Assembly: GCA_002269645.1 (NCBI GenBank)
Contig: NIVC01000480.1
Location: 1 to 64,000 of the forward strand
Origin: Macrostomum lignano
Lineage: Eukaryota
Reading direction: 5' to 3'
DNA: 64,000 bases
The stretch's first letter is position 1. Each line of letters opens with the position of its first letter. The translations under genes and the position numbers were made by a program. Positions 1 to 64,000 of the stretch are shown in pieces. A model generated the notes under the pieces. The model saw only the letters and a list, made by a program, of their open reading frames with translations, made no database searches and was not told the DNA's origin.

Positions 1-1081
<1,081 letters not shown>

Positions 1082-1586
1082 AACCAAGCTTCACTCCAGA
1101 TTCTCCAGCATTTCAGATGTCTATAAATTTGGACGATGCCGCATCATGGGGCAGATTCACCAGTCAGAAGCTTGCGGCTGGGCAAGGAGGAAGCTCAAGC
1201 CAAAGGAAATAAAAATATAATTACGGGATGCCAGCGGTTCAGCTCGTAAGTCAGGACTGCAGTTGGGTTTTATCGTCCGCAAGTTTTGTTGACAAATTGC
1301 GTCCCTCCACTCTGCCGCACAGACCTGACTGGCTGTTTTACGACCCGGACTGACACGTTTGTTGGGAATTCGCTAGGGGAAATTGCGAGGCGGCTGGAGG
1401 CGTCCTGAGTTCCCATTTGAGCTAATCTCCCCCATGGGGGCGGCTGGCTGCTCAGTTATTATTGTTTATTGCCAAGGTGTCATTTGAGCTGCTCGCCTCC
1501 TTCCCCGTTGATGCGGCGTCTCATGGGACTCTGAAGGGATGCTGAGCGAAAATACACAGTTGTCCTGTTAATTAAAATTTGCTTGC

Positions 1587-2202
<616 letters not shown>

Positions 2203-2914
2203 AGCGGCATATATTTGTCATCAAGCCGGCACAGCCAGCCGCACCGATCTGTCACACCGGTGGTCTATGCGAGCCGCAACACCAGATTCTCTCCCAGCTC
2301 CCCTTTCAAGAAGGCCACTCACTAGCTGCAGAAATTGGCTCTCGAAAGCAGTTCCAGTGCTTTAATTCCAGCTCCCTCTACTCCCTCTGGCTCCCCAGTC
2401 CCTCGTCCTGACCCGATGCCAGAATGACTTGCTATCGCATAAGCTTGAATTCCACAAGCGAGCATCGGGCACTGCCATCCGCACACAAAGAGACTTACCG
2501 CCTCCCGACATCAACTGAAAAACGCGTATGAAAACTCCCAGGGCGCGGGCAGTCAGCGCGCCGGCCAGAACAGGAAAAAATGATAAATGACACTAAATTT
2601 GATGAGAAACAAAAGCTGCCATTCCTCTCCACTTCTGCCAGCCTCCCTCCCTAAGTGTGTTTCGAATACCTTTTCCTCCATAATGCCTATCCCTAGGCCT
2701 TGCGCTGGTAGTTTGCTTGCGGAATTCGAATTTAGCGACAAAACATGAATATCTATTCCAGTATCTGATGTCGGGTCACGTGTGCAAATTGAAGACTGTT
2801 TTTTGTTGGCAAGGGGGGAAAGATTATGGTAAAATGCTCTGGTACGGTGCCTATATAAAAGCTCTGACCTTAGTCTGACCTATCTAGCATCATGGCGGAC
2901 TCTGAGAGACCATC

Positions 2915-3270
2915 CTGACCCGTTCTGACCCGTCTGGACCCAACCTAAATGATCTTGACCTAACCTAACCCAACCTGACCTAACCTGACCCAACCTGACC
3001 CAACCTGACCCAACCTGACCCAACCTGACCCAACCTGACCCAACCTGACCCAACCTAACCCAACCTGACCCAACCTGACCCATCCTGACCCAACCTGACC
3101 CATCCTGACCCAACCTGACCTAACCTGATTCATCCTGACCCAACCTGACCCAACCTAACCCACTATGACCCATCATGGCCCACCATGACCCACCATGACC
3201 CAACCATGACCCCGCTTGACCCACTTAGACCTACCCTGACCCATCGTGACCTATTATGATCCACCTTGAC
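2915..3270. repeat. 10-bp minisatellite (CCCAACCTGA)n, degenerate at the edges
   Basis: Direct reading. Confidence 0.9.
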
Positions 3271-3453
3271 TTAGCAAATTACCATGACACACATGATCTA
3301 TGATGACCCATTCTGACTTCTGATACATTCTGACATACTGGTATCCTGACACATCCTGACCCATTATCACCTGCCATGAGCAATTCACCCACTGACGCAA
3401 CAAATCCATACGGACTCATCTTGACTCGTCTCGCCCCACCCTGAGTCACTCAC

Positions 3454-6275
3454 GAGCAATCCTAGCCAGCAGGCATCTGGCGAGCAGAATGGCGCAGACA
3501 GCCAAAATTGCCACCGCGGCCGTGCAGACAATCAGACCGATGATCAGGTGCTGCTCGTCAATTCCGACATCCGACACGTCGTCAACGCCGGTGCGCCGAC
3601 CTCCTCGATTGTCGCCACCGCCACCGCCACTGCCTCCGGCAATGCCGCGATTGTCCAGCCTGGGCGGTCTGGCCGGCGCGTCAATCACGTTGACAGTCAG
3701 CCGGGCAGTTGAGCTGCGACTCTCGTTGCAGCCGGGGCAGTCGCTGGCCGACAGAGTCAGCCGGTACCGCCCGACGCTGGTCGGCTTTCGGCGCAGCTTG
3801 AGGCCACCGCCGATCGAGTCGATCGAGAACAGTCCGTGCGGATCGCCGGCCAAGATTGAGTAGCGAACCCGGCCGAAATCGCCATCGTCCGAGTCGACAG
3901 CTTTGAGCTCGATGAAGGCCCGGTCGGTCTGCTCGTGTCGGGACACGTTCACGGCGGACAGCTGGGCGGATGGCACTATCCAGTCTGGGCTGTTGTCGTT
4001 TCGGTCCAGAATGATCACCTGCAAAATCGCGATCAGATTGGTGAGGTAGAGAGTGTCACGAGATACACATGCACTCGTGAGACATTTGTCAATGTTTGTC
4101 CCTTTTGTAACATTCCTTAGTACCTGTCTTAGGGTCTGCTTACGAAATTAGAACTCACCTTGACCCTGCAGGTGCCTGTCAGCGGTGGATGGCCCCGATC
4201 CATTGCTCGCACGGTGAACATGTACGCCTTCTCGTCGGCTCTGTTGGCAAGCAGAACCGGCGCCTCTCGTCCACCTTAGCTGACGTTCGGATCTGCGCCG
4301 TCCGGCCGCCGGAGTCGAGCGAAACGATGCTAAACGGCACGGCCTGAGCCAACGGAGACTGAATCGAATAGCTAATATTGGCGTTCAGGCCCTCGTCGTC
4401 GTCGAAAGCCGTCAGGTTTCCAACCAACGTGCCGATTGGCTCGCCCTCAAACAGCTCGTAAGTAAACTGTTCAGCTGAGAACTTCGGCGCTACGTCGTTC
4501 TCGTCGATGACTCGAACGACTACTTGAGTTGTGGCATTCCGAGACGGCGAGCCGTGGTCTGTAGCGATCAGCGAGAATCTCAGCTCACTTTTCTGCTCGC
4601 GATCGAGCGAAGTCGACGTAAAAATATCGCCGCGAGAAGTTGAGCCGAGGCGAAACAGGTCCGCGTCTGGAGACGCTTGATCGATTGCGTAGGACACGCG
4701 ACCATTCCTACCTGCATCCCTGTCTGCAGCATCGATGCCACCGACTCTTGACATCGGCGGCAGGTTCTCGCGCACCCGGAACTCGTAGCGACTCTGCGCG
4801 AACGATGGCGACTCGTCGTTGACGTCCTCGATGTCGATGTCGAGCTGAACGGTGCTGGATAGAGGTGGGTTACCGCGGTCTCGACACTCGATGCTTAGCC
4901 GATACGAATCGCGCTGCTCGCGATCGAACACCTGCCGACTGACAATTTGATACGTTTTCTGATTGGGAACCTCGCGAAACAGGTTGAGCCGGAAGCGGTC
5001 GCTCTGAGCCGCTTGAACCTCGCAGCTGGCGTCTCCTGCAGCATCAGAGTCACCATCGGTGAGAACGGCGATGCCCAGCAGGCTGTTGGCTGGGGAGTTT
5101 TCCTTCAAAGTGAGCTTGCTGGTCTCGCGCATGCCGGTAGGGGGACTCATTTTATAGACGGTCAGTTGGGGTGGACAGTCGTTCACGTCGAGCACCGCGA
5201 TTGTCACCTGGGCTGTTGATGAGCGAGGCGATTGGGCTCTGTCGCGGGCCACGATGGCGAAATGGAACAGCCTCGAGTCCGCTTTTTCATAGTCCAGCGT
5301 CTGCTTCAGCGTCAGGCTGCCGCGCATCGGGTCCAATCGGAAATGCTTCAGCACGGCTGCCGGAGTGGCTTCGGCGAATATGTACTCGACCTCGCCGTTC
5401 CGACCCTTGTCGGGGTCGTCCGCTTTCAGTTGAAGAATCGGCCGGGGGTAAGGCGCGCTCTCGTTCACCGACAGGCTGTAGTGAGACTGGTTGAACACGG
5501 GAGCGTGATCGTTGACGTCCTCCACCAAGACGAAGAGTTTTATGCTTGCAGACCTCGGACTCGGTGCCGAGTCTTTGGCGACAAGGGTCAGGTTGTACTT
5601 TTCAATGATCTCCCGATCCAGAGGTTTGTCAACGCTGATGGCGATCCATTCAATGGAAGAGTCAGGATGGTAGGTCGCGATGGAGAAGGTTCCGCTGGCG
5701 TCCTTAAGCTCGTAGCTCAAGGTGCCGTTAGGTCCATAGTCCCGATCTTTGGCGGCCTCAACGCGGAACGTCTGACGGACTGGGAAGTCCTCGCTAAGGC
5801 GCGCCTCCAAAGAGTGACGCGACCAGGACGGTGCGTTGTCGTTGATGTCGAGAATCGAAATGCGGACGTCCACAGTGGCGTCAAACATCATCTGAGCCGA
5901 GCTGCTGAAGCGGAACACCTGGAAGTTTAGCACGCACTGCTCGAGCAGGTGCGGATTCGGAAGCTGGAGTCGCCGATTGCACTGCTCAAGCTGGTCCCGG
6001 TCGATGCGCTGCCGAACGCGGACCTGACCGTTCGAGTCCACGCTAAAGTAGGCATCTCCCGAGGTGCTGACCCCGTCGCCCTTGTTGGGGATGATGCCGA
6101 ATGTGGCGTTTTCAGATGCACTGTCGAGGCTGTCAAGCAGGCTGCCGACCAGAGTACCTGGCGGCTGCTCCTCAACGGTGCTGAATGACACCTGGCGTTG
6201 CATCGACCAGACCGGTTGCAGCGCCAGCAGTAGCGAGAGGGGGACCAGCCTCCAATCCAAAGGACGATGCGACAT
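3454..6275 (-). CDS. Protocadherin (7 extracellular cadherin repeats + TM); 1-bp frameshift near 4269; cytoplasmic exons not located
   Basis: Exon 6275-4159 encodes a signal peptide and cadherin motifs DINDNAP, DVNDHAP, DVNDCPP, DVNDESP, DENDVAP and LDRE/FDRE. Intron 4158-4019 is GTGAGT..GCAG. Exon 4018-3454 encodes VIILDRNDNSP, a 7th repeat and TM IIGLIVCTAAVAILAVCAILLA, ending at a GTGAGT donor (3453). Confidence 0.92.
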
Positions 6276-6704
6276 CTGAAAAAGTCAGAGTAATTATTTT
6301 ATTGGATGTCTGACTCTCGCTCCGCAAATACGCTCGTATTAGCGAAATAGGCGGCAACGCCTCCTCACTGAAAGCCTCCTACGTAGCTTAATGCTAATAG
6401 GGGGGTGGAGGGTGGCCTTGTCAGTCCAAGCTGCACCCTTTTTACACCTAGCGTTTTCAATACTAATTAACTGTTGCTTCTTGTCTTTCTGTGCTTGTTA
6501 TAGGTTTCTAAGAAAACACAGCTGCTTGCAAAGACGGCTCGTCGTCCACCATGACGCAGCAGTTGTTGGTTATTTTCCCTTTTTTGAACTGTTTTACTTG
6601 CTTCCTACAAGCTCTGGTCGGATGGACGTTAGCATTACATATTATATTCGTGCAAATCTGTACCTATTGTATGTCGATGGAATAAACTGGCGACATGGGG
6701 ATCA

Positions 6705-7365
6705 GATTAGGGACTTTTGGGATCAAATTAGAGATCTGGTATAACATTTGTTACTTTGGGATCAAATTAAGGACTTTGGGATAAAACTAGGGACTTTATC
6801 ATCAGATTGGAGACTTTGAGATCAAATTAGGAACTTTGGAGACTTTGGAGACTTTTGGGATCAACTTGGGACTTTGGGATCGGATGACACTATATAGAAG
6901 CAGATTAGGGACTTTTGGGATCAGATTTGGGATTTGGGATCAGATTAGAGACTATGGGATCAAACTAGAGATATTGGGATCAGATTAGGGACTATGGGAT
7001 CAGATTAGGGATATTGGGATCAGATTAGGGATTTGGGATCAGATTATGGATTTGAGATCAGATTATGGATTTGGGATCAGATAAGGAATTTGGGATCAAA
7101 TTAGGGACTTTTGGGATCAGATAAGGAATTTGAGATCAAATTAGGGACTTTTGGGATCAGATTAGGGACTTTGGGATCAGATTATGGACTTTGGGATCAG
7201 ATTAGGGACTTTGGGATCAGATTAGGGACTTTGGGATTATATTAGGGATATTGGAATCAGATTAGGGACTTTGGGATTATATTAGGGATATTGGAATCAG
7301 ATTAGGGACTTTGGGATTAGATTAGGGATATTGGGATCAGATTAGGGACTTTAAGATCAGATTTA
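6705..7365. repeat. ~20-bp minisatellite GGGATCAGATTAGGGACTTT
   Basis: Direct reading; the same family recurs at 10463-10805. Confidence 0.92.
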
Positions 7366-7829
7366 CTTGCTTCCTTCAAGCTCTGGTCTGACAACGATCA
7401 AAATTTTTTTCTGTAGTTTTAGTTTCAAATGTACTTTTATTGCAATATTTTCTTGATGATTTTATTCAGCTGCTCATTTTAACAAAAACCGACGCTTTTT
7501 GGTTCGCGTGACAGAAGAAAGCCTTGCTTTTCTCTCCTCCAAACAGCTGTGAGTTTGTGCGAGCACCCATCGCTGCACGCGAGTCGCCGCGAATGCAAAT
7601 CCTCAAATTGTAAAAACTTTTTGATCATAGAACAAAAAATCTGACACGATTCTTCGCGATTTCACTGTCCTTCATCATTAGCGAGAGAGAGAAAGAGAGA
7701 GAGATAGTAAAGCTGGAGCATGAACTGGAGCAATGACTCGAGTTTAAAAAACGGCAATAGAATTAGGATAGATGTTTTTTCGTGTTTCATGGTTTGAAAT
7801 TCTACTGAACACGAAAGGAAGACAGAGAA

Positions 7830-7877
7830 GTAGATTGAGACACGGAGAGAGGGAGATAAAGAAGAGAGAGATGGATA

Positions 7878-7915
<38 letters not shown>

Positions 7916-7992
7916 GTAGATTAGGTCACAGAGAGAAGTAGATAAGAGAGAGAGAGACAGAGAGAAGTAGATAAGGTCACAGAGAAAAGTAG

Positions 7993-8031
<39 letters not shown>

Positions 8032-8058
8032 AGATTAAGTCACAGAGAGAAGTAGATA

Positions 8059-8120
<62 letters not shown>

Positions 8121-8173
8121 AGATAAGAGAGAGAGAGACAGAGAGAAGTAGATAAGGTCACAGAGAAAAGTAG

Positions 8174-8218
<45 letters not shown>

Positions 8219-8245
8219 AGATTAAGTCACAGAGAGAAGTAGATA

Positions 8246-8283
<38 letters not shown>

Positions 8284-8369
8284 AGATAAGAGAGAGAGAG
8301 AGAGGGAGAGACAGAGAGAAGTAGATTAAGTCACAGAGAGAAGTAGATAAGAGAGACAGAGAGAGAGAC

Positions 8370-8413
<44 letters not shown>

Positions 8414-8621
8414 AGATAAGTGAGAGAGAGAAGTAGATAAGAGAGAGAGAGAAGTAGATTAAGTCACAGAGAGAAGTAGATAAGAGAGAGAGAGAGAGAC
8501 AGAGAGAAGTAGATAAGTGAGAGAGAGAGAGAGAGAGAAGTAGATTAAATCACAGAGAGAAGTAGATAAGAGAGAGAGAGAGATAGAGAGAAGTAGATTA
8601 AGTCACAGAGAAAAGTAGATA

Positions 8622-8701
<80 letters not shown>

Positions 8702-8728
8702 AGATTAAGTCACAGAGAGAAGTAGATA

Positions 8729-8762
<34 letters not shown>

Positions 8763-8846
8763 AGATTAAGTCACAGAGAGAAGTAGATAAGTGAGAGAGA
8801 GAGAGAGAGAGAGAGAAGTAGATTAAGTCACAGAGAGAAGTAGATA

Positions 8847-8898
<52 letters not shown>

Positions 8899-9030
8899 AG
8901 ATTAAATCACAGAGAGAAGTAGATAAGAGTGAGAGGGAGAGAGAGAGAGAGAAGTAGATTAAGGCACAGAGAGAAATATATGAGAGAGAAGTAGGTTTAA
9001 ATACAGAGAGAGGGAGATAAGAGAGAGAAA
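7830..9030. repeat. Composite satellite: AAGTAGATTAAGTCACAGAGAGAAGTAGATAAG units separated by variable (GA)n
   Basis: Direct reading. Confidence 0.92.
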
Positions 9031-9714
9031 TAGATGAGGTCACGGAGTAAGATTGTGAGAAGAAAAATGACACAAAAATGAATAACAAAGCAAGCGCAAC
9101 TCACATGAAGGTCGTTTTAGAAGACCAATTGCTTGAGAAACGATAGCGGATTGAAAAGAAATGCACCTGTAAAAGAAAATCTTACGGGAAAACTTGAATT
9201 GAAATGTTTCGGAAGGGATTCTTATAGTCATATCAGCGAAGCATTAGCTGGGATTTTGGGCCAATGGGAATGGCTGCTGGTGGGGGCTGTCGCAGCCATT
9301 GAAAGGATTAGCTCAAATGCTTAACTCTTGAGGCTATTTTTAGGGCCTCTCAGCCAATGGCAGAGCTTGAATACGGTCTGAAATCGAAAATATAAGAATG
9401 CGGTCTGTTCTTCAGTAAGGCACTCGATTTAAACTTCTCGTCGTTTTTTATCTTTAAACCAGGGGTCCCGCGGGGCTAAAAATGTTAAAACTTACCACGG
9501 TGCCTGGGACTCCTTTGTTTGAAATTTAGACTTAAGATTACAGTATCTGCTGCATGAACAGAAATAGAGGTAGGTACAAACTAGACTCATGTGCATGCAT
9601 GTAGGGATAGAGTGACACATGCATGTACATTTGTACTGCAGTATATGAGGCACAGAGAGTGATACGGAGGGTCAAAAGAGGAACACAGAGATTTAGAGAG
9701 AAACATATGGAACT

Positions 9715-9960
9715 ATGGATCTGAGTGACACAATGGGATCTAGAATTACACATAGGGATCTAGAGTGACACACAGGGATCTAGAGTGACACACACGGATC
9801 TAGAGTGACACACAGTGATTCAGTCAAGTGACACACAGGTATTCAAAGTGACCCACAAGTATTCAAAGTGACCCACAGGGATTCGGGTGACACATAGGGA
9901 TCTAGAGTGACACACAGTGATCTAGAGTGACACACAGGCATTCAGGATGACACACAGGAA
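9715..9960. repeat. 20-bp minisatellite GGGATCTAGAGTGACACACA
   Basis: About 12 degenerate units. Confidence 0.8.
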
Positions 9961-10462
9961 CACTGAAAAACTGAAACAGAGGATTCAAAGATATTCAGAA
10001 ATTCAGTATCACACTAGAAATCCCAGTGACTAATTCAGAAATTTGTTATCATAAACCCTACGCCTTGAGAGATATCAGCACTGATTTGAGTCCAACCAAG
10101 TTGAGTCCCAACGTACCATGTTGTAAAGACATGCAACTGCAAATACCCGTGGGAATGGCCCATAAGCTTTATTGCCAATGCACCTTAAAAGTAAGCAAAC
10201 TTAGAATTATATTATCTTCCTCAGATAAACAGCTGAATTATGAGACAGTTGAAGTGTAGCGGCTTAGAGCTTTGTATAAGTTTAATATTATTTTATTATG
10301 TATATTGTGTACGAATGGGTACTATAGTCAGTATCTTTTAAAATGAGAAATTAGCGTAATAAAAAATAGCAGAAAAAACGTAACAAATTATTGACGTTTT
10401 TAAAAAATTAGCATTGCATATTAGTTTTCATTATAATCTACGTATTATTTATCAATGATTCA

Positions 10463-10805
10463 ATTAGGGACTTTGGGATTAGATTAGGGACTTTGGGATT
10501 AGATTAGGGACATTGGGATCAGATTAGGGACATTAGAATCAGATTAGGGACATTAGGATCAGATTAGGGACATTAGGATCAGATTACGGACTTTTGGGAT
10601 CAGATTAGGGACATTGGGATCAGATTAGGGACTTTTGAAATCAGATTAGGGACATTGGGATCCGATTAGGGACTTCTGAGATCAGATTAGGGGAATTGGG
10701 ATCAGATTAGGGACTTTAAGATTAGATTAGGGACTTCGGGATCAGATTAGGGAGTTTGGGATTAGGTTAGGGACTTTGGGATCACATTGGGGACCTCGGG
10801 ATCTG
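10463..10805. repeat. Second array of GGGATCAGATTAGGGAC(T/A)TT
   Basis: Same unit and orientation as 6705-7365. Confidence 0.9.
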
Positions 10806-11020
10806 TCAGTAGGCTTTAGTATTAGACAAAGAACAAGGGACTTCATGAAAAAAATTGGCCTTAAACTTAATGTTAAGGCTTCAAAAAAATTATCGCCAGA
10901 ACGTTTTATGCTTTAAAAAATTCTTAGGACGATTTTAGCTACTGTAGACCCAGCAACAACAACAAAACAAAAAGCATTTTGTCTGACACAAAATAGGTAA
11001 GATGAAACAGAAAAGATCAG

Positions 11021-14000
11021 TCAAGCCTCCTCGTTAAATTCATAACAGATTTTCTGTCGGGGATGAATCCCGTCACCGATTTTATAGTCTGAAACATGGA
11101 GGTTTGTACGCGTTTCACTCTAATTTGACTGCTGCAAGTAGCAAGTGAAGAATGCTGTTTTCTATTTTAGTCCGAAACTAGTGGGAGAAATGGAGCCAGG
11201 CACATACACACAGAGACAGTCACAGACACAGAGAGACACAGACTGATACAGCGAAACAGGCACAGACACCGACAGATACTGAGACAGAAACAGTCACAGA
11301 CAGCCACAGACACAGACAAACAGACAGATACAGAGAAAGAGACACAGACACAGACACAGAGACAGTCACAGATTGTCAGGACTTTGGGATTAGTGTGTGT
11401 CAGGACTTTGGGATCAGTGTGTGTCAGGACTTTGGGATCAGTGTGTGTCAGGACTTTGGGATCAGTGTATGTCAGGACTTTGGGATTAGTGTATGTCAGG
11501 ACTCTGGGATCAGTGTATGTCAGGACTTTGGGATCAGCGTATGTCAGGACTTTGGGATCCGTGTCAGGACTCTGGGATCAGTGTGTTAGAACTTTGGGAT
11601 CCGTGTCAGGATTTCAGGATCAGTGTGTGTCAGGACTTTGGGATTAGTGTATGTCAGGACTTTGGGATCAGTGTGTTAGAACTTTGGGATCCGTGTCAGG
11701 ATTTTGGGATCAGTGTGTGTCAGGACTCTGGGATCAGTGTGTGTCAGGACTTTGGGATCAGTGTGTCAGGACTTTGGGATCAGTGTGTCAGGACTTTGGG
11801 ATCAGTGTGTGTCAGGACTTTGGGATCCGTGTCAGGATTTTAGGATTAGTGTATGTCAGGACTTTGGAATCAGTGAGTCAGAACTTTTAAGATCAAAAGT
11901 AAGATACTCTTAACTGGCTAATTTAGAGTCGCTCACCTTTCTCCCCAGCTCGAGCATCGCTGGCCCGAGAGCGGAAGCTGATGAGGACAGCGGCCGCAGA
12001 CTCCGACGAGGTGCTCGCCGTCGTCAGGCCGCCGCCGCCGTTTCCGCCCGCTTCCTCGGAGAGGCCGAAACTGCCAATCTCGTCGCTAGTCAGCAGGTTT
12101 TTCACGCAGGCGGCTGGCGCGGTCAGCTGATCGGCCTGACGATGGCGCCAGTTCTGGTGGCGTCTTCCGCGAACTGCGCGCCAACAGACGCAGGCGAGGG
12201 CGATGGTGACAGCCAGGTGGGCGAGGCAGATGGCTCCGAAGATTATCAGCAAAGCCATGTTGGGGTGGCTTTGCGCTTGTTGTTGTTGCAGAGATTCCTC
12301 TTGCTTCTTCTAGAAGAGAGAGGATTCAGAATTCAGAGGGTTTATAGAGGCCACTGAAGGATTCAGAACTCAGAAAGTTTATAGAGGGCACTGAAGGATT
12401 CAGAGTTCAGAGGGTTTATAGAGGGCACTGAAGGATTCAGAGTTCAGAGGGTTTATAGAGGGCACTGAAGGATTCAGAGTTCAGAGGGTTTATAGAGGGT
12501 ACTGAAGGATTCAGAATTTAGAGGTTTATAGAGGGCACTGAAGGATTCAGAGTTCAGAGGGTTTATAGAGGGCACTGAAGGATTCAGAGTTCAGAGGGTT
12601 TAGGGGGAACTGAAGGATTCAGAATTTAGAGGTTTATAGAGGGCACTGAAGAATTCAGAGTTCAGAGGGTTTATAGAGGGCACTGAAGGATTCAGAGTTC
12701 AGAGGGTTTATAGAGGGTACTGAAGGATTCAGAGTTCAGAGGGTTTATAGAGGGCACTGAAGGATTCAGAGTTCAGAAGGTTTATAGAGGGCACTGAAGG
12801 ATTCAGAGTTCAGAAGGTTTATAGAGGGTACTGAAGGATTCAGAGTTCAGAAGGTTTATAGATGGCACTGAAGGATTCAGAGTTCAGAGGGTTTATAGAG
12901 GGTACTGAAGGATTCAGAGTTCAGAAGGTTTATAGAGGGCACTGAAGGATTCAGAGTTCAGAGGGTTTATAGAGGGCACTGAAGGATTCAGAATTCAGGG
13001 TGTACAAGCTACTTAGAGTAGTATGCAACACAAGTTCCCTAGACTATTAGGCAACCAAGGAGCACAGACAGACCTCAGCCCCGTCAGCCCGCAGTGGCTG
13101 AAGCAGCCTCTTCTGCCGGCAGAGCACTCCGTTGCCGGGCGGACAGTTGAGCTTCAATGGCTGCGGCCTAACACCTGCCTGCATCAGCAATCGCACATTT
13201 CCCGTACTATTCAAAGCAATCCTGTTGCAAATTGTTGCTGCAACACCTGCTGCATCTTCTTTGCCGAGTTTAGCATCAAACTTCAACGTTCTCAAGCTGG
13301 TTAGTGAGCACAGTGCTATGCAGGGTTTGTCAGCCAACCGTAGCAGCGGGTTGCCATCCAGTCGCAGGGTGCGAAGCCGCCCCAGACCTTGAAAAGTGCC
13401 TGCAGGAAGCCAGCTCAGCTCGTTTCCGGCGAGGTCCAGCCGCTCCAGCAGCTTCAAGCCGAGTCCGTTGAAAGCTGAAGCCACGTCTTGAAGACCGTTG
13501 CTGCGCAGACTGAGCGAGCTCAGGTTGATCAGGTTGCGGAGGACACCCGCTGGGAGCACTTTTAGTCTGGGATTTCCGCTGACAGTCAGTTGGAGGAGGG
13601 CCTGCAATGGAGGGAAAATTATGAGTTGGGAAATTTTAAATTTCCTGTTGAAAAATTCTGCTAAGACTCACTGAAGGACAGGAGCGAAAACCATCAAAGG
13701 ACAGGACGAGATTTCCGAGGCAACCACTCAAAGAAAAATTAGGAAATCAGGAGAGGTCAGAGACAACCACCCAAGGACATCACAAGAGATTAGAGACAAC
13801 CACCCAAAGACAGAACGAAAGGTCAGAGACAACCATCCTTGGACAGGACGAGGGGTCAAAACAGTTCCAACCTTGGACAGGACGAGAGAGTTCAGAGACA
13901 ACCACCCAAAGACAGGACGAGACGTCAGAGACAACCACGCAAGGACAGGACGAGAGATCAGAGGCTGTCACCCAAAGACAGGAAGAGAGGTCAAAAACAA

Positions 14001-15004
14001 TCCCACCCTTGGACAGGACGAGAGGTCAAAAACAATCCCACCCTTGGACAGGACGAGGGGTCAAAAACAATCCCACCCTTGGACAGGACGAGAGGTCAAA
14101 AACAATTCCACCATTGGACAGGACGAGAGGTCAGAGACAACCACTCAAAGACAGAACGAGAGGTCAGAGACAGCCACGAGAGGTCAGAGACAACCACTCA
14201 AAGACAGAACGAGAGGTCAGAGACAACCACGAGAGGTCAGAAACAACCACCCAAGGACAGGACGAGAGGTCAGAGACAACCACCCAAGGACAGGACGGAT
14301 TCGAAAACACAAAAAAATGAATTTACCTGCAAATCATCAAACGCGCCAACTTCTATACTGACCAAATCGCAATTCAATAAGATTAGATATCGCAAATTAG
14401 GCAATCCTTTGATCTCGCCGACACTCAGCTGATCGAGACGGCCGCCATTGTATTTAGCGGACACCAGAGAAGCCAAATTGTTCAACAGAACAGACGAACG
14501 ATTGCGCCAAATGCAATTATGCAATTCCACATCAATTAGAGCTTTATTTTTGGCATTATCTAGTTCAGAAATCAGCTCAAAGTCGCTTTGCTGAGTAGTG
14601 CAGGCAGCTTTTAGATGAGTCAATTTAGGCAATGACTGCAGAGGCTGGTACAGATACAGGACTCTTACTGGACCTGTGAATTCTAGCTGCTCTGCAGACC
14701 TGGCAGCCTTCAAAAGCGACACAATTGCTGGCAGTTGGTCTGAGTTAGGCAGTCCGTTGATTCGTACACTGACCCGGCTCAGGTCGGCGAGGCTCCCTAC
14801 AGGTGAACCTGGTACAGTCTCCGATTCTGCAGTGCCGACACGAATCACTAATCTACCAGAATAATAACAACAGCTACCACTTAAACTGCTGTTCACGTAG
14901 TTGGTTTGCAAAGTCCAGGAAAATTTCCTAATTGCAGTTGACGATGCAGCCGTTATTAATAGATTAATTAGTAGAAAGTATGTTAGACTACAAAGGTGCA
15001 ACAT
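11021..15004 (-). CDS. Single-pass type I membrane leucine-rich-repeat protein (~548 aa), 4 exons
   Basis: Exons 15004-14327, 13601-13074, 12309-11937 and 11088-11021 join in phase with GT-AG ends. Signal peptide [19 protein letters not shown]; LRRs [44 protein letters not shown]; [27 protein letters not shown]. The last exon is least certain; an unspliced stop exists at 11923. Confidence 0.8.
11375..11875. repeat. 24-bp minisatellite GTCAGGACTTTGGGATCAGTGTGT in LRR intron 3
   Basis: Shares the GGACTTTGGGATCAG core with the 20-bp family. Confidence 0.9.
12325..12995. repeat. 37-bp minisatellite GAAGGATTCAGAGTTCAGAGGGTTTATAGAGGGCACT in LRR intron 2
   Basis: About 18 units. Confidence 0.93.
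13690..14300. repeat. 33-37-bp minisatellite GGACAGGACGAGAGGTCA(G/A)A(G/A)ACAA.. in LRR intron 1
   Basis: Direct reading. Confidence 0.88.
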
Positions 15005-15534
15005 AACTTGCTTAGTATAACTGAGACACGGAGAGAATGAAGGGCAGACAAGTTCAACACAATCGAATTCCGTGAAAGCAAGAACATTTATTTAGAAAGA
15101 AAAACTAGAAAAAGACTAAGGCCGAAGCTTATTGGACGAGACAGTGAGAGACCTGGAAGTTGGAGTGGAAGGGAAGGGCTTGGATGTACTCAGTGCGGGG
15201 GTTGAAATACCCCCCCCCCCGGTGTATGCTCCGGTTGGTTCGTGCCACTTTTTTGGCCGGAAAAAAAGAGGAAAGGAAAAAGACGAAAGACCAGAGAGGG
15301 GAGAGAGGATTGAATTTGGGTGTGTTTTAGATTTATTTTAATTGCTTTGTGCATATACGTTAGTTAGAATAAGTCTTTGTTCGCGCGTTTGTCTTTGTGT
15401 GCAATAAATGGAGGGCCTTTGTAAAATCCAAAGGTAAACGCGTTTTACCACTCTTTAGATCTGGGACATTATGCGGCTCCTTTGTTCTTCTAAGGCCGTT
15501 TTTTCCCAACCCCAACCCCAGCCTTTTCCCTAAA

Positions 15535-16281
15535 CCTTCAAATCCTCCCCTGACATCCCAAATCCTCCCCTGACACTCCAAATCCTCCCCTTACATCCCA
15601 AATCCTCCCCTGACACCACAAATCCTCCCCTGACACTCCAAATCCTCCCCCTTGACACTCCAAATCCTCCCCTGACATCCCAAATCCTCCCCTGACATCC
15701 CAAATCCTCCCCTGACACTCCAGATCCTCCACTGACACCACGAATCCTCCACTGACACTCCAAATCCTCCCCTGACACTCCAGATCCTCCCCTGACACTC
15801 CAAATCCTCCCCTGACACTCCAGATCCTCCACTGACATCACGAATCCTCCACTGACACTCCAAATCCTCCCCTGACATCCCGAATCCTCCCCTGACACTC
15901 CAGATCCTCCACTGACACCACGTATCCTCCACTGACACTCCAGATCCTCCCCTGACACTCCAAATCCTCCCCTGACACTCCAGATCCTCCTTTGACACTC
16001 CAAATCCTCCCTTGACATCCCAAATCCTCCACTGACACCACAACTCCTCCCCTGACACTCCAGATCCTCCCCTGACATTCCAAATCCTCCCCTGACACTC
16101 CAAATCCTCCCCTGACACCACAAATCCTCCCCTGACATCCCAAATCCTCCCCTGACACTCCAGATCCTCCACTGACACCACGAATCCTCCCCTGACACTC
16201 CAAATCCTCCCCTGACACTCCAAATCCTCCACTGACACTCCAAATCCTCCCCTGACACTCCAAATCCTCCCCTGACACTCC
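15535..16281. repeat. 20-bp minisatellite CAAATCCTCCCCTGACACTC
   Basis: About 37 units. Confidence 0.95.
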
Positions 16282-16439
16282 GTAATTTATTATTGTATAC
16301 GTATAATAACAATAAAATGTCTATGGCTCTACAGATCAGCACAACCTCCATTCATAACTCAAATGATTGATTCAAATACCAACAGTCATCAATCTACTCA
16401 GATAAGTTAATATCAACAGAAACCCAGACCGAACCCAGA

Positions 16440-16934
16440 ATGGATTTGAGCCAACTACTCACAGTCATAGTCCTCACAATGGACTTTATTTTCTTCTGCT
16501 CATTCTTCATTTTCTGTCTCACCTCGCCGCTGAAGCGAAGCACAACCAGCGGTGACAGGTTCGTTGAGACCGCTCGACAGAGAATCAGGAATCGGCTTCG
16601 ATCTAGGGAGCTGCAGCAGCACCAGCAGGTGGTGCTGGCCAAAATCCGGGTTAGCGGTGCCGGAGGAGGTAGTCAGGAACCCGACAACGACACTCAAAGT
16701 CGAATATCGCCAGACTCTGCTGCCGCGAAAGAAGATGCTGCAGCGAGCGGAGATGAGGTTGCAAAAAAATCTGGGCGATCTCGCAGCGGCGGAGGCTGCG
16801 GATGCGGCGGCAGCTCCAGCTCTTCACCAAAGCACTCACTGGAGTCGAATGTTCACATCCGGGTTGTTCGAGAGCAGCCTTCGGCGATGGAGAATGACTC
16901 ATTTTACATGGGAACGGATTCTTTACTTCCGTGA
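16440..16934 (+). CDS. Hypothetical 164-aa protein with N-terminal hydrophobic (TM) segment
   Basis: Non-repetitive, GC-richer ORF with an ATG start. Hydrophobic stretch LLTVIVLTMDFIFFCSFFIFCL is followed by basic residues, a low-complexity tail and ENDSFY near the C-terminus. No family recognised. Confidence 0.55.
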   Translation: MDLSQLLTVIVLTMDFIFFCSFFIFCLTSPLKRSTTSGDRFVETARQRIRNRLRSRELQQHQQVVLAKIRVSGAGGGSQEPDNDTQSRISPDSAAAKEDAAASGDEVAKKSGRSRSGGGCGCGGSSSSSPKHSLESNVHIRVVREQPSAMENDSFYMGTDSLLP

Positions 16935-16959
16935 TTGTTGCAGTTTGTCTGCCTAGCAA

Positions 16960-17365
16960 CGAGGAATTCCCTTGGATACGAGATTATTAGTTTGTGTCTA
17001 GGGGTGCCTAGCGACAAGGATTTCCCTTGGATACAAGATATTAGTTTGTGTCTAGTGGTGCCTAGCAACAAGGATTTCCCTTGGATACGAGATATTTGTT
17101 TGGGTCTAGTGGTGCCTAGCAACGAGGATTTCCCTTGGATACGAGATATCAGTTTGTGTCTAGTGGTGCCTAGCAACAAGGATTTCCCTTGGATACGAGA
17201 TATTAGTTTGTGTCTAGAGGTGCCTAGCAACAAGGAGTTCCCTTGGATACGAGATATTAGTTTGTGTCTAGTGGTGCCTAGCAACAAGGAGTTCCCTTGG
17301 ATACGAGATATTAGTTATGGTTTAGAGATCCCTAGCAACGAAGATATCCCTTGGATACGAGATTT
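16960..17365. repeat. 54-bp minisatellite GTTTGTGTCTAGTGGTGCCTAGCAACAAGGATTTCCCTTGGATACGAGATATTA
   Basis: About 7 units starting just after the stop of the 164-aa ORF. Confidence 0.9.
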
Positions 17366-17994
17366 CAAGTTTTGACCGAAGACATTGTAAATTACCTAAG
17401 CATATAAAGTGTAGTAGATGTAAATTTCCTCAATGGTTTACTGCCTACGCCAACCATTCTCACTAATTTCGCACCTGTTTATTGGCCAGATTTTTATCAT
17501 GATTTGAATACTTCAAAAACTGTAATACTTATTTCAGCCTAAACGTAGGAGGGAAGTGAAAAACCAACGAGAACTGATTATTACTAGATTATATTTAGTA
17601 AAGAAATATAAGCCGATTTTCTGCGATGCCTGCTAAAGCTGTTTAGTTTGAAGCAAGTGCATTGTGTACTACTTTTTTACCGAGTTGCCCTGTAGTTGGT
17701 AAATGTTTCTGCACGAAGGGACCCCGACAGGAAGTTAAGAGAAAATGTTGTGCTAAAAGTGAGAGTTTGCGATTACTGAAATAAAGTTTATACAGTGATA
17801 GAAACAGACACTGGGTAGTTGGTTACACAGGTGATTTATAACCACCTGTGAGTGCGTGGGCGGTGGGCCAGTAACTTTGGCATGAAATTCTATATTAAAA
17901 GGAAGATAGAAAAGGAGAGAGAAGGGTAGTGTAAGATAGTTACAATAGGATAAGGTATAGGGTAGCTTAGCGTAGATTAAATGAGATTGTGCAG

Positions 17995-18625
17995 AGAGAG
18001 GAGGATAGAGAGAGTAGGGTAGAGAGAGGAGGGTAGGGATGAGAGTAGAGAGAGGAGGGTAGGGATGAGAGTAGAGAGAGGAGGAAGGAGAGAGTAGGGT
18101 AGAGAGAGTAGGGTAGAGAGAGTATGGTAGAGAGAAGGGTAGAGAGAAGGGTAGAGAGAAGGTTAGAGAGAAGGGTAGAGAGAGTAGGGTAGAGAGAGTA
18201 GGGTAGAGAGGGTTGGGTAGAGAGAGTAGGGTAGAGAGAGAAGGGTATAGAGAGTAGGGTAGAGAGAGTAGGGTAGAGAGGGTTGGTTAGAGAGAGTAGG
18301 GTAGAGAGAGTAGGGTAGAGAGAGTAGGGTAGAGAGAGTAGGGTAGAGAGAGTAGGGTAGAGAGGGTTGGTTAGAGAGAGTAGGGTAGAGAGAGTAGGGT
18401 AGAGAGAGTAGGGTAGAGAGAGTAGGGTAGAGAGAGTAGGGTAGAGAGGGTTGGGTAGAGAGAGTAGGGTAGAGAGAGTAGGGTAGAGAGAGTAGGGTAG
18501 AGAGAGTAGGGTAGAGAGAGTAGGGTAGAGAGAGTAGGGTAGAGAGAGTAGGGTAGAGAGAGTAGGGTAGAGAGGATAGGGTAGAGAGAGTAGGGTAGAG
18601 AGAGTAGGGTAGAGATAAAAGGGTA
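17995..18625. repeat. 14-bp purine-rich minisatellite GAGAGAGTAGGGTA
   Basis: Direct reading. Confidence 0.93.
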
Positions 18626-19056
18626 GACATAGGAGGGTAGAAAATAACAGTAGCACGTGAGGCACCAAATCAACAGCAAAGTTGCTCAACTCAGCTCAAC
18701 TCAACTGGCCTTCACTCTCTGATCCAAAGTTCCCAAAACAAACGAAGCGGGCAATCGCAGCTGCAGCCACCCCCGAAAAGGAAACTGGGACAGCGCAATC
18801 AGCGGCTCGGCTTTGCTCGCGAAATTGCTAGCATAAAATCGCTTTTAAGCAGAGCAAAGCATCAAGAGTGACGCTGTGGGTCACCAAAAAGGCTGATGGG
18901 ACCGGAAGTTACTGGTTTGTGGTGCTGTTCTCGCTGCAAGTGCGCACTGGAAAAGAGAAATGTAGTTTAGCAACACAACGAAATTACAATGCTGCTTGAT
19001 GAAGCTCTGATGAGTATGCAAATAGTGAGAGGCAGAACGAGTTACAACTTCAACAA

Positions 19057-19347
<291 letters not shown>

Positions 19348-19857
19348 AAATAAAAGACAGAAAATATCTATAGTCAAGCGGTGGCTGAAATGAAATTTGT
19401 TGAAGTCACTGCACTGCAAAATATGAATATGATTTATTGAATTGAAAGAAACAGCAAAGGTAACACAGAATAGACAGGCTAAACTGAGGACCAAAGAATA
19501 CTTGAAAGCCTGAAATCTGTTCAATCGGTTTACCAGGTACATGGACACTTTATCACATTATCTTAACATCAAAATTACATTTAGACAAATAACAACGACC
19601 TTCTATATTATGTATAGGTTCATGTTATATAAATAAAGTACATTTATGATTTCTAAAGGAATGACCCGTGCTACAAACTGTTGGATGATATATACAATGT
19701 ACATCCATGCTTAAATGACGATGACATGCAGATAATATGAAAGCAAAATAAGAATATCCTGAACACCGCTTGAACTTCAGTCTGTGCCATGTCAGGGATC
19801 TGCGGCGGCAGCTGTCATTTCGGTCGGTCGGTCGGGTTCAGCTCGACCCCTTTTTGT

Positions 19858-35093
<15,236 letters not shown>

Positions 35094-35474
35094 GAGTTCG
35101 GCTTCACTCTGTATAATTACAATTATTAGTTCAATGGTGATGAAGGAGGCAGGTGAGTATCTTCATTATCTCAATTCAGTTGCACGGCTATTGTCCGTAA
35201 TGTGCCTGGTTGAGTTGAGGGATTATGTATATATATAGGGAGTGAAGTACGTCTCAGGGATCTCTGTATATTTCTGTCTGTTTCTCATCTGTACGCGCCT
35301 CATCAGCAAATAAGGAGGATGAGGATGCTGTGTGGTGAAGCGCCGCTCAGCCAGTGGTTGATGCGCACACTGCAGCTATGCCGGTTGCTGAGAGTACAGT
35401 TCTTGCGACCCTTTGGTGGCAAATTTTTCAATTGAATCAACTGAACTTGTAAGGGCAATAAAATATGAGCACTG

Positions 35475-36200
35475 TTCATGGGTGAGTTCATGAGTGAGCT
35501 TATGAGTGAGTTCATGGGTGAGTTCATAGGAGAGTTTATGAGTGAGTCCTTTAGTGAGTTCGTAAGTGAGGTCATGTGTGAGTTCATGATTGAGTTCATG
35601 AGTGAATTCAAAACTGAGTTTATGAGTGACTTTATGAGTGAGTTCATGGGTGAGTTCATGAGTGAGTCCATGAGTGAGTTCATGAGTGAGTTCATGAGTG
35701 AGTTCATGAGTGAGTTCATGAGTGAGTTCATGAGTGAGTTCATGAGTGAGTTCATGAGTGAGTTCATGAGTGAGTTCATGAGTGAGTTCATGAGTGAGTT
35801 CATGAGTGAGTTCATGAGTGAGTTCATGGGTGAGTTCATGAGTGAGTCCATGAGTGAGTTCATGAGTGAGTTTATGAGTGAGTTCATGAGTGAGTTCATG
35901 AGTGAGTTCATGAGTGAGTTCATGAGTGAGTTCATGAGTGAGTTCATGAGTGAGTTCATGAGTGAGTTCATGAGTGAGTCCATGAGTGAGTTCATGAGTG
36001 AGTTCATGAGTGAGTTCATGAGTGAGTTCATGAGTGAGTTCATGAGTGAGTTCATGAGTGAGTTCATGAGTGAGTTCATGAGTGAGTCCATGAGTGAGTT
36101 CATGAGTGAGTTCATGAGTGAGTTCATGAGTGAGTTCATGAGTGAGTTCATGAGTGAGTTCATGAGTGAGTTCATGAGTGAGTTCATGAGTGAGTTCATG
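35475..36200. repeat. 12-bp minisatellite GAGTTCATGAGT
   Basis: About 60 units in the putative PLC 5'UTR intron 35109-36255. Confidence 0.96.
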
Positions 36201-36255
36201 AATGTTAACGCAAGTGACTGAGCACTTCCGCAAATCAACTGGAAACAACACTTAC

Positions 36256-36318
36256 CTGCTGTAAGCTTTGCCCGCTTAACGAATTTCGCAGTGCACAATG
36301 TGCTTAGCCTAAATTCCA
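36256..36318 (-). other. Candidate non-coding 5'UTR exon of the PLC gene
   Basis: Bounded by TTGCAG and GTAAGT on the minus strand. Splicing to the acceptor at 35109 gives stops in all frames before ATG 35093. Confidence 0.4.
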
Positions 36319-37065
36319 CTGCAACAGTCAGTCAGAATAACAAAACAAATTAGCTGGTACAACAGATTGATTAATTAGATGGATTGCCAATGAAACTAAT
36401 ATTATTTAGAATCGTTCAATAAGCAGGACTAGCTGCTTGTCGAAACGAGATTAGTAGTATGGCCTTATGCTGTTTTCTCTTCAAAGCGGTGGCTGTGGTT
36501 ATGAACCAATTTGGTAGCCTCTCTTTCCTTTTCTTCTCTCTGTAGCGCCTTCGCTTCTGTGCTGGATATTGCTATTTAGCCCGCAGCTATTCGCCTAGTC
36601 GCTGTAGTTTTTCACTGCCGGCCGAGGGGGCGGGGGTCGGCTGAAAATGTACAAATAATTTCGATCTCACATGGCTAACAATCTTGCTTAGTGTGCAGCC
36701 TAACCATTGGCTAGTTACAAGGGTTGGTGGGGGGGGGGGACTGCACTAGCAGCTTATAGTATAGTGCTGAACTAAAAAACTCGACAAGAAAGACGGAAAG
36801 ACAAAAACCTGACAGTATGTATAGCTCTGGGCGTACACTCCTGTCTGTGTTAACGAAGTGCGCAGGGTAGAGCTGTACTCAGGCAGTACCTATACTAGTA
36901 TCGTTCAAGATTTATGACCTCATTATTCAGCCAGGCCCGCAAAAGTGGCCCGATGTAATTTTAAAAAAAACAGCAGCATTTTACTGTTATTGTTTATGTA
37001 TATAGTAGGATATAGTAGGATTATGACCCCATGGACCTTGGCTTATTTTGATGAATACTATTCTC

Positions 37066-38200
37066 TATCTGTCTATGACCCAAAACTGCCTCATGAACAA
37101 ATCTGTCTATGACCCAAAACTGCCTCATGAACAAATCTGTCTATGACCCAAAACTGCCTCATGAACAAATCTGTTAATGACCCAAAACTGCCTCATGAAC
37201 AAATCTGTCTATGACCCAAAACTGCCTCATGAACAAATCTGTCTATGACCCAAAACTGCCTCATGAACAAATCTGTCTATGACCCAAAACTGCCTCATGA
37301 ACAAATCTGTCTATGACCCAAAACTGCCTCATGAACAAATCTGTCTATGACCCAAAACTGCCTCATGAACAAATCTGTCTATGACCCAAAACTGCCTCAT
37401 GAACAAATCTGTCTATGACCCAAAACTGCCTCATGAACAAATCTGTCTATGACCCAAAACTGCCTCATGAACAAATCTGTCTATGACCCAAAACTGCCTC
37501 ATGAACAAATCTGTCTATGACCCAAAACTGCCACATGAACATATCTGTCTATGACCCAAAACTGCCACATGAACAAATCTGTCTATGACCCAAAACTGCC
37601 TCATGAACAAATCTGTCTATGACCCAAAACTGCCTCATGAACAAATCTGTCAATGACCCAAAACTGCCTCATGAACACATCTGTCAATGACCCAAAACTG
37701 CCTCATGAACACATCTGTCTATGACCCAAAACTGCCTCATGAACACATCTGTCAATGACCCAAAACTGCCTCATGAATACATCTGTCTATGACCCAAAAC
37801 TGCCTCATGAACAAATCTGTTAATGACCCAAAACTGCCTCATGAACACATCTGTCAATGACCCAAAACTGCCTCATGAACAAATCTGTCTATGACCCAAA
37901 ACTGCCTCATGAACAAATCTGTCTATGACCCAGAACTGCCACATGAACATATCTGTCTATGACCCAAAACTGCCACATGAACAAATCTGTCTATGACCCA
38001 AAACTGCCTCATGAACAAATCTGTCTATGACCCAAAACTGCCTCATGAACAAATCTGTCAATGACCCAAAACTGCCTCATGAACACATCTGTCAATGACC
38101 CAAAACTGCCTCATGAACACATCTGTCTATGACCCAAAACTGCCTCATGAACAAATCTGTCAATGACCCAAAACTGCCTCATGAACAAATCTGTCCTTGA
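37066..38200. repeat. 34-bp minisatellite ATGACCCAAAACTGCCTCATGAACAAATCTGTCT
   Basis: About 32 units. Confidence 0.96.
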
Positions 38201-38924
38201 ACTGTGATGACCTAGAACTGTCCATGACGTCATCTATGACGACCTAAGCCATCTACATTTTCTACATTTACACTTCTTAGTTTATTTCTAACTTTCTAAA
38301 ACTACATGTTAAATCAAGTGTAATGTTGTAAACACACACATGCACACACCCCAAGAAGTCAGCCTACCCCACTAACTGAGGTTTATCAAAACCATCATGA
38401 GCACATGCACTCATGCAGCCGATTCTGAGCTAGGCCAGAGAATAGGATTGGAGTAGAGAAGAGAGAAAAGGAGAGGAGAGGAGACCCAGCATCCCAATTC
38501 CCAACTCAAGCGATTTTGATTGATGGAGAGAACTGCCAACGTTGCGCGTGCGGCGAGAACGCGTTTGAGACCATTTTATCAACAAGAATTCCTGCTTAAC
38601 AGAATTAAGCCAAGGAAAAGGAGAAGGCAGTACTCTCAGGTCCTATTGAAAACTTTGAGTCTCTCTTCTGCTTAAAAGTGAGCTCAGGTGACTTACACCA
38701 ACTTCTGAACTTCTGAAAAGCCCTTTTCGCTGACCAGCAACTATTTTTACACGTAGAAATCAAACGGTGCTACTTTCAGTAACCTGTATAATAAATGTAT
38801 TTACAGCAGCCGAGTTGCAAAATTCCCCCCCAGTTGTTTTTAAATCGCCAAATTCAAACAAAATTTTAAAGATCAATCTGAGGGATAACTGCCATCGGAG
38901 CAGATAAATTTCACTCCAAATCTG

Positions 38925-39735
38925 ATATGTGTCACTCTGAATCTGAATTGTGTCACTCTGAATCTGAATTTTGTCACTGACTCCGAAATGTGTCACTCTG
39001 AATCTGAAATGTGTCACTCTGAATCTGAATTGTGTCACTCTGAATCTGAATTTTGTCACTGACTCCGAAATGTGTCACTCTGAATCTGAAATGTGTCACT
39101 CTGAATCTGAATTGTGTCATTCTGAATCTGAATTGCGTCACTCTGAATCTGAATTGTGTCACTTTGAATCCGAAATGTGTCACTTTGAATCTGAAATGTG
39201 TCACTCTGAATCTGAAATGTGTCACTCTGAATCTGAAATGTGTCACTCTGAATCTGAAATGTGTCACTTTGAATCTGAAATGTGTCACTCTGAATCTGAA
39301 ATGTGTCACTCTGAATCTGAATTGTGTCATTCTGAATCTGAATTGCGTCACTCTGAATCTGAATTGTGTCACTTTGAATCCGAAATGTGTCACTTTGAAT
39401 CTGAATTGTGTCATTCTGAATCTGAATTGCGTCACTCTGAATCTGAATTGTGTCACTTTGAATCCGAAAAGTGTTACTCTGAATCCGAATAGTTTCACTC
39501 TAAATTTGAAGTGCGTCACTCTGAATCTGAATTTTGTCACTTTTAATCCGAAATGTGTCACTCTGAATCTAAATTGTGTCACTCTGAATCTAAATTGTGT
39601 CACTCTGAATCTAAATTGTGTCACTCTGACTCCGAATTGTGTCACTTTATATCTAAATTGTGTCACTGTAGCTGAATCTCAATTGTGTCACTCTGAATCT
39701 GAATTGTCACTCTGAATCCGAATTGTGTCACCCAA
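38925..39735. repeat. 21-bp minisatellite GTGTCACTCTGAATCTGAA(A/T)T
   Basis: About 38 units with duplicated multi-unit blocks. Confidence 0.94.
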
Positions 39736-40163
39736 AATCTTAAGTGTGTGACTTGTCAATAATTTGATTAAAAACAAATGTTTTTTTTCAAAGAGATATT
39801 TAGCAGAATAAAAATTTAACGAAAGAGGTCCTTGGTTTAACTAAATTGGACCCTTTCCTTCATGGTTGAACAAATACTTCAGTTAGAAAACGCCCGGAGT
39901 TGTGAATAAAATTGCCAAACATTAAACCGTGATTCTCATTGGCTAGAAGTTGTTTGGGCTCGAGGAGCTGGTGACCACTCAGATACAGTTAGACAAACTA
40001 TTCTCGAATTGCTAAATTAACTTTGCCCCCAAATTGTTTAAGAGAGAACATTTCAGGAAAACTTTGTAAGATTTTATATTGTAGAGAAAGCAGCAGAGAA
40101 GTTAGCAAGTTATCCTTCAGAGAGGAATCATTATAAGCTAATTTGATTATAAATAAACAAAAA

Positions 40164-43123
40164 ATGGCTCTCGAACGAGGGAAAAATCTTAGCGATGAAG
40201 TCGATCAATTAGCTGGTAAGAGAATCTTATTAAATATATGTTTGAATGGACTCACTCATGAACTCACTCATGAACTCACTCATGAACTCACTCATGAACT
40301 CACTGATGTCTCACTCATAAACTCACTCATGAACTCAATCATGAACTCACTAATGTCTCACTCATGAACTCACTCATGAACTCACTCATGAACTCACTCA
40401 TGAACTCAATCATGAACTCAATTGTAAACTTACTCATGAACTCACTCATGAACTCACTCATGAACTCACTCATAAACTCAATCATGAACTCAATCATGAA
40501 CTCAATTGTAAACTTACTCATGAACTCACTCATGAACTCACTCATGAACTCACTCATGAACTCACTCATGAACTCACTCATAAACTCACTCATGGACTCA
40601 CTCATGAACTCACTCATGAACTCACTCATGAACTCACTCATGAACTCACTCATGAACTCACTCATGAACTCACTCATGAACTCACTCATGAACTCACTCA
40701 TGAACTCACTCATGAACTCACTAATGTCTCACTCATGAACTCACTCATGAACTCACTCATGAACTCACTCATGAACTCACTCATGAACTCACTCATGAAC
40801 TCACTCATGAACTCACTCATGAACTCACTAATGTCTCACTCATGAACTCACTCATGAACTCAATCATGAACTCAATTGTAAACTTACTCATGAACTCACT
40901 CATAAACTCATTCATGAACTCACTCATAAACTCACTCATAAAGTCACTCGTGAACTAACTCACTCATTCATGAACTTTCTCATGGACTCATTCATGAACT
41001 TTCTCATGGACTCATTCATGAACTTTCTCATGGACTCATTCATGAACTTGCTCATGGACTTATCCATGAACTCATTCATGAACTCACACATAAACTCACT
41101 CATAAACTCACTCATAAACTCACTCCGTCCTTGCCCTTCACTATTCTTCATATGCCACTGTAAAAAACATTAATTTAATAAACAATCTTCTTATCAATTT
41201 TTACAAGCAAGCGCTGGGCACCTGTAAACAGTTCAAATATTTGATACTGAGTTGTCAAAACGAATTAGCTAAATGCTGTCCTATTACGACGTATTAGAAA
41301 TGAACACCAGCGGTCCCCCACAATGACTCATGACGCAAAAATTCCGCTGTATACAATTTTCGTCCGTATTACACTCCTGTGCTCACTATACTGTCCAGTT
41401 TTTTATTGCTTCAAGATTAAAAACAGAAACATTTTTCGAGTATTAGTCAGACAGATAGCGCGAGAGTTGGGGGCGGTAGCCGTAGCTGAAGGATACGGGA
41501 GAAGGATGTAGTAAAATTAAACTTGCTAAAGTTAAAAAAAATTCCATAATAAAATTTCTGCAGATAAACATCCAAAAGCGCTCCCGACTCCACCGCCACT
41601 GATCTCGTCGACTGACATGCAGCTGTTGTCAACCTACCTGAGATTTTGGCAGCAGTATTTACCTCTGATGATTTCCAATGCGCAGATGCCCCAGCTTCAT
41701 CAGTTGATGCAGCCAGAATTGCGGCAGCATCAGTGGCATCAACAGCCTTCAAAACGATTTGATTTTAGTCGGCTGGCTCAGTCTTGCAGCGAGTCTGTAA
41801 AAAGCGTCGATACGTCTTGCTCATCGTCTTCAACATCGTCATCAGCTCAGCTGCCGCGGCCGCAACATCCGTTGTTGGACACCGGTTTGGTTAAAAAACC
41901 TCGCGGAAGGTAAATTGAGTCTGGGAAATCTGGGATCAAGTGGGAAAGGTTTGGAAGATCAAGTAAGAGGTGAACTGTGAATATGCTGAGGACCTAAATG
42001 GAAGCAAACCACCCTGGAAGATTTGGAGGTCATCCAATGACTTTTGAAGAATCTGAGGTCATCCAATGACTTCCGAAGAACTGGAGGTCATCCAATGACT
42101 TCCGAAGAACCAGAGATCATCCAATGAGTTCTGAAGAATCTGGGGTCATCCAATGAGTTCTGAAGAATCTGGGGTCATCCAATGAGTTCTGAAGAATCGG
42201 TGGTCATCCAATGACTTCTGAAGAATTGGAGATCATCCAATGACTTCTGAGGAGCCGGAGGTCATTCGTTGACTTCTGAAGAATCGGTGGTCATCCAATG
42301 ACTTCTGAGGAGCCGGAGGTCATCCAATGAGTTCTGAAGAACCGGAGATCATCCAATGACTTCTAAAGAATTGGAGATCATCCAATGACTTCTGAGGAGC
42401 CGGAGGTCATTCGTTGACTTCTGAAGAATCGGTGGTCATCCAATGACTTCTGAGGAGCCGGAGGTCATCCAATGAGTTCTGAAGAACCGGAGATCATCCA
42501 ATGACTTCTAAAGAATTGGAGATCATCCAATGACTTCTGAGGAGCCGGAGGTCATCCAATGAGTTCTGAAGAACCGGAGATCATCCAATGGCCTCTAAAG
42601 AAACGGAGATCATCCATTGACTTCTGATGTATCGGAGATCATCCAATGAGTTCTGAAGATTTAGAAGTCATTCACTGATTTCTGATGGGCACTAATGTAG
42701 GGTTTTGTGCTGACTTCTGTGGAATCGTAGCCTAGTGGTTGGTTTGCATCTTTAAACTTGGCAGTTAACAATTGCTACTAACACCAAACCCAAAACCAAT
42801 GATCAAACCTGATAAATGCGTCAATTCCCATTCCCAGAAGCCGCAAAGAATACGTGTGCCGTCACTGCAGCCGCCGGTTCACGAAGTCCTACAACCAGCT
42901 CATCCACGAGCGCACTCACACAGACGAACGGCCATTTCCTTGCGACGTGTGCGGCAAAGCGTTCCGTCGTCGCGACCATCTGCGCGATCACAGCTACGTG
43001 CACAGCAAGAACAAACCGTACGTTTGTCCCGTCTGCGGCAAAGGCTTCTGCCAGTCGAGGACGCAGAAGGTGCACACAGCGGTCTGTTGCGCTGCGGCGG
43101 GGGCGTCGTTATCTAGTGGGTGA
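40164..43123 (+). CDS. odd: odd-skipped family C2H2 zinc-finger transcription factor (~227 aa)
   Basis: Exon 42838-43123 encodes [74 protein letters not shown], the diagnostic odd/Osr finger array. Exon 41564-41909 contains the RFDFSRLA motif and joins in phase 2. First exon 40164-40215 is phase-compatible but tentative. The symbol denotes the family, not a specific paralogue. Confidence 0.9.
40250..41125. repeat. Inverted copy of the 12-bp family (ACTCATGAACTC)n
   Basis: Reverse complement of the 35475-36200 unit; lies in the putative odd intron 1. Confidence 0.95.
42025..42660. repeat. 29-bp minisatellite GGTCATCCAATGA(C/G)TTCTGAAGAA(T/C)CGGA
   Basis: Lies in odd intron 41910-42837. Confidence 0.9.
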
Positions 43124-43212
43124 GTTTGTCAGAATTTGAGCCCTATTGTGTAATTATTGGTTTCCCAATCTTACATGTACATTTGACGCAACTTTCTAAA
43201 ATCTTTTAAACA

Positions 43213-45002
43213 CTGCCTCTCCGCTCACTCAGTCAGTGAGAATCTGCCTCTCCGCTCACTCAGTCAGTAAGAATCTGCCTCTCCGCTCAACTCAGTCATT
43301 GAGAATCTGCCTCTCCGCTCACTCAGTCAGTGAGAATCTGCCTCTCCGCTCACTCAGTCAGTGAGAATCTGCCTCTCCGCTCAACTCAGTCAGTGAGAAT
43401 CTGCTTCTCCGCTCACTCAGTCAGTGAGAATCTGCCTCTCCGCTCACTCAGTCAGTGAGAATCTGCCTCTCCGCTCACTCAGTCAGTGAGAATCTGCCTC
43501 TCCGCTCACTCAGTCAGTGAGAATCTGCCTCTCCGCTCACTCAGTCAGTGAGAATCTGCCTCTCCGCTCACTCAGTCAGTGAGAATCTGCCTCTCCGCTC
43601 AACTCAGTCATTGAGAATCTGCCTCTCCGCTCACTCAGTCAGTGAGAATCTGCCTCTCCGCTCACTCAGTCAGTGAGAATCTGCCTCTCCGCTCAACTCA
43701 GTCATTGAGAATCTGCCTCTCCGCTCACTCAGTCATTGAGAATCTGCCTCTCCGCTCAACTCAGTCATTGAGAATCTGCCTCTCCGCTCACTCAGTCATT
43801 GAGAATCTGCCTCTCCGCTCACTCAGTCATTGAGAATCTGCCTCTCCGCTCAACTCAGTCATTGAGAATCTGCCTCTCCGCTCACTCAGTCAGTGAGAAT
43901 CTGCCTCTCCGCTCACTCAGTCATTGAGAATCTGCCTCTCCGCTCAACTCAGTCATTGAAAATCTGCCTCTCCGCTCACTCAGTCACTGAGAATCTGCCT
44001 CTCCGATCACTCAGTCATTGAGAATCTGCTTCTCCGATCACTCAGTCATTGAGAATCTGCCTCTCTGCTCACTCAGTCATTGAGAATCTGCCTCTCCGCT
44101 CACTCAGTCACTGAGAATCTGCCTCTCCGATCACTCAGTCATTGAGAATCTGCTTCTCCGATCACTCAGTCATTGAGAATCTGCTTCTCCGCTCACTCAG
44201 TCAGTGAGAATAGGCCTCTCCGCTCACTCAGTCACTGAGAATCTGCCTCTCCGCTCACACAGTCAGTGAGAATCTGCCTCTCCGATCACTCAGTCATTGA
44301 GAATCTGCCTCTCCGCTCACTCAGTCATTGAGAATCTGCCTCTCCGCTCACTCAGTCAGTGAGAATCTGCCTCTCCGCTCACTCAGTCATTGAGAATCTG
44401 CCTCTCCGCTCACACAGTCAGTGAGAATCTGCCTCTCCGCTCACTCAGTCAGTGAGAATAGGCCTCTCCGCTCACTCAGTCAGTGAGAATCTGCCTCTCC
44501 GCTCACTCAGTCACTGAGAATCTGCCTCTCCGATCACTCAGTCAATGAGAATCTGCCTCTCCGCTCACTCAGTCAGTGAGAATCTGCCTCTCCGCTCACT
44601 CAGTCATTGAGAATCTGCCTCTCCGCTCACACAGTCAGTGAGAATCTGCCTCTCCGCTCACTCAGTCAGTGAGAATAGGCCTCTCCGCTCACTCAGTCAG
44701 TGAGAATCTGCCTCTCCGCTCACTCAGTCACTGAGAATCTGCCTCTCCGATCACTCAGTCAATGAGAATCTGCCTCTCCGCTCACTCAGTCAGTGAGAAT
44801 CTGCCTCTCCGCTCACTCAGTCAGTGAGAATCTGCCTCTCCGCTCACTCAGTCACTGAGAATCTGCCTCTCCGATCACTCAGTCAATGAGAATCTGCCTC
44901 TCCGCTCACTCAGTCAGTGAGAATCTGCCTCTCCGCTCACTCAGTCAGTGAGAATCTGCCTCTCCGCTCACTCAGTCAGTGAGAATCTGCCTCTCCGCTC
45001 AC
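43213..45002. repeat. 31-bp minisatellite GAGAATCTGCCTCTCCGCTCACTCAGTCA(G/T)T
   Basis: About 57 units. Confidence 0.97.
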
Positions 45003-45698
45003 TTGTGGCAACTGTAAATATTCTAAACCAGGGCAGGTGGCAGCGCTATATTAGGTAGCAGGCAATGGAGGCCACTAAATTACCTACTGCGTACTACTTT
45101 AGAATGGAGATGCAATCACAATTCTGATTTCATTCACGGTCAGTCTGATGGTCGAATATAGCCAAAACGTTGCTAAAAAGAGAATTTTAACCACACTAAG
45201 GTTAGCAACAGCAGACGGCGGTGTAAGTTGCTGTATTGAATTAAATAGACGATCGAATGCTGCGATAATATTAGCACTTATTTGCAACCGAAATTGAAGC
45301 TATTTAGATCGAGGTTACATGTCAATAAATTACAGAAATTATTTAATGCTTGTATTCGGTTTATGGACATTAAGTATACAATTGCAGTTTGCGCCAGGCC
45401 AACTTTGAGTTAAGTTAAGAACCTTTTTAGAGCGATGTCCGCGTTGCCGATACTATTTTAAGCTACTTGATAATTTGAATAGCCATTAAAATGCTGTTTA
45501 CGGCTACAAATGTATTTAGATGCTAAATTAATGTATTTAACAAAAAGATGAAAAGCAAACCCTTAATCCTTTTCAGGTCGATTTAGTTTACTGCCAGAAA
45601 GTCGAGCCTTGGAACTGCGTGACTGATTTTTGTAACTAAAACAACGTAGCTATTCAAGAGAACAGTGAATTAAATTTACTTTTGGATATAAGTGCATC

Positions 45699-46687
45699 CA
45701 GGGGCGTCGCCATGGATTTTATGGTGGGGGTCGAAAAGCCAACGAATCTCTTAATGTACAGGGCTAAATTCCTACATGTACATTATTTTGAGAATCGGTG
45801 TTGTTAGCGCTCATTTTAGCGCCGCAGGCACTCATTTTGGCGCCGCAGGCACTCATTTTGGCGCCGCAGGCAGACACTCATTTTGGCGCCGCAGGCACTC
45901 ATTTTGGCGCCGCAGGCACTCATTTTGGCGCCGCAGGCACTCATTTTGGCGCCGCAGGCACTCATTTTGGCGCCGCAGACACTAATTTTGGCGCCGCAGG
46001 CAGACACTAATTTTGGCGCCGCAGGCAGGCACTCATTTTGGCGCTGCAGGCACTCATTTTGGCGCTGCAGGCACTCATTTTGGCGCCGCAGGCAGACACT
46101 CATTTTGGCGCCGCAGGCACTCATTTTGGCGCCGCAGGCACTCATTTTGGCGCCGCAGGCACTCATTTTGGCGCCGCAGACACTAATTTTGGCGCCGCAG
46201 GCACTCATTTTGGCGCCGCAGACACTAATTTTGGCGCCGCAGGCACTCATTTTGGCGCCGCAGACACTAATTTTGGCGCCGCAGGCACTCATTTTGGCGC
46301 CGCAGACACTAATTTTGGCGCCGCAGGCAGACACTAATTTTGGCGCCGCAGGCAGGCACTCATTTTGGCGCTGCAGGCACTCATTTTGGCGCCGCAGGCA
46401 GGCACTCATTTTGGCGCCACAGGCAGGCACTCATTTTGGCGCCGCAGGCACTCATTTTAGCGCCGCAGGCAGGCACTCATTTCGGCGCCGCAGGCAGGCA
46501 CTCATTTTGGCGCCGCAGGCAGACACTCATTTCGGCACCGCAGGCACTCATTTTGGCGCCTTGAAGCAATACTAACTATTGATTCCCACAAAGTGGGGGT
46601 GGGGGGACAGAGCATTGGCATGCCCCCCATAGCTTTTACTGAGGGGGGGGGACGGACATGCCCCCCCCCCAGTGGCGACGCCCCACG
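45699..46687. mobile_element. hAT-type MITE carrying an expanded 21-bp satellite (CACTCATTTTGGCGCCGCAGG)
   Basis: Terminal inverted repeats GGGGCGTCGCCA (45701) and TGGCGACGCCCC (ending 46684); degenerate 8-bp TSD agtgcatc/attgcata; internal array 45812-46560. Confidence 0.75.
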
Positions 46688-47092
46688 ATTGCATATCATT
46701 TAGACAGTATATGCGGAGTTGCAGTCAACAAAATTTCAAAATAGAATCATCTCTGTTTGTTTTAATAACCGCCGTTGAAAAAAGCTTATTGTTGATTTGT
46801 TTTAAGTCAGTATAACACTTATCGTACTGCTTAATTTATTCTTCCTGCATGTCTAGGTCGCTTTTTTTATAAGCGATTAAATAAGTCGTGCCAAACTTTT
46901 ATTTATATACTTGTATATTCTTTGAAACATTAATTAGGCCAATAAAGTCGTTGATTTTGTGCTGGTGTAAATCAATTGATTTCATTGATCCAGCCGGTAT
47001 TATCTTGCTGTATACTGCAAACTGAAAAGAATTAATTACTATACTGACAGTATATAATCAAATTAGCTATTTTATATACTTTTATACCGGTT

Positions 47093-47400
47093 GGGGGTAG
47101 TAGCCTAGTTGGTTAAGAGCCTTGTCGGATTCACGACTCGAAGGTCGGGGGTTCGATCCCCGACCCCATTCGGATCGGAACAATTTGTGTCCTTGAGCAA
47201 GACACACTTAACTCTGCATTGCTTCAGTTCACCCAGCTGTAAAATGGGTGCCAGCATTAGCTGGGGTAATTGAGGATGTGTGGCGACCCCCAGCAGTCCT
47301 TGGACTGAACAGCCGTACGCAGCCTTCAGATGCGCTGCGCAATAGCTGCGGCTGAGCTGTCGGTTGCACATCTGGCCCAAAGGTGTAATCAATTATTGTT
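47093..47400 (+). mobile_element. tRNA-derived CORE-like SINE
   Basis: Pol III A box TAGCCTAGTTGG and B box GGTTCGATCCC, then TGTGTCCTTGAGCAAGACACTTAAC..CTGTAAAATGGG resembling the MIR/CORE domain, and an AT-rich tail. Confidence 0.85.
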
Positions 47401-48169
47401 ATTTTTACTATTATTTTATAGCTACTATATAAATGCAGTCTATAAAAAAGCAAATAGACTGCATTAGCTAAAGCCTATAAAACATTGCTTGGACACACAC
47501 ACACACAGAAGCTACTGTTGTGTTGAGCTGTCCTCAATAATAGTTGCCATGCATGAAGCCTATCATGAAGTAGCTAGTTCCTTATCAGCCGTGCAATTCT
47601 GCGGGTCCCCAACTGCACCATTTTGTTCTGTAGCTGCAGTATGAACTGGTCTTTATCGCCACCAAGGCCCAGTAATACATAAATATAATGCTTAAAAAAG
47701 CAACTGTCTGCGAAGCAACAAGAGCACAGAACGATCTGAATTTTGCCAGTTTGCCTATCTTTGACTGACAGCTCGAGCTGGAGATATGATCAGACTGCAT
47801 GCAGTGTCGCGCGAAACGTGCACAAATGCGTAAACTCTCTTTCGATTCGTCGTCTGGAGCTGCTGTTTTTTTTTTTGGTTTCGTGCTGGTTTGCTATAAA
47901 ACTACTGTATTTTAACTAAACAGCTCCTGGAGGGAAAAAGCAACAATTTTCTTAAGTTCAAATTGCCGGCCATAGCTATACATGTATACGCATTTGGTAA
48001 AGATGAAGAATAGTTCCTGGAACTGACAACGAAACGGGACAGAATTTCAAGAAAGTTTGGCATGAAAGTCAGCAAGAAAAGAGCAAGACAATTTAGCTAA
48101 TTGTCCCAGGGAATGATGAAGACAAAGTCAGGCTAGGGATTGTGATTGATGTAGCTGTACCAGGGAGCG

Positions 48170-49425
48170 TGTTTAGAATTGCCACCTCGATCAACTGTCG
48201 CACTCTTAAATCTGCTTGGAGGAGAATGCTGGCGCAGCTGGCATCGGATCTGCAGCTGGACATTGTAATGCTAGAGGTGTCAGTTCTGACGCAAGACGGC
48301 TTCTAACGTGAGGATCTCGGCGCCGGCTGGATCCTGTTTTTCACCTCTGCGGATATTCGAGGAGGTGGAGCAGTCGGCGCTCTAGCCGGACCACGGTTGC
48401 AGCGGAGTGTCTGGTGTGTCGCTGTGTCACCTCGGCTGCTGTGTGTGGATGTGAGGCTGCAAGGCCGTAACGGTCTGCTTTTCTGCGCGTACAGTATGCA
48501 CCGACAGCTGCCCATCAGCTCGAGGCACAGGAGTTCTTTCATTTCCTGTCGGAGCAGCTCGAGTCAGTCGCAATGCGTGACAACCTGGTGGTGCTTGGCG
48601 ATCTCAGTGCTGTCGCGGAGAGATCCCAGCGCTCTATCTTTGTGTCCCCGCGCCAGAATGGCAACTCAATACTGCGCTTACTCGATACTCCCGATACGTC
48701 GCGGCATGATCTGGTGTCGGCCAATACGCGTTTTCGCAAGCCAGCTTTTAGATTGTCAACCTTTGCCAGCTGTAAGCGAAGGAAGCGGAACGCACGTTGA
48801 AACGCCACGATTTGCCGGGCCAAGCTCGACCACATTCTATTTCTCTACCGCGAAATCAGACGGGTGACAGTCTGCGACACGATGGCCCCGCTGTCCATCC
48901 AATCCGGACCACTGCCTGCTTTTCTGCAACCTTCGCACCCGGGACACGCTCTACAGGCCGCCCAAGCGACCCCCACGCCGCTACTACAGGGCTCTGCGAG
49001 ACTCCAGCACCCGCGGCTGGTTCACCTGTCTTCGCCGCCGAGTCCGCGAGCACTGGCAACTATTCCGAAATAAGCGCGGCAGTCGCGACGGCAGCTAGCA
49101 AGACGCTGCCTCTGATAAAACCTGCAGCCCGTAGTCTCCCGGTCTGGGCGAATGACAAGGAGGTTCAGGAGGCGAGGTGAACAGTCGAGAGGCTGCTACG
49201 GACCAGGCGACCGTCGGCCAAGGCCGAGAAACCCTGGCGGACGCCTGCACCAAACGGCAGCAAGCCGCTGTTGACGATGCCATTCGAAGCGTCACCTCTG
49301 CGGGGCTCGACCAACGGAATCGGCACGTCTGGCCCACAATCAACGCCCTGACTGGCCGCACAAAGAAGACGGCACTGAACCTGACCAGCGATACACCAGT
49401 GGCGCGCAGAAACTCTCGGGTTCAT
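48170..49425 (+). mobile_element. Degenerate LINE (non-LTR retrotransposon) fragment: APE endonuclease plus linker, no RT
   Basis: Interrupted frames give RIATSINCRTL, LDIVML, GGGAVG, SPRLL, LLFCAYS, LVVLGDLSA and ANTRF, in APE motif order; stops and frameshifts are present. Confidence 0.75.
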
Positions 49426-50492
49426 TTTGATTTGTACACTAGGGAAGAAATAAAATATTACCGTCAATGAGGCCTCTTCAACACTCTATCTAGCTGTCTA
49501 AAAAGTTGTAATCTTGATGGATCTATGTTATTTAAACACTCTTAGATTATGTTAGCAGATTTTTCGTGATGCCAATTGGGTACCAAGACGTTTTCATTTT
49601 GATGTGACGTTCATCAAAGTAAATTTATTGTTTAAAACAACAATTTAAACTTCAATTTTAATAAATAATGGAAGAAGTTAGTGAATTGACCAGATGCACT
49701 GAATTTGTAAAAAATGTATTTTTATGTTAAAGAAAGTTAGTTTTAATTTATGATGATACATTTCCAAATTGTTCATATACGAGAAAAATGATACGAGCGT
49801 ACAATCGCGTTGCAAAATGACTACCCATAATAACGTGTAATATCATGTGGTTACACATCCACGTAAATACATAATTGCTTACAGTACATTCTGCATGAGA
49901 TCCTGTGTTTATTAATTGTCTTTTCGTTTCCTGAAGTCCTGCAATGTTTTGAAGTGAAATGTTTCAGTGGAACCCGAGTCATCAAGCGAAAACCTGAGCA
50001 AATAATATCAGATTATAAACACGTACCTGTTTAACTTCAGCAGGGAAGTCGTCAATGCGATCTTCAAAACACCTGAGGCAGAAACGTCGAACATAAAAAA
50101 TGGAGCAACCCTGAATGTAGATGAAATGAGAATTTCATACATTATATGCATAAATAGTACATAAATAATCATAAAAGCAGTCAATAGCAACATTGAGAAC
50201 TTTTATTGCACAATGATTGGTATATTTATTATGCCTTACACTTTGCATGCAAACGCTTCTATTACAAACAGAGCAGTTTGCACCGACCATGATACAGCTG
50301 CTACCTTCAGAAGTTTCAGGATCCTTGAGAAGATAGCAATCCTCCAGAAGTCTAAAATAAAATTGAGTACTTTGATTAAACGCTATAACATTTTAAGTTT
50401 AAAGGATATAATTCCGCAAATATTTTTCTGGTTTCTGCTAAAAACACCACAAATTATTCTTGTTAGTTCTACTAATAGTAGCAATATGCTAC

Positions 50493-50629
50493 CAGTGGCG
50501 CAGCCAGGAATTTTTTTCGCTGGGGGGGCATGATCAGCACCTGGAGGAGGGGTGTAATGAGAGGGGTTTCTTCGGAATTTCGGGGGGGGGGTTGTCTCCC
50601 GCGGGTCCACTGACTGCGCCACGCCACTG
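50493..50629. mobile_element. Short hAT-type MITE
   Basis: TIRs CAGTGGCGCAG(C)CAG and CTGACTGCGCCAC..CTG; flanks tatgctac and catgctac (right copy offset by a 6-bp microduplication). Confidence 0.65.
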
Positions 50630-50879
50630 CATCTGCATGCTACGAGTCTGACTTTAAAATGAATCGTAATGTTACTAAGACAAAGTAAATTTACCAACTA
50701 TCATCTCAGCTATGTTATTATGTGATACATGTAGAAGAAATAGATGTACCTGCATATACTTCGATGGAGTACCAAGTAGATATGAGGAAACAAAATCTGT
50801 GGCTAGGCATGTAAAATCCCCATTCGATGATACATAGAAGTCAAACTTAACTGCATGAAAACAGCTCCAAGCAATTGAT

Positions 50880-51311
50880 CATAGGCGTAGGAACGTTTCA
50901 AAAAGTGGGGTGGGGGCAGGTTCAGTGGGGGATTTAGGGGGGGGCGCACAGGGTGCACGCCCCCGTCGAGTTAGATTTTTTTAGATGGAAAATGCACATT
51001 ATCATGTACCGATTATTTTCAGAATCCGTCTTGTCGATCAGCACTCATTTTATAAAGCGCCGCAGGCACTCATTTTAGTGCCGCAGACCCACATTTTAGC
51101 GCTGCAGGCACTCATCTTGGCGCTACAGGCACTCATTTTGGCGCTGCAGGCGCTATGTTTTGTCGCCCTGCAGCAAAATGCATTCATGCAAAGTAGCAAG
51201 GAGTCTACATTATACATTTAATATGTGGGGGGTCAGATACCATTACTGCCCCCCCCCATTTTAAAAAGTGAGGGGGCATGGCCCCACTGGCCCCCCTTTC
51301 CGACGCCTATG
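50880..51311. mobile_element. hAT-type MITE with about 5 copies of the same 21-bp unit as 45699-46687
   Basis: TIRs CATAGGCGTAGGAA and TTCCGACGCCTATG; TSD caattgat/caatcgat (7/8 identical); internal GCACTCATTTTGGCGCTGCAGG units at about 51040-51150. Confidence 0.8.
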
Positions 51312-52555
51312 CAATCGATTAGCAAGGCTAACGGTTAAAAAAGAACCATTCACCAAAGAGACCCAAATTTTACACAATGCGATAAAAAAAATGTCCATCC
51401 ATGCCATGGGGAATATATTGTACAGTTTTGTTTTTGCTTCTAGTTGTATGTGCGGATATATTAGGCTAAAACAAAGTGCTGCTAAATAATGCTGTCATAA
51501 AGTCATTCAATTCGATTCATTCAGTTCAGATAGAGCATACTATAACTAAATGTGGTAGCACTTACTCCATTGATGCCTTTAAAAATCTAGCCTGCTTTCC
51601 AAATGATGAATATGGAAATTCGAGATCGCAAGAACAACATGTAAAATCAGGCATATCTCATATAATTTACGCTCGCGCTGTCTTTAGATAAATTTTAATT
51701 TAAATCTTAATCAGGTAAATTTGTTTATCAATCAAAATAGACTTTACAATTATTATTAATAGTATTATAGAATTTTAATATATTAATTAGTATTAATTGT
51801 GAATACTAACTCGATGCTAACTCAATTTAAAATAATGCAACAAAGTCAATCAAACGTCTTTAGAGCTAACTATCAATATATAATTTACACCAAGTTAATT
51901 TATTTTGGTTTTGGTAAAAATTGAAATTAGTCGGCCTTTTTTACTTGTGCAAAATAACTGTATTGGAATAAACAAAGTAACTTGATTTTAACTTGGTTTA
52001 GAAGGACATTACCATTCTTTTTGCTTTATTAGACTACAACTCAGTATTATTTTAAAATATATTGTAAGTAAACAAATAGTTAGTTGTCATTGCTAGAAAG
52101 AGGATAGAAATTGTCTGATGGAAGATGGACGAGCCCGATCCCAGTCGAGACATCATGACGACTGACGAGTCGGTCGACAATCGTGGTGGTAATTAGGGAC
52201 TACCATGTATATTAAAATAATAATCAATCCAGGCCTACCGGCCTGCTTCTCGCAACCACATTTCAAAAATATTAAGTGAAACTTTCTACCAATTTTCAAA
52301 ATCAGACTGACTGTTAGAGTCAGTTAGAGTTAGACTTACTTAGGCTTGCCTTAGGCCTACTCATAGCATAGCATAGCATCAGGTATTGAATATTGGGCAT
52401 ACTTGATCTTTGAAGCATTTTTATTAGTAAATAATAACCTTCAAAACATTGTATTTTATTTGGAAACTGAAAATAGGCCTACCTCATTAGGGCCTAATAG
52501 GAATAAAAATATATGCCTAAAAGTCAGTGGTGTAGACCATGACCACCACACACAA

Positions 52556-53136
52556 ACCTTTTAAACTTTGTCCAACTCATAATAATCCAAGTTCCAACCA
52601 TTATTCCAACTCATAATGTGGTTACAAGTCAGAATAACGGTTGGAATATTCCGAGTAGGCCTATGTAAAGATTTAATTTAATAATTTAATTTAATTTAAT
52701 TTATAATTTAATATGTTGTAAGAGTCTAAATATCATTATGAATCTTATTCCAACTGATTATTAAATATATTGCAATGATTAAATGATACTTATAGTCAAT
52801 TATAATTGCAGTATAGCCTAGGCTATAAAATGAATAAATAATTAGTCAAAATAAGAGTCAGAATGATATTTTGACTCTAGCAATATATTTAACAATCAGC
52901 AAGAATTAAGAGTTGGAATAATATTCAGACTCTTGCAATGTATTAAATAATCAGTCAAAATAAAAGCCAGAATGATGTTTAGACTCTAATTGCAATATAT
53001 TAAATAATTAGTTGGAATTAGGCCTAAGAGTCATAATATTCCAACCATTATTCCCCTTATTCTGACTCATAATTTAACCATATCACAAGTTAAAATAATG
53101 GTTGGAATATTCCAAGTTGGACAAAGTTTAAAAGGT
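52556..53136. mobile_element. Foldback/palindromic non-autonomous element
   Basis: Perfect 22-bp inverted repeats ACCTTTTAAACTTTGTCCAACT and AGTTGGACAAAGTTTAAAAGGT, inverted internal sub-repeats, and a central palindrome TATAGCCTAGGCTATA. No clean TSD. Confidence 0.7.
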
Positions 53137-54494
53137 CCATATACCAAGACCACCACATTTAGGAAAACTAGGAGAGAAATTTGGCTCAATGTGTTATTAG
53201 GCTTAGATAGGCCTAGTGCTAGAGAGGAGATAGGCCTAAGTGGATAGAACTAGCAAGTAGCAAGACAAGGCTATGAGTAAGGAACCTATGAGAGAAATAG
53301 CAGTGCTAGAAGATTAGTAGCTCCCCCTCAATACCAGTAGCCAGTAATAGCTATGGTGTTCTTGGTATATGGTTGTTTTAGTCTTAGTCATGTGCCAATC
53401 TAGCTAAGCCTTTGTAATAATGTTTTTTTAAAAGAAATAGTAGGAGAGAGGCTAGGCATTCAAATGTTTCATTTCAATCTTTCAATCTTTAATGAAGGCA
53501 TGTTAGGCCTATATGGAATGGATATATATTATTTTAGGCCTAAGCTAGGACTAGACTAGGCCTAGGCTTTCCTTCTTTGATACTTAGGCCTAGTTTGATA
53601 TTTCTAATTAGTAGGCCTAGATAGGCCCCATAACATAGATAAACTAAGTGAGCTTACATAAATAAATAGACTATAAGAATCTTAATTTGCTTTGAATTTA
53701 AAAACCTTAATAACTTAATTAGGTCAAAAGCAAGACACTCCAATGCTAGATATAGCAATACCAAATATTTTAATACTAAGATAGTTTTCTATTGAAAGCA
53801 AGTAAAGCTTTTTCAAAAAAGAAAAATTGGAAAAATGTTTTTCTTTTTAAAGGTTAATACTTATATTTATTGTCTTTGTCTAGTCATTCAATATACTTGG
53901 TGATAGGTCTATAGGTGGCATAGTTTGCATGTTCTATTATACTTAGGATTTGTATGTCTAAGGGCAATATAACTTATAGTCTAGATCATGCTAGGTGCAC
54001 ACTTGAACAAAATTGAATAGTAATAAATAGATGCTAAAAAAGTTTAAATGCATACCCATACTCTCAAATCTAGACTAGTATTGCAAGAATAAATGACATT
54101 TTTGCTTTTTGAATGTTAATGACCTTTTTTGCATTGTATAAAAGACCCTTTTAACAGATAATTTGGTTGATCATTTTTCTTTCTTGCTTATTATATTATA
54201 TTTCTTGCTTATTACTATTTATAATTATATGGGGAATAGCTATACTCAAAAAACTATTTAAATACTTTATTATGAGCTCAAAATTGGAGAGCTTGAAATT
54301 AATGCTTGAAAATGACCTTTTAATCTTATTTTTCTATTTAACACTAACTTTTCTCCCTGATTCTATCAAGTACATGCCAGGAATGCGTGCACACTATTTT
54401 CTTTTGAGTCATGCATGTCAATTGTGCATGCTTAACTTTTGGCATGCAAGGCCAATGCATACCCATTTTTGGGCATGTACTACATAATGTAGAG

Positions 54495-54650
54495 CAGTAG
54501 TTCTCAACCTTTTTCAGGCAACCCTAATTTTTAATGTTTACAACCCCTTTTATAATCAATAAAATGCATCATTAAGTATGATATACTCATATTTCTTAGT
54601 GTTGCAACCCACAGAAAATGGTCATGCAACCCTCAGGTTGAGAACTACTA
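54495..54650. mobile_element. hAT-Charlie-type MITE (156 bp)
   Basis: TIRs CAGTAGTTCTCAACCT and AGGTTGAGAACTACT; TSD atgtagag/atctagag, matching the NTCTAGAN target preference of Charlie-type hATs. Confidence 0.85.
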
Positions 54651-55364
54651 ATCTAGAGTATAAGAGTATGGAATACAACTTCTTTGCCAAAGAGTAAGAA
54701 ATGGAAGGAAAAGGCATGGTTGCATTGGGGCGAGTTTAGATAGCAGCAAGAGCTGTGGGAATCAGCAAGTCCTTAACCCAATGTCACATTCAAGAAGGTA
54801 TACATTATGACAGATAATTCTAGTGCATATAAATAAAAAATGTGCTCAACTTTTTGATTTAGTGCATAGCAAAAGCTGATCAAAAAGATTTAGCTTATAA
54901 CAGGTTACCTAAAATGTATAATTTACATATACCCTACATGAAATATGTTTTAGACAATTTTTTCAAGGCATAGGCTAATTGATTAATGTATGTCAATTAG
55001 ATAATTTTGTCTTAGTAAAGTAAACAAATAGCTGAAATTTAAAATAGCACTTTATTGCAAAGTTTTAGCCTATATTTTTGATAATTTGCAATGTGAACTA
55101 AAATAAAATGGATTTTTAAATTTAAAAAGGTCTAAAAAGCAACAAAAATTGATTCATTGTTTTAATTTTTCATTTAATCTGAATTTTACTAGATTTCTTA
55201 GTATTACTGTGTACTAGTGCTCTATTATATTTATATGCTAATATTTCAATAAACAAAATGTAGGACTTGGTGCACAAATTTGTGCTTTAGCTCTATACAT
55301 AGCAGACTCTGAAATATGCTAAAATATATAGATATTTTAAAAATATTTTTAATATACTAAAAAA

Positions 55365-56240
55365 CAATCAGCCCTTAAATAAACAGGCTTAGCAATCAGC
55401 CCTCAAATCAATGGGCTGAACGATTTGCCCTCAAATAATCAGGCCTAACAATCGGCCCTCAAATAAACAGGCTGAACACTCAGCCTTCAAATAAACAGGC
55501 TGAACAATCGGCCTTCAAATAAACAGGTTGAACACTCGGCCTTCAAATAAACAGGCTGAACAATCTGCCTTCAAATAAAAAAGCTTAACAATCGGCCTTC
55601 AAATAAACGAACTGAACAATCGGCCTTCAAATAAACAGGCTTAACAATCGGCCTTCAAATAAACAGGCTGAACAATCGGCCCTCAAATAAACAGGCTGAA
55701 CAATCGGCCCTCAAATAAACAGGCTTAACAATCGGCCTTCAAATAAACAGGCTTAACAATCGGCCTTCAAATAAACAGGCTTAACAATCGGCCTTCAAAT
55801 AAACAGACTGAACAATCGGCCCTCGCATAATCAGGCTTAACAATCGGCCCTCAAATAAACAGGCTTAACAATCGGCCTTCAAATAAACAGGCTGAACACT
55901 CGGCCTTAAAATAAACAGGCCGTACAATCAGTCCTCAAATGAATGGGCTCAACAATCGGCCTTCAAAAAACAGGCTGAACAATCGGCCTTCAAATAAACA
56001 GGCTGAACAATCGGCCCTCAAATAAACAGGCTGAACAATCGGCCCTCAAATAAACAGGCTTAACAATCGGCCTTCAAATAAACAGGCTGAACACTCGGCC
56101 TTAAAATAAACAGGCTGAACACTCGGCCTTAAAATAACAGGCTGAACAATCGGCCTTCAAATAAACAGGCTGAACACTCGGCCTAAAAATAACAGGCTGA
56201 ACAATCGGCCTTCAAATAATCGGGCTTAACCATCGGCCCT
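55365..56240. repeat. 28-bp minisatellite AAATAAACAGGCTGAACAATCGGCCTTC
   Basis: About 30 units ending about 70 bp before the RRM gene ATG. Confidence 0.93.
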
Positions 56241-56312
56241 CAAACATTTCTGATTCAACAAATACCAGTGCAATAGCTTAAAAACAAGACAACAGTGTTC
56301 AAAAAGTTAAGC

Positions 56313-58832
56313 ATGGCTCAATACTCCGACACAAACTTAATTGTCAACTATCTACCCCAAGACATGACGGACGAACAATTAAGACAGATATTCGATAGCG
56401 AAGTACCCGGAGTTAAATCTGTAAAAATCTGTCGCAACAACGCCACAGGCTATAGCTACGGTTACGGATTTTGCGAATACGACACTCAAGAGCTGGCTAA
56501 CCAGGCCATTGCGGCTGTCAATCGCCGACAAGTTGGCAATAAAACGCTTAAAGTGGCATTTGCTCGATTGCGCAGCGATCAAACTAGAAATTGTAAGCTG
56601 CGCTTATCGAATCTGCCGTCTTGGCTGACTCAGGAAGCGCTGCAATCCGTGCTGGATCAATACGGATCGGTTATTAATTGCAAAGCGCTGCTAGATCCCA
56701 ATGGAGCTTGTCGGGGTGTGGGATTCTGTCTGTACGAGACCAGGTCGTCTGCCGAGCAGGCTATGAATTCGATGAATGGGAAACCCTGGCCTAACTCGGA
56801 CTCTTTGCCAATACAGGTGACACTAGTTCAATATTTATTAATAGCCGTTTTTTTTCTGCGAAACATAGAAAATATGATTCTGGTTGCTCTTTTAAATATG
56901 CATCTTTCCATTAGGGAGAGGTCTATTTCTGAGTTTTTCTGTCCTTCCCTATCTGTATTGTCTGTTTTTCCCTGTCTGTCTTGTCTGTTTTTCCCTGTCT
57001 GTCTTGTCTGTTTTTCCCTGTCTGTCTTGTCTGTCCTTCCCTGTCTGTCTTGTCTATCCTTCCCTGTCTGTCTTGTCTGTCCTTCCCTGTCTGTCTTGTC
57101 TATCCTTCCCTGTCTGTCTTGTCTGTTTTTCCCTGTCTGTCTTGCCTGTCCTTCCCTGTCTGTCTTTTCTGTCCTTCCCTGTCTGTCTTGTCTGTCTTTC
57201 CGTCTGTATTGTCTGTCCTTCCCTGTCTGTCTTGTCTGTCCTTCCCTGTCTGTCTTGTCTGTCCTTCCCTGTCTGTATTGTCTGTCCTTCCCTGTCTGTC
57301 TTGCCTGTCCTTCTCTGTCTGTCTTGTCTGTCCTTCCCTGTCTGTCTTGTCTATCCCTCCCTGTCTGGCTTGTCTATCCTTCCCTGTCTGTATTGTCTAT
57401 CCTTCCCTGTCTGTATTGTCTATCCTTCCCTGTCTGTATTGTCTATTTTCCCTGTCTGTCTTGTCTATCCTTCCCTGTCTGTCTTGTCTGTTTTCCCTGT
57501 CTGTATTGTCTGTTTTTCCCTGTCTGTCTTGTCTGTTTTTCCCTGTCTGTCTTGTCTGTCCTTCCCTGTCTGTCTTGTCTATCCTTCCCTGTCTGTCTTG
57601 TCTGTCCTTCCCTGTCTGTCTTGTCTATCCCTCCCTGTCTGGCTTGTCTATCCTTCCCTGTCTGTATTGTCTATCCTTCCCTGTCTGTCTTGTCTGTTTT
57701 CCCTGTCTGTCTTGCCTGTCCTTCTCTGTCTGTCTTGTCTGTCCTTCCCTGTCTGTCTTGTCTGTTTTCCCTGTCTGTCTTGCCTGTCCTTCTCTGTCTG
57801 TCTTGTCTGTCCTTCCCTGTCTGTCTTGTCTGTTTTCCCTGTCTGTCCTTCCCTGTCTGTCTTGTCTGTCCTTCCCTGTCTGTCTTGTCTGTTTTTCCCT
57901 GTCTGTCTTGCCTGTCCTTCCCTGTCTGTCTTTTCTGTCCTTCCCTGTCTGTCTTGTCTGTCTTTCCGTCTGTATTGTCTGTCCTTCCCTGTCTGTCTTG
58001 TCTGTCCTTCCCTGTCTGTCTTGTCTGTCCTTCCCTGTCTGTATTGTCTGTCCTTCCCTGTCTGTCCTGTCTGTTTTTCCCTGTCTGTCTTGCCTGTCCT
58101 TCCCTGTCTGTCTTGTCTGTCCTTCCCTGTCTGTCTTGTCTATCCTTTCGTCTGTCTTGTCTGTTTTTCCCTGTCTGTCTTGTCTGTCCTTCCCTGTCTG
58201 TCTTGTCTGTCCTTCCCTGTCTGTCTTGTCTATCCTTTCGTCTGTCTTGTCTGTTTTTCCCTGTCTGTCTTGTCTATCCTTTCGTCTGTCTTGTCTGTCT
58301 TTCCCTGACTGTCTTGCCTCTCCTTCCCTGTCTGTATTGTCTGTCTCGCCTCTTCTTCGTCTTCCTTTCCTGGCCTGTCATATTTCCTTGTGATTATCCT
58401 GCTGTCTGTTCTAGATAGTCCTAGACTGTTCTATTAGCTTTCCCTATCTGTACTCTGCCGCCAGGCCTTCAATATGTGTAATAATTCACACACATCTAAT
58501 TATCTCCCCAGGTTCGCTACGCCGATCAGAACGAGAAGAAGGTGCGGGCGCCACAAGCCGGGCACTACCAGCACCAGCACCAGCACCAGCCTCAGCACCA
58601 GCCGCCGCCTCCGCCGCAGATGCACCAGCAATCAATGAATTTTTATCATCATCCCGCAGCTTCTTATCATCGGCAGCCCCAGCCTTACGGTCACCACCCT
58701 CAGTATGTTCAGCAGCAGCCGCCGATGCCGCCTCAGCAGCAGCCTCATCATCATAATCAGCATTTCCATGGCGGGTTTCAGCATCCCGGCCACCAAGGAG
58801 CCTGGGGCTATAGTCAGCCTCGTTATTCATGA
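56313..58832 (+). CDS. Sex-lethal/ELAV-family RNA-binding protein: 2 RRMs + His/Gln/Pro/Tyr-rich tail (~274 aa)
   Basis: Exon 56313-56816 encodes TNLIVNYLPQDMTD, TGYSYGYGFCEY, LKVAFAR, LSNLP and RGVGFCLY. Intron 56817-58511 is GTGACA..CCCCAG. Exon 58512-58832 completes RRM2 (PIQ|VRYAD) and encodes the low-complexity tail. A possible upstream exon 52125-52188 is phase-compatible but weak. Confidence 0.88.
56935..58345. repeat. ~23-bp pyrimidine-rich minisatellite TTCCCTGTCTGTCTTGTCTGT(CC/TT)
   Basis: Fills the RRM gene intron. Confidence 0.94.
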
Positions 58833-58969
58833 TTTTAATGCCGCTTTAAATTCGTATATAAATATCTAATTTTAGCTACTGTAAGTAGTCACTGAGTTCC
58901 AAGAGTTTTAAATATTGTTTGCGAAAATTTCTTTAAACTAGCCTTCGGAGAATCAAGGTTAAAACGAAG

Positions 58970-59270
58970 TTTTCAAATCAGCTTTCAAATTATCAACTTT
59001 CAAATCAATCTTCAAATAATGAGCTTTCAAATCAATCTTCAAATAATCAGCTTTCAAATCGGCCTTCAAATAATCAGCTTTCAAATCGGCCTTATAAAAT
59101 CAAAAGTCGAATCAGATTCAAATAATCAATTTTCTATTCGGCCTTCTAAAAATCAAATGTCGAATCGGCCTTCAAATAATCAGCTTTCGAATCGGCCTTC
59201 AAATAATCAACTTTCTATTCGGCTTTTAAATAATCAGCTTTCAAATCGGCCTTCAAATAATCAACCAAAA
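58970..59270. repeat. ~27-bp degenerate minisatellite TTCAAATAATCAGCTTTCAAATCGGCC
   Basis: Shares ATCGGCCTTCAAATAA with the 55365-56240 array. Confidence 0.8.
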
Positions 59271-59584
59271 ATTGTCCTTGGGTACTCAATTTTGACACCA
59301 CGTCTATAAATCATGATTTTTAACAAATTAACTGCAAAAATTGACATGAAATTTTATGATTTTAATTGAAATCGTGTTTCCCTGTCGAAATATTTTTTTT
59401 CGGATGACTAAACTGTTTTTTATTCTTTCGAAGCGATCATAACTCTCTCGAAGCAATTCTTAGTTTGCAAAGCTGTTGCTGAAAGTTTGTAACCCTCTGA
59501 GGATAATGTTTTGAACTGAAAATGCGATTTAACTCTGATTGATTTTTACTTTTTCTTGCAACGTTTAATGAAGTTCTAAGCTAT

Positions 59585-60242
59585 TCTCACCGTCTGTCTC
59601 ACCCTAATTCTCACCGTCTATCTCACTCTAATTCTCACCATCTATCTCACCGGTTATCTCACCCTAATTCTCACCGTCTATCTCACCCTAATCTCACTAT
59701 CTATCTCACCCTAATTCTCACCGTCTATCTCACCATCTATCTCACCGGTTATCTCACCCTAATTCTCACCGTCTATCTCACCCTAATCTCACTATCTATC
59801 TCACCCTAATTCTCACCGTCTATCTCACCATCTATCTCACCGGTTATCTCACCCTAATTCTCACCGTCTATCTCACCCTAATCTCACTATCTATCTCACA
59901 TTAATTCTCACCGTCTATCTCACCCTAATCTCCCCTAATTCTCACCGTCTATCTCACCGTCCATCTCACTATCTATCTCACCCTAATTCTTACCGTCTAT
60001 CTCACCGTCCATCTCACTATCTATTTCACCCTAATTCTCACCGTCTATCTCACCGTCCATCTCACTATCTATCTCACCCTAATTCTCACCGTCTATCTCA
60101 CCATCTATCTCATCGGTTATCTCACCCTAATTCTCACCGTCTATCTCACCATCTATCTCATCGGTTATCTCACCCTAATTCTTACCGTCTATCTCACCAT
60201 CTATCTCACCGGTTATCTCACCCTAATTCTCACTATCTATCT
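59585..60242. repeat. 12/24-bp minisatellite CTCACCGTCTAT-CTCACCCTAATT
   Basis: Direct reading. Confidence 0.92.
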
Positions 60243-61079
60243 CTAGCACTGAAGTCTTTCTCTTAAGTAAATTCTAAAACTCTCGGTACCAATAGTAAGG
60301 TTTTTATTTGCCTTCAAATGGTTAATAGAACCAGTAGACAGAATTAATGCAATTGAAAATTAGAATTGGTAAAAAACGTATAAAACGGGTTAAATAAATA
60401 ATTTGTGCTTGCAACTGACTGCGCTAGTCTACCTATTGAACGTCACTTATAAATGTTTGACTTCTTCGCATTGTTAAGAATTTTAGGTGCAAAAATATGT
60501 CTCAAATTTTTCCTTCTGTTTGAATGGCATTCCATTACGAATAGGCTATGGCCATGTACCTGTGTACATATTTGCAATTATTATAAATATGCCGTGTGTC
60601 TGATGCTGCTCTATGAACGCCTTCCATTTGAATATAAGTAGTATATACATATAATATTCCAGTTTGTGATCACTAATATTAATTAATTGGCACATTATAT
60701 AATGTTATCGAAATTATTGTACAAATGTGTGTAAAATACAAAGTTTTTAATGAGTAATATCAAGTGATGAAATAACAATTGTGAAGTTTGTTGCAATTTT
60801 ATTTGTTTTAATGCTTGCTTCAATTTAGTTTCTTTTTCTAGGAAAATCTATCGAAATTTTCATAACGGAAGCAGTATGCATTTAATGTGTTTCAAATTGT
60901 TTTTAATATAAAGCTCTTCTTTGCTATTGATAGTAGGATAGTAGGGCAAATAGCAATTAGAAAGCAAATTTGAAGGAGTTGTTACATTTTATATGACAAG
61001 AATTGGGCTGTTGTAAGTACGTGCTAATTAAATTAATATTGTGTAGCAAAATAGGTTGATTTACTGCTTCACTCTTTTC

Positions 61080-61670
61080 TGCTTTCCCTCTGTCTCACCC
61101 TCTCCCCTGCCTTCCCCTCTGTCTCACCCTCTTCCCTGCCTTCCTTTATGTGTCTCACCCTCTCCCCTGCCTTCCTCTATGTCTCACCCTCTCCCCTGCC
61201 TCCCCCTCTGTCTCACCCTCTCCCCTGCCTTCCACTCTGTCTCACCCTCTCCCTTGCCTCCCCCGTCTGTCTCACCCTCTCCCCTGCCTTCCCCGTGTTT
61301 CACCCTCTCCTCTGCCTTCACCCTCTGTCTCACCCTCTCCCTTGCCTCCCCCGTCTGTCTCACCCTCTCCCCTGCCTTCCCCCTGTGTTTCACCCTCTCC
61401 CCTGCCTTCACCCTCTGTCTCACCCTCTCCCCCGCCTTCCCCTCTGTCTCACCCTCTCCTCTGGCTTCCCCTCTGTCTCGCCCTCTTCGCCTTCCCCTCT
61501 ATCTCACCCTCTACCCTGCCTTCCCCCTCTGTCTCACCCTCTCCCCTGCCTTCCCCTCTGTCTCACCCTCTCCCCTGCCTTCCCCCTCTGTCTCACACTC
61601 TCCCCTGCCTTCCCCTCTGTCTCTCCCTCTCCCCTGCCTTCCCCTCTGTCTCTCCCTCACCCTAACCCTC
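61080..61670. repeat. 29-bp pyrimidine minisatellite CTTCCCCTCTGTCTCACCCTCTCCCCTGC
   Basis: Direct reading. Confidence 0.92.
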
Positions 61671-61839
61671 GTCTGCCTTCCCCTTGACTCGCCTCTTACC
61701 TGCACGATTTCTAAAAGCTTCATGTAAAAGATTTGTTTACAAAATGGGAGAGCCAAAGCTGAAACATAATTTTCCATAGCAAGTGGCATCACAACAATAA
61801 GTCAATATTCTGTTAAAGACTGTCCATCCATTCCGTCCT

Positions 61840-63182
61840 TCACTTGCTGTTGCCATTAACCGTTACGGGGAAGTTGCTGAGATCCACGAGACGCATCGTC
61901 TGGTCTTCGAGTATTTCAACTCGGCCAGCGAAAAAATATTCCACTAGCAATTGCATCACTGAATAGCACAACTGGTACTCAATCTGCAATGTGTGTTGAA
62001 ATGCAAATCAGATTTGAAGTTGCTCATTATAGTCTTTGCTTCGGTTTTGTAGACTATTTTAGCGCCACATGGGGCTTTTTAGCGCCACTGAGACATACTT
62101 GGCGCCATTTTAGCGCCGCTGAGACAATTTTGGCGCCATTTAAGAATGCAACATATTCGCGCTTCTCCACCTGTAGTTTATTATTATTAGAGGCAGGGGG
62201 GTTGTGTGCACCCTGGCGCACTTTAAGCGACATAGGCACACAACCGGCGAGAGGCATTACTGCCCATTCCGCCGACTCCCCTGAGCAGGCATACAAGCGC
62301 GGATACGTACGCAGGCACACACTCACACAGGAGTGTACAGCGGCCCTAACTTTATATTATCTTTAGGCATGTACACTTCACTGCGCCTTGGGGGCTTGGC
62401 TCTCAAGGCCGTTAATTGCACGAGCAGAGCCAAGCCGAGATTCCAATTCAGCCCCAAATTAATGTGGCTGCACTTGGAATCGAGCCTGGGTCGCTGGCAC
62501 ACCAGAGCAGCTGCGCTACCGCTGGGCTACGGCCCCCCTTCAACCTGTAGTACCTGCATACAGAATGCATCTTGCTTTGCTAAGCGCTCACCAAGCTGTC
62601 AATCAACTGCGGCCGGTTTCTGCGCACTTTCTCCACAGCCCTGAAGATGTCAATCTCGCCTTCGTACCGCATCTTGTCCATTGACATGTGCAGCACGCAG
62701 AAGACGCCGCAACGAGACACTCCGTTGCTTAAAAAATGGGAATGAGCTTTCCGTTGTAAAAAAGTACTAAAAAACTCAACGTCCCTATGCTACTAATAAG
62801 TAGTGAAAGGGTAGTTTTAAAAAAACTATTTGGAGTACGAGATTTTCTCCCAGCGCGTCTTTCCATTCAGACACTGCAGAGAGTTCTTTATTGCGTTTAT
62901 CAAAAAACCGATTAAAAAATGTCTACTTTTCTACTATAATAAGTAGCAATATTAGGCCATGGCTTACTCGCTGACAACCAGAATCGGGCTGACGCTTGAC
63001 AGGCGACAATTTGCCAGCTCGGCGATGCAGGCGATCTCAAGTAAGCCGTGGTTGGCTGATGGCGATCTGTGGCCTCGCTGCCAGCAGCTCTTCAAGTACA
63101 GCAGCAGCAGCGGCCGCGCCTGACGGTGACTCTCCGCGATGTCGGTTGCGGCGGCTGCGGTAGACACCCTTGATGAGGTCGT
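61840..63182 (-). CDS. 3' end of receptor-type protein tyrosine phosphatase (catalytically dead D2-like domain); gene continues beyond the window
   Basis: Exons 63182-62968, 62727-62592 and 61983-61840 join in phase: ..CWQRG..SPILVVS|DNGVSRCGVFCVLHMSMDKMRYEGEIDIFRAVEKVRRNRPQLIDSL|IEYQLCYSVM..stop. Confidence 0.85.
62178..62538 (-). mobile_element. tRNA-derived SINE (second family) in the last PTP intron
   Basis: The minus strand begins GGGGGGCCGTAGCCCAGCGGTAGCG (A box), has GGCTCGATTCC (B box) and ends in (TAA)n. Confidence 0.75.
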
Positions 63183-63237
63183 CTGTTATCGGTGGATGGT
63201 TTTCAGTACAGTTTACAAGTAACTGTAATTCTCTTTA

Positions 63238-63670
63238 ATGTCTAGGGTTGCTGTCATGTGCAACCCAGATCTGAATTGTCTAGGGTTGCTGTCATGTGCA
63301 ACCCAGATCTGAATTGTCTAGGGTTGCTGTCATCTGCAACCCAGATCTGAATTGTCTAGGGTTGCTGTCATGTGCAACCCAGATCTGAATTGTCTAGGGT
63401 TGCTGTCATGTGCAACCCAGATCTGAATTGTCTAGGGTTGCTGTCATGTGCAACCCAGATCTGAATTGTCTAGGGTTGCTGTCATCTGCAACCCAGATCT
63501 GAATTGTCTAGGGTTGCTGTCATGTGCAACCCAGATCTGAATTGTCTAGGGTTGCTGTCAGAAGTGCAACCCAGATCTGAATTATCTAGGGTTGCTGTCA
63601 GAAGTGCAACCCAGATCTGAATTATCTAGGGTTGCTGTTAGATGTGCAACCCTGATTTTGAATTGTCTAG
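63238..63670. repeat. 38-bp minisatellite GAATTGTCTAGGGTTGCTGTCATGTGCAACCCAGATCT with internal hairpin
   Basis: About 11 units, each containing GGGTTGC-N8-GCAACCC; lies in a PTP intron. Confidence 0.93.
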
Positions 63671-64000
63671 GAATGTCTAGTCTCACTCGCTAGCTTCGGG
63701 CTTCAGAATTTGCTTGTCACGTATATTTGGGAGGCGCAGCTTTCTTTTACTTGTGTTTCTAGTTCAAAGCGGGGGGTTTCAAATTTTTCCTATTCATCAT
63801 TTTGGCAGCAGTCAATATTATCGATTAGTTTTTAAACTGAAGGGGCTGAAAAAGTGGGTTTGAAAACTATTGCCGACAAGGTGAAGTGAGGGTGAGTTAC
63901 TATCCATGTGAGGATATCGACTTTTGAAAACACGAACAACATGCAGTATTACAGAGATGCTTTTGAGTACATCTTTGAAGCCTCAGGTTCTAATCGTGAA

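What the first reader, a model, noticed from the sequence alone, without database searches (positions are those of the whole stretch)
45699..51311. MITEs acting as satellite seeds: one 21-bp unit at ~5 copies in one hAT MITE and ~33 copies in another
Seen: two elements with short TIRs and 8-bp TSDs (45699-46687 and 50880-51311) share an internal leader (ATTATTTTnAGAATC), G/C-tract right arms and the unit CACTCATTTTGGCGCCGCAGG, but differ in array length and in TIR sequence. Established: 8-bp TSDs with CA-initial TIRs typify hAT elements, whose subterminal short repeats are transposase-binding sites. Inference: this is a snapshot of a mobile cassette that disperses a seed which then expands in place, a candidate engine for this genome's intronic minisatellites.
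Basis: partly seen in the sequence, partly recalled or inferred. Interest (0 to 1): 0.72.

Follow-up and report, generated by a model that had tools for sequence, protein, structure and literature searches.

The report
Flatworm transposon carrying an expandable minisatellite
Two small non-coding transposons in a Macrostomum lignano (flatworm) window carry the same 21-bp repeat, which has grown in place to very different lengths; this is a known kind of element and does not explain the genome's many other minisatellites.

Summary
The window is Macrostomum lignano. E1 (45699-46687) and E2 (50880-51311) have terminal inverted repeats and imperfect 8-bp target-site duplications (6/8 and 7/8). They share a leader, the unit CACTCATTTTGGCGCCGCAGG and a trailer, with 33.7 versus 4.6 copies. 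A third copy (E4) sits at an unrelated locus in two related contigs, with about 51 and 49 units.

The ends of E1, E2 and E4 align with those of array-less MITEs. One of these, E6, has a perfect 8-bp duplication, and its empty site is preserved in a duplicate locus. That shows mobility with an 8-bp duplication, which fits hAT.

Unit variants private to E1 or to E4 are amplified as higher-order blocks, so the arrays grew in place.

The wider claim fails. None of roughly 50 other arrays examined shows comparable ends, and their flanks are unique. All 11 arrays in the 16 kb shared by three locus copies keep their positions and change only in copy number. E1 and E2 appear intergenic, not intronic.

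Verdict: a new member of a known kind, the tandem-repeat-containing MITE. The hAT assignment is likely but unproven, because no transposase was found. No empty site could be tested for E1 or E2.

The parts
45699..46687 (+). E1: tandem-repeat-containing MITE, 989 bp, of which 758 bp is array
   Evidence: Inverted repeats, duplication, leader, array and trailer. The arms are homologous to E4 in L001 (z = 8 for the left arm, z = 28 for the right).
45691..45698 (.). E1 left target-site duplication, AGTGCATC
   Evidence: Matches 46688-46695 (ATTGCATA) at 6/8, with E1's ends set by homology to E2's ends.
45699..45712 (+). E1 left inverted repeat, CAGGGGCGTCGCCA
45782..45803 (+). E1 leader, ATTATTTTGAGAATCGGTGTTG
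   Evidence: 19/22 identical to E2 51012-51033. Also present in E4.
45808..46565 (+). E1 array: 34 units of 21 nt, about 10 of which carry a 4-nt CAGA/CAGG insert
   Evidence: Higher-order blocks EAAA(A)B..HIC x2 and BF x3 are built from E1-private variants.
46566..46672 (+). E1 trailer and right arm, with G-run / C-run hairpin pairs
   Evidence: (pair I3).
46673..46687 (-). E1 right inverted repeat, TGGCGACGCCCCACG
46688..46695 (.). E1 right target-site duplication, ATTGCATA
50880..51311 (+). E2: member of the same family, 432 bp, diverged subfamily. Left arm not detectably related to E1; TIR variant CATAGGCGT.
50872..50879 (.). E2 left target-site duplication, CAATTGAT
   Evidence: 7/8 match to 51312-51319 (CAATCGAT).
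51012..51033 (+). E2 leader
51041..51151 (+). E2 array: about 4.6-5 diverged units (81% matches)
51152..51185 (+). E2 trailer, GCGCTATGTTTTGTCGCCCTGCAGCAAAATGC
   Evidence: Homologous to the E4 trailer (score 35, z = 18) and partly to E1's.
51312..51319 (.). E2 right target-site duplication, CAATCGAT
50493..50635 (+). E3: array-less MITE (143 bp) with the same terminal consensus (CAGTGGCGCAGCCAGGAATTTTTTT..GGGGGGG). Probable duplication TATGCTAC / CATGCTAC.
   Evidence: The right tip carries small tandem duplications, so the boundary is uncertain by 6 nt.
61996..62163 (+). Relic of the leader plus a short array (TTTTAGCGCC-type units), without recognisable ends
   Evidence: Local alignment to E2 scores 25, against 12.3 +/- 1.8 (maximum 20) for shuffles. 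The right-arm match is not significant.
25913..26497 (-). 32-mer minisatellite that shares the 10-mer TTTTGGCGCC with the family unit. No arms. Its relationship to the family is uncertain.

Best explanation
E1 and E2 are two old copies of a non-autonomous DNA transposon family (MITEs) of Macrostomum lignano. A third copy, E4, was found elsewhere in the genome. The family's ends have the consensus CAGGGGCGTmGCCA, usually followed by a T-run and then G-runs, and are shared with array-less MITEs.

Shown here:
- A relative with these ends inserted with an 8-bp target-site duplication.
- The composite of arms, leader, array and trailer occurs at three or more unrelated sites.
- Each array contains private unit variants amplified as blocks.

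Inferred:
- The ends are mobilised in trans by one transposase, most likely of the hAT superfamily.
- The progenitor already carried a few 21-bp units. Variants A, B and C are shared by E1 and E4, and B-like and C-like units occur in E2.
- After insertion each array changed length independently, by slippage or unequal exchange.

This genome turns short direct repeats into kilobase minisatellites almost everywhere, so the MITE is a carrier and substrate of that process, not its cause. As the arms decay, arrays with the TTTTGGCGCC core may persist as naked minisatellites. This last step is a weak inference.
For: Organism: a cadherin ORF in the window is 99% identical to a M. lignano protein.

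Anatomy of E1 and E2.

Third copy: E4 is at L001:44764-46067 and L004:26669-27930, with the same left end, leader, array, trailer and right arm.

Array lengths: 34, about 5, about 51 and about 49 units.

Unit maps: E1-private variants (CACTAATTTT and the +4-nt units) and E4-private variants (TTTTAGCGCC and the JKL block) are amplified as higher-order blocks. Variants A, B and C are shared.

Ends: all nine ends of E1, E2, E3, E4 and E6 align.

Mobility: E6 (L003:14922-15188) has a perfect duplication AAGCAGGT, and the duplicate locus L002 holds the empty site with a single AAGCAGGT.

Genome-wide expansion independent of MITEs: 41% of the window and 54% of L001 is tandem array. Eleven of 11 arrays are positionally conserved in three copies, with copy numbers differing up to about 4-fold. 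One 33-mer array has 423 copies in L001 and 36 in L004.
Against: - No empty site was obtained for any array-bearing copy. E4 is filled in both contigs.
- E1's duplication is only 6/8, and its ends are offset by 1 nt.
- E4's right end is degenerate. Its 7/8 duplication requires that the last 12 nt or so are missing.
- E2's left arm has no detectable similarity to E1 or E4 (z = 1), and its end starts CATAG rather than YARNG.
- No transposase gene was found in about 190 kb.
- The four target sites do not fit the hAT target preferences nTnnnnAn or nnnTAnnn (recalled from memory).
- The sample holds only three array-bearing insertions.
- Array lengths come from assemblies and could be mis-sized.
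Confidence: 0.8

Rival explanations
1. One reading: this MITE family, or MITEs in general, is the main source of the genome's minisatellites. It disperses seeds that later expand.
For: Three or four arrays with the TTTTGGCGCC core lie outside recognisable MITEs and could be decayed copies. The family density is about 1 per 50 kb in the DNA sampled.
Against: - None of the other arrays scanned in the window and in L001-L003 has convincing ends and a duplication.
- The two weak candidates do not recur at the sister array.
- Array flanks are unique.
- Units of the other arrays are unrelated to the 21-mer.
- Arrays sit at conserved positions in three locus copies.
- Flanks of the naked core-sharing arrays show no similarity to the family arms.
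Confidence: 0.06
2. The leader-array-trailer is a separate cassette that has moved between different MITE backbones, or between MITEs and free arrays, by recombination or template switching. On this view E1/E4 and E2 are chimeras rather than subfamilies of one lineage.
For: Leader and trailer are well conserved in all three elements (z = 13-22 and z = 6-18; these segments include an array unit, which inflates the scores). The left arm of E2 is unrelated to that of E1/E4 (z = 1), and the ends differ at 4 of 14 positions. Core-sharing arrays exist without arms. The bivalve TR-MITE literature proposes a similar 'cassette' idea (PMC3879986).
Against: The E2 ends still fit the family consensus. The right arms of E1 and E2 retain similarity (z = 9, although run-rich sequence inflates this). 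Ordinary divergence of old subfamilies explains the same data. There are only three copies.
Confidence: 0.12
3. The elements belong to another superfamily that makes 8-bp duplications (P, or an unclassified group), not hAT.
For: E2 starts CATAG. None of the four duplications fits the hAT target consensus (recalled from memory). No hAT transposase was found nearby.
Against: Four of the five elements start CAGGG or CAGTG, which fits the hAT end motif YARNG. The duplication is exactly 8 bp where it is perfect. The inverted repeats are 14-16 bp, typical of hAT.
Confidence: 0.18
4. The similarity reflects segmental duplication or chance rather than transposition, and the inverted repeats and duplications are fortuitous.
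For: E1's duplication is imperfect. In a mismatched-flank null, inverted repeats of score 12 or more arise in 2.8% of flank pairs.
Against: Similarity between E1, E2 and E4 stops at the ends, and the flanks are unrelated. GGCGWCGCC occurs only at E1's two ends. The null rate for an inverted repeat plus a duplication of 7/8 or better is 0 in 1406 pairs. A relative with the same ends has a clean empty site.
Confidence: 0.02

Closest known systems
Tandem-repeat-containing MITEs of bivalves (DTC84 in Donax trunculus; pearl / CvA in oysters), PMC3879986
   Same: A central array of a variable number of repeats is flanked by left and right sequences with short inverted repeats. Every copy differs in repeat number. 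The flanks act as a 'cassette' for the internal repeats. These elements have been proposed to link transposition to the spread of tandem repeats.
   Different: The flatworm family has a 21-bp unit, up to about 50 copies, no microsatellite module, an 8-bp duplication and CAGGGGCGT ends. There is no sequence relationship. The resemblance is an analogy, not family membership.
Xenopus MITE-borne repeats (Xmix/Xstir; miDNA4), as summarised in PMC9659126
   Same: A satellite monomer is born inside a MITE, is amplified in tandem, and shows lineage-specific array growth on a mobile carrier.
   Different: In the review's table the miDNA4 carrier is a Tc1/mariner-type MITE and Xstir derives from inverted-repeat sequence. 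Here the array is internal, the carrier is hAT-like, and no large satellite blocks were seen.
hAT superfamily MITEs (for example Mar in Drosophila, cited in PMC9659126; Ac/Ds-type elements, from memory)
   Same: An 8-bp target-site duplication, inverted repeats of 14-16 bp beginning CAGGG or CAGTG, non-coding, a few hundred bp long, and an insertion polymorphism with an intact empty site (E6).
   Different: No autonomous partner or transposase was identified. The target sites do not fit the Ac or Buster consensus. E2's end begins CATAG. An internal minisatellite is not a usual hAT MITE feature.
Helitron / Helentron and DINE-TR1 carriers of tandem repeats (PMC7492417; PMC9659126)
   Same: Non-autonomous mobile elements that scatter short satellite-like arrays through euchromatin.
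   Different: Those carriers lack inverted repeats and target-site duplications. The elements here have both, so the mechanism is cut-and-paste rather than rolling-circle.

Membership tests
MITE (non-autonomous class II TIR element) | Terminal inverted repeats | tested here: met
   E2 13/14. E1 has a 12-nt perfect core. E6 15/16. All nine ends align.
MITE (non-autonomous class II TIR element) | Target-site duplication of fixed length flanking the ends | tested here: met
   8 bp in each case: E6 8/8, E2 7/8, E1 6/8, E3 7/8 (boundary uncertain), E4 7/8 (right end degenerate).
MITE (non-autonomous class II TIR element) | Small and non-coding | tested here: met
   Lengths are 143-432 bp without the array. 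E1 is 989 bp, of which 758 bp is array. The only ORFs are translations of the repeat.
MITE (non-autonomous class II TIR element) | Multiple dispersed copies with unrelated flanks | tested here: met
   Three array-bearing and two array-less copies, plus one relic, in about 190 kb.
MITE (non-autonomous class II TIR element) | Insertion polymorphism with an empty site | tested here: inconclusive
   Met for the terminal relative E6 (L003 filled, L002 empty). Not obtainable for E1 or E2. E4 is filled in both contigs.
hAT superfamily | 8-bp target-site duplication | tested here: met
hAT superfamily | Ends beginning YARNG (recalled from memory) | tested here: inconclusive
   CAGGG in E1, E4 and E6 and CAGTG in E3 fit. 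CATAG in E2 does not. E1's right tip reads CGTGG.
hAT superfamily | Target preference nTnnnnAn (Ac group) or nnnTAnnn (Buster group), recalled from memory | tested here: not met
   AAGCAGGT, CAATTGAT, AGTGCATC and TATGCTAC: none fits fully. Four sites are too few to exclude hAT.
hAT superfamily | Autonomous partner with matching ends that encodes a hAT transposase | not testable with these tools
   No transposase domains were found in the ORFs of the window or of L001-L004. Only LINE and LTR-element domains and host genes appeared. The genome itself could not be searched.
Tandem-repeat-containing MITEs (pearl / DTC84 type) | Central array of variable copy number between arms that bear inverted repeats | tested here: met
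Tandem-repeat-containing MITEs (pearl / DTC84 type) | AA duplication, adjoining microsatellite module, and sequence relation to pearl | tested here: not met
   The duplication here is 8 bp, there is no microsatellite module, and the sequence is unrelated (PMC3879986 abstract). The class is the same by architecture only.
Helitron / Helentron carriers of tandem repeats | No inverted repeats or duplications; 5'-TC and 3'-CTRR ends with a 3' hairpin; insertion between A and T (recalled from memory) | tested here: not met
   Inverted repeats and 8-bp duplications are present. E2 is flanked by ..TTGAT|CATAGG and CCTATG|CAATC.

The most novel reading that the evidence does not exclude
The leader-21-mer-trailer unit is a semi-independent cassette that hops between MITE backbones. 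After the arms decay it survives as a self-renewing minisatellite. A whole sub-class of M. lignano minisatellites, those with the TTT(T)GGCGC(C) core, would then descend from one hAT-like carrier. The core happens to match the E2F-site consensus, so the descendants could form dispersed arrays of a regulatory motif.
Probability: 0.1. Interest if true: 0.55.

Novelty: new member of a known kind. Interest (0 to 1): 0.3.

Why it matters
The family gives a concrete, well-bounded example in a flatworm model organism of a transposon that carries a minisatellite. It comes with direct evidence for an 8-bp target duplication in the family (an empty site) and for array growth in place (private higher-order blocks).

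This is useful for annotating the repeat-rich M. lignano genome. The family is a candidate hAT-type MITE that appears undescribed in the held literature. It is also a natural system for timing minisatellite growth against the decay of datable flanks.

The family does not explain why about 40-50% of this gene-rich region is minisatellite. That question stays open, and it is the more interesting one.

Tried and rejected
1. Reaching the homeologous sites of E1 and E2.
- The window's cadherin ORF is not on record.
- The two near-identical M. lignano Osr proteins are in UniRef only and have no contig.

2. A metagenome scan for the 21-mer found 0 hits.

3. Two further arrays gave weak inverted repeats with 6/8 duplications (38878-40120 and 40228-41180). 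The second is AT-rich, and its inverted-repeat motif is absent from the sister array with the same 12-mer. The first candidate's motif occurs only at chance frequency in the window. Neither resembles the family. I treated both as chance or unproven.

4. Is the 21-mer derived from, or similar to, the inverted repeat (GGCGTCGC against GGCGCCGC, 7/8)? About 0.16 such matches are expected by chance (own estimate), so this is not significant and was dropped.

5. A shared 'core' across all minisatellites is borderline only. CACTC occurs in 9 of 33 consensus units, against a null 95th percentile of 8.

6. Flanks of the core-sharing naked arrays show no similarity to the family arms.

7. A Pfam scan of long ORFs in the window and loci found no transposase.

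8. Rfam and ARAGORN scans of the window found nothing.

9. The PMC id tried from memory for the 2015 M. lignano genome paper is not held in the library.

Full report
**What the window is.** A 698-aa cadherin ORF (4179-6275, minus strand) is 99% identical to Macrostomum lignano protein BOX15_Mlig009452g1. The window is therefore from this free-living flatworm. The window also carries:
- LRR and PLC exons, and an Osr-like zinc-finger gene that ends at 43123;
- a two-RRM exon at 56295-56852;
- a tyrosine-phosphatase exon at 62583-62789.

TRF finds 49 arrays that cover 41% of the window. The published Mlig_3_7 genome paper reports simple and tandem repeats at 15% of the assembly (PMC5730564), so this region is an extreme case of a known property.

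**Check of the observation.**
- E1 is 45699-46687. Its inverted repeats are CAGGGGCGTCGCCA and, reverse-complemented, CGTGGGGCGTCGCCA.
- The 9-mer GGCGWCGCC occurs only at these two ends in the 64 kb, against 0.10 expected.
- E2 is 50880-51311. Its inverted repeats are CATAGGCGTAGGAA and, reverse-complemented, CATAGGCGTCGGAA. Its flanking duplication is CAATTGAT / CAATCGAT (7/8, P = 0.0004).
- With E1's ends fixed by homology to E2's, its duplication is AGTGCATC / ATTGCATA (6/8, P = 0.004).
- Both elements have, in the same order and orientation, the leader ATTATTTTsAGAATCsGTsTTG, the unit CACTCATTTTGGCGCCGCAGG (33.7 and 4.6 copies), a trailer, and arms rich in G-run / C-run hairpins.

In a scan of 39 arrays, only E2 reached an inverted-repeat score of 10 or more together with a duplication of 7/8 or better. 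The mismatched-flank null gave 0 of 1406.

**More copies.** I fetched related contigs through the cadherin protein and its cluster mate.
- L001 is NIVC01000124.1 and L004 is NIVC01000481.1. Both match window 1-16.9 kb at about 96-98% identity, in reverse orientation.
- Both carry a third insertion, E4, at an unrelated site: L001 44764-46067 and L004 26669-27930.
- E4 has the left end CAGGGGTGTCGCCATG, the leader, the 21-mer array, the trailer, and a right arm homologous to E1's.
- Its array has about 51 units in L001 and about 49 in L004.
- E4's right tip is degenerate.
- E1 and E4 arms are only about 70-77% identical, so these are old copies.

E2 shares the leader and trailer. Its right arm also scores above shuffles against E1's (z = 9), but its left arm shows no similarity to E1 or E4 (z = 1). 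It is therefore either a diverged subfamily or a chimera.

**Evidence for mobility and the 8-bp duplication.** A search of all fetched DNA with the E1 end found E6 at L003:14922-15188. E6 is 267 bp long, with inverted repeats CAGGGGCGTAGCGAGG and, reverse-complemented, CAGGGGCGTAGCCAGG. It is flanked by a perfect AAGCAGGT on both sides.

L002 is the duplicate of this locus (98-99.7% identical). It lacks exactly these 267 bp and has a single AAGCAGGT.

The nine ends of E1, E2, E3 (an array-less MITE at 50493-50635), E4 and E6 align to the consensus CAGGGGCGTAGCCAnGG, and several are followed by a T-run and then G-runs. The array-bearing elements therefore share ends with a family that demonstrably inserts with an 8-bp duplication.

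This fits hAT: an 8-bp duplication, ends of CAGGG or CAGTG, and inverted repeats of 14-16 nt. However, no transposase was found in about 190 kb, and the four target sites do not fit the usual hAT preferences (recalled from memory). I rate hAT as likely rather than shown.

**Evidence for growth in place.** I split the arrays into units.
- E1 reads MAEAAAABHICCEAAABFBFBFBHICNOAPQERS.
- E4 reads ABCACAABCACAXDDYDDZaGbDBAAcJKLJKLdGGAe.
- Units A (the consensus), B (..GCAGA) and C (..GGCGCTGCAGG) occur in both. B-like and C-like units also occur in E2, so a multi-unit array probably predates the copies.
- E1-private variants are CACTAATTTT and units with a 4-nt CAGA/CAGG insert. E4-private variants are TTTTAGCGCC and the JKL triplet.
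- These private variants are repeated as blocks (BF x3, EAAA..HIC x2, ABCACA x2, JKL x2). That is the signature of local duplication after the lineages separated.
- E4 differs by two units between contigs that are 97% identical.

**Why the 'engine' claim fails.**
- None of the other arrays scanned in the window and in L001-L003 has convincing ends and a duplication. Even E1 and E4 fail the strict gap-free criterion.
- Two weak candidates did not hold up.
- After masking the arrays, the window has no dispersed repeats in array flanks. Yet four other units recur at two or three places, some inverted. Arrays therefore spread locally without recognisable MITE arms.
- In the 16 kb shared by the window, L001 and L004, all 11 arrays sit at the same positions and differ only in copy number, for example 37 / 16.9 / 17.9 and 12 / 48 / 14.
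- One intronic 33-mer has 423 near-identical copies in L001 and 36 in L004.
- Array expansion is thus a general property of this genome, and the MITE's internal repeat is one more substrate for it.
- E1 and E2 lie in a 13-kb stretch with no coding signal, together with E3 and a foldback element. They are not in a demonstrable intron.

**Arrays related to the unit but without arms.**
- L001 46512-47710 holds 58 units that begin CTCTCATTTTGGCGCCATCG, which shares a 14-nt core with the family unit.
- L001 47748-47898 holds GATTTTAGCGCC..-type units.
- The window's 32-mer array at 25913-26497 contains GGCGCCAAAA.
- A relic of the leader plus a short array lies at 61996-62163.

The flanks of the first three show no similarity to the family arms, and the relic's right flank has no significant match to E2's right arm. 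They may be decayed copies or escaped cassettes.

**Comparison with known systems.** MITEs with internal tandem repeats that seed satellite-like arrays are well described:
- DTC84, pearl and CvA in bivalves (PMC3879986);
- Xstir and miDNA4 in Xenopus, lepidopteran microsatellite MITEs, and DINE-TR1 (review PMC9659126);
- Helentron carriers in oyster (PMC7492417).

The flatworm family matches that architecture. It differs in unit size (21 bp), copy number (up to about 50), ends and duplication length, and it is unrelated in sequence. I found no description of it in the held literature. It is a new member of a known kind.

**Limits.**
- Only about 190 kb of the genome could be read.
- No empty site was obtained for an array-bearing copy.
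- Array sizes rest on assemblies.
- The superfamily assignment lacks a transposase.

Noticed in passing
L003:14922-15188 versus L002:14190-14197: A 267-bp MITE (E6) with a perfect 8-bp duplication, AAGCAGGT, is present in one duplicate locus and cleanly absent from the other. This indicates a recent insertion by the same terminal family.
   Followed up: yes
window 1-64000; L001 1-52161: Tandem arrays make up 41% of the window and 54% of L001, about one array per 1.3 kb, each with a different unit, in introns and between genes. All 11 arrays in the 16 kb shared by three locus copies keep their positions but differ up to about 4-fold in copy number.
   Followed up: partly
L001:16972-30954 versus L004:16952-18183: The same intronic 33-mer minisatellite has 423 copies (99% matches) in one contig and 36 copies (87% matches) in the other. 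This is either a very recent, massive local expansion or an assembly artefact.
   Followed up: no
L001:35230-41132: A 5.9-kb insertion that is absent from L004. It holds a 1017-aa ORF with endonuclease, reverse-transcriptase and RNase H domains, so it is a LINE inside the cadherin gene of one copy only.
   Followed up: partly
window 6698/10463/11374; 22133/29929; 35474/40246; 55363/58971: Four minisatellite units recur at two or three nearby places, some in inverted orientation, with unique flanks and no shared arms. This points to local dispersal of arrays by an unknown route that does not involve MITEs.
   Followed up: partly
window 52556-53136: A foldback-like element of 581 bp, with a 35-nt terminal inverted repeat (89% complementary) and nested inverted subrepeats.
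   Followed up: partly
window 45810-46560 and the other core-sharing arrays: The unit contains TTTGGCGC, which matches the E2F-site consensus TTTSSCGC (recalled from memory). E1 would then present about 30 such sites in tandem. No functional evidence exists.
   Followed up: no
window, 33 array consensus units: CACTC / TCACTC occurs in 9 / 6 of the 33 minisatellite consensus units, just above the 95th percentile of shuffles. CTCATGA is shared by 4 arrays. This is a weak hint of related array families or a common core.
   Followed up: partly
window 62380-62545 (minus strand): By eye this stretch looks like a tRNA-derived SINE head, with box A-like and box B-like motifs. ARAGORN and the Rfam gathering-threshold scan report nothing.
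   Followed up: partly
window 48300-49470: A GC-rich stretch with long overlapping ORFs on both strands. One ORF reads like the linker of a LINE ORF2 by eye, but there are no Pfam hits.
   Followed up: partly
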